Shown piece after piece: positions 1 to 64,000 of a DNA stretch of 64,000 nt. Location: the NCBI GenBank assembly GCA_050950825.1, contig JBMNIH010000006.1, forward strand, positions 128,001 to 192,000, in the 5' to 3' direction. Under the pieces are notes generated by a model. The model saw nothing but the letters and a program-made list of their open reading frames with translations. It made no database searches and was not told the origin of the DNA. A program made the position numbers and the translations under genes. Each line of letters opens with the position of its first letter. Within the stretch, counting starts at the first letter, position 1. This stretch comes from Clostridia bacterium. GTDB lineage: Bacteria; Bacillota; Clostridia; JAAYHZ01.

Positions 1-79
1 GCGAATTCCGACCGGTACAATGATAGTTGAAAAAATTAGCGAGAAGAAGGTGGCTTTTATGCCTACGGAAGGCATTGAA

Positions 80-886
80 ATGTCCGTTACGGTGAGCAAA
101 GAGGATATCGTAAAAGCATTTCGAGAAGCGGGAGTAAATGAAAAGGATACGATTCTGATTCATTCTTCTTTAAAAAGCTTCGGATACGTGGAAGGTGGTG
201 CCATGAGCGTCATTGACGCCGCCAAGGAAGCGGTTACCGAAGAAGGAACGGTGGTGTTTCCCACGCTGGTGCAAAGGGATTTTGCCAATGCCTATAAAAA
301 CTGGGACAAGGATAAATCTCCTTCCGACGTAGGATACATAACCGAGGTGTTCCGAAAGCTGCCGGGCTCTTACCGAAGCGACCAAGCTACCCACTCCGTT
401 GCGGCTTGGGGGAAGAACGCCTTGGAGCTGGTGTCGGAGCATACGGCATACGGACCTCGACAAGGTGTCTTCGGAGATTACTGCTTTTCCTATTCGTCGC
501 CTTGGCAAAAAATGTACTTTTTAGGCACTCGTATCGTGTTTATCGGGGTAAACACGGTATACAACACCTTTAAGCACTTTGCCGAATACAAGCTGGTCGA
601 GTTTTATTTGAATTCCATTCCATGCGAGAAGAGAAAATGCATGGCCATGTCTAAAATTGCACGCCACAACATACCCGGAGTATGGCCTTTTCATGACGCC
701 AACAAAACCGAAAAGGCCTTGGACGAAGCCGGTCTCATATCTTACGCAAAGTGCGGAAGGTCCTTGTTTACATCTATTAGAGCCGACGAGTATACGGATT
801 TTGTATTGAAGCTTTTTAAAGAAAATCCGGATGAATGGTTCAATGAAAATTTTATTCGTTGGTTGGACGAATATGTTCGAGTATAA
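80..886 (+). CDS. AAC(3)/YokD-family N-acetyltransferase
   Basis: Motifs TILIHSSLKSFG, GTVVFPT, RSxxxTHSVAAWG, NTFKHFAE typical of the AAC(3) family; start at ATG 80 preferred over ATG 20. Confidence 0.85.
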   Translation: MSVTVSKEDIVKAFREAGVNEKDTILIHSSLKSFGYVEGGAMSVIDAAKEAVTEEGTVVFPTLVQRDFANAYKNWDKDKSPSDVGYITEVFRKLPGSYRSDQATHSVAAWGKNALELVSEHTAYGPRQGVFGDYCFSYSSPWQKMYFLGTRIVFIGVNTVYNTFKHFAEYKLVEFYLNSIPCEKRKCMAMSKIARHNIPGVWPFHDANKTEKALDEAGLISYAKCGRSLFTSIRADEYTDFVLKLFKENPDEWFNENFIRWLDEYVRV

Positions 887-912
887 ATGCCAAAAAGAAG
901 GAGGATACTTTC

Positions 913-1812
913 ATGTTTATTGACATTCACGCCCATGCCTATCGTAAGCCGGTTCCTTTTGTCGTGAAATTCTGTTCGGCGGAAGAACTGATTCAAACCT
1001 ATGATAAATTGGGAATTGAAAAAGGGGTTTTGCTTCCGATTGTCAGCCCTGAAATCTATTTCCCGCAAGCGAACGAAGATATTTTGGATATGGCGGAGCG
1101 GTATCCGGACCGGTTCATACCTTTTTGCAACGTGGATCCGAGAGCGTTGACCAATTCTCCGGAAGCCCCGTTGGACAAGGTCTTGTCCTATTACAAGGAA
1201 CGAGGCTGCAAAGGGATCGGCGAAGTCATGCCCAATTTGCCGGTGATGCACCCTATGGTGCAAAACCTGTTCCGACATGCGGAAAAAGTAGGGCTTCCCG
1301 TAATCTTCGACGGATCGGACCAGCTGACGGGAGATTTCGGGCTTTATGACGATCCCGGATTGCCGCAGCTAGAGCATACCCTGCAGCGATTTCCCAATTT
1401 GATTCTCTTCGGACACGGACCTTTATTCTGGTCGGAAATCGGAAGATTGGAGACGCCGGGAGAACGGTGCATTATCTTCAACCTCAAAGGCCATCAAGTG
1501 GGAAGGCTTCCCGAGGGTCCCATAAAGGAAGAAGGGGTCGTGCCGAAGCTGTTTCGAAGATATCCGAATCTCTACGGGGATTTGTCCGACTATACCGCGT
1601 ACAATGCCATTGCGAGAGACCCGGAATACGGCCCGAAATTCTTAACGGAATTCCAGGATCGGCTGTTCTTCGGAACGGATATGTGTTTTCCGGATATGCC
1701 GGTGCCTTTGATTGATTTGCTGAAGAGGTGGAGGGATGAAGGGAAAATCGGCGAGACGGTATTTTACAAGATCGCAAGAGGCAATGCGGAAAAATTGCTA
1801 GGGTTGATATAG
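913..1812 (+). CDS. Amidohydrolase family (amidohydro_2-type) metal-dependent hydrolase
   Basis: N-terminal IDIHAH, KGIGE, LYGDLS, LFFGTD, GNAEKLL; RBS AGGAGG before ATG 913. Confidence 0.85.
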   Translation: MFIDIHAHAYRKPVPFVVKFCSAEELIQTYDKLGIEKGVLLPIVSPEIYFPQANEDILDMAERYPDRFIPFCNVDPRALTNSPEAPLDKVLSYYKERGCKGIGEVMPNLPVMHPMVQNLFRHAEKVGLPVIFDGSDQLTGDFGLYDDPGLPQLEHTLQRFPNLILFGHGPLFWSEIGRLETPGERCIIFNLKGHQVGRLPEGPIKEEGVVPKLFRRYPNLYGDLSDYTAYNAIARDPEYGPKFLTEFQDRLFFGTDMCFPDMPVPLIDLLKRWRDEGKIGETVFYKIARGNAEKLLGLI

Positions 1813-1862
1813 AAAAAACCCCGATGACGGTAAAGAAAAATGTCGTCGGGGTCTTGTTTTTT
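1813..1862. terminator. Probable bidirectional intrinsic terminator
   Basis: ACCCCGATGAC...GTCGTCGGGGT stem flanked by A and T runs, between convergent genes. Confidence 0.75.
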
Positions 1863-2934
1863 AAAAGCTATCGATAATGCTTTTGTCCAAGTTTTTAACA
1901 ATGGCTACGGCCCATCGTACCGCTTCCACGTAATCCTTGTACGAGGAATAGTTGTAGTGGGTATGGGCGTAACGAACCGGAATACCGATTACGATAACGG
2001 GAATACCCGTGTTGGCCAAGTGAATGGCGCCGGCATTGGTACCGCCGCTTTCTCGAACCGCGTCTTGGAATACGATATTTTCTTTTTGAGCAATTTCCCT
2101 TGCAAATTTTACAAAGCGAGGATTGGAGATCATGGAAGGATCTCGGTGCCTTATCTGAGGACCTTTTCCCATGGACCCTTGCGCTATGGACGGGTCCGTA
2201 AATCCGTCGTCGGAAGGAGTGCCCTCAAAAACGATCGCCACATCCGGGTTTACGGTTCGAGCGGCAACTTGCGCACCTCTTAATCCCACTTCTTCTTGGG
2301 CCGTCAAGCAGCCTGCCAAATCCACCGAAAGCTCCGCATCTTGAAGCTGCATTAATGTGTCGATAACGCAAGCACAGCCGAGGCGGTCGTCAAAGGCCTT
2401 TCCCATCATCACGTTATTCACGGGATTGAATTCGAATGTAACGTCCGGAACTACGGGAGCACCGAGTTCGATTTTGAATTGATTCACTATTTCGTCCTTG
2501 CTTGTCGCTCCCACGTCGATGACCATATTGTTTATTTCAATTACCGTATTTTTATCCGAAGCGTTCATAAAATGAGGCGGTTTCGATGCCACAACCCCGC
2601 TTACGTAAACACCGTCGGCATTTCTTACTCGAACCTTATGGGCGCCTACGTTTTGCGAAAACCAGCCGCCGATGGGAAGGAATTTTAATGTACCGTCGCT
2701 TTTAATGGATTGGACCATAAAGCCGACTTCGTCGGAATGCCCGTCCAGCATAACGACCGGTCGATTCCCTTTATTGTTTTTCGGGTAGATGTATAGGTTT
2801 CGGATGGAATCTTCTTTCACATCCATGGAATTTCCTATATATTTTCTTGCCGTCTCCGACACTTGGTCTTCAAATCCCGAAATACCGTTGGCATTGCTTA
2901 AATCTTCGATGAGACGTAACGAATCCATATTCAT
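1861..2934 (-). CDS. M42 family metallo-aminopeptidase
   Basis: GISGFE, LDGHSDEVG, GKAFDDRLGC, QEEVGLRGA, RYAHT motifs. Confidence 0.92.
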   Translation of the reverse strand: MNMDSLRLIEDLSNANGISGFEDQVSETARKYIGNSMDVKEDSIRNLYIYPKNNKGNRPVVMLDGHSDEVGFMVQSIKSDGTLKFLPIGGWFSQNVGAHKVRVRNADGVYVSGVVASKPPHFMNASDKNTVIEINNMVIDVGATSKDEIVNQFKIELGAPVVPDVTFEFNPVNNVMMGKAFDDRLGCACVIDTLMQLQDAELSVDLAGCLTAQEEVGLRGAQVAARTVNPDVAIVFEGTPSDDGFTDPSIAQGSMGKGPQIRHRDPSMISNPRFVKFAREIAQKENIVFQDAVRESGGTNAGAIHLANTGIPVIVIGIPVRYAHTHYNYSSYKDYVEAVRWAVAIVKNLDKSIIDSF

Positions 2935-3136
2935 ATGCTACCTCCCGGGAATGGAACTGTAATTGATTCTTTCTCATTATATCCCTATTTCCAAGAAAGT
3001 AAAAGCCGTTTTCAGCGGCTTTCGATCATGAAAATTGGCAACGGTATGATTAAAAAAGGGTTCTTTTGCACAACATATTGAAAGAATAACGAAAATAGGC
3101 AGGATAGAACCGTTTTGCAAAAAGGAGGACTTGTAA

Positions 3137-6100
3137 ATGCCTAAAAAAATGAAAATGATGGACGGGAACATGGCCGCTTCCCATGTTTCCTATGCCTTTA
3201 CCGAGGTTGCGGGGATCTATCCCATCACTCCTTCGTCCCCTATGGCGGAGACGGTGGACGAATGGGCGGCGGAAGGCCGAAAAAACATATTCGGACAGCC
3301 GGTCAAGGTCATCGAAATGCAGTCGGAAGCGGGAGCGGCCGGGGTGGTACACGGCTCTCTTGCCGCAGGCGCTCTTACCACCACCTATACCGCATCCCAA
3401 GGGCTGCTTTTAATGATTCCCAATATGTATAAAATAGCGGGGGAGCTTTTACCCGGTGTTTTTCATGTCAGTGCTCGGGCGCTTGCTTCCCATGCGTTGT
3501 CCATATTCGGAGACCACCAGGATGTTATGGCCTGCAGAGAAACCGGGGTGACCATGCTGGCCTCCTCCAACGTGCAGGAGGTCATGGACTTAGGCGCCGT
3601 CGCCCATTTGGCGGCCATATCGTCAAGTATTCCGGTTTTACACTTTTTTGACGGATTCCGAACATCCCACGAATACCAAAAAATCGAGCCCTTGAATTAC
3701 GAGGATTTGGCTCGTTTGGTCGATTATGAAGCCCTTGAAAGATTCCGAAGCCGCTCATTAAATCCCAATCGGCCGATATTGAGAGGGACGGCGCAAAATC
3801 CGGATATCTTCTTCCAGAATCGTGAGGCTTCCAATCGGATTTATGAAAAAGTACCGGATACGGTTTTAAGGTATATGCAGGAAATCAATAAACTAACCGG
3901 ACGCGATTACAAGCCTTTCAACTATTACGGTGCCGAGGATGCGGAATATGTCATCGTAGCCATGGGTTCGGTATGCGATACCATACAAGAGACCGTAGAC
4001 TATTTAAACGAACAAGGAGAAAAAACCGGGGCTATCTTCGTTCATTTGTACCGCCCCTTCCATGCTCCGTTTTTCTTTGACGTGCTGCCGAAAACGGTAA
4101 AGAGAATCGCCGTTTTGGATCGAACCAAAGAGCCCGGAGCCCCCGGAGAGCCCTTGTATTTGGATGTGGTGAGTTTGTTTTATCAAGTCGAAAACAAACC
4201 GGAGATTTTTCGAGGACGCTACGGTTTAGGCTCGAAGGACACACGACCTTCCCAAATTGTTGCCGTATTTGAAAACCTGAAAAAAGACACGCCCAAGGAC
4301 GGGTTCACTATCGGTATTGTCGATGATGTCACCTTTACCTCTTTGGAAGAAAAGGAGGATATCGAAACCACGCCGAAAGGAACGGTCAGCTGTAAATTCT
4401 GGGGATTGGGCTCCGACGGAACCGTAGGTGCCAACAAAACGGCGGTGAAGATTATCGGGGACAAGACGGACCTTTACGCCCAAGCTTATTTCTCCTATGA
4501 CAGCAAAAAGTCCGGAGGGTCCACGGTCTCCCATTTGCGTTTCGGTCCGAAGCCCTTGCGGTCCCCCTATTTGGTATACAACGCCGATTATATCGCTTGC
4601 CACAATCCGTCCTTTGTCAATCAAATGGATTTGGTGAAAGGCTTGAAAAAGAACGGCACCTTCGTTTTGAATTGTCCTTGGACGGTTTCCGAGCTGGAAG
4701 AAAAGCTTCCCGCCTCCTTGAAAAGATACTTGGCACGGAACAACATCCAATTTCATATCATCGATGCCATCTCCATTGCGGGAGAAGTGGGGCTGGGGAA
4801 TCGAATCAATATGGTGATGCAGAGCGTTTTCTTTAAGCTTGCCAATGTGATCCCCACGGATCAAGCCATCGCCTACTTGAAAGAGTCGGTAGAGCAGATG
4901 TACGGAAGCAAAGGCGAAAAAATCGTTCAAATGAATATCCAAGCCATCGACCGATCCTTGGAAAGACTCTACAAAGTGACGGTTCCGGAGGAATGGGCTT
5001 ATGCAGAGGATCCGCCAAAAGAAGAAAAAGAGGAGCCGGAATTCATTAAGAAAATTGCTCGGCCTATGGCAAGACACGAAGGAGACGAGCTTCCGGTCAG
5101 TGCCTTCATCGGAATGGAGGACGGAAGCTTCCCCACAGGAACCACTTCATACGAAAAAAGAGGAATCGCGGTGTTTATACCCGAGTGGCAAATCGACAAT
5201 TGCATCCAATGTAACCAATGCGCCTACATTTGTCCTCACGCCGTCATACGACCTCTTCTTTTGACCCAAGAGGAAAACGACCGGGCGCCGGAAGGATTTT
5301 TGACGCTGAAGGGCAAAGGAAAGGGCTTGGACTCATACTATTACCGCATTCAAATCAGCCCCTTGGACTGCACCGGATGCGGTAACTGTGCCGATATTTG
5401 CCCGGCTCCGACGAAAGCCTTGATCATGAAAGACGCGGAAGAACAAATCCGAAAGCAAGCGGACCTTTGGGAATACGGGCTGAAGGTAACGGAGAAAACG
5501 GGAGTCGTTCCCGTTCATACGGTAAAGGGCAGCCAGTTCTCAAGACCCTTGTTCGAGTTTCACGGCGCTTGCCCCGGATGCGGCGAAACCCCGTATATTA
5601 AGCTTATTACCCAGTTGTTCGGAGACCGTATGATCATCGCCAATGCCACCGGCTGCTCTTCCATCTACGGAGGAAGCGCACCCTCCATTCCCTATACGGT
5701 CAACAAGCAGGGGAAAGGCCCCGCATGGGGGAACTCCTTGTTTGAAGACAATGCGGAATACGGCTACGGTATGTTCTTAGGTACGAAGGCTTTAAGAGAG
5801 CGTATCGCGGATCTTATGGAAAAAGCCATCGAAGAAGGGACGGAAAGCGCTGTCGCCGAAGTTTTCCGCGAATGGATCGAAAACATGGATGACGGAGAAG
5901 AAACAAAACGACTGGCCCCGAAAATCTTAAGCATATTGGAGGATCCTTCCGAATCCGATCGTGAAACCTTCCGAGAGATTTATAAACTGAAGGATTACTT
6001 GATCAAACCCTCCCCGTGGATTATCGGCGGAGACGGTTGGGCTTACGATATCGGATACGGAGGGTTGGACCACGTTTTGGCGACGGGAGACGACGTAAAC

Positions 6101-6664
6101 ATCTTGGTTTTGGATACGGAAGTCTATTCGAATACGGGAGGACAGTCCTCCAAAGCCACGCCGGCGGCATCGGTTTCCAAATTCGCTTCGGGCGGGAAGA
6201 AAACCCGTAAAAAAGATTTGGGGCTAATGGCCATGAGCTACGGATACGTTTACGTGGCGCAAATTGCCATAGGGGCCGATATGAATCAGACCTTAAAAGC
6301 GTTTTTGGAAGCGGAAAAGTATAAAGGGCCTTCTTTGATTATCGCTTATTCGCCTTGCGTCAATCACGGTATTAAAGCCGGAATGGGAAAAAGCCTGGCT
6401 CAAGAAAAGAAGGCCGTGGAGGCGGGCTATTGGCATTTGTATCGTTACAATCCGGCACTAAAAGAAGAAGGCAAGAATCCTTTCGTCTTGGATTCGAAAG
6501 ACCCCAAAGCCGATTACAAGGAGTATTTAAAGGGAGAAATTCGGTATGCACGATTGGCCTCGTCCAATCCCGCTGTTGCGGATGAGATGTACGAAATATC
6601 CGAAAAGCATGCAAAAGAGCGGCTGGAAAGCTATAAAAAATTGGCGGAGACGAAAAACCTATAA
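3137..6664 (+). CDS. nifJ: Pyruvate:ferredoxin (flavodoxin) oxidoreductase
   Basis: YPITPS, EMQSEAGAAG, GLGSDG, two CxxCxxCxxxCP ferredoxin motifs, GACPGCGE, GGDGWAYDIG (TPP); 1175 aa. Confidence 0.97.
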   Translation: MPKKMKMMDGNMAASHVSYAFTEVAGIYPITPSSPMAETVDEWAAEGRKNIFGQPVKVIEMQSEAGAAGVVHGSLAAGALTTTYTASQGLLLMIPNMYKIAGELLPGVFHVSARALASHALSIFGDHQDVMACRETGVTMLASSNVQEVMDLGAVAHLAAISSSIPVLHFFDGFRTSHEYQKIEPLNYEDLARLVDYEALERFRSRSLNPNRPILRGTAQNPDIFFQNREASNRIYEKVPDTVLRYMQEINKLTGRDYKPFNYYGAEDAEYVIVAMGSVCDTIQETVDYLNEQGEKTGAIFVHLYRPFHAPFFFDVLPKTVKRIAVLDRTKEPGAPGEPLYLDVVSLFYQVENKPEIFRGRYGLGSKDTRPSQIVAVFENLKKDTPKDGFTIGIVDDVTFTSLEEKEDIETTPKGTVSCKFWGLGSDGTVGANKTAVKIIGDKTDLYAQAYFSYDSKKSGGSTVSHLRFGPKPLRSPYLVYNADYIACHNPSFVNQMDLVKGLKKNGTFVLNCPWTVSELEEKLPASLKRYLARNNIQFHIIDAISIAGEVGLGNRINMVMQSVFFKLANVIPTDQAIAYLKESVEQMYGSKGEKIVQMNIQAIDRSLERLYKVTVPEEWAYAEDPPKEEKEEPEFIKKIARPMARHEGDELPVSAFIGMEDGSFPTGTTSYEKRGIAVFIPEWQIDNCIQCNQCAYICPHAVIRPLLLTQEENDRAPEGFLTLKGKGKGLDSYYYRIQISPLDCTGCGNCADICPAPTKALIMKDAEEQIRKQADLWEYGLKVTEKTGVVPVHTVKGSQFSRPLFEFHGACPGCGETPYIKLITQLFGDRMIIANATGCSSIYGGSAPSIPYTVNKQGKGPAWGNSLFEDNAEYGYGMFLGTKALRERIADLMEKAIEEGTESAVAEVFREWIENMDDGEETKRLAPKILSILEDPSESDRETFREIYKLKDYLIKPSPWIIGGDGWAYDIGYGGLDHVLATGDDVNILVLDTEVYSNTGGQSSKATPAASVSKFASGGKKTRKKDLGLMAMSYGYVYVAQIAIGADMNQTLKAFLEAEKYKGPSLIIAYSPCVNHGIKAGMGKSLAQEKKAVEAGYWHLYRYNPALKEEGKNPFVLDSKDPKADYKEYLKGEIRYARLASSNPAVADEMYEISEKHAKERLESYKKLAETKNL

Positions 6665-6694
6665 AAAACCCTATATTCATCATTATATATATTC

Positions 6695-6733
6695 AAAGAG
6701 GAAGAGAAAAAACAAAATATCTTCCTCTTTTTC
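6695..6733 (+). terminator. Intrinsic terminator after nifJ
   Basis: AAAGAGGAAGA...TCTTCCTCTTTTT inverted repeat. Confidence 0.65.
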
Positions 6734-6861
6734 ACGTAAAGTTATACAACGATAAGTAATGTGCATAAGAATATCGTAAAATATAAAAATATTTACATTA
6801 TCGGAGTTGTATGTTAATATGCATATATAGTCTATATGTATGTACGGTGTGGAGGACAGCC

Positions 6862-7365
6862 ATGTATAAAAAAAGGATTGTTGTTTTCTTGGTATTGTCT
6901 CTTTTTGTCTTTACGGCTGTCCTATCGGGTAGCTGCGATAAAGCAACGTCCGACCCAAGGCTCGTGGAAAGCTTGGCGACCCTCCCTGTTCCGGAAGAAG
7001 ACTTTTTAGGAGATATCCAAAACACCGAGATTACTTTTATCTACACGCCCAACCCCTCCATCGATTTACGGTTTAATGCCGATTTCAAAGAGGTTGTTAC
7101 CAAGGTTACGGATCTTGTATATGAAAAATACAAGATCAAAGTCAATATGGAATTTATTGCGAATCAAAATTACTACGACACGGTCAGCGTAAGGCTGAAA
7201 TCCAACGACCGAATCGATGTGTTTTCTCCTTATCCGAGCAAATACCCTAATATGGAAACGGTACCTTATAGTACGCAAAACTATTTGCAGCTCGACAGGG
7301 AAGAACAAGAAAGACTGCTAGACCGTATCAGGGCGCATGTGGAAGAGTTGAAAAAGATGAAGTAA
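6862..7365 (+). CDS. Short lipoprotein resembling the N-terminus of a sugar ABC solute-binding protein (possibly truncated)
   Basis: Signal peptide with lipobox-like LSGSC; YEKYKIKVNMEFI...Y...SNDRIDVF segment typical of SBP N-termini; RBS GGAGG. Confidence 0.55.
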   Translation: MYKKRIVVFLVLSLFVFTAVLSGSCDKATSDPRLVESLATLPVPEEDFLGDIQNTEITFIYTPNPSIDLRFNADFKEVVTKVTDLVYEKYKIKVNMEFIANQNYYDTVSVRLKSNDRIDVFSPYPSKYPNMETVPYSTQNYLQLDREEQERLLDRIRAHVEELKKMK

Positions 7366-7392
7366 ACATTAATGAAAAGGGGGAGGATGGAT

Positions 7393-9024
7393 ATGGATTT
7401 ATATAAAAAAGGACTGCTGTTTGTTATTATCCTTTGCCTATTATGTTCATGCTCCAACGGAGGACACGATGAACAGGAAACGGAGCAAGAAATCACAACC
7501 GTTCCCATTGATGAAAAGGAAGTAATTAAATTGGATTCGAAACCGTTGACGATTATATATTATTCCGCTGATTTGTGGGGAGTTCCTGTGTCGAGAGAAG
7601 ACAATTTGGCTCTCAATTTCATTGCCATCTCCAATCTGTGCGAGAAGAAGTTTGGGTTTAAAGTAAAATTTCAACAATATGACGAAGCTACGGCACAAGA
7701 AAATGTATTCCAAGCATACATAAAAGCAGGACTTGATGCGGATTTGGTTTTCCCGTCCCCGGTTAGACCGAGCATCGACCCGAGTCTTGTGCAAAAAACA
7801 TATTTTTGGGGGGATCGATATATCGAGGATAGACTCTATACCGACTTAACCCCTTACTTACGGCTTTGTCCGGAAGCTCAACTTAATTTTGAAAAGTATC
7901 CGTACATAAAAGAGATGAGTACAAGAAACGGTAAAACCTATGCCATTTACACAGGTATGCCGAGTATTTCGGTATTGGCATTGTATGTCAAGAAGGAGCT
8001 TTTGGAACAAACGAAAACGGATATCCAAAGCTTAAACGAGATTGATGAAATTTATAGCTTCATGTACAACCTTTACGGGGAAAACCCGCCGGATAGTGCA
8101 CAAAAGATATTGCTTGATCGACCGGAGGTCATGACGGAATATTCCATTTACAACTCCGGATATTACCCTCTTTTTTCTCAAAGCTTTGATTTTTTGCTGC
8201 GTTCCTCCGATAAAAATTATATCCCTTATCCCATCGAAGACACGGAAGTTTTGGATTATTTATTGGAGAAATTCTTGCCGTTTTTCGAAAGATCCTACTT
8301 TCGTTATGACGAAAAATATATGGATTTCTTGTTTGACGGCTCCCAAGATTTGTTCTTATCGAATGATCCTTTAAGATATATCAAATATTTCACTCGCGGG
8401 AATCAAAACGTTTTCCAAAAATACTCGATTGTGCTGCTCAAGGACCAAAAGCCGGTCATCGACAGATACGATTCCATCTTGCCGATTATGGTCCCCTCCA
8501 CAAGTACGCAGCCCGAGAAAGCCATGGTTTTCATGCAGTGGCTGATGACCGACGAGGATGTTGCCGATATTCTGACATTCGGCTCCCAAATTATGAACTT
8601 AAAGCACTATACTTTCTCCGAAGACGGGACCATCCTGCCGGAGAAAAACAATACGATTTATGCCTTTTGCCACTTAATCGCCAATTTTTCAAAAAAAGCA
8701 TTCTTGTACGGAAACCAAGCTTTTGATATCGGTGCGCAATACCGAGATTTGACTTATCGAGCGGAATACCCCGACTTTTACAAATTGGTAGAGTCTCAAC
8801 ACTTTTATTACGATTTCTTAAGCGAAAGCTATCGGAACACTTATCTTCTGCAGGCAAAAAGAGAGAATTTTTTAACGAATCGAATGATCGAATGGATGAA
8901 CGATCCGGATTCCTTATCGAATGCCGATACTATAAACGAGGATTTACGGAAGATAACCGATGCAAAAGCTTTGATCGATGAAGCCAAGAAATATATAAGT
9001 AAGGTTTTGGAATCAAGCTATTGA
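7393..9024 (+). CDS. Extracellular solute-binding-like lipoprotein (carbohydrate ABC type)
   Basis: Lipobox LCSC; YTDLTPYL, NGKTYAI, VPSTSTQPEKAMVFMQWL, HYT motifs. Confidence 0.7.
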   Translation: MDLYKKGLLFVIILCLLCSCSNGGHDEQETEQEITTVPIDEKEVIKLDSKPLTIIYYSADLWGVPVSREDNLALNFIAISNLCEKKFGFKVKFQQYDEATAQENVFQAYIKAGLDADLVFPSPVRPSIDPSLVQKTYFWGDRYIEDRLYTDLTPYLRLCPEAQLNFEKYPYIKEMSTRNGKTYAIYTGMPSISVLALYVKKELLEQTKTDIQSLNEIDEIYSFMYNLYGENPPDSAQKILLDRPEVMTEYSIYNSGYYPLFSQSFDFLLRSSDKNYIPYPIEDTEVLDYLLEKFLPFFERSYFRYDEKYMDFLFDGSQDLFLSNDPLRYIKYFTRGNQNVFQKYSIVLLKDQKPVIDRYDSILPIMVPSTSTQPEKAMVFMQWLMTDEDVADILTFGSQIMNLKHYTFSEDGTILPEKNNTIYAFCHLIANFSKKAFLYGNQAFDIGAQYRDLTYRAEYPDFYKLVESQHFYYDFLSESYRNTYLLQAKRENFLTNRMIEWMNDPDSLSNADTINEDLRKITDAKALIDEAKKYISKVLESSY

Positions 9025-9100
9025 TGAAAAAGGCAAAACCGAAGATAAAGAAAGAATAGGATCGAACCGTAAAAATCAATAATCGATGAAAGCAAAAAAG

Positions 9101-9144
9101 AACGGTTCTTTTGAATGCGCCGATCCGCAGTCAAAAGAACCGTT
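9101..9144. terminator. Hairpin between convergent genes
   Basis: AACGGTTCTTTTGA...TCAAAAGAACCGTT perfect 14-bp arms. Confidence 0.7.
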
Positions 9145-9159
9145 ATCTCCGATACCAAA

Positions 9160-10686
9160 TTACTTATCTATTTCATCCCATGATTGAATATCTTTCACCA
9201 TTTTGTTTTTAAACAGAGCTTTGATAATATATCCGCTTGCAAACACCAAGACGCTTATTAGCCATCCGCCGAGAATATTGGACGTTAAGGTATATCCGTC
9301 GGCTGCTCCGTAAATTCCGCCGTTCCTAATGAGTGTAACGATATTCCAGATGAAAAATGCGGTTAAAATGGCAGGAGCGATAAACTTAATGGCGATATTA
9401 AAGAATCCTGCAGGCATTTTGAATTTCTTCGTATTTCTATTGACTTCTTCCAGAACTTTTGTAGTGTTGAAGATCCATCCGATAGCAACGGATTCGATTA
9501 TACCTATCAGAATCAGGTTGTAGTTATTGCACCAGTTATCCACAATATCCAGCCACGCCAGACCTGCACCGGTTACAAAGAACAAGGAGATTGCGCCCGA
9601 AACAAGGCAGACGATAATCGTTGTTTTCTTCTTGGGAACTTCAAACCTGTCGGATATCGCCGTAGAAACGCCCTCTACAAGGGAAAATGCCGAGTCTATA
9701 GCAAGGGTACACAGGCAGAAATAGAAGATAAATGCGAATATGGCATTAACCCAGCCTGTATTTGTTAGCAAAACGATTGCCTGCGGGTATATAAAGAAAG
9801 CCGTTGCTATTCCGGAAGCGGATATGTTATCCAGCATTCCCACGCCGCCCATGGTAAGAAATGTAACGATACCGGCAAGAACACTCACCGCCATATCACA
9901 AAAAGCGATTATTGTAGCGTCGAGAGCAACGTTGGTATCTCTATCAAGGAAGGATCCGTAAGCAATCATTATTGCCATCATGATAGACAAACTGTAGAAA
10001 ACTTGTCCACAAGCATCAATCCAAATGGTTACACTTGATAGAGCGGAAAAGTCAGGTACAAAGAATTTTACTAATCCGTCAATCGATCCCGGCAGGAAAA
10101 GCCCCCTTACCGCGAGAATCAAAAGACAGATTATGGGAAGAAGTACCGTGTATTTAATAACTTTGCCTACGCTTTCCGTACCGTTACGTATGCAATAATA
10201 TATTGCACCCCATGCAATAACCAAAGCTATTAAAACGGGCCAAGCAATTGTACCGTAACCGGAAACGGTTCCTGTCGTTTTAATGGTTGTTGCCCATAGC
10301 GAGCGTGCGGCTTCGGTATTTCCGGTTAAGCCGGCAAACTTGTAACTGATTCCGGCCATCAGGATAACCCATGCAAATACCACGGCATAGTATGTAACGA
10401 TAACAAAAGCATTTGCTGTTGCCGCCCATCCGATAGGCTCCAGTTTTTTGTTGATTCCGGCGAATGCTCCGGGAGCACTTTGCCGCATCTTACGACCGAT
10501 ACTAATTTCCATCATAAGAAGCGGTATACCGAAAACTATCATTGCCAACAAATAAACCAGAAGAAATGCTCCTCCTCCATGTTTTGCGGCAAGACCCGGA
10601 AAACGCCATGCATTTCCCAAGCCTACGGCAGATCCGATCGCAGCCAATACGAAAGTTGACCGGGATGACCATTTGTCTCTTTCCAT
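9160..10686 (-). CDS. Sodium-dependent transporter, NSS/SNF (LeuT) family
   Basis: WSSR...GSAVGLGNAWRFP...GGGAFL, GQVFYSLS, FIYP motifs; multiple TM helices. Confidence 0.95.
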   Translation of the reverse strand: MERDKWSSRSTFVLAAIGSAVGLGNAWRFPGLAAKHGGGAFLLVYLLAMIVFGIPLLMMEISIGRKMRQSAPGAFAGINKKLEPIGWAATANAFVIVTYYAVVFAWVILMAGISYKFAGLTGNTEAARSLWATTIKTTGTVSGYGTIAWPVLIALVIAWGAIYYCIRNGTESVGKVIKYTVLLPIICLLILAVRGLFLPGSIDGLVKFFVPDFSALSSVTIWIDACGQVFYSLSIMMAIMIAYGSFLDRDTNVALDATIIAFCDMAVSVLAGIVTFLTMGGVGMLDNISASGIATAFFIYPQAIVLLTNTGWVNAIFAFIFYFCLCTLAIDSAFSLVEGVSTAISDRFEVPKKKTTIIVCLVSGAISLFFVTGAGLAWLDIVDNWCNNYNLILIGIIESVAIGWIFNTTKVLEEVNRNTKKFKMPAGFFNIAIKFIAPAILTAFFIWNIVTLIRNGGIYGAADGYTLTSNILGGWLISVLVFASGYIIKALFKNKMVKDIQSWDEIDK

Positions 10687-11040
10687 GAATTTATTCCTCC
10701 TATTGGTATGTTATATATTTATTTCAATAATACTGTCGTATTATAGAAATCCGTGAAGATCGTCAAAAGGATTTAAGATTGGCAAAATTTATGATGTGCA
10801 AAATGTTTCGACTTGTTCAATCACCGGTATTTTATTTGACCTGTTCCATTGTTTTATGTTATCTCTTTTTTGCCCAACCAATAAACATTAAAATATGGTA
10901 TTATCACTCCCGTTCGAAAGATTATATATTAAGTCCTATTTTACTGAAAAGGATGTACGATATGCAACTTTTTTTGTCTTTTTTTCTTCTAATTACGTCA
11001 TAAAATATCTGTATTTTATAGATTTTTGCAGTTTGGATAC

Positions 11041-11076
11041 AAGGCCGGATTATGACTATGCAACAATCCGGCTTTT
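11041..11076. terminator. Terminator hairpin downstream of the small spore protein gene
   Basis: AAGGCCGGATT...AATCCGGCTTTT. Confidence 0.55.
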
Positions 11077-11090
11077 CATCCTTTATTTCC

Positions 11091-11258
11091 TTATTTCTGA
11101 TTCTCATCCACGTATTCTTTTGCGTGGTAAACATCCCATTCTCCGGGTTCGATGACATTCGTCTCTTCTTGTTTATCATCCATATTGTATAACGGTGCCG
11201 TCGAGTATCTTTCTACGGGCTTTTTCTTAAAAAAATCTTTGATTCGTTTAAAGGCCAT
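11091..11258 (-). CDS. 55-aa DUF3787 / CDIF630_02480-like small spore-associated protein (below the ORF-track cutoff)
   Basis: RBS AAGGAGG, then ATG; translation MAFKRIKDFFKKKPVERYSTAPLYNMDDKQEETNVIEPGEWDVYHAKEYVDENQK with the family's P.E..TA and AKEYVDENQK C-terminus. Confidence 0.8.
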   Translation of the reverse strand: MAFKRIKDFFKKKPVERYSTAPLYNMDDKQEETNVIEPGEWDVYHAKEYVDENQK

Positions 11259-11405
11259 GGTTTCTTCCTCCTTTTACATTAATATTTTTTCAAAAGAAGG
11301 CTTGAATTATGTATGATGATAGCCTGCTTGCAATTTAAAACACTAGTATAATAATAGAAAAATTATATCCTGATGATGTTTTTGATATTATAAGTCAAAT
11401 ATGGT

Positions 11406-11450
11406 AAAAAGAGTAGGAGTAAGGCTCAAAACCTTATTCCTACTCTTTTT
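11406..11450. terminator. Strong bidirectional hairpin
   Basis: AAAAAGAGTAGGAGTAAGG-CTCAAAA-CCTTATTCCTACTCTTTTT. Confidence 0.6.
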
Positions 11451-11597
11451 AATATAGAACTATTGTTGATATTTGGCCTTTAATTTTATTACCTGTCACT
11501 TTTATCCGTATAAAAAGTTCCCAAATGAACTGGAATAAAAAGTTAGGTACTACAAGGAACTAAGACATTAAAAGTAATGAAATAAAGAGGTATACCC

Positions 11598-11717
11598 TTT
11601 ACAAATAATATCCAATATGCTATTTTAATTTAGGCATTTTAGAAAGTAGTTAGTAAATTGAGTAGAACAGCAGAAGTAATTGCTTTACTGCAATTTATTT
11701 CTCCTGTTCTACTTTTA
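11598..11717 (+). ncRNA. Putative ~85-nt small RNA with its sigmaA promoter and terminator
   Basis: TTTACA-17bp-TATTTT with extended TG (11598-11626), followed by AGTAGAACAG...CTGTTCTACT-TTT hairpin; no protein-sized ORF. Confidence 0.35.
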
Positions 11718-12056
11718 TAAAATAGTTTTATATTTTGATAGAATATCAATGGAAAGATTAAAACCCGATTTTAGAAACGGGTTCCTTTATAAGAAAATTA
11801 GTAAGAATGAATTATTAGAATTCATTCTTTTGCATGAGAAACGGAGCAAATAGGTAGATTTTAATAGGGAAAAGGAGTTAGAAACGGTTTTAAGGGTTAA
11901 GGAATAAAAAAGTGATTCTAAAATTGAAAAAGGCAGGTGAAGGGGGATTATAGGTTAAAGGGAATAGGGGTCTTGGAATTAAAAACTGCATAATATGATA
12001 GTAACTATTAAAGTATTAAATTTTCTTACCCATTAAATCTTATTAAAAATCTATAG

Positions 12057-12091
12057 AAAAAGACTTTCCAGTTTTCTTGCTGGAAAGCCTT
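12057..12091 (-). terminator. Terminator of the 95-aa orphan gene
   Basis: CTTTCCAG...CTGGAAAG stem with an A-run on the left (U-tail on the minus strand). Confidence 0.6.
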
Positions 12092-12100
12092 GTAAGATAA

Positions 12101-12388
12101 TTAGTTAGTAAGCCATTCATCTAAATAAACAATCATTTGACTTATGCTTGGATATTTTTCTCTAAACTGCTCAGGTGATAGTTCAGGTATTTGTTTTGAT
12201 AGTTTTGCAAGAAGAGCCTTTGATTCTTCTAGTAAATCCTTCTCACTGTCATAGTTGCATTCATAAACAGTTACTAAAATATCAAGAATGTAATCCAATT
12301 TTTGGTATTGAATAGAGTCTTTACCTAACACCTTCTCGACATTACTTAATAGTCCTTTGATTTCTGATTTAAGATTCTTATTTTTCAT
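12101..12388 (-). CDS. Hypothetical protein (95 aa, helical)
   Basis: RBS AAGGAG upstream, own promoter (TTGACT-18-TACAAT, 12449-12420) and terminator; no recognisable motif. Confidence 0.6.
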   Translation of the reverse strand: MKNKNLKSEIKGLLSNVEKVLGKDSIQYQKLDYILDILVTVYECNYDSEKDLLEESKALLAKLSKQIPELSPEQFREKYPSISQMIVYLDEWLTN

Positions 12389-12532
12389 ACAGCACCAACT
12401 CCTTTCCAAGATTTACAGTATTGTAGGAAAGGATAAACATAAAAGTCAAATATATTTTTTAAGTCAAATCCAAATTAGTGTGTAAATTACCTCGGCATTT
12501 TAAATGTAGCAATCAGCCTATGGTCGCAAGCG

Positions 12533-12694
12533 TTTATGCCGCGAAAGCTGTTGACAATGAGTTACATGGCATGTTAGGCTGATAGCCGGGCATCATCCAC
12601 CTTCTATGAAGCCCATCCCTGTTACTGTGGGGGATGGCCCCGATGCCGGAAAACATGCCATGAGAGGCTCGTTGTCAACAGACCGTGGAATAAA
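12533..12694 (+). other. ssoA-like (single-strand origin / ssDNA promoter) hairpin, copy A, inside IS256
   Basis: RS_B-like TTTATGCCGCGAAAG, TTGACA (12551) in a stem, TG-extended TAGGCT (12575), closing CCGTGGAATAAA; homologous copy at 46777-46940. Confidence 0.6.
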
Positions 12695-12701
12695 TGCGAT
12701 C

Positions 12702-13913
12702 TTAGGCAGCAGTACCGGACTTCGAATCGTTCTCTTTCCGCATCTGGTAATACAACTGCATATTGAAATATTTGTGTCCTGTTTGCCACTTTTCATGCTG
12801 TTCCATTAATAAAGCACCCATAAGCCGTATGGCTGATGATGCATTGGGAAAGATTCGAATAACCCGTTCACGACGACGAATTTCCTGGTTGAGTCTTTCC
12901 ACACTATTTGTAGTACGAAGCCGTTTTCGATACCTTAAGGGCAGGGCCAGAACAGCAGTGATATCGTCAAATGCCTCGTCCAGAATAGCCGTGGCTTTCG
13001 GCGCCTTGGCTTCATAATTTTGGATTATCCCATCTCTGATGTTACGAGCACTCTCAAGGTCAACGGCCTCATAAAGCCGGCGTAGCTCTTCTTTAATTTC
13101 AGGTTGCAGCGCCTTCGGTGTATGATCCAAAATGTTCTTGGAAAAGTGTGTTTGACAGCGTTGCCAACCAGCGCCTTGAAAGTGCCTTCTAACAGCTTTG
13201 ACCAACCCTTTATGGTCGTCAGAGGTAACCAAATCAACATTCTTTAGCCCTCTTTCTTTAAGAGAGGAAAAGAATTCACCCCAGCTGCTTTCGGATTCAC
13301 TGTTGGCTAATTGAAACCCTATGATTTCGCGATAGCCTTCCTCATTCACTGCAGTGGCTATCAACAAACCACTTGATTGTACGCGACCATTTTCCCGCAC
13401 ATTTACAAAGATGGCATCCACTATGAGAAAGGGATAGTGGCACTGCAGAGGACGAGTTCTAAAAGCCTCCACGATGGGATCTAACTTCTTGCAAAGATCT
13501 GAGACAGTGGATCTTGAGAACTTCTTCCCGCATAGTTCCTCGGTTATTAATTCCACTTTTCGAGTGGAAACACCATTGACTACCATCTCCATCATTGCCA
13601 ACACCAATGCTTGTTCACTGCGCTGATATCGGGCAAATAACTCTGTGGAGAACTGCCCGTTGCGGTGTCTGGGAATGCGCAGGGTAAGTGTACCTACTCG
13701 AGTAGTTAACTGTCTATCTCGATATCCATTGCGGTATGCGGTTCTTTCTTCGGATCGCTCGTAGGGGTCGGCCTTCAATTGCTCTGAAGACTGGGCTAAA
13801 AGAACCTGGTTAAATATTTCTTCCAATAATTTGGCAAACGCTTCATCCTTGCCATTTGATAAAAATAATCCGTGCAAAAGTTCTCCGCTTATAGTAATAT
13901 TAAATTGAGTCAT
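12702..13913 (-). CDS. IS256-family (Mutator-type DDE) transposase
   Basis: RNGYRDR, IPRHRNG, GVSTRK, LIVDA, VTSDDHKGL, WQRCQTHF, RTTNSVERLNQEIRRR. Confidence 0.97.
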   Translation of the reverse strand: MTQFNITISGELLHGLFLSNGKDEAFAKLLEEIFNQVLLAQSSEQLKADPYERSEERTAYRNGYRDRQLTTRVGTLTLRIPRHRNGQFSTELFARYQRSEQALVLAMMEMVVNGVSTRKVELITEELCGKKFSRSTVSDLCKKLDPIVEAFRTRPLQCHYPFLIVDAIFVNVRENGRVQSSGLLIATAVNEEGYREIIGFQLANSESESSWGEFFSSLKERGLKNVDLVTSDDHKGLVKAVRRHFQGAGWQRCQTHFSKNILDHTPKALQPEIKEELRRLYEAVDLESARNIRDGIIQNYEAKAPKATAILDEAFDDITAVLALPLRYRKRLRTTNSVERLNQEIRRRERVIRIFPNASSAIRLMGALLMEQHEKWQTGHKYFNMQLYYQMRKENDSKSGTAA

Positions 13914-14032
13914 TGCTCATCCCTCCTCGGGTTTGTTTTTTAGTAATTTATATTCTAACCGAGGCATGAGCTTTGGCTCAACTTCTTTTTACACCATTAT
14001 ATAGACTTAATCTATTTTTTATAAATTTAGTT

Positions 14033-14449
14033 CTAAAATGGTATATCTTCAGGCTCAATAATGATAGGATTAAAATTTTCGTCTACTAAAACAGATGGTG
14101 AGTATTTTTCAGGGAAAAGATATTCATCAAGTTTAAATGGAATGCCTCTTATTATCTTACCCATCATGTTAATAATTTGTTCTCTTGTACATTTCTCATC
14201 AATTTCTTTAATTGTATCCATATCAAATTTCTGCTTAAGCCGATACAACTGGGCATCTGAAATGTTCATAAAACAGCATTCAGGATTCTGGGAAGAATCC
14301 GTTTCACATAACTCTGCTTCACAACAAGGAGAGGCAGGGAGAGGGTCTGTTCTATTTAATTCAAATTTACAATTATTTGTATTGTTTTTAGCATTATTCA
14401 TATCAGGTTCAGTGATTGATGTAATATTGATTCTACTGCAAAAACTCAA
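14033..14449 (-). CDS. Hypothetical protein or 3' gene remnant, acidic C-terminus ending EDIPF
   Basis: 138-aa ORF with no clear RBS, between two IS elements. Confidence 0.4.
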   Translation of the reverse strand: MSFCSRINITSITEPDMNNAKNNTNNCKFELNRTDPLPASPCCEAELCETDSSQNPECCFMNISDAQLYRLKQKFDMDTIKEIDEKCTREQIINMMGKIIRGIPFKLDEYLFPEKYSPSVLVDENFNPIIIEPEDIPF

Positions 14450-14468
14450 GTAAATCTATACAATTAAT

Positions 14469-15935
14469 GTACCTAGAAAATTTCATAAAGGGCTCTTAAA
14501 AAGCCTCGAAACACTTGAAAACACTAGACTTGAGACAGGTTTTATGGTAAAATAGATATGTTTCATTAATCCATATTTTGAATTTTCCGGAGATATATTT
14601 TATGTTCAGAGCAAACGATTCACATAAACAACAACCGATTTTCTCAAGTCTCGATTGGATGCATGAAAAAGCACGCGAAAGATTTAAAAAATCTTGGGCA
14701 CCTGTATTCTATGAACATGTATTTTGCCATATCAACGAAGAACCTTTTGCGAAATTGTACAGCAAGACAGGCAGACCGAATACACCTGTGAATATATTGC
14801 TGTCTTTGGAATATATCAAGTATATGAAAGATCTGAATGATCAAGATCTTTTGGATTCCCTATATCTTGATTATCAAACGACTTATGCCGTCGGAGGGAA
14901 AACGCTTGGCGAGATTTACATATCGGAAAGAACGCTGTATTACTTTCGGGAAAGAGTATATGAATATTTGACGGAGCATCCCGAGGACGAAAACCTCTTA
15001 TTCGGTCAATTCATAGAGTTACTGAGGAATTTTGCGAAACTGACGGGAACCTCGCTCGACGAACAAAGAACCGATACGACCATGTTCGTAAGCAATATCA
15101 AGAAAGCGGGTCGATTGGCATTGGCTTACGACGTATTGGAGAAAGGGGTAAAAGCCATTCCGAAAGAACAAAGACCCGAATCAATGGGGAAGGTTCTTGA
15201 AAAGGATTTCAAAACCGAAATGCTGCATAAGGTAAGAACCGTCGATACGGAAAGCAGGCTTACGACGCTTTTGTCTATGAGCGCGGAAGCTCTCAAGATA
15301 TTGAAGGAACTGCCCGACAAGAAAGAATCGGACGAAGTTCGCATACCGGAACGGTTCATCAAAGAACAGTCGGAGACCGATGAAAACGGTAACCTTGTAC
15401 CGAAGAAGAGCAAAGAAATCTCGTCCGATTCGCTTCAATCCGCCTATGACGAGGACGCCACCTATCGAAAGAAAGGCAATAAAGGGCAAAGCGGCTATGT
15501 ACTTGAGGTATCGGAAACCTGCTCGAAAGACAACAAAGTTCAATTGATTACCGATTACGCCGTTAAGCCCAACATTGTAAGCGACAAAGAAATATTAAGC
15601 GGGCGAATCCGAAAGGTCAAAGAAAACACCGGATGTACCGACATGTACATAGACGGAGGTTTTCACTCGGAAGATGTTTACAAAGCCGCGGAAGCCAATG
15701 ATGTCCAAATTCATTTGACGGACATGTGCGGACGGAAGCCGTCGGACAAGATCTCGGTGAGTGAGTTTGAAATAAAAGAAGAAACGGGATTGATTGAAAA
15801 ATGCCCTGCGGGTCATATGCCTTTCCGATCGGTTAGAGCGAAAGGACAATTGGTGGCATACTTCGAAACAGATGTTTGTCTGCAATGCGAGCATTTTAAC
15901 AGATGCTACAGCAAACAACAAAGCAAAAACAGTGT
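14469..15935 (+). mobile_element. Truncated IS (IS1182/IS5-like, DUF772-type); right part missing
   Basis: Transposase gene cut at the IS21 left end (15936); no continuation after IS21; left boundary approximate. Confidence 0.65.
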
Positions 15936-15975
15936 TGTTTGTGCTAATCTAAAAGTAGACCACTACATTAATTGA
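14602..15975 (+). pseudogene. DDE transposase, C-terminally truncated by IS21
   Basis: GRPNTPVNILL, RTDTT, SLQSAYDEDATYRKK, YIDGGF, CPAGH and CxxC..C motifs; the last ~13 codons are IS21 IR sequence. Confidence 0.8.
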
Positions 15976-16039
15976 AAACTGTACCGGTTTGAAGTAAGAT
16001 TACCCTTTAAAAAGAATATTTTTAAAGGGGGCAAAAGGA

Positions 16040-17632
16040 GTGATGAGATTGGATCAGAAAGCAGAAATTTTAATTAAATATTATAGGGAAAATAAATCAC
16101 AGAGAGCAATAAGCCGTGAAATGAAAATTTCCAGAACCACAGTAAGAAAATATATCAAAGAATATGAATCCAAGTGCGAAAAGATTTTTGAGTTACAAGA
16201 GAATGTGGATGGTGATAAAAGTGAGATGTCAGCACTGATAGATGAACTGTCCTCTTCGCCCAGTTATGACACCAGCAACAGAAAGAAAACAAAGCTAACA
16301 ACCGAGATTATTGGCAAAATAGAAGAACTATTAATGCAGAATGAACAAAATAAGTTCCTAGGCAGATCCAAGCAGTTGATGAAGAAGATTGACATACACG
16401 AAAAGCTCGTTGATATGGGTTATGACATCAGCTACTCTACGGTGTGCAATTACATCAGAGAAAACTGCGAAATCAAAGAGGCATTCATCAGGCAAGAATA
16501 TGACTTTGGCGAAACGGTGGAATTTGACTGGGGTGAAGTAAAACTGACGATAGCCGGTAAAAATGTTACAGTACAGATGGGTTTGATGACTACAGCCTGC
16601 AGTCCGTATCATTATGCGAAGCTTTACCACAATCAAAAAATGGAGAACTTTTTAGATATTCATGTTCAGTCATTTAATAACATAGGCGGCGTTCACAAAG
16701 AAGTTGTGTATGATAACTTGAAGCAAGCCGTAAGGAAATTTGTCGGAATAAACGAAAAAGAAGCAACAGAAGACTTAATCAAGCTGTCATTGTATTACGG
16801 CTTCAAATATAGGTTTTGCAATGTAGCCAGCGGGAATGAGAAAGGTCATGTGGAGCGGGGAGTTGAGTTTGTCAGGAGAAAAATATTTTCTAGCAGAACT
16901 GATTTTGATACATTGGAGCAAGCAAATGAACATCTGATAATCGAGCTCCATAAACTTAATTCAAAGAAAAGAAACTGGTTAAAAAACAATCAAAGCCCAA
17001 TCGATGTGTTAAAGCAAGAGATGCCCTATCTCATACCATTAAAGCCATCTTACGATACATCCAGAAGGACGGAAGCGAGAGTCAATAAATACAGCGTAAT
17101 TAACTTGGATCTTAACAAATATTCAGTACCTGACTATCTTGTAGGCAAATTTGTGGATGCAAGGATTTATCCCGAAAGGATAGAAGTCCATCATAAAAAA
17201 ATTAAAGTGGCCGAGCACAAAAGATCATACCAAAAGCATGAGTGGATTATTGAGATTAATCATTATCTGGATACATTAAAAAAGAAGCCCGGAGCCTTAC
17301 ATTCCAGTGCCGGCAGGCGCCAGCTTAGCCCGGAGCTTCAAACAATTTATCATGAATATTATACAGATAAAGCAAGAGATTTCATAGAGCTTTTGGAATT
17401 AATCAAAGAGAAAGGCTTGAATAGTGTGGTTAATGCAATAAATGAACTGAAAAAGATTAAAAACGAATTGGTAACAACAGCGAATATCAAGAATATCGTT
17501 TGCAAGACTCCGAGAGAGCATTACGAACCTTTAGGAGCAGAAGATCTCACAATACAAAAGGCGTCGATAAGGCAAATAGAGATACTTAATGAAATGTTCA
17601 ATTTAAAATCATCAGGGGGGTATAAAAATTGA
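16040..17632 (+). CDS. istA: IS21 transposase IstA
   Basis: N-terminal HTH (SQRAISREMKISRTTVRKY), EFDWGE, VYDNLK, NEKGHVE, NKYSVP. Confidence 0.95.
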   Translation: MMRLDQKAEILIKYYRENKSQRAISREMKISRTTVRKYIKEYESKCEKIFELQENVDGDKSEMSALIDELSSSPSYDTSNRKKTKLTTEIIGKIEELLMQNEQNKFLGRSKQLMKKIDIHEKLVDMGYDISYSTVCNYIRENCEIKEAFIRQEYDFGETVEFDWGEVKLTIAGKNVTVQMGLMTTACSPYHYAKLYHNQKMENFLDIHVQSFNNIGGVHKEVVYDNLKQAVRKFVGINEKEATEDLIKLSLYYGFKYRFCNVASGNEKGHVERGVEFVRRKIFSSRTDFDTLEQANEHLIIELHKLNSKKRNWLKNNQSPIDVLKQEMPYLIPLKPSYDTSRRTEARVNKYSVINLDLNKYSVPDYLVGKFVDARIYPERIEVHHKKIKVAEHKRSYQKHEWIIEINHYLDTLKKKPGALHSSAGRRQLSPELQTIYHEYYTDKARDFIELLELIKEKGLNSVVNAINELKKIKNELVTTANIKNIVCKTPREHYEPLGAEDLTIQKASIRQIEILNEMFNLKSSGGYKN

Positions 17633-18390
17633 GTAATGAAATGATCACTGAAATAAAAAAATACATATCGGAGCTGAAGATTCCGGGAATCAACCAGAGA
17701 CTGACAATGAATATTGAAGAGGCATATAAATTTGATAAGCCGTATGAAGAATTTCTACGTGATATTTTAGTAGAAGCTTATGATACAAGGAAGGAAAACG
17801 GTAGGAAGAACAGGATCAGAAATGCCAAATTTCCGTATAGAAAGCACTTGGATGAACTTAGACCCGAATACCTTCCGGAAGACTGTAGAAAGAGATTAAA
17901 AGAGCTTAAAACGTTAAATTTTATTGACGAAGGAAGGAATATAATATTATCCGGAAATCCCGGAACGGGTAAGACGCATCTTTCCATTGGTCTTGGTATT
18001 GAAGCATGCAACAAGGGTTATAAGGTATATTTTTCGACGGTACCGTCCTTAATAAACGAATTAAAAGAAACAAGAAGTGAAAGAAAGCTGTATGCATATG
18101 AAAAAAGGTTTGAAAAATATGATTTAATCATCGCAGACGAGTTGGGATATATTTCTTTTGATAAAGAAGGGAGTGAATTATTATTTACATTTCTCTCTTT
18201 AAGAGCGGAGAGGAAATCCACTATCATTACAACTAATCTTTCCTTCGACAGATGGAATGAGGTATTCAATGATGCAACCATGACTGCTGCTTTAATTGAC
18301 AGATTAACCCACAAGTCTTATGTGATAAATATGAATGGAGATTCTTACAGGATAAAGGAAACTAGCGAATGGTTAGAGAAAATTAATTGA
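17629..18390 (+). CDS. istB: IS21 AAA+ helper ATPase IstB
   Basis: Walker A GNPGTGKTHL, Walker B IADELGY, ITTNL, IDRLTH. Confidence 0.96.
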   Translation: MSNEMITEIKKYISELKIPGINQRLTMNIEEAYKFDKPYEEFLRDILVEAYDTRKENGRKNRIRNAKFPYRKHLDELRPEYLPEDCRKRLKELKTLNFIDEGRNIILSGNPGTGKTHLSIGLGIEACNKGYKVYFSTVPSLINELKETRSERKLYAYEKRFEKYDLIIADELGYISFDKEGSELLFTFLSLRAERKSTIITTNLSFDRWNEVFNDATMTAALIDRLTHKSYVINMNGDSYRIKETSEWLEKIN

Positions 18391-18505
18391 TTTGATAATA
18401 GGGTGGTACAGTTTGTAGGTGGTACAGTTTTCGATTGTAAAATGGTACAGTTTTAGATTGACAAATACAACGATTTTGCGAGGCTTTGCGTGGTATAGGT
18501 TGCAC

Positions 18506-20891
18506 GTTTCAACCCACGCTCCCGTATGGGAGCGACCCGTCATGCTATGTGGATCCATGTGAATCTCGTGGTTTCAACCCACGCTCCCGTATGGGAGCGA
18601 CGAGCGGCGCAACGTCCTTGTAGATGAGTGTGGTTTCAACCCACGCTCCCGTATGGGAGCGACGGAATGCCTTCTGCGACGTCTCGCACGGGTCAGTTTC
18701 AACCCACGCTCCCGTATGGGAGCGACGGAATTTGCCTTGTGCCGACAGGTGCCGCAGCGTTTCAACCCACGCTCCCGTATGGGAGCGACTACCGTCGCAC
18801 ATGTAATCAGTCGTCTCTGATCCGTTTCAACCCACGCTCCCGTATGGGAGCGACGCGAATGCTAAACTTTGCGATCGTGCCGCTGGGTTTCAACCCACGC
18901 TCCCGTATGGGAGCGACCAATAAGCCTTTACGGTGTATAGGTGCTAACCTGTTTCAACCCACGCTCCCGTATGGGAGCGACTCCACAAGCGAAGACAAGA
19001 TGCGTCTCCGCTGTTTCAACCCACGCTCCCGTATGGGAGCGACCCGATGCACCGTTACGGCGGATTTGCCGACTCCTCGAAGAGTTTCAACCCACGCTCC
19101 CGTATGGGAGCGACGCCGAGGAGAAAGCTCCGGGCAGGCATGGACCAGGTAAGCGTTTCAACCCACGCTCCCGTATGGGAGCGACGCCATATCCGGCGTG
19201 GATCCGGAGTCACGCAAGGTTTCAACCCACGCTCCCGTATGGGAGCGACCCACAGCAACTTAGCATCGGAGATGTCCGGAGTTTCAACCCACGCTCCCGT
19301 ATGGGAGCGACGATGATCCAAGCGCTATGTGGGCGCTGTCCCGTCGTTTCAACCCACGCTCCCGTATGGGAGCGACGCCGTTAAGCTGCCCGCATGCCAG
19401 CAGAGGCTTGCAGTTTCAACCCACGCTCCCGTATGGGAGCGACCTACGGGTGTCAGCTCCATATGCCATACTATCCGTTTCAACCCACGCTCCCGTATGG
19501 GAGCGACTGCCATGACGATCAAAGGCTTTTCACCCATTAACTCGTCAACGGGTTTCAACCCACGCTCCCGTATGGGAGCGACATCATGGTCACGCGTATC
19601 ACTGATCGCGACTACCCCTTCATCGTTTCAACCCACGCTCCCGTATGGGAGCGACTGGCGATCGCCTTGGAACTGCGAACGACGTTCGGTTTCAACCCAC
19701 GCTCCCGTATGGGAGCGACCGCCATCGGAGTCACGCTTATCACCGCACGAGGTTTCAACCCACGCTCCCGTATGGGAGCGACGGACTGAGCAGACGTCAT
19801 CGATATGACCTTATCGTTTCAACCCACGCTCCCGTATGGGAGCGACCATGTACAGGATCATCGGCGCTTATTGCCATCAGTTTCAACCCACGCTCCCGTA
19901 TGGGAGCGACGTATGCCGAATGACGTCTTGAGGTATGCGTTTCAGTTTCAACCCACGCTCCCGTATGGGAGCGACACGAGACCGATGATAACCTATGTCA
20001 ATCGGAGTTTCAACCCACGCTCCCGTATGGGAGCGACAGTCAAGACGTACTTCGTACGAGTGATCATCTACGGTTTCAACCCACGCTCCCGTATGGGAGC
20101 GACGTCAGCCGGCAAAGCGATACGTTGGATCATACGAAGTTTCAACCCACGCTCCCGTATGGGAGCGACTCAAGCCCGAGTATATGACTGAGCTGAAATC
20201 GAGGTTTCAACCCACGCTCCCGTATGGGAGCGACAGGAGGGCCCAAGGATGAGCACCCCACTCCATCGAAAGTGTTTCAACCCACGCTCCCGTATGGGAG
20301 CGACGTCGACGCGGCTCGGTTTCCAAGACTTATCGACCTCTCCGGTTTCAACCCACGCTCCCGTATGGGAGCGACGTTGTCGTAGTCCGAATCTGACGTA
20401 CCGCGTAAGGTTTCAACCCACGCTCCCGTATGGGAGCGACGAGATATTACGCACGCTCTGTTGTAGAGGATGTCAGTTTCAACCCACGCTCCCGTATGGG
20501 AGCGACCAGAAAGTGTATCCTAATAGCCGTTCGGCGTAATGGGTTTCAACCCACGCTCCCGTATGGGAGCGACGTGCACCGTAGTTACGATCGGCCTAAT
20601 GCGATGTTTCAACCCACGCTCCCGTATGGGAGCGACAAGTGAGAGAACGGCGCTTGACAGGCGGAAGAAGTTTCAACCCACGCTCCCGTATGGGAGCGAC
20701 ACAATGTACATTTTGGCGAGATTAACGGTTGTAAGTTTCAACCCACGCTCCCGTATGGGAGCGACGTCACGGACACGTTTGCCCGACTCCCGATGTCGTT
20801 TCAACCCACGCTCCCGTATGGGAGCGACCGTATAGTGCAGTTCCATTGTCATAGGCGCCCGTTTCAACCCACGCTCCCGTATGGGAGCGAC
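18506..20891 (-). CRISPR. Type I-C CRISPR array: 37 identical 31-nt repeats GTCGCTCCCATACGGGAGCGTGGGTTGAAAC, 36 spacers (31-44 nt), plus a probable orphan spacer at 18472-18505
   Basis: Repeat positions counted by hand; palindromic GCTCCC/GGGAGC core and GAAAC end typical of I-C; leader next to cas2. Confidence 0.98.
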
Positions 20892-21039
20892 TGCTAAATA
20901 TTGTGAATGATAAACTTTGGAGTCTATATCTTGATTTTTATATTTCTTTTCTTTGTATTATTGGTAACATATGTTACGCATTTTGCATAATTTTTAGTGC
21001 GAATCTTCTAGGGATTTTATGTGAGCATGGCATTCGCAC
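20892..21039 (-). promoter_or_regulatory. CRISPR leader
   Basis: AT-rich; inverted motif GTGCGAAT (20997)...ATTCGCAC (21032) as seen in I-C leaders. Confidence 0.8.
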
Positions 21040-21329
21040 TAAATAACAAGAGGTCCTTCAAAGTCGATCGATGGTTTTGCACCTATATGTACTACCTTTT
21101 CTTTATAGTTATTTCCTAGAGTATAGAATCGCAGACTGTCTTTTTCACGATCAATAATTTTCTCGAGTTTATGCTGTAATTCTCGATATTGGGCATAATC
21201 AAGCACACACTCAAATACAGAATTCTGTACTCGTTGACCATAATTCTCACACATTTTTGCAACATGTCTGAGTCTTTTCTGTCCGGACAAATCCGTTGTA
21301 TTAACATCATATGTAATTAGAACTAACAA
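21039..21329 (-). CDS. cas2: CRISPR-associated endonuclease Cas2
   Basis: LITYDV, YGQRVQNSVFEC, DSLRFY. Confidence 0.97.
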   Translation of the reverse strand: MLVLITYDVNTTDLSGQKRLRHVAKMCENYGQRVQNSVFECVLDYAQYRELQHKLEKIIDREKDSLRFYTLGNNYKEKVVHIGAKPSIDFEGPLVI

Positions 21330-21338
21330 AGAATCACC

Positions 21339-22370
21339 TCATTTCCACAAAAACGGCGGATATTCTTCTATATCACCTCTTATATATCTTGCCAAAAGCA
21401 TTGCTTGACAATGCGGTACTAATCCCCATTCAATTTGCTCTTCTAAGTAGGGATGCATAATAGTTTCCCTTTTTCTTTCTTGCCAAGCGGTTAGCACCTT
21501 CTTGCGAGCATTATCATTGATGACAACGGCACCATTTTCACGGGTAATAAAATCCTGTTTTGTAATAATCATTTTATTAACTAGACTCAATACAAACCGG
21601 TCTACCACTATTGCTCTCAATTCCTCCAGAATGTCAAGTGCTAAAGAAGTGCGGCCCGGTCTGTCTCTGTGAAAGATGCCGACATAGGAATCTAAACCTA
21701 CTGTTTCACATGCAGCAGCACATTCGTTCGCCAGTATTACATAGAAGAACGACAGTAACGCATTAAGGTTATCGGTAGGAGGTCGCTTAATTCTGCTTTT
21801 CCAAACAAAGTCATCTTTTTGTTGTAATATAAGATCATCGAATATGTCAAAGTAGGTTGATGCAGCTTTTCCTTCGATCCCTCTTATTCGGTCTAGGGTA
21901 TCCGCCTCCTTGAGTTCATTTATTGAGTTATACAGATACTCAGACACATTTTTTAGCTTATCAACATCTAATCTCATGCCATGGTCGCGGATAGCTCTGT
22001 CTACAATCGATTTTGCATTATAAAGCTTTCCTGTTATCATATTTCCGGCAACTTTCACACACTCGTCTTCATTATCGGATAAACGATACTGAGCTTTTCG
22101 TAAAAGAACATTACCATTGCTCTCACCGATCACTCGTCCAAGGAATCGCCCATGCGGTGACAGAAAACACAACGATATATTGTTTTGAGTACATGCTCTC
22201 ATAAGAGCGGGGCTCGCACCCATAAATCCAAAAGTCACTATTCCTTCCAGATTCAACAAGGGGAGCTTTAACAGATCTTTTTCTTCCGATCTTATAACAA
22301 CCGTTTCCCCTTCTAGTGATAAATAGGCATCCGGGTTTGTTACATACAGAGTATTAAGTAACTTTCTCAT
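21339..22370 (-). CDS. cas1: Type I-C Cas1
   Basis: MRKLLNTLYVT, RGIEG, NALLSF, HRDRPGRTSLALD, YPPFLWK. Confidence 0.97.
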   Translation of the reverse strand: MRKLLNTLYVTNPDAYLSLEGETVVIRSEEKDLLKLPLLNLEGIVTFGFMGASPALMRACTQNNISLCFLSPHGRFLGRVIGESNGNVLLRKAQYRLSDNEDECVKVAGNMITGKLYNAKSIVDRAIRDHGMRLDVDKLKNVSEYLYNSINELKEADTLDRIRGIEGKAASTYFDIFDDLILQQKDDFVWKSRIKRPPTDNLNALLSFFYVILANECAAACETVGLDSYVGIFHRDRPGRTSLALDILEELRAIVVDRFVLSLVNKMIITKQDFITRENGAVVINDNARKKVLTAWQERKRETIMHPYLEEQIEWGLVPHCQAMLLARYIRGDIEEYPPFLWK

Positions 22371-22389
22371 AGCCTTATCCTCGTTAGAG

Positions 22390-23043
22390 TTATTTTTTTA
22401 ACATATTCGATATATACCTGCTTACGCTTTTATTCTCATTTAAGACAGGAAGGCACAAGTTCGCAAGCGAGCACGACTTACACTTATTCCCCGTTTTAAC
22501 TCGAGGAGTATGTTTTCTCTGCATTAACATATGCATTTCTTCTACTATGCTGCAAACCTCATTTTTTAACTCGGATGTAAATATGACATCTTCCCTGTGC
22601 TTAATTTCTCCATAAAACATGTAACCTTCGTTAATAGTGCAAGCTAACATTTCTTCCAAACACATAGCTTGGGCACAAAGTTGCAAGCGGTCTGCATTAT
22701 GCTTTTTCGGTCTACCCTTTTTGTACTCAATAATAACAGGTTTATACTTTCCCCGTCTTCCATGAAGCGTTATACCGTTATCAACTTCATGAAACTCAAC
22801 GACATCACAAATTCCGGTTATGCCTAGTTTTGAAGATGATACCGGCATACCTCTTGATATAATTAGGCCTTTTCTTTTTTCCGAGAGCTTGCCGCCGTGG
22901 GCGCTCTCGTGAAATATGTGACCTTCAATCGTGTAAACATTTTCAGTCCACATATTTTCTATATATATGAGCGCCCACTGTCTACGGCAAAATGCAAAAT
23001 GCTGAATTCCTGATAATTGTAAATAATCTTCTTCCTTGTACAT
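22390..23043 (-). CDS. cas4: Cas4 exonuclease
   Basis: FCRRQWAL, GICDVVE, IEYKKG, QLCAQAMCLEE, C-terminal CxxCxxxxxC. Confidence 0.96.
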   Translation of the reverse strand: MYKEEDYLQLSGIQHFAFCRRQWALIYIENMWTENVYTIEGHIFHESAHGGKLSEKRKGLIISRGMPVSSSKLGITGICDVVEFHEVDNGITLHGRRGKYKPVIIEYKKGRPKKHNADRLQLCAQAMCLEEMLACTINEGYMFYGEIKHREDVIFTSELKNEVCSIVEEMHMLMQRKHTPRVKTGNKCKSCSLANLCLPVLNENKSVSRYISNMLKK

Positions 23044-23045
23044 TT

Positions 23046-23933
23046 TTATATCATTCTTATGCATGTTACTCCTTCCGGAATGTTTTCGGTAAAGACGGTT
23101 ACTTCATAATCGCTATATTCTCTGGCGGGTTTTTCGAGATCTTTTCTTGTAACTTTTACCGTATCGAAAAGTACATGCGCCGGAGCATTGCCAAAGGTGC
23201 CATTATGCTTAAAAACAATTAACTCTCTTACGGCCATCTTCCCTCGAGCCGCAGATCGGTCGTGCTCGAACATGTTTTTAATTGCCTCCCACAGAAGATC
23301 CAAATCATCATCAGAAAAACCGGTGACTTTCGCCAAGTTTGCCGATACAAATCCTTCCATCCTATAAAGAGCATACGGAATAATATGTTTTCTGCCCATT
23401 TCCGTACCTTTCTTTTCCGCATCGGCTTCCGTTGTTATTGCCACCCTTGTAATGGTAACTTCTTGTTGTACAATGGGATCAATGCTTCGTGCGAAGCTCA
23501 ATTGCACGGGACCTCTGACTTGTCCGCAGCTTAGTGCCGCTTTAACGAATGTTGTCATGACCGCACCGAATGTTCTTATGTCGTAAAAATTGGAACACAT
23601 AAAATCACGTATCTTTTCATCAATACCCGGATCTTTCTTTTTCGCTTCACCGATACTTTTTTCATCGACACCTAGATACTGATATGCCGTTCTGTCGCTG
23701 ACGTTTAAGGGGATATTTTCTTTTATGTAGATTTTGTATTCTTTATCACCCTCTTTAACCGCTTCTACGTAATTTCTTATCTTTCTTTTTATACAGACAT
23801 CGGTTACAATTCCGTGTCCCGTCTCGGGATCAATTCGAGGCATGTTCCCGGCATCAGGATCCCCGTTGGGATTGCCATTGACTACATCAAAAAGAATTAC
23901 AAATTCATACCTGCTATTTATGGGTTCTCTCAT
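23046..23933 (-). CDS. cas7: Type I-C Cas7 (Csd2)
   Basis: NGNPNGDPDAGNMPR, DIRTFGAV, GPVQ, EHDRSAARG. Confidence 0.97.
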   Translation of the reverse strand: MREPINSRYEFVILFDVVNGNPNGDPDAGNMPRIDPETGHGIVTDVCIKRKIRNYVEAVKEGDKEYKIYIKENIPLNVSDRTAYQYLGVDEKSIGEAKKKDPGIDEKIRDFMCSNFYDIRTFGAVMTTFVKAALSCGQVRGPVQLSFARSIDPIVQQEVTITRVAITTEADAEKKGTEMGRKHIIPYALYRMEGFVSANLAKVTGFSDDDLDLLWEAIKNMFEHDRSAARGKMAVRELIVFKHNGTFGNAPAHVLFDTVKVTRKDLEKPAREYSDYEVTVFTENIPEGVTCIRMI

Positions 23934-23939
23934 TTCTAA

Positions 23940-25712
23940 TTACTCCTTTCTAACCTTTTCATAATTGGCTTGTTTTTGATGATAATAACCTAAAATAAAT
24001 ATTCCTTGTTCCTCTAGCGTTAAGTTCGCCGGAAACGGATCATCGTTGACTTCCAACATATTCAGCAGCTCTCTTATCTTAATCTCCGCATTTTTACCGT
24101 ACTGAGCTTTCGCAATATGGTGGTTGCTTAATCGTAGCAGTACGGGGAAAACGGATGCAGGCGTTGCACAAGCCGAGGTAAAATATCTGTCTTTAATCGT
24201 TGTGTTAATTCCCGGATTCGCTTCCTCCTGTACTTTTTCCAATACGGAAAACAAACGCCCCAATATATATGCTTTTTCTTTACATTCGGGATTTAGCGCC
24301 ACTGTTAAGACCTCCTTATATTTTTGATAATTGTATTTTTTTATCAGATAAGCTTTGATAATTCCCGCCCTTGCTCGGTTTATATCTCTATCAGCCCGAA
24401 TTCGTATCATTATGGCCGAGTACAACGCCGAAGGATACGGCTGCCCGGACAATATCGCTCGTAAAACGGCTCCTGTCAATAACGGTGATGACGATTTGTC
24501 TTTCGATGCTTTAGGTACCGTCTCCAGCATGACCTTCCATAGAGGTACATATTGGTAGTCATCCGGATGTCTTGCAATCTCCATGTTTCTGTAGTGCTCA
24601 ACCAATCGATCTACATATGATCCGTACCTGCCGCTTAGAAAGAATCGTATAGAGATTCTCCCTGCATTGGGGGATAAAGCCAAAACATAAAACGGCACAT
24701 CCGGATCCAATGATTGATCCGCCTCTTCAATAGGCATCCCCGATGCCACTTTCCGAAAAAGATCTCGGATCCGATAAGTCGTCTTTGTATCTTCAACGTT
24801 TTCAGGTCCCTGAATTTCTTCTTCGCTTGGCATAAGTAAAAAGTTAAACAAATCGAGATACTGCGGTTTCGTACTTTCCGCCCAAAAAACAACGGCGCTA
24901 TCTCCTATGTCAATTCGATGATTGTAACTTCCGAGCATAAAATTTAGTGCCGTAGTATAGGCAAAAGCGGCACGTTCACTGACAGGCGCATTGGCTCCTT
25001 GCTGTTTTTCATGACCATAAGACTCATATGCTTGACTGTTAAAGGAAACAATATAGGCTCCCGACGATTGAGCTCCTTTCACGCCTTTTATTGCTGTGTG
25101 AATTCTTGCAATAGGTAACATCTTCCCCGTTACCAAACACTGCATCACCGTGTCACTTTCCATTTTGCTTTTATACTCCTGCCAAGCCTCTCTGACTTTA
25201 GGATCCTCATGTACGTATCCCGTTCCGTTTAAGTAGAACACCAAGTTACCGCCGCTTAAAATATCATCGAGGTATTCTTTTAGTACCGGACTTTCTTTTT
25301 GATCCTCGGGGACCCACTTATCGATAAATGCCAAGACGGCTCTTGCACAAGGTGTTTCCACACCTTCTAAAACCCTTCGATGCAAATCTTGAAACAGATT
25401 AAAGCATTCTTTTGTGCGTGTAGGATTGTCTTTTTTATCGATTCCCAAAACATATCCGGAGTTATCGCAAAGAAAATTCGATCCCGTGTTAACGGTCCTT
25501 GTAATCTGTTCTGGTACTTCCATTTCCTGGGGTTTGTATACGGTCTTTTTACCGACTCTTGTAGGTACCTGCAGCGGGATAATGCCTATTAAGTCTCCGG
25601 ATTCATTGATATTGAGAGCAAATGATACTTTTGCTTTGGAATAACCCTGCTCCGGTAATTGACCGTTTTCAACCATTAAGTTATAGTAATTTGTCAGCGC
25701 TTGCAGTATCAC
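23940..25712 (-). CDS. cas8c: Type I-C Cas8c (Csd1)
   Basis: ILQAL..YY start, CLVTG, VSFN..AYESYG, LSPNAGRISIR, AYILGRLF, QGIFILGYYHQ; GTG start overlapping the cas5 stop. Confidence 0.96.
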   Translation of the reverse strand: MILQALTNYYNLMVENGQLPEQGYSKAKVSFALNINESGDLIGIIPLQVPTRVGKKTVYKPQEMEVPEQITRTVNTGSNFLCDNSGYVLGIDKKDNPTRTKECFNLFQDLHRRVLEGVETPCARAVLAFIDKWVPEDQKESPVLKEYLDDILSGGNLVFYLNGTGYVHEDPKVREAWQEYKSKMESDTVMQCLVTGKMLPIARIHTAIKGVKGAQSSGAYIVSFNSQAYESYGHEKQQGANAPVSERAAFAYTTALNFMLGSYNHRIDIGDSAVVFWAESTKPQYLDLFNFLLMPSEEEIQGPENVEDTKTTYRIRDLFRKVASGMPIEEADQSLDPDVPFYVLALSPNAGRISIRFFLSGRYGSYVDRLVEHYRNMEIARHPDDYQYVPLWKVMLETVPKASKDKSSSPLLTGAVLRAILSGQPYPSALYSAIMIRIRADRDINRARAGIIKAYLIKKYNYQKYKEVLTVALNPECKEKAYILGRLFSVLEKVQEEANPGINTTIKDRYFTSACATPASVFPVLLRLSNHHIAKAQYGKNAEIKIRELLNMLEVNDDPFPANLTLEEQGIFILGYYHQKQANYEKVRKE

Positions 25713-26371
25713 TGTACCACCTCGCATTCCGTCAAGTCGATTACGCCATCCATCATAATCGCTCTGAAAAATTTCGGTTTGATGTCGTTCGGATCGGAAT
25801 AATCCATATCATACAACATGTAACCCAAATCCTTTGTACCCGTATAAGCCGTCTGAATCGGACCGCCCTTGTAAAGAGCCACATTTGCAGGGAACTCCCT
25901 ACACCCGAAATAGGGGGTATGGTAATTCTGACCCTTTTCAAGCCTTCTTAAGATTATGTTGTAGTACTTTTTTTCCGCATCGGAGCCAAAATCCTTTTGC
26001 AGCTTGAAATGAGCCTCAATGACGTATCTTACATCTTTTAGAATCATCGATGCCCGTTGTTGCCTGTCTTTTGTTGCAATAATACCCAATGGATCATTTT
26101 TACCGTTGATAACGCTTTGCACGTTTCTTGCGGAAATTTTCGACCCTACTTCATTGCGCCTTATGTTCACAAACTTTATGGGCTTGCAAACATATATCTT
26201 GTCAATGACCCATTTGATTTCAGGCTTCCAACAAATCGCATCAAGAATTCCCCGCGCCGCAGAAGGAGTTATCACATCGTAGCTTACCCGCTCCACTTTC
26301 ATCTCGGGACGCGTAAACAGAGCATAGTCTCCCCACACCTCAACGCAAATTCCAAATGGCAAAGTAATCAC
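25709..26371 (-). CDS. cas5: Type I-C Cas5c (Cas5d)
   Basis: GDYALFTRPEMKVERVSYDVITPSAARGI, RRNEV, PYFGCREF. Confidence 0.97.
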   Translation of the reverse strand: MITLPFGICVEVWGDYALFTRPEMKVERVSYDVITPSAARGILDAICWKPEIKWVIDKIYVCKPIKFVNIRRNEVGSKISARNVQSVINGKNDPLGIIATKDRQQRASMILKDVRYVIEAHFKLQKDFGSDAEKKYYNIILRRLEKGQNYHTPYFGCREFPANVALYKGGPIQTAYTGTKDLGYMLYDMDYSDPNDIKPKFFRAIMMDGVIDLTECEVVQ

Positions 26372-26424
26372 CTCCTATACTTTTTTAAATTACATATGAT
26401 AAATTGATTGGAATCTCACCCGGT

Positions 26425-28599
26425 TTAACAAAATATACCGATACCGTCCTCGATCTCGACTTTAAGACCGGTTCTTTCGTTGTATAAGCTTGTGTCCATG
26501 AGCACAAACAGCTCGGTATCAATCATCTCAATTGCTCCGACACCTAACAATTTTTCCGCTTCTTTTTTGTATACATTGACAATATAGGGTTGTATATTGC
26601 GTACTGAGCTTATGGTTCTTTCATTGTTTTTTAATCTTTCTATAAACAATTTCGCTTTTTCATCGTAAGGTATGATGATACCGTAAGTTATATCCTCGAT
26701 GAGTTTATATTCCGATGCAATTTGATGAAACGGAAAGCTCCCACCGTTTACGGCTCCTTCTTCTAATCTGGATATGATATCTTTGTAATCCAAGCTTTTT
26801 CCGGCGGTGTGGAATAGCTGTGTAAAATAGGCTTCTATGGCTTCAGGCGAAGATACATCCGTATATCTTTCGGCAATTCCTTTCGCTATTTCGGTAGGTC
26901 TTCGAAGAGCGCTCGGCAGCTTTTGATTATAATCGTCATCCATATCATAAATGTAAACATTACTATCTTCTATTGATCTTCTTCCTTCTCTATTGCATCT
27001 TCCTGCCGCTTGGATTTGAGACTCGAGTCCTGCCATCTGTCTGTAAACCGCAGGGAAATCTACGTCAACACCGGCTTCGATAAGGCTTGTTGAAATCACT
27101 CTGCAAGGCATTTCTTTCTTTAGTCTGTCCTTTATTTCGGCAATTTTTTGTGATCTGTGTACGGGACACATTAATGTCGACAGGTGGAAATTACCGGGTT
27201 CACTAAGACCGTCACTTATATTTCTTGCCGTTTTTCGAGTATTGACAATGCACAAAACTTGATTTCGCTTTTCAAGATGATCGATTAACAATTCATAACT
27301 TAACTTACCGATGTATTTGATATTCGTACGCTTAAATGCTTTATACAAGGCAGGCGCATTTTCAATGATTTCCGTAATTTTTGTTCCTTTCGGAAACAAA
27401 TCCTTTATAGCAGGTTGGGTGGCACTGCATAGAACACATGTACTTCCATAATTCGTTACCAATTCACTGATGGTACGAATACAGGGCAATAAATAATAAA
27501 TCGGAAGCATTTGCGCTTCGTCAAACAAAATTACGCTGTTTGCGGTATTGTGCAGTTTTCTACATTTTGATGCTCTATTTGAAAAAAAGGATTCAAAAAA
27601 CTGAACATTCGTCGTTACGACAATCGGAATATCCCAATTCTCCGTTGCCAAACGCAGCTTTGACATTTCTTCACTTTCATCGTCGTAAGCGATATTGGAA
27701 TGGTGTTCTAAAACGTACTCGGATCCTAAAATACTCTTTATGACGGCGGCATTTTGCTCAATAATCGAAGTATACGGTATTACGTATATGATCCGTTTCA
27801 TTCCATGTTTCTTTGCGTGCTTTAAAGCAAAGCTCAACGAAGATATTGTTTTTCCTCCTCCGGTAGGTACGGTTAAGGTATATATCCCTTTAGGATTTTC
27901 TGCGGCATGCAAACACCTGTTCAGTATCTCACACCTTTTCTCATTAACGAGTCCTACGGGAGAATCAAACCTTTTTATATATTCAAGCAATTTATCGAGT
28001 AAGGTGTCTATCGAACAGTCGATGCTTCTATCGATTGTATTTCCCGACATAAAACGCTCGGTATCCAAATAATCGGCATCGACAAGACAGGAATATAACA
28101 TTCGGATTAGAAAGGATATCGATAATCCCCCGCCGGCCACAGGTTGAATGGGAATTTTCGACGGAAGCTTTTCTTTTGGGATATCAAGAAATTTCCTGTA
28201 TGTACCATAGTTCGGTAAATTACGACGCTTCAGTTTACCGTACAATGTAGGCTCGTCGCCTGTATCCGCTGCGCTGCCTCCATCCGGAAGACCTGCATGA
28301 TGGCCCGCTATGCAATAAGCCAATATGATACCGAATGCTTTAACGTATTTATATATTTCAATGGCGCCGGCAGTCGAATGATCTACATATATGGAATGTC
28401 CGCGAATTCTTTTTTGAAATTCTTGTGAATATTTTCCTATATCATGAACCAGTCCGCATAAGTAACCCAAATCCTTACACCCGAATACCGATGCGAAATC
28501 ACTTGCAAGTTTTGCGGTACCCATTAAATGACTTTGAATTGTTTGAACTACCCCGTCTTCCCTTATATGTGCAGCAAATGTATTTTCCACTATAAACAC
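26425..28599 (-). CDS. cas3: Cas3 HD nuclease-helicase
   Basis: HDIGK, DHS, GHHAGL, LVDADYLD, VPTGGGKT, DEAQ, QAAGRCNREG. Confidence 0.97.
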   Translation of the reverse strand: MFIVENTFAAHIREDGVVQTIQSHLMGTAKLASDFASVFGCKDLGYLCGLVHDIGKYSQEFQKRIRGHSIYVDHSTAGAIEIYKYVKAFGIILAYCIAGHHAGLPDGGSAADTGDEPTLYGKLKRRNLPNYGTYRKFLDIPKEKLPSKIPIQPVAGGGLSISFLIRMLYSCLVDADYLDTERFMSGNTIDRSIDCSIDTLLDKLLEYIKRFDSPVGLVNEKRCEILNRCLHAAENPKGIYTLTVPTGGGKTISSLSFALKHAKKHGMKRIIYVIPYTSIIEQNAAVIKSILGSEYVLEHHSNIAYDDESEEMSKLRLATENWDIPIVVTTNVQFFESFFSNRASKCRKLHNTANSVILFDEAQMLPIYYLLPCIRTISELVTNYGSTCVLCSATQPAIKDLFPKGTKITEIIENAPALYKAFKRTNIKYIGKLSYELLIDHLEKRNQVLCIVNTRKTARNISDGLSEPGNFHLSTLMCPVHRSQKIAEIKDRLKKEMPCRVISTSLIEAGVDVDFPAVYRQMAGLESQIQAAGRCNREGRRSIEDSNVYIYDMDDDYNQKLPSALRRPTEIAKGIAERYTDVSSPEAIEAYFTQLFHTAGKSLDYKDIISRLEEGAVNGGSFPFHQIASEYKLIEDITYGIIIPYDEKAKLFIERLKNNERTISSVRNIQPYIVNVYKKEAEKLLGVGAIEMIDTELFVLMDTSLYNERTGLKVEIEDGIGIFC

Positions 28600-28753
28600 C
28601 TGCTTTATCTTTTTTCTATATTTTTAGATTAGCATTTATTATTATTAAAAGCAATTATGTTAACCTTTTTTGTCGAATTTTTGAATATCGCTTCATTCAT
28701 TTTTGTATTTTTTATAATACGCAAAAATCGATAAATGTTATTCTTTAGCAAAA

Positions 28754-28788
28754 CACGACACGGCTACCGTATACTATGCCGTGTCGTG
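28754..28788 (-). terminator. Terminator after spoIIP
   Basis: CACGACACGGC...GCCGTGTCGTG stem with an A-run on the left. Confidence 0.7.
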
Positions 28789-28813
28789 AAGAATAAGTGT
28801 TATATTTAACCGC

Positions 28814-30064
28814 TTATGAAAGCATAATTTGAATGGCTTTGGCCAAGATACGGCTTGAGCGTATGCATTCTTCCAGAAGATTTCCTTCCGCCCCTATTTC
28901 CACCAATAAGGCACCGGTGCTGACGTGTTGGTTGTATCTGTACTTGCTTATGTAAACAGGGTCCGTAATACCGGGATACATGCTTTCCAATATGGTCGTA
29001 AGTCTAAGTGCCATTTGCAGATTCTGCTTCCAGTTTTCATGAGGCAGGCCGATTTCTCCCGTAGCCACAACAAAGGATATTTTCGCTACGGTTCCTTCCT
29101 TCGTTTCGTAGGGTAGCCTCATCTTAACATCGCTATCCAACGCATTTCTATGTACATCGATCACGATATCGGTGTTCGGGTTGCTTTCGATCAATCCGCT
29201 TATGGTTTTCAACGAGTTGGAATAGGCGTTGTTGAATACCGGGTAATCGTGAACCGTCGTATCGTGCAAAACGTTATAGCCGTATTTTTCTAAAGATAGG
29301 TAAAGCTCTCTTCCTACTCTGCAGATATTTTCCGAAGGATCGTCGCTTCTGGTATAAATCTCGCTGTTATAAATATCCGATACCCGGCTGACAAAGCTTT
29401 CGGTGGTATGGGTATGGTAAATTATTATCTTCGATTTGTTTTTATCAAAATAAAAGGGAAAGGGGTTTTCATACAGCTCCTGCACGATTTGATGAATGTT
29501 GTACCCGGTTTCGTTGATGAATTTGATGTTGTTGTAATCATAGGAAGGATCGACGGGCATCTCCACGGAAATACCTTCCGTATTCAGGTCCTTGTCCAAG
29601 GTTGTCTTGGTTCCGGAGGAGATTACTTCGTCCGACGGTATGACGATCTCGCCCGGTTCCCCGGTTTTCAGCTCCGTTTGCAAGTCCAATTCAATTTCTT
29701 CATCCAAAGCAGGATGATAGAGCATCATATCGCTATAGGGTATAAACAGCGGGTGTTCCGCAGCAAGAATGGAAATCGGCTTGTCGTCTTTACATCCGAA
29801 TAAGCTTAAAACATACCGGATAGCGTCGTTTATAACCGAATCGCTTTGGTGTCCCGGTTTTGTGTAAGAGATCATGATAGGCAGTTCGTGAGAAACAATA
29901 TCGTAGTGGACTTCGGTGTCGTTTTGAAAAAGCATACGGTTCAGCTCGGAGACCTTGTCCGTTACCAAATCGTTTGTTGTCAGCATTAGGATCAGTATTA
30001 CGATTAAACCGGCTATACATATATTGTATCCTCGATCAAGCAGCGCTTCTTCCCTTATCTTCAT
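28814..30064 (-). CDS. spoIIP: Stage II sporulation protein P (amidase/endopeptidase)
   Basis: IYHTHTTES, LHDTTVHDY, AYSNS, IDVHR, RYNQH, ALLVEIG. Confidence 0.9.
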   Translation of the reverse strand: MKIREEALLDRGYNICIAGLIVILILMLTTNDLVTDKVSELNRMLFQNDTEVHYDIVSHELPIMISYTKPGHQSDSVINDAIRYVLSLFGCKDDKPISILAAEHPLFIPYSDMMLYHPALDEEIELDLQTELKTGEPGEIVIPSDEVISSGTKTTLDKDLNTEGISVEMPVDPSYDYNNIKFINETGYNIHQIVQELYENPFPFYFDKNKSKIIIYHTHTTESFVSRVSDIYNSEIYTRSDDPSENICRVGRELYLSLEKYGYNVLHDTTVHDYPVFNNAYSNSLKTISGLIESNPNTDIVIDVHRNALDSDVKMRLPYETKEGTVAKISFVVATGEIGLPHENWKQNLQMALRLTTILESMYPGITDPVYISKYRYNQHVSTGALLVEIGAEGNLLEECIRSSRILAKAIQIMLS

Positions 30065-30175
30065 ATGACCTCCCTAAATCCGTAACCGTTTTTTAGCAAA
30101 ATAAAAATGCATCCGTTATGTTAATGTATATGCATATAACGGATGCATTATCTATTTTCTTTATCATTTTTACGG

Positions 30176-31246
30176 TCAATTTAGCAGCTTAAAGGTATAT
30201 CCTTTTTCCTTACATGCGGTAATAATGGAATCCAAAGCCTCCGCGTTGTCCTTCGACACGGCGTGGAGCAATAATACGGCACCGTTGTGGATATTGCTCA
30301 TAACTTTTTCGTAAGCGTAGTTTGCGCCTCGGATTTTATCCGTGTACCAGTCATCGTAAGCAAAGCTCCAGAACACCGTCTTGTATCCCAACATATCCGT
30401 AATCATTAACGTTCTTTCGCTGTATTCTCCTGAGGGCGGTCGGAATAACCGGGTACGGAATCCGTATCTTTCTACCATCTTTTTATCAAGATTATACAAT
30501 TCATCGTAGATCTTATCGTTATCGATATCGGGAAAACTCGGATGGGATACCGAATGATTTCCCACGATGTGTCCTTCGTTGACCATACGATCTACAAGGT
30601 CTTGATTCTTATCGAGGTAATATCCCGTAATGAAGAATACCGCTTTAACGTCATGCTTTTTTAAGGTATCCAAGATGGATGCCGTATACCCCATTTCGTA
30701 TCCCTCATCGAATGTAAGGTACAGAACCTTTTCATCGGTCTCGCCGATGTAGATACCGTTGTAAGGGGCGATAATCCTCGCGATACCGGGATCGATTTGC
30801 GTCGGTTTGTTCTCGTTGTTCGGATAGTACCACCAAGAATACTTCTTATTCGATACGTCTCCTACCTTTTCCAAGATCGATCGATCCGCAAAATTCGGGT
30901 CTTCCGCTTGCTTCGATGTTTCCTTCGGTGTTTCGCTTGTCGTTACGGAAACAGTTGTTTCCTTTGTCGTAATTTCACTTGTTGTAACTTTGCTTGTTTC
31001 GGTTGTCACCGGTTTTTGCGTTGTCGTTTCCGTCGTTACAACTGTTGTAGTTACCGTTGTAACGGAAGTCGTAGTCGTATCTTCCGTTTCTTTTGTTGTG
31101 CTTCCGATGATGGGGTCATCGGAGATTTCAGGAAAATCCAAATTAAAAAGATACGTAACCAACCCGGCGACTAAAACCAATAAAACAACGGCTATCAGTA
31201 CATTTCTTTCGAATTGATTCTTTTTCCTTTTTTTCTTTCCGGCCAT
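30176..31246 (-). CDS. pdaA: PdaA-like polysaccharide deacetylase with TM anchor and Thr-rich linker
   Basis: YLTFDEGYE, GNHSVSHP, FRPPSGEYSE, VFWSFAYDDW, LLHAVSKDNAEAL. Confidence 0.85.
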   Translation of the reverse strand: MAGKKKRKKNQFERNVLIAVVLLVLVAGLVTYLFNLDFPEISDDPIIGSTTKETEDTTTTSVTTVTTTVVTTETTTQKPVTTETSKVTTSEITTKETTVSVTTSETPKETSKQAEDPNFADRSILEKVGDVSNKKYSWWYYPNNENKPTQIDPGIARIIAPYNGIYIGETDEKVLYLTFDEGYEMGYTASILDTLKKHDVKAVFFITGYYLDKNQDLVDRMVNEGHIVGNHSVSHPSFPDIDNDKIYDELYNLDKKMVERYGFRTRLFRPPSGEYSERTLMITDMLGYKTVFWSFAYDDWYTDKIRGANYAYEKVMSNIHNGAVLLLHAVSKDNAEALDSIITACKEKGYTFKLLN

Positions 31247-31391
31247 TTCGTCTCCGCATACTTTATTCTTTTTTAGATTTGATCCCGTTCTTATCATTTT
31301 CTTCATGTACGAAAATATACATGTCCGTTCGCATGGCATACGGATCCGAAGCTTTCAAATAGGGATACCAAATCTTAAGTAAAAGTTTTCG

Positions 31392-31655
31392 CTATTTGTT
31401 CTTCACACGTTTAATGGGGATATCCGCTACCAAAGCGGCGGATCTTTTCCCTCGGTCCTCTTTGCGTGTAATCACTTCCACAGCCATATCGTCGGGATCA
31501 CAATCCATATACTTTTTCAACACTTCCGATATCTCTTTTTTAATCATTAACAACGTATTCGGGGATACGCCGGTTCTGTCTTCCACCAATACGGAAACCA
31601 ATCTTTCGGTAACAATATCCTTTGACTTTGTTTTTTTTCTATTAAATAATCCCAT
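31392..31655 (-). CDS. minE: Cell division topological specificity factor MinE
   Basis: SKDIVTERL..VL..DR, LVADIPI; follows minD. Confidence 0.9.
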   Translation of the reverse strand: MGLFNRKKTKSKDIVTERLVSVLVEDRTGVSPNTLLMIKKEISEVLKKYMDCDPDDMAVEVITRKEDRGKRSAALVADIPIKRVKNK

Positions 31656-31672
31656 ATCGATTTATTCCCCCA

Positions 31673-32473
31673 CTAGTCATTATTTCTATTAATCAATTTT
31701 TTCAATCTGCCAAAGAACGAAGTTTCGGCCATAATGTCTATAAACGGAACATTTTCCCCGATGATTCTTCTCGCTATGTTGTTGTAGGCTTTTCCCGCCA
31801 TGGAGCGCTTATCGGTAACGGCAGGTTCACCTTTGTTAGTGGATACCACAATGGATTGGTCGTCCGGAACCACGCCGATTAAATCGATAGCCAAAATGCC
31901 GACAATGTCATCAATCGTCATCATGTCGCCTTTTCTTACCATATCCGGTTCAATGCGGTTGACAATCAGTTTCGGACTATTCAGATCGTTTGCCTCCAGC
32001 AAACCGATGATTCTGTCAGCATCTCGAACCGCCGCAATTTGCGGTGTCGTAACGACAATCGCTTCATCGGCGCCGGCAATTGCATTTCGAAATCCGTGCT
32101 CGATACCTGCAGGACAGTCAATCAATATGTAATCGAATTCTTCTTTCAGCATGTCAACAAGCTTGATCATCTGTTCCTGGTTGACCGCCGTTTTATCTCG
32201 CGTCTGTGCGGCGGGCAATAAATAAACACCTTCAAAACGCTTGTCCTTAACCAATGCTTGCTTTAATCTGCATGTTCCTTCTATAACGTCAACAAGGTCA
32301 TAAACGATCCTGTTTTCGAGACCTAACACCACATCCAGATTTCTCAGTCCGATATCGGTATCTACCAATACTACTTTCTTTCCTAATAAAGCAAGTGCCG
32401 TTCCTAGATTCGCTGTTGTTGTCGTCTTCCCCACTCCGCCCTTTCCGGAAGTGATGACGATTACTTTATCCAT
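31673..32473 (-). CDS. minD: Septum site-determining ATPase MinD
   Basis: SGKGGVGKTT, DIGLRNLD, DCPAGIE, VRDADRIIG. Confidence 0.97.
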   Translation of the reverse strand: MDKVIVITSGKGGVGKTTTTANLGTALALLGKKVVLVDTDIGLRNLDVVLGLENRIVYDLVDVIEGTCRLKQALVKDKRFEGVYLLPAAQTRDKTAVNQEQMIKLVDMLKEEFDYILIDCPAGIEHGFRNAIAGADEAIVVTTPQIAAVRDADRIIGLLEANDLNSPKLIVNRIEPDMVRKGDMMTIDDIVGILAIDLIGVVPDDQSIVVSTNKGEPAVTDKRSMAGKAYNNIARRIIGENVPFIDIMAETSFFGRLKKLINRNND

Positions 32474-32498
32474 ATAGTTTCCTCCCGTTTATAACTCC

Positions 32499-33227
32499 TT
32501 ACTTTTTATTCAAAAAAACTGACAAGGGGTCGATAAAAATGCTGTTGCCTTCAATGTTCGCTACTTCCGGCTCCGAAGGTCGATAAGATCCGTCGGAATC
32601 ATCCGGCGGTCGGGTTATCAAATCGGCAATCCGCAATTGCGTCGGTTTCAACCGGTTTGCCACGATATATGCGCTGCGGTCTCCGTCCGTACCTGCATGT
32701 ACCAAGCCTTTAATGGTTCCCATTACAACGATGTTGCCCTTAGCCTTAATTTCGGCACCGGGATTGACATCGCCTAAAACAAGCACATTGCCGTCGTATT
32801 CGATTAAAACACCGGACCTTACCGTTCCTTTAACGAACTTCGTAAAATCGTTTTTATTTACTTTCATACCTGAGGATCGGCGAGACTGCCTGTTATTACC
32901 TAACTCGGCTCCGAAAGACCAAGAACTTTCCCCGGAGGAGCTAAAAGAAGGGAATTCCCTTTTAATCGTTTCTTGACCTTGATAAGGAATAATTTCCTTC
33001 ACGGTGATTTCCCCGATACTTTCAAACAACTCCTTCATTTTTGCTTTATCTTGATCCGTCAGTTCTTTTCCGGAATAGCCTAATGTAATGGTTTCTCCTT
33101 TAAAAAAGTCTTTTGACTTATGTAATTTTTTCTCTGTCTCCGAAAATATATCGTCCATGGATGCCGATTCATCCAACAATAAGCGAAATATTTTCTTTTC
33201 AGCTTTAAAAATCACACAATTTTCCAT
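32499..33227 (-). CDS. minC: Septum site-determining protein MinC
   Basis: TVRSG, GDVNPGAEI, GNIVVMG, VHAG, PTQLRIAD. Confidence 0.93.
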   Translation of the reverse strand: MENCVIFKAEKKIFRLLLDESASMDDIFSETEKKLHKSKDFFKGETITLGYSGKELTDQDKAKMKELFESIGEITVKEIIPYQGQETIKREFPSFSSSGESSWSFGAELGNNRQSRRSSGMKVNKNDFTKFVKGTVRSGVLIEYDGNVLVLGDVNPGAEIKAKGNIVVMGTIKGLVHAGTDGDRSAYIVANRLKPTQLRIADLITRPPDDSDGSYRPSEPEVANIEGNSIFIDPLSVFLNKK

Positions 33228-33350
33228 TGATTTACTTCCTCTCAACTGCTTTCGTGCCCGTCTTTTCATTCATATCATTTTCATTTTACTATAACTCAAC
33301 CTTAAAAACAATCATGAAGAAAAGGCGAAAGAAAAATTATCTAATTCTTA

Positions 33351-35456
33351 TTACGGTATCCAAAAGGATCCTACCGACTGCAGTGCGGTATCGTCCGCAT
33401 CCAAATTGAAATAAGCCGCCAAAATGTCTCTTGCCACAGGCGCCGTATAGGATCCCCAAACGCCTTTTTCAATGACAACGGCTACCGCAATTTCCGGATC
33501 ATCGGCAGGTGCAAAGCAAACGAAAAGTCCGTTGGATGAGCTTTCGCTTTCCTTACCGGTTTCCGCCGTACCGGTTTTTCCCGCTATCTTTATCGGGAAG
33601 TCGGAAAAGTACTGGTCCGCGGTTCCTTCCGCCGTTTGGGCCACACGCTGCATGCCGTCAATGATAATATCCAAAGTCTGCCGGCTGACGCCGGTTTCTT
33701 CGTATTCCGGCTCCGCTTTGTATACCGTATTGTTGTTGTGATCGATAACTTCTTTGATAATATGGGGCGTCATTCTTTTTCCGCCGTTGGCGATGGTAGC
33801 CGCGTAATTTGCCAGCTGCAAGGGAGTAAAGCCGTTGTACAGCTGTCCGATGGCGGTCTGCGCCGTATCGGCAATCCACCATTCTTCACCCTTTTGAGTA
33901 TATTTAAAGTTTCTGTTGGATCGATGTCCCCGGTTTTCTCCCGGAAGCTCAATTCCGGTGTATTCTCCCAACCCGAATTTTTGAGCCCACTTGTCGATGT
34001 TGCTAATACCGGTTTCCACTCCCAACTTGAAAAAATACAGGTTGCAGGAAGTGGCGATGGCACGCTCAATCGTTAAATGACCGTGGATTCCCATGCCCAT
34101 AACATATTCCATACAATAGAATCGCCTTCCCCCTATTTCAGAGGATCCGTCACATAAAATGGTTTTTTGAGGAGTCAAAATACCTTCCTCCAAAGCGGCG
34201 ATTCCGACAAGGGGTTTAAAAGTAGAACCGGGTGCATAGGGTGCTTGCAGCGCTCGGTTAAACAAAGGCCTTCTTTCATTGTCGAATATCAATTCCAATC
34301 GTTTTTCCTGCGCTTCTTGGCTGTTGTCGATAAATACGGAAGGATCATATCCCGGGTAGCTTGCCAAAACCAACACTTCGCCTGTTTTAACGTCGATGGC
34401 CACGGCGGCGCCGGCGTTGGCATCACCGAAGTTTCCTTTCGCTTCGTCCTTTTGGGAAACTATGCTTTGAATTGTTCTTTCCAGCGATTCCATCGCGACT
34501 TTTTGCAGTCGGGTATCAATGGTTAAGATGACGTCATTTCCCGGTATGGCAGGTATGCCTTTCAATTCGGTCATGATGCGACCGGATTGGTCCACTTCCA
34601 TTTTTCTCAAACCGTTTTCCCCTCTTAAATACTGTTCCGCCGCCGCTTCCACGCCGGTTTTCCCTATGTAATCGCTGGAGGAATAACCCGGATTGTTTTC
34701 CAATTCGGTTTGGTTGATCATACCGATATATCCTAAGACATGGGCCGTATTTTCCGCATTGACATAAATTCTTTGCGGTACCACGTTGGCCATCAATCCG
34801 GGCATCAAATGATTCTGTTCCTCTATTTCGGCGATGGTTTGGTTGCTTACATGGGCCGCCAATTTCACCGGGCTTCCGGTGAAGAACATCCAGCCGTGAG
34901 TGATAATCTCATAGCGCATCGCCATAATGGCGTAAATTTCATCTTGGGTTAAGGCAGAATCAATATGAAAATATTCGTCACGCAAATATTCGTAAAAGGC
35001 TTTCGGATCGTAAATGACGTTTTCTTTTTTAATGTTAAACGTATCGATATTCGCTTGCCAATTTTGTATTTGATCCGGGGTCATGTCTCGAAAAGAAAAA
35101 GGATCCACGGTAAAATACTTGCTCAAATTGTCGATGTAACTGTCCCCGTTCTTGATTAAGATCCGATACAAGGTCAATAGCGCTTTGTTCATACCTTCGT
35201 CTTTTAAACCCGCTTTTTGGATATACAGGTCGTAGGTCTGCGTATTGACGGCAAGAGGCAGGCCGTTTCGGTCCAATATGACCCCTCGATAGGCTTGGGT
35301 TTCAATGTCCTTGTAGATTCGCATTCCGGAACGGTCTCTTTCTTCTTCGCCGTGAATAATTTGCATGTCATATAACCGTGCGAAGTAGAGGAATACGACA
35401 CACAAAAAAATAACGACTACAAAAAAGATTCTTTTTCCGTAAATATTCAATCTCAC
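33351..35456 (-). CDS. mrdA: Penicillin-binding protein 2
   Basis: RGVILDRNG, PGSTFK (SxxK), SCN (SxN), GKTGTAE; within the mre-min operon. Confidence 0.93.
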   Translation of the reverse strand: MRLNIYGKRIFFVVVIFLCVVFLYFARLYDMQIIHGEEERDRSGMRIYKDIETQAYRGVILDRNGLPLAVNTQTYDLYIQKAGLKDEGMNKALLTLYRILIKNGDSYIDNLSKYFTVDPFSFRDMTPDQIQNWQANIDTFNIKKENVIYDPKAFYEYLRDEYFHIDSALTQDEIYAIMAMRYEIITHGWMFFTGSPVKLAAHVSNQTIAEIEEQNHLMPGLMANVVPQRIYVNAENTAHVLGYIGMINQTELENNPGYSSSDYIGKTGVEAAAEQYLRGENGLRKMEVDQSGRIMTELKGIPAIPGNDVILTIDTRLQKVAMESLERTIQSIVSQKDEAKGNFGDANAGAAVAIDVKTGEVLVLASYPGYDPSVFIDNSQEAQEKRLELIFDNERRPLFNRALQAPYAPGSTFKPLVGIAALEEGILTPQKTILCDGSSEIGGRRFYCMEYVMGMGIHGHLTIERAIATSCNLYFFKLGVETGISNIDKWAQKFGLGEYTGIELPGENRGHRSNRNFKYTQKGEEWWIADTAQTAIGQLYNGFTPLQLANYAATIANGGKRMTPHIIKEVIDHNNNTVYKAEPEYEETGVSRQTLDIIIDGMQRVAQTAEGTADQYFSDFPIKIAGKTGTAETGKESESSSNGLFVCFAPADDPEIAVAVVIEKGVWGSYTAPVARDILAAYFNLDADDTALQSVGSFWIP

Positions 35457-35962
35457 GCAGCCCCTTTCTCATCGGACATTGACCTTAAAAGCAAATTGTA
35501 GATGAAATAAACGGCGGGAGTCAACAAAAGATTTAAAATCATAACCGGTGCAACGGTTTTGCCGAATAAAGCTCCTACGGTTACCCCCATACGAAAGTAA
35601 CCGAAAAACAGCCAGTTTAAAACCTCATACAAAAAGGAAGCGGCCGAAACAAACAACAAACAGAACAAAATGTTGTTTTTCATCAGCTTGTTTCGAGCAA
35701 AAGATACGGCGATAGCGGTTCCGCAGAAAAGCAGAATATGAAAACCGATTTGCTTGCTGTAAAGCATATCCTCGATCATTCCGGATAAAGCGGCATAGGC
35801 ATAAGGGACCCATCCTCCGGGAACAATCATGGCTACAACCACAACGGTAATCAACAGTATATTAGGAACGACACCTTGAAGGTATAAATATTCCCCTATG
35901 GATACTCTTAAAATCAAAGGCAAAAGAAACAAAACGATTAACAAGATGATTTTTTTCTTCAT
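35453..35962 (-). CDS. mreD: Rod shape-determining protein MreD
   Basis: Membrane protein, GVVPN.L and G...D motifs, position after mreC. Confidence 0.85.
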   Translation of the reverse strand: MKKKIILLIVLFLLPLILRVSIGEYLYLQGVVPNILLITVVVVAMIVPGGWVPYAYAALSGMIEDMLYSKQIGFHILLFCGTAIAVSFARNKLMKNNILFCLLFVSAASFLYEVLNWLFFGYFRMGVTVGALFGKTVAPVMILNLLLTPAVYFIYNLLLRSMSDEKGAA

Positions 35963-36825
35963 GAAGCATCACCCGCGTTTTCGTTTTCTTCTTCGTTGCG
36001 TTGTTTTAATACATACACTTCGTCGATTCTTTTGAAATCCGCCATGGGTTTTAAAAGGGCATACCGTTCGTTCAAGGAAGGCATGTCCACTACGGCCACC
36101 ACTTCACCGATAATAATCCCTTTCGGATATATGCCTCCTAATCCGGACGTTTCGATAATATCCCCCGGCTGAATGTTTACTTCCATATTGATATTCGTTA
36201 CCCTGCAAAGCCCGCTGTTTTTGAGATTGATATCTCCTTTTACGGTCAGCGCTCCTCCTCCCGGCTTCGATATCCATCCGCTGACACCCATGGTCTGGTC
36301 GATAATCGACACCACCATGGAGGTGTTGTAATCGGTCATATATATGCGTCCGATCAAACAATTGTCATGGGTAACCACCACCATATCGCTGCCCAAACCG
36401 TCCTTCGAGCCCTTGTCAATGCGAAAATTGTCAAACCAGTTACCGGACTCCTTGGATATGACATTGCCCCCTATGATCTCGTAATCGGCAAATTTGGTTT
36501 TCAAACGAACCGCTTCTCTCAAACGAGCGTTTTCCGCCTTCAACGCTTCGTATGCTCGATGTGTGCTTTCCAACAGATTAATCCGCTCTTTGAGCATTCT
36601 GTTTTCTTCCAACAAATCTCTTTTCTCTTTAATGGTATCGATGGTATCGTTGATCTTTTTTATGTTTTGAGAAAAGAAGCTTTGCACGTACTTGGCCGGT
36701 ATCGTTACGATGTTTCTTAAAGCCTGGAGATTGCTAGCGGGATTCGTCGTGATTCCAATAACCACCAACGAAAGGATAACGGCAAGGATACTCAATACTA
36801 TTCGATTTCCAAATATTTTTTTCAA
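35959..36825 (-). CDS. mreC: Rod shape-determining protein MreC
   Basis: Coiled coil ENARLR, IDKGSKDG, TSGLGGIYPKGI; TTG start after GGAGGA. Confidence 0.92.
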   Translation of the reverse strand: MKKIFGNRIVLSILAVILSLVVIGITTNPASNLQALRNIVTIPAKYVQSFFSQNIKKINDTIDTIKEKRDLLEENRMLKERINLLESTHRAYEALKAENARLREAVRLKTKFADYEIIGGNVISKESGNWFDNFRIDKGSKDGLGSDMVVVTHDNCLIGRIYMTDYNTSMVVSIIDQTMGVSGWISKPGGGALTVKGDINLKNSGLCRVTNINMEVNIQPGDIIETSGLGGIYPKGIIIGEVVAVVDMPSLNERYALLKPMADFKRIDEVYVLKQRNEEENENAGDAS

Positions 36826-36868
36826 TTCCAATCCTCCGTTATTCGTACCGGCAGACGAACATTCGTTA

Positions 36869-37867
36869 TTATTCCAATAAGCTGCTTTCCAAGACTTTAA
36901 TTTCCTCCAACACCTTGCCTGCACCGACAGCAACGCAACGTAACGGATCTTCCGCTATCCGTACCGGCATGGTCGTTTCCTGACTGATGACATCGGCGAT
37001 GTTTCTCAAATACGCACCGCCGCCTGCCAGCATAATGCCGTCCGTCATCACGTCGGCTAAAAGCTCCGGAGGCGTGTTTTCAATGACGGACTTGATGGCT
37101 TCCACGATCAAATCCACCTGCTGGCGTATCGGTTCCACAATATCGTAAGAAGACAACTCGATTTGCTGAGGAAGTCCTTCGAAAATGCTCATACCGCTGA
37201 AGACCCTTTTTTGTTCCTCATGATTCATGTCGGCATAGCCGATTTGGATCTTAATATTCTCCGCCGTTCTTTCCCCGATTGCTACATTGTATTTTCTCTT
37301 TACATAGTCGGCAATAGCCGCATCAATAGTGTTTCCCGCAACGTTGATGGATCGGGAAACCACAATCCCTCCTAAGGATATTACGGCGATATCGGTAGTC
37401 CCCCCTCCGATATCCACAATCATGTTCCCCGTAGGCGACGCTACGGGCAGCCCTGCTCCTATGGCGGAGGCCTTACATTCTTCAATTAAAAATACGCTTT
37501 TGGCTCCGGCTGCGTAAGTGGCGTCTTTAACGGCTTGTCTTTCCACCTTGGATGCGCATGTCGGTACACTGATAACCACCCGAGTTTTTGAAAAAGGATA
37601 TTTTCGTATTGCTTTGTTAAGAAAGTAGTCGATCAAAGCGCTTGCAATGGTATAGTCGGCAATGACTCCGCCGCTTAAGGGCTTGGTGGCGATAATTCGT
37701 CCCGGTGTGCGCCCCAGCATTTCCTTGGCTTCGCTGCCAACCGCAATAATTTTATCGGTTTTCTTGTCTTTTGCCACTACCGTAGGCTCGTCGACAACGA
37801 TCCCCTTTCCTTTCATATATACCAAGGTATTGGCCGTTCCCAAATCAATTCCGATATCTCTAGCCAT
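36869..37867 (-). CDS. mreB: Actin-like MreB
   Basis: DIGIDLGTANT, GVIADY, VDIGGGTT, LAGGGA, EDPLRCVA. Confidence 0.95.
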   Translation of the reverse strand: MARDIGIDLGTANTLVYMKGKGIVVDEPTVVAKDKKTDKIIAVGSEAKEMLGRTPGRIIATKPLSGGVIADYTIASALIDYFLNKAIRKYPFSKTRVVISVPTCASKVERQAVKDATYAAGAKSVFLIEECKASAIGAGLPVASPTGNMIVDIGGGTTDIAVISLGGIVVSRSINVAGNTIDAAIADYVKRKYNVAIGERTAENIKIQIGYADMNHEEQKRVFSGMSIFEGLPQQIELSSYDIVEPIRQQVDLIVEAIKSVIENTPPELLADVMTDGIMLAGGGAYLRNIADVISQETTMPVRIAEDPLRCVAVGAGKVLEEIKVLESSLLE

Positions 37868-37925
37868 GAAGGTCTCCTTTCAATCTGCATCCGTTAATTT
37901 TGCCGGTGTCCCTAATCATTCCAAC

Positions 37926-38522
37926 CTATTTCGCATCATCCAAAAAACTTCTTCCCAACTTATTAAACATTTCTTCGAGTAAGTTGACGGGCAAGCCCAT
38001 CACGTTAAAAAAACAGCCTTCGATCCTTTTAACAAGCAAAGCACCTTTATCTTGAATACCATATGCACCGGCTTTGTCCTTGTATTCTTCGGTATCAAGA
38101 TAGCTTTCAATTTTTTTATCCGATAAACGGTCAAACCACACATCGGTGCATCGATGGTCAACCAATTGAATATTTTCGTCTTTCTTCATTATGCATACAC
38201 CGGTTATGACCTTGTGGCATTTTCCCGACAAACTTTTTAACATTTCCCGAGCATGTCCACGGTTCTTCGGTTTGCCGTAGATCATTCGATCCAAAACCAC
38301 AATGGTATCGGCGGCAATTACAAAACGATCCGGATGCAAACCGGCTACGTGTTCCGCTTTTAATAAAGCCAATTCCATTGCGTAATTTGCAGGATTTTCC
38401 CGATCCCATCTGACTTTGCTTTCATCCGTATCAGAGGGAATCACATCAAACCGGCATCCGACACTTTCAAGCAGCTCTTTTCTTCTCGGAGACTCGGATG
38501 CTAAAATCAAATGTTCCTTCAA
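37926..38522 (-). CDS. maf: Maf nucleoside triphosphate pyrophosphatase
   Basis: LILASESPRRKELL, ADTIV, GKP, DKAGAYGIQ, NVMGLP. Confidence 0.96.
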   Translation of the reverse strand: MKEHLILASESPRRKELLESVGCRFDVIPSDTDESKVRWDRENPANYAMELALLKAEHVAGLHPDRFVIAADTIVVLDRMIYGKPKNRGHAREMLKSLSGKCHKVITGVCIMKKDENIQLVDHRCTDVWFDRLSDKKIESYLDTEEYKDKAGAYGIQDKGALLVKRIEGCFFNVMGLPVNLLEEMFNKLGRSFLDDAK

Positions 38523-38537
38523 GTGTCCTCCTTTTTG

Positions 38538-38804
38538 TTACCGATACAAAATAATGGCCAAAATGGCTCCGATAATACTCCCTGCATTGATTCTCATGGT
38601 TAATCCGAAGCTAAACCGAATCAAATGAAAATCGATCAAGGGGGTGAAGTTTAAATCAAACAGTGTAATATACCCGTTTCTTCCCCCTAAACTCATCCAA
38701 GAAAAAAATTTGTACTGCGATAACAGTTCGCCTAAAAATCCCCCTGCCAAAGACAGAACAATAATCAGAAGGAGTAATATCCATCCGTTTTTCCCGTTCT
38801 TCAT
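38538..38804 (-). CDS. DUF4321-like small membrane protein
   Basis: Hydrophobic, ends IGAILAIILYR; usual position upstream of maf in Firmicutes. Confidence 0.75.
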   Translation of the reverse strand: MKNGKNGWILLLLIIVLSLAGGFLGELLSQYKFFSWMSLGGRNGYITLFDLNFTPLIDFHLIRFSFGLTMRINAGSIIGAILAIILYR

Positions 38805-38885
38805 ATTGCTTCCTTTCTTGTGATAAAAAGCTATGGATAATCCACACATTAGCAATTATACACCGAATAACCGAGGCATACAATA

Positions 38886-39932
38886 TCAATTTGCTCCCTT
38901 GTTCGCCGTCGATTCGGCCCGTTTTTTTAGCTTCAGGGGTCTGTCCTTGTTGATCAGGCAGAAGACTCCGCCGATAAGAAGGTTTAAATAGTAGGTAATA
39001 AACCTCCAAATCAATACGGCCGCTAATATGGAAGTCGGTTTGAAGAACCTTTTAAAAAAGATATACCCTATTCCCTCGGCTCCTCCGGCGGCACCGGGTG
39101 ACGGAATTAAACCGGAAATCATGGTGACCATGGTTTGAGAAGTCAGCAAATCGAAAAAATCGGAAACGGAAGGCTCGCATGCCGCTTGGATGAAATAAAG
39201 GACCGAACAAAAGGCCGTGATTTGAACACAAGTGGCAAGCAAAAGCTCCGCCCATTCCTTTTTATGTTCTCTCAACTTTTTTAAAGCGGAGGCCATGAGA
39301 GCGATTTCTCGATTTAAGTTTTCTTTCATTTTGACGATGCTTTTTCTTAACCTTGTTTTACTTAAAATATTGCATAACCCGTTCATGATTTTCGTCATCA
39401 AAGACCTGCTAAAAAACATACAGTAAAACAGGATTAAAGCAAGATTGGTTACGACGCCGATGACAAACAAGGGAAAGAAGCCGGCGATATTCTTTGTTAA
39501 ATAGCCAAAGTTGAGAATTAAAGTAAAAACGGTAATGGCCAGAAGAGTTCCTTGCCATACTAAGGATTTGATAACCACAACAGCGGTGGATTCTCCGTAG
39601 GTCAGCCCTTTTCTTTTTAATAGATATACGGCTACCGGCTGCCCTCCTCCCGCAAAAGGAGTAGCGGCATTAAAAAATTGAACCGCCATGGAGATGTGAA
39701 AGGAGTGTTTAAAAACGATCTTTCGGGAAACGGATTCGACCAGCTTCATCAGTAAAAATCCGTCAAACAACCAATATATGACCATTAATGCTATGGCTGC
39801 CGAAAAGTACCCGTACTTGATATTCGCCGGCATACTGCTTAATGCGGCAGGATCCTCGCTTTTAATCACGTAAACCGCCGTCAACAACGTGAATATCAGT
39901 ATAAGAAGTATGCTTACGACTTTCTTTTTCAA
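38886..39932 (-). CDS. Lysylphosphatidylglycerol-synthase-TM / flippase-like membrane protein (UPF0104)
   Basis: FFNAATPFAGGGQP, IPSPGAAGGAE, WRFITYY. Confidence 0.88.
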   Translation of the reverse strand: MKKKVVSILLILIFTLLTAVYVIKSEDPAALSSMPANIKYGYFSAAIALMVIYWLFDGFLLMKLVESVSRKIVFKHSFHISMAVQFFNAATPFAGGGQPVAVYLLKRKGLTYGESTAVVVIKSLVWQGTLLAITVFTLILNFGYLTKNIAGFFPLFVIGVVTNLALILFYCMFFSRSLMTKIMNGLCNILSKTRLRKSIVKMKENLNREIALMASALKKLREHKKEWAELLLATCVQITAFCSVLYFIQAACEPSVSDFFDLLTSQTMVTMISGLIPSPGAAGGAEGIGYIFFKRFFKPTSILAAVLIWRFITYYLNLLIGGVFCLINKDRPLKLKKRAESTANKGAN

Positions 39933-40005
39933 GAGAACTCCCGTCCCATCTCCATGGCGTGTGGATTATATTATTCGGTTTCGCGATACGTTAAAATAGT
40001 CTATT

Positions 40006-40446
40006 CTACACGACGTGGTCGTGCTCGATATCGCATGCATTGCAGCATCCGTCGCATTTTCGAATGTTATCGACGGATCCTCCCGTCTTTAAACGGTAAT
40101 CCATGATGGCGGCATGAATGGCTTCTTCGGCTAACAGCGAGCAGTGGATTTTGGCAGGCGGCAGACCTTGCAAAGCTTCAAGAACCGCTTTGTTCGTAAT
40201 GGCCAAAGCCTCGTCTACCGATTTTCCTTTTATCATTTCCGTCGCCATACTGCTGCTTGCGATGGCTGCAGCGCATCCGAAGGTTTGAAACTTCACGTCA
40301 ACGATGGTTTCGTTTTCGATCTTTAAATATATTTTCATGATGTCGCCGCATTTCGCATTGCCTACTTGGCCGACGCCATCCGGATTCTCTATAACTCCGA
40401 CGTTTCTCGGATTTGCAAAGTGATCCATAACGACTTCACTATACAT
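40006..40446 (-). CDS. nifU: Fe-S cluster scaffold NifU/IscU
   Basis: YSEVVMDHF.NPRNVG, CGD, FGCAAAIASSS, KIHCS. Confidence 0.95.
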   Translation of the reverse strand: MYSEVVMDHFANPRNVGVIENPDGVGQVGNAKCGDIMKIYLKIENETIVDVKFQTFGCAAAIASSSMATEMIKGKSVDEALAITNKAVLEALQGLPPAKIHCSLLAEEAIHAAIMDYRLKTGGSVDNIRKCDGCCNACDIEHDHVV

Positions 40447-41623
40447 GATTATTACCTTCCTTTCTGCCGTTATACAACGGTGAAATATTTCTTAAAGTTT
40501 TTACAATACCGGGCAGCGCTTCTTTCAAATAGTCCACGTCCTCTTGGGTATTCTCGTCGGATAACGAAAACCTTACGGAGCCGTGCGCCACCTCATGGGA
40601 CAATCCGATTGCCAGCAATACATGGGAAGGATCCAAGGACCCGGATGTGCATGCGGATCCGCTGGATGCGCAGATTCCCTTCATATCCAGCATTAACAGC
40701 AGGGATTCTCCTTCGATATAGTTAAAGGAGAAATTGGCGTTTCCGGGCAGTCTGTCCGTAGGATGTCCGTTCAAGCGTACGTGATCGATATTATTCAAAA
40801 CGAAGGAAATAATGTCGTCTCGAAGCATTTGAACTTTTTTCCGATTCTCTTCCATGTTTTCTACGGCTAACTGCAGTGCCGTCGACATTCCCACGATATA
40901 GGGGATGTTTTCGGTTCCTGCACGTTTGTTGGCTTCCTGTGCTCCGCCGTGGATCAGATTGTCTCCGATTCTTCCGTTACGAGCATAAAGCACGCCAATT
41001 CCTTTCGGACCGTGAAACTTATGTGCGGACAAGGACAGCATGTCCACGTTGAGGTCTTTTACATTGACCGGAATCGTCCCTGTTGTCTGTACCGCGTCGG
41101 TGTGGAACGGGATGCCTTTGCTTTTTGCAAGCTCTCCGATTTCCGCTATAGGTTGTATGGTACCGATTTCGTTGTTGGCATGCATAATGCTGATCAAAAT
41201 CGTGTCTTTCCTTACGGCCTTTTCCACGTCCTCTATCGATACCTTTCCGTAAGAATCTACGGGAAGATACGTAACTTCAAAACCTTGCCTTTCTAAATAT
41301 TGACATGTATGAAGAACGGCATGATGCTCGATGGATGTCGTAATAATATGATTACCTTTTTTTCGATTGGCTGCTGCAACTCCTTTTATAGCCCAGTTGT
41401 CCGCTTCGCTTCCCGATGCGGTAAAGAAAATCTCTCTCGGTTTTGCTCCTAAGATTTCCGCTATTTTTGCTCTTTCCGTATCGATAACGCGCTTTGCGTC
41501 ACGGCCTATGGAATGCACCGAAGACGGGTTTCCGTATATATCCGTAAAATAGGGCAGCATGCTTTCAACTACTTTTTCCTTAACGCGCGTGGTTGCTGCA
41601 TTATCTAAATATACTCTTCTCAA
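40439..41623 (-). CDS. nifS: Cysteine desulfurase NifS/IscS
   Basis: YLDNAATT, HTDAVQ, SAHKFHGPKG, SSGSACTS. Confidence 0.96.
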   Translation of the reverse strand: MRRVYLDNAATTRVKEKVVESMLPYFTDIYGNPSSVHSIGRDAKRVIDTERAKIAEILGAKPREIFFTASGSEADNWAIKGVAAANRKKGNHIITTSIEHHAVLHTCQYLERQGFEVTYLPVDSYGKVSIEDVEKAVRKDTILISIMHANNEIGTIQPIAEIGELAKSKGIPFHTDAVQTTGTIPVNVKDLNVDMLSLSAHKFHGPKGIGVLYARNGRIGDNLIHGGAQEANKRAGTENIPYIVGMSTALQLAVENMEENRKKVQMLRDDIISFVLNNIDHVRLNGHPTDRLPGNANFSFNYIEGESLLLMLDMKGICASSGSACTSGSLDPSHVLLAIGLSHEVAHGSVRFSLSDENTQEDVDYLKEALPGIVKTLRNISPLYNGRKEGNNHV

Positions 41624-41744
41624 GGGCTACCTCCTCGTACAGTTCATAATATTATATACAAAGATTACCTTCTTATTTATAATCTTCATTTACTTTTAAT
41701 TGTATCATTATTTCACACTCATATCGCATTGTCAATAACACCGG

Positions 41745-41930
41745 TTACCGAGTTTGGTCGTCATTTTGGTCATCGTCGCTCTTTACAAGTTTCTTTGAGA
41801 ACAACCCGTATAAAAGAATTACGATGTAGACGGTCAAGGACAGCTCCGGGGCAAATCGCCACCAAAAAAGATTCATAATTAACAATAAAAAACCGATCAG
41901 CAATACCCAAGCCGTTATTCTTTTCGCCAT
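41745..41930 (-). CDS. Small membrane protein (61 aa)
   Basis: Two hydrophobic helices; overlaps the rarA stop. Confidence 0.6.
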   Translation of the reverse strand: MAKRITAWVLLIGFLLLIMNLFWWRFAPELSLTVYIVILLYGLFSKKLVKSDDDQNDDQTR

Positions 41931-43213
41931 CTTTTTCTTCTTTCCTCCATTAAACTCTTAATGTTTTTCTCGTTCCCGTATTCCGTGGGTTCATAATAGA
42001 CGGTCCCCTTCATTTTCTCCGGCAAATAATCCTGCTCCACGTAACCGCCTTCATAGGAATGGGCATACTTGTATCCGACCCCGTAGCCTAAGGCGGACAT
42101 TCCGTCGACCGGTGCGTTTCGAAGATGCATGGGTACCTCTCCGGTGTCCTTGGTGGCAACATCGTTTAAAGCTTTGTCGATGGCCATATAGGAGGCGTTG
42201 GATTTGGGGCTCACGGCGACGGCAATCGCCGCCTGGGACAAGAGGATCCTGGCCTCCGGCATCCCGATCATATGCACCCCTTGGGCCGCCGCTACCGCGA
42301 TCTCCAAGGCTCTCGGATTGGCCATGCCCACGTCCTCCGATGCGCAGATCATGATTCTACGGGCTAAAAAGTCCGGGCTCTCTCCGGCATACAAAGCTCG
42401 TGCCAGATAGAAAACCGCCGCATCCGGATCGCTGCCTCGCATGGATTTGATAAAAGCGCTGATATTGTCATAATGGTTCTCGCCTTTTTTGTCGAATCGA
42501 AGGGCTTTCTTTTGGACACAATCCTGTGCAATTTCCAAAGTGATGCGGATGACGCCCTCGGAATCCGGCGGCGTGGTTAACACGGCCAACTCCAGCGCAT
42601 TGAGCGCTATACGAACATCTCCCCCGCCGGTTTCCGCCAAAAAGTCCAAAACTTTATCCTCCAACACGAGATTGTAATTGCCTAAGCCCCTTTCGTTGTC
42701 GGTTAAGGCGTTGGTCATGATTTTTTTAATATGCTCCGATTTTAACGGCTCCAGCATAAAAACCGTAGATCGGGATATCAACGCTTTGTTCACCTCAAAG
42801 TAAGGGTTCTCCGTTGTGGCGCCGATTAAAACGATGGTGCCGTCTTCCACATACGGCATTAAGGCGTCTTGCTGGGCTTTGTTAAAGCGATGAATTTCAT
42901 CCACAAACAAAACGGTTCTGCCTTGGGGGTTTAAAATGGAGTTTTGCGTATCGCTGACGACTCTTTTGATGTCCGCCACTCCGGAGGTTACCGCATTTAA
43001 TTTTGCGAAACCGGATTTCGTCGTATTCGCGATGATTTGGGCAAGAGAAGTTTTTCCGGTTCCCGGAGGACCGTACAGGATAATGGAGGATAACCGATCC
43101 GCGGAAATCATGCGGTATAACAGCTTTCCTTTCCCTACAATATGCTCTTGACCGACGAATTCTTCCAGTGTTCTCGGCCTCATTCGATATGCCAACGGTT
43201 CTTTTCTGCTCAT
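41915..43213 (-). CDS. rarA: Replication-associated recombination protein A (MgsA)
   Basis: PLAYRMRP, GPPGTGKT, DEIHRFNKAQQD, SAFIKSMRGSDPDA, ASEDVG. Confidence 0.96.
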   Translation of the reverse strand: MSRKEPLAYRMRPRTLEEFVGQEHIVGKGKLLYRMISADRLSSIILYGPPGTGKTSLAQIIANTTKSGFAKLNAVTSGVADIKRVVSDTQNSILNPQGRTVLFVDEIHRFNKAQQDALMPYVEDGTIVLIGATTENPYFEVNKALISRSTVFMLEPLKSEHIKKIMTNALTDNERGLGNYNLVLEDKVLDFLAETGGGDVRIALNALELAVLTTPPDSEGVIRITLEIAQDCVQKKALRFDKKGENHYDNISAFIKSMRGSDPDAAVFYLARALYAGESPDFLARRIMICASEDVGMANPRALEIAVAAAQGVHMIGMPEARILLSQAAIAVAVSPKSNASYMAIDKALNDVATKDTGEVPMHLRNAPVDGMSALGYGVGYKYAHSYEGGYVEQDYLPEKMKGTVYYEPTEYGNEKNIKSLMEERRKRWRKE

Positions 43214-43292
43214 AAAACTTCACTTTCCCTCTTTTGCTATGGATTATTATACCACAGGAGCGATGTTTCATCATAAAAAGGGGGAAAAATAT

Positions 43293-43324
43293 AAAAGCCG
43301 AGAAGCAATTTCGTTGCTCTCGGC
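43293..43324 (-). terminator. Terminator after glyA
   Basis: GCCGAGAAGCAA...TTGCTCTCGGC with an A-run on the left. Confidence 0.7.
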
Positions 43325-43346
43325 AATTTATAGTCAGGAGCTATAA

Positions 43347-44591
43347 TTAATCTTTTTTGTACAAAGGATATTTCTTTGTCAACTCGGATACTCTCTTCAT
43401 TACAAGATCCTTATTCTTTTCAAAATCGGTTATCGCCAGATAAATCAAATCCGCAATCTCCGCCATATCCTCTTCTTTCATACCTCTCGTGGTAACGGCA
43501 GGGGTTCCGATACGGATACCGCTCGTGATGAAGGGGCTTAATTTATCATACGGAATTCCGTTCTTGTTTACGGTGATATGGACTTCATCCAAAAGCAGCT
43601 GTGCTTCCTTCCCCGTTATGTTCATGTTGGTAAGATCCACCAGCATCAAATGATTGTCGGTTCCGCCGGATATGATGTCAAATCCTTTTTCCGTCATGGC
43701 TTTCGCAAGCGCTGCGGCATTTTTCACGATTTGTTTTTGATATTCTTTGAATTCTTCGGAAAGGGCTTCTTTGAAAGCGACCGCCTTTGCGGCGATAATG
43801 TGCATCAAAGGTCCTCCTTGGGTACCCGGGAATACCGCACTGTCAATGATTTTTGCATATTCTTGCTTACAGAGAATCATACCGCCTCTCGGACCTCTTA
43901 AGGTTTTATGGGTCGTCGTGGTTACGAAATCGGCGTAAGGCACCGGACTCGGATGAAGGCCTGCGGCTACCAAACCGGCGATGTGGGCCATATCCACCAT
44001 TAAGTAAGCGCCTACTTCTTTTGCGATTTCACTGAAGGCTTTAAAATCGATAATCCGAGGATATGCACTGGCTCCCGCTACGATGATTTTCGGCTTGCTT
44101 TCGATTGCAACTCTTCTTACTTCATCGTAATCGATTCGCATATCGTGCGGGCTGACACCGTAAGCCGCCACCTTATAGTATTTACCCGATATGTTCTTTG
44201 CCATACCGTGGGTCAAGTGTCCGCCGTGAGATAAGTTCATACCTAATATGGTGTCTCCGGGCTCTAACACGGCAAAATAAACGGCGGTGTTGGCTTGGGC
44301 GCCGGAATGAGGCTGCACATTCACATGTTCCGCACCGAACAACTGCTTTGCTCTTTCGATTGCCAAGCTCTCGGCTACATCCACATGTTCGCATCCGCCG
44401 TAATATCTTTTACCGGGATAACCTTCCGCGTATTTGTTGGTCAAAGGCGAACCCATGGCTTCCAATACCGCGGGGCTGACAAAGTTTTCGGATGCAATCA
44501 ATTCAATATTTTCTTCTTGTCTTTTGATTTCGTTATTTATCGCTAAGTAGATCTCGGGATCCACGTTCTTTAGATGCTTTATACATTCCAT
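43347..44591 (-). CDS. glyA: Serine hydroxymethyltransferase
   Basis: [36 protein letters not shown]. Confidence 0.98.
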
Positions 44592-44621
44592 TAAAAGGTA
44601 CCTCCGTTAGTTCATACGAAG

Positions 44622-44650
44622 ATTATAATCATAATTATACAGCCTGTCAA
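44622..44650 (-). promoter_or_regulatory. Consensus sigmaA promoter of glyA
   Basis: TTGACA-17bp-TATAAT on the minus strand. Confidence 0.85.
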
Positions 44651-44711
44651 ACATTTCACATAAAATCTTTTACCCTATAGAACGCGGCTTATGTATCAAA
44701 ACGCAGTTATT

Positions 44712-46502
44712 TCAACAAGTTCGATCATCTTTTGCATTTCGGTTGTCTATATATTTTTCCGCCTGTTTATGAAACATATCTGCATATTTACCGTATCTAT
44801 TCAAAAGCTCGCTGTGGGAGCCGACCTCGATTATTTCACCGTTTTCCAACAAATAGATTCGATCCGCCATCACCGTCGTGGACAGCCTGTGGGATATGAA
44901 AATAACGGTTTTATCCTTCGCCAGCTCGAATAAATATTGATTCATCTCGTATTCGCTTATAGGATCCAATGAACTTGACGGCTCGTCAAGAATCAACACG
45001 GGAGAATCTTGGATTAATGCTCGGGCAATGGCAATCTTTTGGGATTGGCCGCCGGACAGGACGATACCTTCTTTGTCGAATTCCTTTGACAAGGCGTTAT
45101 CCGGGTCTACGGATACTTTGATCAATTCCAATATTTCTTTCACATCTTTGCGGTATTCATCGCAAGAACGGTCCATCAATATATTCTCCATTGCGGAAAA
45201 AGAATAGATTTGAAAGTCTTGAAACACCGTACCGAAAAGATTCCGATAAGATTCCAAGTTGTAATCCTTGATGTTTTTTCCGTTGAAGTAAAGTTCACCG
45301 GAATCCGGATCGTAAAACCGAAGAAGAAGCTTTACAAGTGTCGTCTTTCCGGCTCCGTTATGACCCACCAAAGCGATTTTTTCTCCCGCTTTTATTCTCA
45401 TATCCACATTGCGAAGCACTTCTTCACCGTTTGGTGAGTACCGAAAGGATACGTTCTTTAATTCCAACGAATATTCCTTCAAGGCATCTTTTTTGATTTC
45501 GACGGGTCCGTCCGTCACTTTATTTTCATAATTCATCAGCATCAAGAAATTATCGATATACAAGCCGTTATTTTGAATCTGGGGTATTAATTGCATCAAT
45601 CTTCTTAAATTCATATCCACGTTTCGAACGGCACTGAACATTGCGGAAAAGTCCCCGATCGAAAATTTCCGTACAACCAAGATGTTATAAATTAAGTAGA
45701 CATAAGAGACGTATATAACGATGATCAACTGATTAAAGGTTTCCCAAAAGCCCAAAAACCATTTTTTCTTTCCGTACTTTCTCTGAAGATTCGATAGATT
45801 TTCAACGGATTGCCGAAACCGGTCCGAAAGCACGTTGCCGATTTTCGTCATTCGAAGATCTTTAGCGTAATTTTTTTCGTAATAGATCTTTTTCACATAA
45901 TTCACTTTCCTGTTGTCCAAAACAAGATCATTCTCCATCTTGTAATTAAACTTGTTTCGTATCATGCTTAAAGGAAGAGAAAACAAGACGGGCATAACGG
46001 AAAACACCAAAAGAACGGGATCCATTACCGTTATGATCGCCAAAAGGCTAATTAAAACGATAACAGATGTTCCGATGCTAACCAATATATTCAAAACATC
46101 CAAAACCTTTTTTTCAGCGGAATCCATGGCCCTTACGTATGTATTGTAAAAGTTCGAATCGTCGTAGCAGGATAAATCGACGGATTTTGCTTTTTGAAAC
46201 AGCTTCAGGTCAATGTAGGTTCGTATTTTGTTATTGGATATCGGTACATAAATGTTGTTATACCAATCGGCGAATAAAAAGCTTAAAAGAGCCGATCCGA
46301 TCATAATCGTCAACACAACCAAGACATCTTTAAAGCTTCGACCGATTTGAAAGCTGTCAAGAATATATTTGATCATGTAGATTTCCAAGAGTAAAGAAAC
46401 AAAGGACTGCAAAAGACTGACCGTAACCGCAAGAGGGATTCTCCATTTGTCCGATTTCCAAATGTAGGACAAGAATAAAAGGTTGTTTTTTAATGCCTTC
46501 AT
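44712..46502 (-). CDS. ABC exporter, fused permease/ATP-binding (type IV half-transporter)
   Basis: TM domain plus GHNGAGKTT, LSGGQ, ILDEP, ISHRL. Confidence 0.92.
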   Translation of the reverse strand: MKALKNNLLFLSYIWKSDKWRIPLAVTVSLLQSFVSLLLEIYMIKYILDSFQIGRSFKDVLVVLTIMIGSALLSFLFADWYNNIYVPISNNKIRTYIDLKLFQKAKSVDLSCYDDSNFYNTYVRAMDSAEKKVLDVLNILVSIGTSVIVLISLLAIITVMDPVLLVFSVMPVLFSLPLSMIRNKFNYKMENDLVLDNRKVNYVKKIYYEKNYAKDLRMTKIGNVLSDRFRQSVENLSNLQRKYGKKKWFLGFWETFNQLIIVIYVSYVYLIYNILVVRKFSIGDFSAMFSAVRNVDMNLRRLMQLIPQIQNNGLYIDNFLMLMNYENKVTDGPVEIKKDALKEYSLELKNVSFRYSPNGEEVLRNVDMRIKAGEKIALVGHNGAGKTTLVKLLLRFYDPDSGELYFNGKNIKDYNLESYRNLFGTVFQDFQIYSFSAMENILMDRSCDEYRKDVKEILELIKVSVDPDNALSKEFDKEGIVLSGGQSQKIAIARALIQDSPVLILDEPSSSLDPISEYEMNQYLFELAKDKTVIFISHRLSTTVMADRIYLLENGEIIEVGSHSELLNRYGKYADMFHKQAEKYIDNRNAKDDRTC

Positions 46503-46519
46503 TTATGCCTCCTTCTATT

Positions 46520-46591
46520 TTTTATAACCGGCTCTCTATGGCTTAAATTAAATATTGTTTTATATCTTCAATTATTGTAGATGATATTCCG
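46520..46591 (+). repeat. 72-bp direct repeat, copy 1
   Basis: TTTTATAACCGGCTCTC...GATGATATTCCG, identical to 48576-48647. Confidence 0.95.
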
Positions 46592-46776
46592 GATAGCGTC
46601 AATATACATTCGGAAATAAAAAGAGAGAGTTCACCCTTATGATAAGATTAAATCTTGTCTGTATCATATATCATTTCCATCAATTTTTCCACATTTGTTT
46701 TTTTAATTGATTATTACACATCACCCCTATTCAAGAATTCATGAAGACAATAGCAAATGCACAAGTAAAGTACTCA

Positions 46777-46940
46777 TTTATTCCACGGTTCGCTTTACGA
46801 CGAGCCTCTGCCGGCATGTTTAGTGGCCTCTGCGGCATCTTCCTACAGGGTGAAGCCGGATACGGCTTTGTGTGTTTGATGCCAGGCAGACAAGCCTAAC
46901 ATGCCGTCTACTCATCGTAAAGCGACTTTCGCGGCATAAA
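46777..46940 (-). other. ssoA-like hairpin, copy B, inside the ISLre2 element
   Basis: Minus strand TTTATGCCGCGAAAG...TTTACG-17-TAGGCT...ACCGTGGAATAAA; stems covary with copy A. Confidence 0.6.
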
Positions 46941-46983
46941 GCCTACCGTCACACGGTTACAAAGTCATAGCGGTTCAAGCTGC

Positions 46984-48468
46984 TTATGCGTCCCAAGCCA
47001 GTGTGGTCATATTCTTTAGCCACTTCATACTGCTCCTTTCCAAACCATGTATGTGACGTCTGGTATCTTCCGCATACGTCCATTTTGAATGTCTTCTTCT
47101 CAGATCTCTTATCAATTCTTCTTGTGCTTCACGCCTTTCCTTTTGCTTTTTTCGTTGTTTTTGATATTTTAGCAAGTCAAGAATCTTACCGCCGTTTCTT
47201 TTGTACGCTCTGAGCCTTGCCATGCGGTCGCAACCCAATTCGCTCCATCCCATTGGTCTGCTGCTCATTCTTGCCGACAATACATGGCTTATTTGCCCTT
47301 CTATGCAATATGTCCAGCCGCTTGTTTCTTCCACTCGGGTTTTTATCCCTTGCCAATGATTTAGAAAATATCTTAACGCATCTTCCACTTCTTGCTTCTT
47401 GTTTTCACTTTCCGTAACCTTCAGGATCTGCTCATAGATATTCTTCAATTCCTTTTTGTCCAAACGATTCAAGGCTCCCCAAATCCAGTCTTTCACCTCG
47501 TCCGCGCTATCGTAAAGATGCGCCACTGACCTGTTTATATATTTCATCATATGGTATTTATCAAGGACATATTTGCTGTTCTCCAAATATTCGCATCCTT
47601 TTTTTATCCACGAAGCTCCGTCTCCGACTACGTATATTCTCTCAAGATAGTCCGTATCGTATGTTTTTTCTATGTATTCGGCAACCTCCATCCAAAGCTT
47701 TTCGTTGCCTTTGCCACCCTCGTAAATACCGCAAAAGTATTTTTTTCCGATCAGCTTATATCTGGGATTCTTGGATGCTTCCCCCGATTCATTGATAATA
47801 TCCTCGAATACACAAACAAGCTTAGGCATCAGGGTATTAATCTTATGGCCCCTCGCATCTCGCTTCAAATCGCCCTTTTCATTCCAAAACTGTGCCGCCA
47901 CATGATCTTCATCGGCTATGACATGAAGCCTTTTTATCTTCTTCTTTCCTTCCGGTTCCGGCATCGGCATGTCCGCCTCAATCTCATGTACCAGATCCAT
48001 CACGGCTTGTTTGCTAATGCCTTCTTCCGCTTTTATGCTTGCATTCTCTCCGCCTTTGCGGTAACTGCTGTCTATACTTTCTTCCAAGGCTCTCGCAGCT
48101 GCGCCTAGCGTTACCTTCTGGTGCGGTTCAAATCCGAGCACCTGATCCAAAAGATATACATACTCACCCGTTCCTTTCGCACAATATCCGGTTCGGCAGA
48201 ATTCAACCTTACCCATGACATCTACGATGGTTTTCTTTTTGTTCCTGTGCTCGACATTCCAATACTTTTTTCTCACGCTGCTTTCTCGTATATCGTTATC
48301 AGCTTTCTCGTACAAATCCACTATAAGGCTGACCGCTAACGTTGACGTAACTTTATTAACGAGTGCAGTCAAATCATCGGCATCTTTTTTACCTGCCAGA
48401 ATATCACCCATCATTTTTTCAATTTCGACTAACCCATTTTCAATAAAATGTAGTATACTTTTATACAT
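46984..48468 (-). CDS. ISLre2-family transposase (UPF0236)
   Basis: IADEDHV, GDGASWIK, LDKYH, YFLNHW, IEGQISHVLSARMSSRPMGWS; likely start MYKSI. Confidence 0.92.
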   Translation of the reverse strand: MYKSILHFIENGLVEIEKMMGDILAGKKDADDLTALVNKVTSTLAVSLIVDLYEKADNDIRESSVRKKYWNVEHRNKKKTIVDVMGKVEFCRTGYCAKGTGEYVYLLDQVLGFEPHQKVTLGAAARALEESIDSSYRKGGENASIKAEEGISKQAVMDLVHEIEADMPMPEPEGKKKIKRLHVIADEDHVAAQFWNEKGDLKRDARGHKINTLMPKLVCVFEDIINESGEASKNPRYKLIGKKYFCGIYEGGKGNEKLWMEVAEYIEKTYDTDYLERIYVVGDGASWIKKGCEYLENSKYVLDKYHMMKYINRSVAHLYDSADEVKDWIWGALNRLDKKELKNIYEQILKVTESENKKQEVEDALRYFLNHWQGIKTRVEETSGWTYCIEGQISHVLSARMSSRPMGWSELGCDRMARLRAYKRNGGKILDLLKYQKQRKKQKERREAQEELIRDLRRRHSKWTYAEDTRRHIHGLERSSMKWLKNMTTLAWDA

Positions 48469-48575
48469 AGAGGACACCTTCCTTTGTGATTTTTTGTATG
48501 GAAATTTAATCATATCACAATCGGGGTCCTCTTTCTATTTGTTATATTCTTCCATTGATTATTATCCGAAACTTA

Positions 48576-48647
48576 TTTTATAACCGGCTCTCTATGGCTT
48601 AAATTAAATATTGTTTTATATCTTCAATTATTGTAGATGATATTCCG
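48576..48647 (+). repeat. 72-bp direct repeat, copy 2 (with the native promoter TTTACA-17-TACAAT on the minus strand)
   Basis: Identical to 46520-46591. Confidence 0.95.
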
Positions 48648-48748
48648 ATATTTGTAAAAATTATGGTAAGTATTAAAAACAAAAAGGGACGTTTTTTTGC
48701 TTTTCAATCGTCCCTTGAATTTTTCGTTTTATATTCCTTATTGGTTTT

Positions 48749-49762
48749 TTATTGGCTTTTTAACACCTTATACAGCTCGTCGGATTCCGGTTCATTGACA
48801 AATACCCGGCTTCGGTCTTTACGAACCAAATAGCAGCCTTTCTCCGTTACGGAACCGATTACGGCGGCGCGAATGCCTTTTCGCCCCAGCTTCTTCACCA
48901 GGTCTTCGCCGTTTTTACAGGTAATGAGCATACAACCGCTGGATATCAGCTTGAAAGGATCGATGGCAAAATGCTCGCATATTTTTCGGGTTTCTTCCGA
49001 TAAGGGTATCTTTTCTTCAAAGACCTCGGCACCGGTTCCGGAAGCTCGGCATACTTCCCATAATGCACCTAACAGTCCCCCTTCGGTCACGTCATGCATG
49101 GAATGGACACCGAATTCTCCGGCTATCACGCCTTCCGGAACCACGCTGAGCTTTTCCATATAGCTCTTCGCTTTATTCAAAAGCTCTTCTCCAATTACCG
49201 GCAGCAACTCGTCTTCTTTTTCGTATGCAATGATAGCGGTTCCTTCGATACCGGCACCCTTTGTGATTACGATGTCGTCTCCTACCTTCGCTCCCGAGGT
49301 GGTGATCATTCGATCTTTTTTTATCTTACCTACCGCCATGGTAATCAAAACGAATCGATTCACCGCTTGGGTCACTTCGGTGTGGCCGCCTATGATGTCT
49401 ACGCCGATTTCGTTTGCCGCTTGGTTTAATTGGTCCGATACTTTTTCAAGGTCCTCGACGGTCGTGCCTTCGGGAGCCAATACGGTTACCATCAGACCGA
49501 TGGGTGCAATACCGCAGGAAGCCACGTCATTGCAGCTGATATGAACGGCCAATCGCCCTACTTCCGCCGCGGTCCCGGTGATTGGGTCCGTAGACATGAC
49601 GCACAATTGATCGCCGAAATCCAAAGCACAGCAATCCTCCCCGATACCCGGATTCACTAACACGTCGGCGTTCTTGATTTTGATTTTATCAAGAACCAGC
49701 GTTTGAAGCAGCGAGTTCGGTATTTTGCCCACCTCGAGCACTTTCTTATTCCCCATTACCAA
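48749..49762 (-). CDS. AIR-synthase-related (HypE/ThiL-like) protein
   Basis: GIGEDC, STDPIT, NDVA, IGGHTE, HDVTEGG, ISSG. Confidence 0.88.
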   Translation of the reverse strand: MVMGNKKVLEVGKIPNSLLQTLVLDKIKIKNADVLVNPGIGEDCCALDFGDQLCVMSTDPITGTAAEVGRLAVHISCNDVASCGIAPIGLMVTVLAPEGTTVEDLEKVSDQLNQAANEIGVDIIGGHTEVTQAVNRFVLITMAVGKIKKDRMITTSGAKVGDDIVITKGAGIEGTAIIAYEKEDELLPVIGEELLNKAKSYMEKLSVVPEGVIAGEFGVHSMHDVTEGGLLGALWEVCRASGTGAEVFEEKIPLSEETRKICEHFAIDPFKLISSGCMLITCKNGEDLVKKLGRKGIRAAVIGSVTEKGCYLVRKDRSRVFVNEPESDELYKVLKSQ

Positions 49763-50550
49763 CTGGTCCAGCCTCCATCTAACATAATATTATCCCCGGT
49801 AATATACTTCGAAGCCTTCGAGGCTAAAAATACTACGGGTCCTTTGATGTCATCATCATCGGCAAACCGTCCTAAGGGCGTCAGCTTCTTGTAATTCTCA
49901 TAAAAAGGCGCATTCTCCGGTTTTTCTTGCGGAATATAACCTCCGGGGCTGATGGCGTTGCAGCGAATATTGTATTTGCCGTATTTATTGGCAATCCATT
50001 TCGTAAACCCGATCATACCCCATTTGTCATAAGTGTAGTTTAGGCTGCTGCTCATATTCGTGCCTTCGTAAACTACAAACCTCGGGCCTCTTACGCCTTG
50101 TATGGACGATATGTTAATGATGCTGCCATCTCTTTGTTGTTTCATGTACATTATGACTCTTTTTGTGATCAACATCAAGCCGGTAGAATTCACTTTTTGG
50201 GCTTTTTCCCATCCTTCCACGGTGCAGTCCTCAAGATCCGCCATTCCTTCTCTTAAAACGGCGTTGTTTACCAGAATATCGATACGGCCGTATTCCTTGG
50301 CCACACCGTCTACGAAATCGTTGACGGAAGCTTCATCGGAAAGGTCCAAATAGGCTCCTGCGGCGGACAAGCCTTCCGCTACCAAAGCTTGCGCATATTC
50401 CTTGCATTTGGCTTCGTTTCTCGACGCAATGATCACCGTTGCTCCGGATTCCGCCAATCCTCGGGAGATATGGGTACCGTATAAGCCGTAGCCTCCCGTT
50501 ACAATCGCAATTTTTCCGTCCAAACGGAACATATCCAATGTTTTCATCAC
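49756..50550 (-). CDS. Short-chain dehydrogenase/reductase
   Basis: TGGYGLYG, ILVNNA, NISS, YxxxK (YTYDK), NAISPGG, DGG. Confidence 0.92.
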   Translation of the reverse strand: MMKTLDMFRLDGKIAIVTGGYGLYGTHISRGLAESGATVIIASRNEAKCKEYAQALVAEGLSAAGAYLDLSDEASVNDFVDGVAKEYGRIDILVNNAVLREGMADLEDCTVEGWEKAQKVNSTGLMLITKRVIMYMKQQRDGSIINISSIQGVRGPRFVVYEGTNMSSSLNYTYDKWGMIGFTKWIANKYGKYNIRCNAISPGGYIPQEKPENAPFYENYKKLTPLGRFADDDDIKGPVVFLASKASKYITGDNIMLDGGWTSW

Positions 50551-50582
50551 GGATCACCTACCTTTTTATGACCGTAGTCGTA

Positions 50583-51470
50583 TCAATCGATTTCTCCATG
50601 CTTTTTCATAATGGACAGCGTGTACTCGTAGTCCTCATCGTTATTGCGGAAGCAGTAATCGGGAGCATGGCAGCCTTCGTATCCCAATATGTTCATGGCG
50701 TGTTTGTAGGAGTTGAATATTCCGATCTTGGCCATGTCCGTGCGCAAATTCAGGATTTTATCCAAATACTCCGCCGCCTTTTCGTAATCGCCCGTACGTA
50801 AGCTTTGATCCAAAATACGAGACAAGCGAGGCGTGCATGTAAACATTCCGTCCAAATAGGTGGTAATTCCCCACCGGTAAGCGATGTCCACCGTATCCAA
50901 TCCGCTGTAAATGACGCTGAAGTCGGAGGGAATGTTTTTACTTAAGATCAAGTTGCGTCCTAAGGCTTGGTCCGCCGTTTTAATACCCTTCAGTTTGTCG
51001 GTTTCGGCTAAAACCCGTTCGATGCTCGAGTATGTAATCTTCGTTTGGGTAACCACGGGAAGATCGTACATGTAGACGTTGTAGGGAGATACTTGGGCGA
51101 CGCCTACATAGAAACGAACCAATTCGTCCGGAGTCGAAGCATAATAGTAAGGCGGTGTTAATACGATACCGTCAATGTCGAGCCCGGCCAAATAACGCAA
51201 ACGTTCCTTGACTCTCCAAAGGGAATTGTCCATGGCTCCTACAAGTACGGGGCATCGGCCGCCTACCGCTTCAATGGCCGTCTCCACAACGCTTCGATAT
51301 TGGTCTTGCCGAATGGCATACATCATTCCCATGGATCCGAGTACCAGTACGGCTACCGCTCCGGCTTCCAACATGTCATCAATCTGCTTTTCATAGCTTT
51401 CCGGTAAAAAAATACCGTTTTCATCAACCGGTGTCCCAAGAGCCGGTATGAAGCCTGCATTCATTTTCAT
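50583..51470 (-). CDS. Dihydrodipicolinate-synthase/class I aldolase family protein
   Basis: PALGTP, GSMG, PPYY, YDLP, Schiff-base GIK; lacks canonical DapA GTTGE. Confidence 0.88.
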   Translation of the reverse strand: MKMNAGFIPALGTPVDENGIFLPESYEKQIDDMLEAGAVAVLVLGSMGMMYAIRQDQYRSVVETAIEAVGGRCPVLVGAMDNSLWRVKERLRYLAGLDIDGIVLTPPYYYASTPDELVRFYVGVAQVSPYNVYMYDLPVVTQTKITYSSIERVLAETDKLKGIKTADQALGRNLILSKNIPSDFSVIYSGLDTVDIAYRWGITTYLDGMFTCTPRLSRILDQSLRTGDYEKAAEYLDKILNLRTDMAKIGIFNSYKHAMNILGYEGCHAPDYCFRNNDEDYEYTLSIMKKHGEID

Positions 51471-51515
51471 ATTCGAACCTCCGCTTCATTCACAGATTTA
51501 AAAACCCTATCTAGA

Positions 51516-51544
51516 AAGATAACCGGTGTTACACCGGTTATCTT
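51516..51544. other. Perfect 29-bp palindrome in an intergenic spacer (mRNA stabiliser, partial terminator or operator)
   Basis: AAGATAACCGGTGT-T-ACACCGGTTATCTT. Confidence 0.6.
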
Positions 51545-51560
51545 ACCATTCTTTCACAAC

Positions 51561-52838
51561 TTATTTCGCATGCTTTTTCAAAACTTCCAAGAAGGCATCA
51601 ATGCATCTTTGGATATGAACTTCTTCCCAAGAAGGATGCAAGAACAAGCATACCGTTCTGTTACGCAGAGAGTTTGCTACCTCGCAGAAGTTTTCCGTGT
51701 ATTTGACGGATTCGGGATTGGTGTACTCCTCGGAACGGAAGGGGAACTTATGGGATCCGAAACCGTTGTGTTCGCGATAAGCCGCTTCCATATAGGCTTC
51801 GGGCCACAGGATTCCGTAGCAAGGAATCTTCATATTCTTCAGATCATCCAATATAACGGCGGAATCGCAATCCAAAGCATCCAAATCCAATACGATGGGG
51901 TACCACCAATAAGCGTTTTGTCTTTCTTCCGTGTTTACCGGCAGGTGCTTAATTCCTTTTACGCCGGCAAAGGCTTCGTCGTACATTTTCGCGTACTTTT
52001 TCCTTCTCGGCATATTCCAAGTGTCGAATCTCTTCAGCTCGTTGATACCGATGATGGATTGAATTTCGGTCATTCTGTAGTTAAAGCCGACTCTTCTGTG
52101 GATATATGGAAGTTTTTCTTCCAATGCCAGCATGTTCAATCTTTCTTTGACATCGTATCCGTGGTCTCTGAAAGAACGGCATTCCCAAGCAAGATCTTCG
52201 TTATCCGTTACGATCATACCGCCTTCTCCGCCGGTGGTGAAGTGCTTGCTTTGGCAGAAGCTGAAGCATCCTACATCCCCGATGGTTCCGGCCTTCTTGC
52301 CCTTGTAGAATCCGCCGAAACATTGAGCACAGTCTTCAATGACCTTCAAATTGTGTTTCTTGGCAATTTCCAATATCGGTCCCATATCGGCTACAACACC
52401 GTACAGATGAACGACGATGATGGCTTTGGTTCTTTCGGTGATCAGCGGCTCGATTGCATTCGGGTCAATGGTATGATCTTCGGTAACGTCGGCAAATACC
52501 GGGATGGCTCCGGCTTGTACGGCGGCAAAGGAGGATGCGATGAAGGAATAAGACGGTACGATCACTTCATCCCCGGGACCTATGCCAAGACTGCTGACGG
52601 CAATATGCAGTGCAGCCGTTCCGTTTGTACAGGAAATAGCATACTTGGCTCCGATCCATTCGGCCCATTTTTTCTCGAATTCCATTCCTTTAGGACCTGT
52701 CCAGTAGTTGACCTTTCCGTTCTTTAACGGTTCCAATACATCTTTAAAATTGTCTTCGCTGAATTGCGGCCACATGGGGAAATTTAAATCCGCAATTCCG
52801 GGACCATTCATAATCTTTGTGTCTTCTTTATTAGCCAT
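51561..52838 (-). CDS. DegT/DnrJ/EryC1/StrS PLP sugar aminotransferase
   Basis: NGTAALH, PGDEVIVP, VHLYG, IEDCAQ, FSFCQSKHFTTGGEGG, GFNYRM. Confidence 0.93.
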   Translation of the reverse strand: MANKEDTKIMNGPGIADLNFPMWPQFSEDNFKDVLEPLKNGKVNYWTGPKGMEFEKKWAEWIGAKYAISCTNGTAALHIAVSSLGIGPGDEVIVPSYSFIASSFAAVQAGAIPVFADVTEDHTIDPNAIEPLITERTKAIIVVHLYGVVADMGPILEIAKKHNLKVIEDCAQCFGGFYKGKKAGTIGDVGCFSFCQSKHFTTGGEGGMIVTDNEDLAWECRSFRDHGYDVKERLNMLALEEKLPYIHRRVGFNYRMTEIQSIIGINELKRFDTWNMPRRKKYAKMYDEAFAGVKGIKHLPVNTEERQNAYWWYPIVLDLDALDCDSAVILDDLKNMKIPCYGILWPEAYMEAAYREHNGFGSHKFPFRSEEYTNPESVKYTENFCEVANSLRNRTVCLFLHPSWEEVHIQRCIDAFLEVLKKHAK

Positions 52839-52871
52839 TTTGACTCCGCTCCTTTATATTTATTTATGTAA

Positions 52872-54191
52872 TTATAGACAGTAGGTAAGCTTTAATATTT
52901 CCTCTACCAAAACGTTCCCTGCCGTTTCGGAGAGCTTGCTGGATTGTGCGGTTTTGATCTCGTAGCCTCCCTGACGGAAAGCTTCTTGGTTCGGAATGTA
53001 TCCCACATAATCGTTGGCAAGTCCGACCACTACGGTATGAGCCGCTTTTGCATTCTTTTTTACTTCCAATGCAAATTCCACGAACACTTCACCCGGGAAC
53101 GTAACAAACAAAACGTCACCTAACAGAACAGCCTGTATCGTTGTTTCAATAAAGCTACGGTTTTGCTCTGCTAAAGTTAAGATTTCCCTTGCATAGATTT
53201 CGTCGGGAACACCGTCTAACAAGGACGGTATCACGCCCCCGCAGGCTTCCCACAAAGCCTTTGCATTTTTTACGTCTTCTTCGGAAATTTTACGACAGGG
53301 CAATTGGATTATGGCGACGGCATTTTTTATATGATCGGGAAGCCGTCTTTTATTCGCCAAGGCTTCCATCGTATAATCGGCCAATTTTTTCCCGATTCTT
53401 TCCGCTTCTTCGAAGCCTCGGTTTTGGTCGGGATTCTTGTAGTCCAGATGATTGATGTTTCCTTCGGCTCCGTTGGAAAACCAAACCACGGTTTCATCGC
53501 CGAAATGTTCTTGCAGTTTTACGGTTAAATAGTGGATGTAATCTCTTGAATATAGCCAGTCTTTACCGACCAAAATGGCGGGATGAAGAGTGAAATTAAC
53601 CATCAAGGCCAATGTTTTCGACGTATCCTTGGAAACGCATTGTATGACCGTTAAGGTCGGGTCGATGGGTCCGGTGGTTCCGATTACATCGTCAGGGTCC
53701 ACCTTGTTCCAATTCATAACGATGCTGTTGTCTTTCATAATAAGGCGCCGGTTGAAGCTCAAATCGTTCACGTCGGTAACGGCGCAGAAGACTTCAGACT
53801 CTTGGGCTTCCTCTTTTATGCCCTTTAGATTTTCCGCGATGGATGAAAACGTCTTGTCCAAATAGTCAACGGCATCTTCGTGACGCTTTGATTTGAATAT
53901 TTCGCTTGTATCCGGTCCGGAATGGGTGTGAGTAGTATTGACCATGATGCGATCTTCCGGGATATTTGCGGACTTCGACACTCTTTTTTTAATGTCGGCG
54001 CATTGATCCCCCATTAAGCATAACAGATCGAAGCTTAAGAAAAGAACTTCTTGTCCTTCATGACAAAAATAGACGGCGTTACAAAATAAATCGTCGTGCA
54101 CGCCTCGGGATTTGTCGTCGGCTCGGACATTTCCGCCGATAGATAAACCGATAGGCGGAGTAATGTTAACCCTTTTTGCAGCTACCTTCAT
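52872..54191 (-). CDS. Neutral/alkaline ceramidase-N-domain-like amidohydrolase
   Basis: NITPP, GVHDDL, THTHSGP, NRR, GPIDP, GAEGN, PGEVF, GYIP...GGYE. Confidence 0.82.
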   Translation of the reverse strand: MKVAAKRVNITPPIGLSIGGNVRADDKSRGVHDDLFCNAVYFCHEGQEVLFLSFDLLCLMGDQCADIKKRVSKSANIPEDRIMVNTTHTHSGPDTSEIFKSKRHEDAVDYLDKTFSSIAENLKGIKEEAQESEVFCAVTDVNDLSFNRRLIMKDNSIVMNWNKVDPDDVIGTTGPIDPTLTVIQCVSKDTSKTLALMVNFTLHPAILVGKDWLYSRDYIHYLTVKLQEHFGDETVVWFSNGAEGNINHLDYKNPDQNRGFEEAERIGKKLADYTMEALANKRRLPDHIKNAVAIIQLPCRKISEEDVKNAKALWEACGGVIPSLLDGVPDEIYAREILTLAEQNRSFIETTIQAVLLGDVLFVTFPGEVFVEFALEVKKNAKAAHTVVVGLANDYVGYIPNQEAFRQGGYEIKTAQSSKLSETAGNVLVEEILKLTYCL

Positions 54192-54221
54192 ATATCGGAC
54201 TCTCCTTAATAAGGACCTCTT

Positions 54222-54294
54222 TGGAATTATTGTTCGATAATTATTCCATTGAGTTTATTAATTCAATAATACCATATTTATCATGAATATTCAA
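54222..54294 (-). promoter_or_regulatory. sigmaA promoter plus two AT-rich palindromes (candidate ROK operators)
   Basis: TTGAAT-17-TATTAT (TG-extended) at 54294-54266; imperfect palindromes TGGAATTATT...AATTATTCCA and ATTGA...TCAAT downstream of the -10. Confidence 0.55.
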
Positions 54295-54306
54295 TATGTA
54301 TACAAA

Positions 54307-54957
54307 TTATTTTCCCGATATGAGCTTCGGGCAGTCCTCGCTTAAGAAACAATGTAAGCAATCCGGTTTGGCCGATTTGCAGACGGTTCGGCCGTGGTTT
54401 ATGATTTGATGGCAAAAGTCCACTTGTTTTTCCGGAGGTACCAATGCCAGCATTTCCTTTTCCACTTTTTCCGGATCCTTATGTCGGGTAAATCCCATCC
54501 TTCGCATGATTCTTCCGAAGTGGGTATCAACGGCGATAGCCGGTTTGCCGAAGGCGTTACCTAACACCACGCTGGCGGTTTTTCTTCCGACTCCGGGAAG
54601 CTTTGTAAGCTCCTCCATGGTATCCGGTACCTCGCCGCCGTATTCTTCTTTGATCATGCGGGACATGGCAATCAAGTCCTTGGCTTTGTTTTTGTAGATG
54701 CCTACCGTTTTAATGTATTCCTCCACCTCTTCCAAACGAGCCTCCGCCATGTCGTAAACGGTAGGGTAACGGGCAAATAAGGCGGGCGTCACGATATTCA
54801 CCCGATTATCCGTGGTTTGGGCCGATAATCTTGTGGCAATCAACAGCTGATACGGATTATTGAATTTTAAAGAACACTTTGCATCCGGATAATGTTTATC
54901 CAAAAGAGATAATATCCGATGTAATCTATCAACCTTCTGTTGCTTTGACTCTCTCAT
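54307..54957 (-). CDS. nth: Endonuclease III
   Basis: LSAQTTD, LPGVGRKTA (HhH), AVDTH, C-terminal 4Fe-4S CxxxxxxCxxCxxxxxC. Confidence 0.96.
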   Translation of the reverse strand: MRESKQQKVDRLHRILSLLDKHYPDAKCSLKFNNPYQLLIATRLSAQTTDNRVNIVTPALFARYPTVYDMAEARLEEVEEYIKTVGIYKNKAKDLIAMSRMIKEEYGGEVPDTMEELTKLPGVGRKTASVVLGNAFGKPAIAVDTHFGRIMRRMGFTRHKDPEKVEKEMLALVPPEKQVDFCHQIINHGRTVCKSAKPDCLHCFLSEDCPKLISGK

Positions 54958-54969
54958 GGCTCCCTCTTT

Positions 54970-56223
54970 TTATATCCCTTGGTTTGCAAAATCGCGCTTC
55001 GGTCGGTAGATGTTGTCCAATAAATATCTTGCACCGCCTAAGACCACGGTATCGTCTCCTAAGACGGAATAGTTCACTTGAATTTTGTCCCCGTAAAGAT
55101 CGAAAGACATGCTTTTAACCTTTTGCTTTACTCGGTCGATGAATAATTTGCCGAATTTGGTAATTCGGCCGCTGATGCCGATTTGACGGATGTCCAATAG
55201 GTTCACCGCGTTGTTGATCCCGAAGGCTAAGCAATCCGCCGCATGAAGGACGGTTTCCAAGGCTACGGGGTCCTTATCTTCGTAAGCTTTTAGGAACGAA
55301 TCGAAAAGAGGCAAATCTTTCTTTTGAACAAGCTCCCAAAATACACCGGATTTTTTCTCTTCCGCCGCTTTCAGTGCCCTTTTTAATATGGCGGGAATCG
55401 AAACCAAGGTTTCCAGACATCCTCGATTTCCGCACTCGCAATGCTCTCCGTTCATGTCGATGGTCATATGTCCCAATTCCCCTGCAATCCCCCATGCTCC
55501 TTTGTATATATTGTCGTCGATGATGATACCGCATCCTACGCCTTCGTTGATGTCAATCAAAATATTGTCTCCTTCTCTTCCGCTTCGAGCAATGGTATGC
55601 TCCGCATAAGCGGCAAAGCAGGATTCGTTTTCCATTAAAATGGGGATGTTGCTAAAACGGTTGCTCAGCTCCGTATAAAAGGTCTTATTCGTATGTAGTT
55701 TTTCAATGACCGTAGACGATACGACGGTATAGTCCCTATAATTTATAATCCCGGGTATTCCCAAAGCGATACCTAAAAAGTTGTTTCGATTCAGTTTGCT
55801 TTCTTCGATTAATTCCTCACACAAGGAGATCAACCCGTTCCCCAACTCCGCGATATCGTATTCCGATATGCTTTTTCTTGCAATTTCATTGCATTTCAAA
55901 TCGTAGACGCCGCCGGAAATCTTGTCCTTTTTTACTTCCAACGAAATGACAAACCTGCTTTTTTGATTGACCTTCAGCATGATGGGCTTTCTTCCGCTGG
56001 AATTGGTTTTACCGGCGCCGACTTCCATGACCAGCTCGTTCTCCAAAAGCTCCTCAACCAAAGAAGATATGGTGGTAGGACTCAAACGGGTCAGCCTTGC
56101 CAATTTCACACGAGAAATGGGCTCATAGCGGTTAATCAGGTTAAACACCAGCGTAAGATTGTTTTGCTTGATCAGCTGTTGATTTGCTATTTTTACATAA
56201 TCGTTCGGCTGTTTGGTTATCAA
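54970..56223 (-). CDS. ROK-family transcriptional repressor (XylR/NagC-like)
   Basis: N-terminal wHTH (ISRVKLA...GRKP), GIPG, GVGCG, AGELGH, CECGNRGCLE. Confidence 0.93.
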   Translation of the reverse strand: MITKQPNDYVKIANQQLIKQNNLTLVFNLINRYEPISRVKLARLTRLSPTTISSLVEELLENELVMEVGAGKTNSSGRKPIMLKVNQKSRFVISLEVKKDKISGGVYDLKCNEIARKSISEYDIAELGNGLISLCEELIEESKLNRNNFLGIALGIPGIINYRDYTVVSSTVIEKLHTNKTFYTELSNRFSNIPILMENESCFAAYAEHTIARSGREGDNILIDINEGVGCGIIIDDNIYKGAWGIAGELGHMTIDMNGEHCECGNRGCLETLVSIPAILKRALKAAEEKKSGVFWELVQKKDLPLFDSFLKAYEDKDPVALETVLHAADCLAFGINNAVNLLDIRQIGISGRITKFGKLFIDRVKQKVKSMSFDLYGDKIQVNYSVLGDDTVVLGGARYLLDNIYRPKRDFANQGI

Positions 56224-56272
56224 ATTATCTTCTCCTATATTTCCTCATCGATTTTTCTTTATCTTATGAATC

Positions 56273-57133
56273 TTATTCGCCCGTTACCAAAAGCTTTTTG
56301 GCGACAATGCCGTCGTATTCGTTTACAAACCTCAGCAAATTTTTACCGTACAAGGCTTCCTTCGCTTCCTCTTTTACGTCCAGCTCCGCCAAAATATCTT
56401 GGTCACGCTTCAGCCAGTCCTTCAGCCACTTTATGTTGTAATCGTTAACGTTGCTGTCGGTCCCGAACAGAAGGTTGTTTTCAATATCGTATCCGATGCA
56501 ATACAGCTTTGTTAAAACTTCCTTTCTGTACAAAGGAGGAGTTCCGGGAGCAATGTCAATGAACATTTCCACGGACAAGTCTTTACGCCATGTATAAGCA
56601 TTTAAAAACTTCCCGTAAACGGCGATACACTCGTCGTGCCAAGGCCAAGATACGTGAGCCAAAGCAAATTTGAGCCCGTTGACTTCCAAAAGGGCTTCAA
56701 AACGAGAGGGCTTGTTGTACTCGGAAGAGTTCAGTCCGTCCCACAAGATGCCGGAGTGGAACAGGACGGGTTTTTCATGCTTTGCGATTTCGTTGTATAC
56801 TTTCATTGCCGCAGGGTCCCCGGGATAATGGGTATTGCATATGATTTTAAACCCTTTGATTCCGCACGCTACCGCTTCCCTTACTTGGTCAATGGCATCC
56901 TTTTCCAAAGGATTAAGCCAGTAAAAAGGAAATAAAAGCGGATTTTCTTCGCAAATCCAAAGTACGTTATCCAAACGATTTTGTGAAGAATAGTCTGTTT
57001 TGTTCCATTTGAGAGCGTCCGGTGCCAAGGATATGACAATTCCTCCGTCCACGCCGCCTTCTTTGAGTTTATTGTAAAAATCGTCTCGATCCATATCGCG
57101 ATCGAATATATGGATGTGACTGTCCAATAGCAT
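56273..57133 (-). CDS. Amidohydrolase family protein
   Basis: LDSHIH, KGFK, LFHSG, ALAH, LFGTD. Confidence 0.87.
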   Translation of the reverse strand: MLLDSHIHIFDRDMDRDDFYNKLKEGGVDGGIVISLAPDALKWNKTDYSSQNRLDNVLWICEENPLLFPFYWLNPLEKDAIDQVREAVACGIKGFKIICNTHYPGDPAAMKVYNEIAKHEKPVLFHSGILWDGLNSSEYNKPSRFEALLEVNGLKFALAHVSWPWHDECIAVYGKFLNAYTWRKDLSVEMFIDIAPGTPPLYRKEVLTKLYCIGYDIENNLLFGTDSNVNDYNIKWLKDWLKRDQDILAELDVKEEAKEALYGKNLLRFVNEYDGIVAKKLLVTGE

Positions 57134-57180
57134 TTTTCCCTTTCACTCCTTCTAAATGATTTCAATTGAATCTATCGTCA

Positions 57181-58353
57181 TTATTGAAACGTTATCGTTT
57201 CGGTGTTTTGTATGGCCGTTTCAATCAATTCATCCAACTCCGCATATGCTTCCTGCTGTTCTACGATAGGAAGCTTGGGCTTTATTACGGGATGCTTTGC
57301 TACGAACACCGTACAACAGTCTTCGTAAGGCAGTATGGAGGTTTCATAAGTGCCGATTTTTTCCGCGATGTTGATAACCTCCACTTTATCCATTCCGATC
57401 AAGGGACGGTATACCGGAAGCTTCACAACCGCATTGGTTGCATTCAGAGCCTCCATGGTCTGGCTTGCCACCTGGCCTACGCTCTCCCCTGTAATAAGCG
57501 CCAAAGCGTCGTTTTGAAGGGCGATTCTTTCGGCGATTCGCATCATGGCTCTTCTCATAATGATGGTAATCAAGCCGATGGAACACCGTTCGTTGATCCG
57601 AAGCTGAATATCCGTAAAAGGCACAATGTGTAAAGTTACGGGGCTTGTGTATTCCGATAGGATTTTCGTCAGCTTTATAACCTTGTCCTTAGCCCTTTCG
57701 CTTGTGTAAGGATAGCTGTAAAAATGCACCGCATGAAGCTCGATACCCCTTTTGGCCATCATCCAGCCGGCTACCGGGCTGTCGATGCCTCCGGATAAAA
57801 GCAGTACCGCCTTTCCGCTCGAACCGGTGGGCATTCCGCCGAAAGCCGGAATCACCCTGGAGAAAATATAGGCATGGTCTCGGATTTCCACGGTCAACTC
57901 GAAATCCGGATTATGGACATCCACCTTTAATTCCTTCACGTTTCGAAGGACATAGCCTCCGACCTTTTGGCATATTTCCGGAGAGGTCAAAGGGTAATTT
58001 TTATCTTGCCTTCTTGCCTCCACCTTAAAGGTTTTCGCCCCGTCCTTCGCCACGGCTTCCTTTGCCGTCAGCACCGCCGTTTCGTAAACGGTTTCCATAT
58101 CCGTGCCGGTTTTGTATGCGGGGCTTACGGATACCACGCCGAATACCTTCCGTACCTTTTCAATCAGGCGCGGAAATTCATCGAAGCCTTCATGAGGTTC
58201 GATAAAAATTCGGCCCTGCGCCCGTACAATATTCATTTCTCCTAATTCTCGTACGGCTTTTCGGATATTCTCGACCAGCTTTTTCTCAAATATAGGGCGA
58301 TTTAACCCTTTCAGCATGATTTCTCCGTACCGTACCAGCAATATGGTCTGCAT
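57181..58353 (-). CDS. thiI: tRNA 4-thiouridine synthase ThiI
   Basis: RYGEI.LKG.NR, THUMP domain, LLSGGIDSPVA, GESVGQVASQT, YEDCC. Confidence 0.96.
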   Translation of the reverse strand: MQTILLVRYGEIMLKGLNRPIFEKKLVENIRKAVRELGEMNIVRAQGRIFIEPHEGFDEFPRLIEKVRKVFGVVSVSPAYKTGTDMETVYETAVLTAKEAVAKDGAKTFKVEARRQDKNYPLTSPEICQKVGGYVLRNVKELKVDVHNPDFELTVEIRDHAYIFSRVIPAFGGMPTGSSGKAVLLLSGGIDSPVAGWMMAKRGIELHAVHFYSYPYTSERAKDKVIKLTKILSEYTSPVTLHIVPFTDIQLRINERCSIGLITIIMRRAMMRIAERIALQNDALALITGESVGQVASQTMEALNATNAVVKLPVYRPLIGMDKVEVINIAEKIGTYETSILPYEDCCTVFVAKHPVIKPKLPIVEQQEAYAELDELIETAIQNTETITFQ

Positions 58354-58355
58354 GT

Positions 58356-59525
58356 TTATCTCATCACCTTGCTTCTGTTCTTAATGGTTATGACCGGTAT
58401 GATTTCTTCTAAAGCTTCCTTTAATTTCTCAATATCCTCCTGCTCGTTAAACTCGGAAAAGCTGATGCGAATGGTGCCGTCCAAAAGCTCCGGCGCAACC
58501 CCCATGGCCTTAAGTACATGGCTTTTGCTTTTTCCCGAGGAAGAGCAGGCGGAACCGGTTGACACGTAAATGCCCTTTGCTTCCAAGTGGTGCAACAGCA
58601 CTTCTCCTTTTACGTTGGGGAACGATATGCTGACGATATGATCCAAGCTGCAATGTTCGGAATGAATAACGGCATCCTTAAACTTATTTTTTACGAAATC
58701 CAACAGGCTTCTTCTTAATTCGGAAATCTTTCTACCGGTTGCATCCAAGTTACTGTACACCATTTTCGCAGCCAATGCAAGCCCCGCGATTCCCGGTGTA
58801 TCCATGGTCCCGGAGCGCATTCCTCCTTGGTGTCCTCCTCCCCACATCACCGGCTCGATTTTCGTTCCGGTTTTGATGTATAAAACGCCGATACCCTTCG
58901 GTCCGTGGAATTTATGCCCGCTTATACTCAACAAATCCGCTCCGAAGCTTTGAGGCTTTATAGGCATTTTCCCAAAGGCCTGTACGGCATCGACATGGTA
59001 TAGGGGCTTGTCCTTTAGCGTCTTTATTTTATCCCCGATTTCCTTAATCGGCTGTATGCAGCCGGTTTCGTTATTCACCGCCATCACGCTGACAAGGACG
59101 GTATCTTTTCGAATTGCACGGAGCAATTCGTCGACATTCACTTTACCGGATTCGTCGACGCTGATAAAATCCGTCTCGTAGCCTTCGGCTTCGTAATGCT
59201 TGAACACTTCCAAAACGGCGGAATGTTCGATTTTCGTTGTTATTAAATGCTTTCCTTTTTTTCGATTGGCCATGATGCTTCCGGATATGGCCATATTATT
59301 CGACTCGGTTCCCCCGGAGGTAAAATAGATTTCCGAAGGCTTGACTCCGAGAATATTCGCCAAGTCTTCTTTGGCTTGATTGATGATACGCTCGGCTTCA
59401 ATCCCCTTGGTATGCAAAGACGAGGAATTGCCGTAGCAATTTTTACTGATATTAGCAACGAGGTCAACTACCTCTTCATACGGTCTTGTGGTTGCTCCGT
59501 TATCCAGATAATACTCTTTCTTCAA
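58356..59525 (-). CDS. Cysteine desulfurase (ThiI-associated)
   Basis: YLDNGATT, HVDAVQ, SGHKFHGPKG, STGSACSS; directly upstream of thiI. Confidence 0.92.
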   Translation of the reverse strand: MKKEYYLDNGATTRPYEEVVDLVANISKNCYGNSSSLHTKGIEAERIINQAKEDLANILGVKPSEIYFTSGGTESNNMAISGSIMANRKKGKHLITTKIEHSAVLEVFKHYEAEGYETDFISVDESGKVNVDELLRAIRKDTVLVSVMAVNNETGCIQPIKEIGDKIKTLKDKPLYHVDAVQAFGKMPIKPQSFGADLLSISGHKFHGPKGIGVLYIKTGTKIEPVMWGGGHQGGMRSGTMDTPGIAGLALAAKMVYSNLDATGRKISELRRSLLDFVKNKFKDAVIHSEHCSLDHIVSISFPNVKGEVLLHHLEAKGIYVSTGSACSSSGKSKSHVLKAMGVAPELLDGTIRISFSEFNEQEDIEKLKEALEEIIPVITIKNRSKVMR

Positions 59526-59634
59526 ACCCGATCCTCCAACATGCTTGTAATTTATTATACCACAGAATATAAGTCTTCATCATTATTAGAGTATACCCAA
59601 ATGATTATATGAAAACAAGAAACCTTGCATAAAA

Positions 59635-59675
59635 GAAGCGGAAAGTATACCGTTTCAAGGTATTTTTCCGCTTCC
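59635..59675 (-). terminator. Terminator hairpin
   Basis: GAAGCGGAAA...TTTCCGCTTC. Confidence 0.65.
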
Positions 59676-59702
59676 GTACGATTTTGCTTTTTTCAAAGTC
59701 TT

Positions 59703-62700
59703 TTATTGTCCTTTGTACGTTTGTACGTCTTCAATGACGAATTCCGTTATGCCTTCTCTTTCAAGCTGCGGATAGTAGGTCATTTTCGTCCGGTTTTCTC
59801 CCGTGAAAGCAAATCCGGGTTCCGCGTTTCCGATGTCCGCAACGGTACGGCCGTCCTTTTCAACGATTTCCGTGATATGATAACCGGTGTAGGTTTTGTC
59901 CGGATGTTTTACGATAATGTACTTTCCTTTCAGTCCTTCGTCCGGCTTGACGTCAAGAACAAAACCGTTCCGATCGTCTCCTTCGGATTTTGCCAAAACA
60001 TCCGTTACGATACCCGTAACGGAGCGGTTTTCGGACAGAGAGGCATTGCCATAGGTTAAGACATTCGCATCGACGCCCTGAAGCAATACGACCTTCCCGT
60101 CTTGTATTCGTACATAACCGAATTGGCCTTGGAAGCGAATCCCGTCAACCGTCACATCCAAGTCTTCCTCAAAAGCGCTGAAGATATAGTCGGTAAAGCC
60201 TTCTCCCGTCACCTTAACCGCAACGTCAAATTCATGCAACCCGTTTATATTCAACCGTTCCACATTCCTTACATAAGCTTTGTATTTGTCTGAAAACGGC
60301 TCCATCAACGTTACGAAGCATGAAGTCAAATTTTCGCCTTCCCTTCTTAACACCATTTTGTCCATGGTGTAGTCGTCCGCTTGGTCGTTCAGATCATAGG
60401 CGGTGGATTTTCTCGTGGCTCTCATGGAAGGCGCTTTCCCCATCATGATTTCCCCTTCCGTGTTCGTTCCGAAAATGTTGATTCCTGCGTTTTTGCCTAC
60501 ACCCTCTTCCGTGACGGTATAGGAGATAAAGTAAGGCTCATCCTTCAAATCCGCCGCTTTTACGTCATGTACGAACATATAGGCGGTGTAGTGGCCGCCG
60601 GCATAACCGGATTCCGTCTCGCCTTTTGGCTTTACGTAAGGGGTTCCTTCGGGAAGGAGGGTTTCGTATTCTCTTTCCCATTTTATATCGGTATTCAGTT
60701 CATAGTTATAATCGGCGCACATGTTTAAGGTATATTCGTGCCGATTTCCACCTTTGACTCGGAATATATCCAGAACATAGCCTTCGGGTCCTTTTTCATT
60801 GATGGGAACATAAATCACTTCACGGTCATAGACATCCGTTTCTTTGTAGGCATTTACATCGAATGCCCGCATCACGCCTACGGTGTTATCGGAAGGGACA
60901 TAGCGTAAAGTGCTTCCTACATGCCTGCTTTGGGTATTTTTTTGGTTTACGACAACCGTGTTATGCGCAAGGGTGGACAATGTCCATGACCGGTTGTAGG
61001 TATGGGTGTATCCCAAATCCGGCAGCAGTTCCACTCCGTAGCCGAAAATATTCATATTCAAAACGTCGAAATGTTCATGTCCGTATTTCGGAACATAAGT
61101 CATCACCGCTTGGGTCACGTTGCTTTTCAAGGCGTCCGTATTTCCCGTCAAACGAGCGATGCCCGATGCGGACATCAGCACGTTTTTAAACGAATCGTTG
61201 CTTTTCTGCCCGCCGTCGGAAGCATGGGTGTCCATAATCGTAAGGTGTTTGCCGTTCGGATAGGACAAAAGGCTCGGTACGGTTTGAGACGTTCTTAATA
61301 TGGGGTACTTATCCAAGAATTTAAAGTTTTCAATACGTTCTCCCGTTCCGGGATAGATGTAGCCTTCCGGGTCCGTATATCGGGTCACCAACCCTAACAC
61401 GTTATACAATCCGGTTGTAATCTGCCTGTGGTAGGAAACGGTGACTTCCTTCCAAAAGCCGTCGAACAGATAATTGTTTTTCACGAAAGTATCCACCCGT
61501 TCCAAGGCAATGTGGATATAATCGGGATTTTCCAAAGCTTTTCCGATTCGTATCAACCCCTGCCATTGAACGTAATCCATATTGCCGTTCATGACGCCGT
61601 AGGATTCCGATAAAGCGATTCCGTCTTTGATAATGTACAGGATCTCTTCATGGAAATCGCGATTTTTTTCTTGCCCTAATTTTTCCAAAGCGTTTGTTTT
61701 CCGAACCTCGGCGTAGGCTTCGGCGATGGATGCCACCATATCAAGGTCGCCGTAAAACCACCTCGTCCAAAAACCGCCGAAGTAAGCGTAAGGAGGTCCT
61801 GCCGGCTTGGGTATCGGGTAATTGGTGTAGTAATAATCAATAGCCGGAGCGTAATTATCGTAATTTTCACAGATTTTGGCCAATACACGGGCGGCTCCCG
61901 CCGGGTCGATTTTCGCAAGCTCCGGCAAAGCGGAGACTACGTACTCTCGTTGGTGTGCCCACAGGGAGGGAGTAAAGTAACAGATGACGCCGTCTTTATC
62001 TATGTAATACGGGTATTCCACCATGTTCCCGTTTCCGTTATCAAATCGGTAAACCTCGGTCTCGGGAAACTCGGCATTTGGGTACATATCTCCGGTTTTG
62101 TTGGATTTGATTTGGTGAGGATACAGGATGTTATAGGTATACAAAGCATAGGGACGAAGGCTCGTATCTTTCGGATCCGGAATATTTTTAATACCCAAAT
62201 ACGGAGGGGTAATATCCAAAAGAAGCTTCGCTCTGTCGGTTATAGCGGAAATATCCACGTCTTTTTTTTCGGATTCCGCAGTCACCCGATTTTTAAGCTC
62301 CTTGTTCGCCGCTTCAATAAAAGCGGTTTTCTCTATGTATATGGATGTATCGTTCGGATCTCCCAAATGAATTTGGTACATGCCGGCCTCCGACACCGGC
62401 GGATGGCTGAATGTCAATACGTCCATTCCCTTGGAGCGTTTTTTCGTAAATTCAAGGTCTATCGTCTTTCCTTTCGGGTCTTTCCAAGTCAACCGGTAAT
62501 CGGACTTTTTCGAAGCTACGGCAATCTCAAGGGTATTGACACCCACACAATCTATACGGATTTCCGGTTCATCTTTTTTAAAATCCGCCGGATCCTTTGT
62601 CCATTTCATGTCCGGCATCCTGCCCTGCTCGCCTAAGAACATGTTAAAGTTCACCGCATTGTTGGAATAGTCGTTAAAATACGAATTGGCGATGGGAAAA

Positions 62701-63311
62701 TAGGATGCTGCGGCATTGGCGCCCCAGTCCACTTTTATGACGTTAAATTGCAGGCTTTCACCGTTTCCGGGGAGCTTGTTTAAAGGTACGGTAACAAAAG
62801 CTTCGTACCCGCCTTCCACGGGATTAATTTTTGTTGTCACGTCTCGAAGGTAAATGCGATCCGCATCATTGAAGTATATGTTCACCGACCACTTCTGCTC
62901 GTAAACCGTGTCAATGATATAGATAGGGCCCGTTTTACCGGCTTCCCGTATGAATATGGCATGCTGTTTGTTTTTGGATTCCGCATGCTCGTATCGGTTT
63001 TCATAAAAGAGCTTGAAATACAGGTTCTCCCGGTCTTTCAGGACTTGAAAACGATCCTCATAGTTCAAATCTTCTCCCGAGTAAAACCTTTTTGATATGC
63101 CGTAAGAAGGGATTTTATTGAACAGCTCCAAAATTTCGTCTTCCGATCCTCCCTCGGTTTCATAACCGAGAAGGGAATATCGGTAGAAAGAAACCTTTTC
63201 CCTGTATCCGAGACTTGCATCCTGAGCGGATTCCGGGCTGCAGGAAGACGTTAAAATAAACAGACCGAAAACGAAGAAGATCCCGATTCTTTTGCTTATT
63301 TTTATTTTCAT
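59703..63311 (-). CDS. Heparinase II/III-family polysaccharide lyase-like lipoprotein (1202 aa)
   Basis: Lipobox LTSSC; DGFWKEVTVSYH, GHEHFD...ELLPDLGY, STLAHNTVVV motifs. Confidence 0.8.
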   Translation of the reverse strand: MKIKISKRIGIFFVFGLFILTSSCSPESAQDASLGYREKVSFYRYSLLGYETEGGSEDEILELFNKIPSYGISKRFYSGEDLNYEDRFQVLKDRENLYFKLFYENRYEHAESKNKQHAIFIREAGKTGPIYIIDTVYEQKWSVNIYFNDADRIYLRDVTTKINPVEGGYEAFVTVPLNKLPGNGESLQFNVIKVDWGANAAASYFPIANSYFNDYSNNAVNFNMFLGEQGRMPDMKWTKDPADFKKDEPEIRIDCVGVNTLEIAVASKKSDYRLTWKDPKGKTIDLEFTKKRSKGMDVLTFSHPPVSEAGMYQIHLGDPNDTSIYIEKTAFIEAANKELKNRVTAESEKKDVDISAITDRAKLLLDITPPYLGIKNIPDPKDTSLRPYALYTYNILYPHQIKSNKTGDMYPNAEFPETEVYRFDNGNGNMVEYPYYIDKDGVICYFTPSLWAHQREYVVSALPELAKIDPAGAARVLAKICENYDNYAPAIDYYYTNYPIPKPAGPPYAYFGGFWTRWFYGDLDMVASIAEAYAEVRKTNALEKLGQEKNRDFHEEILYIIKDGIALSESYGVMNGNMDYVQWQGLIRIGKALENPDYIHIALERVDTFVKNNYLFDGFWKEVTVSYHRQITTGLYNVLGLVTRYTDPEGYIYPGTGERIENFKFLDKYPILRTSQTVPSLLSYPNGKHLTIMDTHASDGGQKSNDSFKNVLMSASGIARLTGNTDALKSNVTQAVMTYVPKYGHEHFDVLNMNIFGYGVELLPDLGYTHTYNRSWTLSTLAHNTVVVNQKNTQSRHVGSTLRYVPSDNTVGVMRAFDVNAYKETDVYDREVIYVPINEKGPEGYVLDIFRVKGGNRHEYTLNMCADYNYELNTDIKWEREYETLLPEGTPYVKPKGETESGYAGGHYTAYMFVHDVKAADLKDEPYFISYTVTEEGVGKNAGINIFGTNTEGEIMMGKAPSMRATRKSTAYDLNDQADDYTMDKMVLRREGENLTSCFVTLMEPFSDKYKAYVRNVERLNINGLHEFDVAVKVTGEGFTDYIFSAFEEDLDVTVDGIRFQGQFGYVRIQDGKVVLLQGVDANVLTYGNASLSENRSVTGIVTDVLAKSEGDDRNGFVLDVKPDEGLKGKYIIVKHPDKTYTGYHITEIVEKDGRTVADIGNAEPGFAFTGENRTKMTYYPQLEREGITEFVIEDVQTYKGQ

Positions 63312-63347
63312 GGCTATTTCCTTTCCGTATTCGAATCCTTTTTCGTT

Positions 63348-63887
63348 TTAAAAAGCGGATTGGGCAACGGGTATATAGGTCAGCTTACCTTGGATTCGGA
63401 CACTTTCCATTAGCGTTAAGCTCTTTACTAGGTAAGGCTTCAAATTCGGCTTGATAACCTTTTTGATTTCCTCCAAATCCGTTTGAAGCTTTACCCGACG
63501 TCCTAAGGTAATGTGAGGCTTTAAAGGCTTGTCATCGCCTTGTATCCCCGCTTCAATAAGGCCTCGATCCAGCTTTTTTCTTATCTTTAATAAAGGCTCC
63601 GACTCTTTCATCCCTAACCATAAAATGTGCTCCGGTCCGGTTTTGAAGGTTCCGAAATCGGTAAACTCAAGGGTAAAAGGATCCGCCGATTCCACGGCGG
63701 CATCCATGACTTTTTTAATGACCGGTATTGCTTCTTCACCGACCTCCCCTATGAATTTCACGGTTAAATGGATGTTTTCTTTGTGTGTAAAGCTTCCCGC
63801 TTTTGTATAGGATTTAAATCTTTCTCCGTATTCAAAGATGACATCCTTTGTTTTATCGTCAAACGTAATGGCAATAAAGGTTCTCAA
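63348..63887 (-). CDS. thpR: RNA 2',3'-cyclic phosphodiesterase (2H, LigT-like)
   Basis: MRTFIAI, two HxT motifs (HLTVKF, PHITLGR). Confidence 0.92.
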   Translation of the reverse strand: MRTFIAITFDDKTKDVIFEYGERFKSYTKAGSFTHKENIHLTVKFIGEVGEEAIPVIKKVMDAAVESADPFTLEFTDFGTFKTGPEHILWLGMKESEPLLKIRKKLDRGLIEAGIQGDDKPLKPHITLGRRVKLQTDLEEIKKVIKPNLKPYLVKSLTLMESVRIQGKLTYIPVAQSAF

Positions 63888-63900
63888 ATCATCATCTCCG

Positions 63901-64000
63901 TTATTTTATTTTAAATCGACAGAATCGAATGATTCCCAACCCGTTTTCCACACACCAAAAACTAAGCAATATGGTGCCGTCCTTGCATTTTAGCATATGA
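63901..64000 (-). CDS. 3' end of an upstream gene, possibly a sialidase/BNR-repeat beta-propeller protein (partial)
   Basis: Open frame HMLKCKDGTILLSFWCVENGLGIIRFCRFKIK* ending just before thpR; DG...FW pattern. Confidence 0.45.
   Translation of the reverse strand, partial: HMLKCKDGTILLSFWCVENGLGIIRFCRFKIK

Follow-up and report, generated by a model that had tools for sequence, protein, structure and literature searches.

An ssoA-like hairpin carried inside insertion sequences of several families in a Clostridia bacterium

In ssoA (also palA), the single-strand origin (sso) of the staphylococcal rolling-circle plasmids pT181 and pE194, the primer RNA is 20 nt long and the CS-6 box acts as its terminator. 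The RS_B box of the pT181 type is given as TTTATGCCGAGAAAA in its published description (PMC6395029), and priming at ssoA by RNA polymerase has been described (PMC5703833; PMC4595007). The ssoU, ssoT and ssoW origins have an RS_B sequence in common with the hairpin reported here, a comparison made by published description only (PMC5703833). Single-strand origins, or stretches like them, have also been reported outside plasmids. The sso1 of ICEBs1, likened here by description, is a functional single-strand origin in an integrated mobile element and is required for second-strand synthesis (PMC4595007); ICEBs1 itself replicates by rolling circle and conjugates, unlike the insertion sequences (IS) considered below. 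In Mycoplasma ICEs, which have a Mutator-like DDE transposase, a stretch of 70-286 nt resembling a plasmid's putative sso is reported in the interval from the DDE transposase gene to the terminal inverted repeat (PMC3942029). This is the same position as in the IS described here, and the likeness is one of position; the Mycoplasma ICEs are large and conjugative, with single-stranded transfer expected, whereas the present elements are IS of 1.5-2 kb that encode only a transposase. The literature searched contained no description of such a single-strand origin in simple IS.

The window, a stretch of 64,000 nucleotides from a Clostridia bacterium, contains two IS with a hairpin of this kind. The first is an IS256-family element of type A (12462..14012, minus strand), whose length of 1551 bp is the extent of the repeated unit in five full copies, and which belongs to this family by its Mutator-type DDE transposase, its terminal inverted repeats and its 9-bp duplication. 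The terminal repeats are imperfect (inverted repeat I2, 12466-12486 and 13988-14008), the target duplication TATTTTTTA was read at the junctions (12453-12461 and 14013-14021), and the transposase gene (12702..13913, minus strand, 403 aa) matches Pfam Transposase_mut with an E-value of 2.9e-132. The second is an ISLre2-family element of type B, spanning ~1996 bp (46592..48587, minus strand, from the unit extent in sister copies), with a transposase gene of 509 aa at 46984..48513 on the minus strand (Pfam UPF0236, E 5.1e-65). Its family assignment is based on the UPF0236-type (p-MULT 3) transposase and on the 9-bp duplications of three sister copies. No target duplication was found in the flanks of the window copy itself, and the first ~12 nt of its transposase-proximal end are unlike those of the other copies.

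The two hairpins were scored with a covariance model, R1: copy 1 lies at 12530..12698 on the plus strand (187.7 bits), and copy 2 at 46773..46943 on the minus strand (142.1 bits). The RS_B box TTTATGCCGCGAAAG forms the 5' base of the hairpin (12533..12547, plus strand, in copy 1; 46940-46926, minus strand, in copy 2), and its 3' partner is ACCGTGGAATAAA (12682..12694, plus strand, and 46789-46777, minus strand). Within the 5' arm of copy 1 lies a promoter-like element (12551..12580, plus strand) with a -35 TTGACA at 12551-12556, an 18-nt spacer, a TG at 12572-12573 and a -10 TAGGCT at 12575-12580. The corresponding element of copy 2 (46893..46921, minus strand) has a -35 TTTACG at 46921-46916, a 17-nt spacer, a TG at 46901-46900 and a -10 TAGGCT at 46898-46893. 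These are the spacings to a TG-extended TAGGCT proposed in the first-pass annotation, and every block that it listed as shared occurs in its place in both copies (TTTATGCCGCGAAAG, ATGAGT, GGCATGTTAGGCT, GGCATC...GATGCC, AAACATGCC, AGAGGCTCGT and ACCGTGGAATAAA). The covarying variable stem that it described was recovered as inverted repeats I7 (copy 1) and I8 (copy 2), and its shared long rod is borne out by folding as ssDNA, at -44.5 kcal/mol for copy 1 (z -6.85) and -43.5 kcal/mol for copy 2 (z -6.98), with 0 of 200 shuffles as good. A location 3' of the transposase had also been proposed; the hairpin does lie past the 3' end of the gene in both IS, and is co-oriented with the gene in ISLre2 only. 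Copy 1 lies 71 nt inside the IS256-A end and on the opposite strand, antisense to the transposase gene, and copy 2 lies downstream of the ISLre2 transposase gene, in the same orientation, 185 nt inside the IS end.

Across the genome, 29 hairpin copies in six sequence groups were found on eight of the 11 contigs (C2, C3, C4, C6, C7, C8, C10 and C11), all with TTTATGCCGCGAAAG. Each of the 29 lies in a repeated unit inside an IS, with 10 copies in IS256-type, 14 in ISLre2-type and 5 in IS3-type elements. An nhmmer search of the genome with the IS alignment added no more diverged copies. Chance is ruled out as the source of the shared hairpin because of these 29 copies in six sequence groups, together with strong covariation (described below). 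By locus, the module is present at 10 of 17 IS256, 14 of 20 ISLre2 and 5 of 20 rve loci, and is missing from the other 7, 6 and 15, respectively, and from all 7 IS110 loci; these IS families therefore do not generally need the module. An RS_B-like 13-mer was also seen at G000:C9:74952; it lies within a 687-aa open frame, has no GGAATAAA partner and is most likely due to chance.

The element lies within the IS proper. Relative to the hairpin, the repeated unit extends from -71 to +1318 in the five full copies of IS256-A and from -1647 to +185 in the sister copies of ISLre2-B. It thus continues past the element by 71 nt in IS256 and 185 nt in ISLre2, and by 134 nt in IS3, with the same endpoint at unrelated sites, and target duplications of 8-9 bp were read beyond that end in three copies of IS256-A and three of ISLre2-B. 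The repeated-unit extent and the target duplications place the element inside the IS, and on these grounds a target-site artefact, in which IS prefer to insert beside such hairpins or promoters and the element itself is outside the IS, was rejected for this genome. ISLre2 elements are reported to insert upstream of sigma-A promoters (PMC3942029), but this explanation retains next to no probability.

By sequence and fold, the closest relative of the element is the pT181/pE194-type ssoA/palA, in agreement with the ssoA-like identity first suggested. R1 was built from 10 IS-borne copies alone, with no plasmid sequences, and it finds a single site in pT181 (34.2 bits, E 1.2e-7) and a single site in pE194 (30.7 bits, E 8.8e-7), each at full length and on one strand, with the next best match in the 8167 bases searched at 8.4 bits. 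These sites hold each plasmid's only TTTATGCCGNGAAA, a sequence that occurs once per locus in 30 of the 31 loci examined, pE194 and pT181 included, and their arrangement agrees with that described for RS_B and CS-6 in the pT181-type sso (PMC6395029). The plasmid and IS elements are both ~160 nt long and form a long imperfect rod of the same fold architecture, in which RS_B at the 5' base pairs with ...TGGAATAAA at the 3' end; both have a -35/-10-like promoter in the 5' arm, at equal offsets, and in both only one strand scores. BLAST does not detect this similarity, which is too short or too diverged, and a covariance model was needed: a blastn search (word 11) with copy 1 as query found no match at E <=0.01 among 72,556 plasmids. 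No curated Rfam family matches the element; there were 0 matches on the window at the gathering score and none on the element at E <=1 in five copy-bearing loci.

Several features distinguish the IS hairpin from these plasmid origins. The 3' partner of RS_B is ACCGTGGAATAAA in the window copies, where the ssoA of pE194 and pT181 ends with TTGGAATAAA, the RS_B stem shows a compensatory change (CCGAG/ATTGG in the plasmids versus CCGCG/CGTGG in the IS copies), and an invariant AGAGGCTC is found on the 3' arm of the IS hairpin, unlike the plasmid ssoA. The hairpin resides in transposase-only IS rather than adjoining a Rep gene. The CS-6 box (TAGCGA/T), the second conserved box of ssoA, is found neither in the two window copies nor in types A, B and E, and the nearest CS-6-like apical boxes are TAGCGC (type C) and CAGCGT (type D) only. 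Because this box is missing, the element is placed, on its sequence, among ssoA-like origins of the RS_B class rather than called a strict ssoA.

The family is also wider than was first reported. Its presence in IS256 and ISLre2 elements stands, and many more IS families and non-IS mobile elements are carriers. In related Clostridia, the module adjoins transposase genes of IS110, IS21, IS30-like, IS66-like and IS630 (DDE_3) types; it has large serine recombinase genes as neighbours in 18 of the 80 pattern loci, and is found within a 372-bp MITE, of which there are two insertions. Members detected by the model or the motif pair also lie in places typical of an sso, next to Rep_1 at L067 and at L091, a plasmid-like Bacillus contig with Rep_1, relaxase and Rap genes, and 34 nt after Mob_Pre at L104. 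In a Pfam tally of the 88 leftover ORFs neighbouring the 80 pattern loci, the best 25 of 97 families were mostly housekeeping, with one more IstB_IS21, and when all neighbouring ORFs were compared by BLASTP with 10 DDE_Tnp_1 proteins encoded in this genome, none matched.

The hairpin covaries strongly, and the promoter signature in its stem is strand-specific. The consensus has 52 pairs, 40 of which have changed on both sides in 95 distinct sequences, and pairing cells amount to 93.1% in these sequences, versus 71.7% when shuffled and 36-45% when partners are slid; none of 500 shuffles reaches any of the covariation measures. In the strand test with R1, copy 1 scores 187.7 bits, versus 49.6 bits on the opposite strand. 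The promoter signature (at least 5/6 of the -35, the TG, and A2 and T6 of the -10) is present in 68 of 94 sequences, in none of 50 shuffles and in 3 of 93 on the opposite strand, and the -10 varies (TAGGCT, TAAAAT, TATAAT) with TAnnnT kept throughout. The signature is that of a strand-specific promoter within the stem, which host RNA polymerase might recognize. The covarying helices take in the -35 hexamer and the sequence upstream of it (the RS_B box), paired with the 3' arm, and therefore an RNA started at that promoter could not form them.

This last point bears on the possibility that the element acts as duplex DNA or as RNA, either as a sigma-A promoter directed outward (ISLre2, IS3) or antisense (IS256), or as a structured 3' UTR or antisense RNA controlling the transposase. 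The same -35 and TG -10 pair is also a good promoter on duplex DNA and could act as an ordinary one, and in both MITE insertions it is directed into the next gene (tuf in one, a malic-enzyme-like ORF in the other). The element is also present in RNA-library contigs: the stretch is contained in assembled contigs from 22 sequencing runs, 17 of them recorded as RNA, and four metatranscriptome contig sets cover both IS and element, but such contigs give no strand, start or level. They break at IS ends and module ends (600/601 and 769/770 of L089). A transcript from the promoter would be without the 5' arm, however, and a read-through RNA would need no internal promoter. In addition, the orientation to the transposase gene varies between families, the promoter facing away from it in the ISLre2 and IS3 types but running antisense into it in IS256; no Rfam family matches on the window or in the five copy-bearing loci; and the closest relatives are DNA origins of known function. 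Action as duplex DNA or RNA is therefore considered improbable. A related possibility is expression from ssDNA. In Frpo-type ssDNA promoters of the leading regions of conjugative plasmids, a hairpin recreates a promoter on ssDNA and drives early genes. A role of this kind, raised in the first-pass annotation, is disfavoured: in no case would transcription from the promoter of the IS hairpin be sense to the transposase gene, and expression of genes from ssDNA is therefore unlikely.

The element is under purifying selection, with an identity of 81-86% among IS256 lineages A, C and D versus 44-60% at third codon positions. This argues against a neutral passenger, where each IS would have picked up an adjacent plasmid sso through extension of its end and simply carried it along. 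IS do capture flanking DNA, and the module is found in only some lineages of each family, but its pairing has been kept by changes on both sides and at least seven transposase families carry it, each time in the terminal non-coding region. A passenger origin of this type seems very remote.

The homology to ssoA, the selected hairpin, the strand-specific promoter signature in the stem, the location in active IS and the purifying selection are what the sequences show, and on balance they lead us to favour, somewhat, the interpretation that the element is an RS_B-class single-strand origin, resident as an internal IS module, that primes RNA-polymerase-dependent second-strand synthesis. When the hairpin-bearing strand becomes single-stranded, it would fold into a rod of ~165 nt, the stem of which would recreate a sigma-A promoter (a -35 and a TG-extended -10). 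By analogy with ssoA, host RNA polymerase would bind this stem promoter and make a short RNA, and DNA polymerases would extend it, copying the single strand into duplex. More weakly, we infer that the substrate is a copy-out intermediate.

Copy-out/paste-in is described as the pathway of a majority of bacterial IS families (PMC7780238), and the identified carriers IS256, ISLre2, IS3, IS110, IS21 and IS30-like elements are all on a list of circle-forming families presumed to use it (10.1101/2023.06.07.543989). This family bias, together with the absence of the module from all 15 DDE_Tnp_1 loci of the genome, speaks for the reading above. It is conceivable, although we put this forward tentatively and with some doubt as a whole, that at least six Clostridia IS families have domesticated a plasmid-type sso for transposition, in which copy-out would release a single-stranded circle and the hairpin would prime its conversion into the integrating double-stranded circle. 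A circular template suits the module and a linear one does not, because both orientations and both IS ends are represented among its locations. The strand bearing the hairpin might then reveal the donor end of first-strand transfer, which would be the right end for the ISLre2 and IS3 types but the left end for the IS256 types, and the module may be a portable 'second-strand cassette' that IS, MITEs, serine-recombinase elements and plasmids exchange with one another. Against this, the accepted copy-out model already supplies lagging-strand synthesis by the normal fork (PMC7780238). Furthermore, because the module is also found near IS630-type transposase and serine recombinase genes and in a MITE, its spread does not require a role specific to copy-out.

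These additional carriers also bear on a different benefit, in which the sso serves horizontal spread: faster second-strand synthesis of the ssDNA carrier of an IS (conjugative or mobilizable elements, rolling-circle plasmids or transforming DNA) would promote survival of the IS, not its transposition. IS630 is a cut-and-paste family, and an IS630-type carrier fits a benefit independent of the transposition mechanism. Elements with a single-stranded stage of transfer or replication carry the module, including the Rep_1 plasmids L067 and L091, the Mob_Pre element L104 and the loci with serine recombinase neighbours (18 of 80), and sso or sso-like stretches are reported in ICEs (PMC4595007), including those of Mycoplasma, where the stretch lies between transposase gene and terminal repeat (PMC3942029). 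However, all 29 genome copies are in simple IS, spread over eight of 11 contigs. An sso that works in one orientation would help the carrier of a randomly inserted IS only half of the time, and since a linear entering strand would be primed toward the template 5' end, the IS256 arrangement would copy only 71 nt of the IS. The strong conservation within IS lineages likewise points to an advantage for the IS itself. A function in horizontal spread is thus regarded as unlikely, and second-strand synthesis on the single-stranded IS itself is the reading preferred here.

The replication step is the least understood part of copy-out/paste-in. The presence of the hairpin in several unrelated IS families suggests, from sequence comparison, a single-stranded stage with its own start signal. 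If this is true, the IS would carry an RNA-polymerase-dependent origin and would not be reliant on the host fork alone, the single-stranded circle would be a real intermediate, and the hairpin would serve as a simple sequence tag of the transferred strand. If horizontal establishment is instead the true function, it would represent a new means by which IS repay the elements that carry them. The element may also be of use as an sso already matched to the host when stable rolling-circle vectors are built for Clostridia that are hard to engineer. More broadly, a replication module that appears to move among plasmids, integrative elements, IS and MITEs would blur the distinction between 'transposase-only' IS and replicons.

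Both hairpins of the window were confirmed, when their sequences were read out, exactly as the first-pass annotation had described them. Each is an imperfect palindrome of ~165 nt, beginning with TTTATGCCGCGAAAG and ending with ACCGTGGAATAAA. Copy 1 (12530-12698, plus strand) adjoins a gene for a Transposase_mut protein of the IS256 family (12702-13913, minus strand), and copy 2 (46943-46773, minus strand) one for a UPF0236 protein of the ISLre2 family (46984-48513, minus strand), both assigned by Pfam domain. The earlier placing of the hairpin relative to the transposase stands for the ISLre2 copy, which is co-oriented with its gene, and needs amending for the IS256 copy, which is on the plus strand and antisense to its gene. 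The covarying stem that had been proposed is also present: the inner blocks are the same in both copies, and the outer stems, recovered as inverted repeats, are changed on both arms in a compensating manner. As single-stranded DNA, both copies fold into a rod, at -44.5 kcal/mol (z -6.85) for copy 1 and -43.5 kcal/mol (z -6.98) for copy 2, with none of 200 shuffles as good in either case.

The genome of the window (3.55 Mb, 11 contigs) contains 29 copies of the hairpin, and an nhmmer search of this genome with the alignment of IS copies returned the same 29 and none further. By identity to copy 1 they fall into six groups: six copies at 99-100%, one at 83%, three at 82%, five at 77%, one at 72% and 13 at 71%, the last being identical to copy 2. 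When all 4-kb flanks are compared with one another, the hairpin of each group occupies the same position within a repeated unit. Relative to the hairpin, the unit runs from -71 to +1318 in IS256 type A (~1551 bp), from -1647 to +185 in ISLre2 type B (~1996 bp) and from -1594 to +134 in a third type, E (~1893 bp), which encodes HTH_Tnp_2 and HTH_21/rve proteins and is therefore an IS3-family element. The lone 72% copy is downstream of a second UPF0236 gene. Junctions of the IS256 type have target duplications of 8-9 bp beyond the unit ends (TATTTTTTA at 12453-12461 and 14013-14021 for the window element), and three ISLre2 copies have duplications of 9 bp. In the window ISLre2 copy, the first ~12 nt at the transposase-proximal end are diverged, no target duplication is found (48576-48640 / 46550-46592), and the 20-mer TTGAAGATATAAAACAATAT occurs in both of these flanks, which suggests that a local repeat was the insertion target or the site of recombination.

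A census of carriers, made by whole-genome Pfam searches followed by gene-hairpin distances, places the hairpin at 10 of 17 Transposase_mut loci (after merging four fragment rows of two broken copies), always downstream and antisense; at 14 of 20 UPF0236 loci, always downstream and sense; and at five of 20 rve loci (after dropping six rows, five other below-cut-off and one a fragment of a locus already counted), downstream and sense. These account for all 29 copies, and there is therefore no free-standing hairpin in the genome. In the same census no hairpin accompanies any of the 15 DDE_Tnp_1 or seven IS110 loci, and ISL3, DDE_3 and TnpB have no Pfam match. A single RS_B-like 13-mer, TTTATGCCGAGAA, lies within a 687-aa ORF (G000:C9:74952-74964) with no GGAATAAA partner within 260 nt, and is probably due to chance. 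IS are densely nested in this genome: IS256-A and ISLre2-B adjoin twice, 30 nt apart at G000:C8:54933-58507 and with a truncated IS256-A abutting ISLre2-B at G000:C2:38748-39254, and an IS3-E copy at C4:453503-455659 is interrupted by an IS256 type that lacks the hairpin.

The published ssoA (palA) is ~160 nt long, folds when single-stranded, is primed by RNA polymerase and contains the RS_B box, which also occurs in ssoU, ssoT and ssoW (PMC5703833). For pT181-like plasmids, RS_B is given as 5'-TTTATGCCGAGAAAA-3', with the CS-6 box TAGCGA 53 nt further on (PMC6395029). The plasmids pE194 and pT181 each contain a single TTTATGCCGNGAAA, in origin regions of 153-160 nt with the 3' end TTGGAATAAA, which in pE194 is followed by TGCGA, as in copy 1. 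Their single-stranded folds have the architecture of the IS copies, with TTTAT/ATAAA, one bulged G, an RS_B helix of 4-5 bp, an internal loop and a long rod; the RS_B helix is CCGAG/ATTGG in the plasmids and CCGCG/CGTGG in the IS copies, a double substitution that preserves pairing. A covariance model (R1) was built from ten IS-borne copies with their RNAalifold consensus (52 pairs, 10 with compensatory change) and run on the plasmids with filters off. Only the ssoA regions matched significantly, both as full-length plus-strand matches, with 34.2 bits (E 1.2e-7) for pT181 and 30.7 bits (E 8.8e-7) for pE194; the next match scored 8.4 bits, so the likeness to plasmid ssoA claimed at first reading holds with a model trained on IS copies only. 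No Rfam family matches the hairpin. CS-6 is found in pT181 at the published offset but the IS copies do not conserve it: types A, B and E have none, and the IS256 types C and D have an apical TAGCGC or CAGCGT; the element is therefore called ssoA-like, or RS_B class, and not strict ssoA. The 3'-arm block AGAGGCTC (columns 137-144 of the alignment A1; window 12663-12670 and 46808-46801), does not vary among the IS copies or the relatives without RS_B and has part of its length unpaired in the consensus fold; it was not found in pT181 or pE194.

Conservation of the fold was measured on 97 forward matches (95 distinct) in an alignment that was itself fitted to R1, with an RS_B helix whose lack of variation is in part due to the choice of 80 of the loci by the RS_B motif. 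Standard pairs fill 93.1% of cells, against 71.7% with shuffled partners and 36-45% with partners slid by 1-3 columns; the covariation score is 0.505, against 0.153 and 0.04-0.08, respectively. Both sides have changed in 40 of 52 pairs, including 12 of the 14 in the helix with the -35 hexamer, and none of 500 shuffles reaches any of these measures. A promoter at the expected offset, defined as a -35 matching TTGACA in at least 5/6 positions, a TG and the A2 and T6 of the -10, is found in 68 of 94 sequences, in none of 50 shuffles and in 3/93 on the opposite strand, and the spacing is 16-18 nt in 93/94. The -10 varies (TAGGCT 61 times, TAAAAT, TATAAT and others) while keeping TAnnnT. A2 and T6, the two bases flipped out by sigma, are unpaired in the consensus fold with paired neighbours, which is a hint only, since the region looks different in the single-sequence fold. 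Among IS256 lineages A, C and D, transposases are 77-86% identical and third codon positions 44-60%, and the hairpins are 81-86% identical, at the level of first codon positions. The hairpin is thus better kept than third codon positions, so purifying selection acts on the module within the IS. A role as RNA or as a duplex promoter, on which the RNA-library data consist of contigs only, is less likely given this structure: the promoter and its upstream sequence pair with the 3' arm, and both arms must therefore be in one molecule, that is, single-stranded DNA.

Of 150 further genomes from the class of the window's genome, 22 have R1 matches, and so do 16 of 150 sampled across the phylum, the samples sharing three genomes. 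In the first sample (26 loci, neighbours by Pfam), the neighbours are Transposase_mut (L034, L041, L047, and L033 by near-identity to type C), UPF0236 (L036, L040, L044, L048, L051), IS3-type rve (L037, L042, L043, L052), DEDD_Tnp_IS110 (L035, L060), IS630-type DDE_3 (L056), an IS30-like protein with an HTH_38 domain only (L046) and an HTH-only protein (L050); no transposase was found at eight of the 26. The second sample (20 loci) includes IS3 (L061, L072), IS256 (L062, L069, L079), ISLre2 (L077), IS110 (L070, and L073 by eye), IS21 IstA/IstB (L064) and rolling-circle Rep_1 (L067). At L061, both IS3-type proteins are 100% identical to those of type E, hairpin included, and the genome (G283) belongs to another family of the phylum, which points to recent horizontal transfer. 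Two further loci of the second sample, both in genome G280, are copies of a gene-less MITE of 372 bp (L063:1408-1779 and L078:1408-1779, 98% identical), which has terminal inverted repeats of ~12 bp (GTATCTCGTG.../...CACGAGATAC) and is largely made up of the sso-like hairpin. Each copy is directly upstream of a gene (tuf-like and malic-enzyme-like ORFs), into which the hairpin promoter points. Shorter relatives adjoining IS3 and IS110 genes (L072:1501-1613, L073:352-464, L080:1501-1613) keep the -35 / TG -10 stem and AGAGGCTC, lack the RS_B / GGAATAAA base, have flanks ...CATTCATTTTACCCTTGACA and may represent a second class of hairpin. Four metatranscriptome contig sets contain many contigs that match L089:600-770 (G000:C8:54999-55169) at 95% or above from 600/601 to 769/770 only, with unrelated sequence to either side, so those communities have a near-identical module in further contexts.

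An exact-pattern scan for the RS_B box and its partner in 185,579 species genomes gave more than 112 stretches. The 80 loci among the matches listed come mostly from Clostridia MAGs, with three Bacillus or Peribacillus records and two MAGs labelled Bacteroidales, and their nearest ORFs were labelled by BLASTP to Pfam-labelled references, clustering and Pfam on representatives. Neighbours at these 80 are IS256-like at 14 (12 antisense, two sense), IS3-like at four, ISLre2-like at two, IS30-like at two, IS110-like at one and, at three, a 491-aa DDE protein with weak IS66/IS240 matches; ten DDE_Tnp_1 transposases of the window's genome match no neighbouring ORF. Large serine recombinases, a label Pfam-checked for two of 20 ORFs and otherwise given via clustering, are found at 18, with the hairpin antisense past the stop codon, by 14-25 nt in 17 and by 122 nt in L096. 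L122 is an example, with a ~500-aa recombinase gene (1594-3096; Resolvase, Recombinase and Zn_ribbon_recom) and a hairpin at 3112-3270; such hairpins presumably mark the boundary of integrative or mobilizable elements. One locus has a tyrosine integrase, and 33 have no mobile-element gene within 600 nt. At L104 the hairpin follows a Mob_Pre relaxase gene by 34 nt, as in pT181, and L091, on a 6.9-kb Bacillus contig, has Rep_1, relaxase and Rap neighbours. The family thus holds bona fide plasmid origins, which confirms the identity of the element, and a large share of its members is inside transposase-only elements.

In ssoA-type origins, the folded single strand is a promoter from which host RNA polymerase makes a short second-strand primer (PMC4595007, PMC5703833). 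All testable ssoA sequence features, CS-6 excepted, are present in the IS-borne element, and we infer that it acts biochemically in the same way: an IS strand, once single-stranded, would fold, and host RNA polymerase would make the primer for its second strand. The identified carriers IS256, ISLre2, IS3, IS110, IS21 and IS30-like all appear in a published list of IS families that form circular intermediates and presumably transpose by copy-out/paste-in (10.1101/2023.06.07.543989). In copy-out, one transposon strand is circularised in a figure-eight, and replication gives a duplex circle (PMC7780238). Synthesis from the flanking 3'-OH could displace the circularised strand as a single-stranded circle, which would be the same substrate as the displaced strand of a rolling-circle plasmid. 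A circular template would also account for the module working from either IS end and whichever way round it lies; were the template linear, the IS256 arrangement would lead to copying of just 71 nt of the element. Against the copy-out circle as substrate, the module is also present in one IS630-type element, in serine-recombinase elements and in a MITE, many sister IS are without it, and a normal replication fork could also carry out this synthesis. In the chief alternative, the module is still an sso, and the benefit lies in horizontal transfer of the carrier DNA.

A single-strand origin inside a simple IS is not described in the full-text literature covered, which takes in few subscription journals or ISfinder notes. 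The nearest precedent is in Mycoplasma ICEs, for which PMC3942029 remarks on a stretch similar to a putative plasmid sso between a Mutator-like transposase gene and the terminal repeat; the IS5-family insertion near the pGK12 sso (PMC12016507) is a different effect. The original hairpin observation is thus borne out and extended. Judged by its sequence, the hairpin belongs to a known kind, the single-strand origins of the RS_B class, and its setting in IS is new; this new setting would imply a new role for origins of this class, with the predicted function of priming second-strand synthesis.
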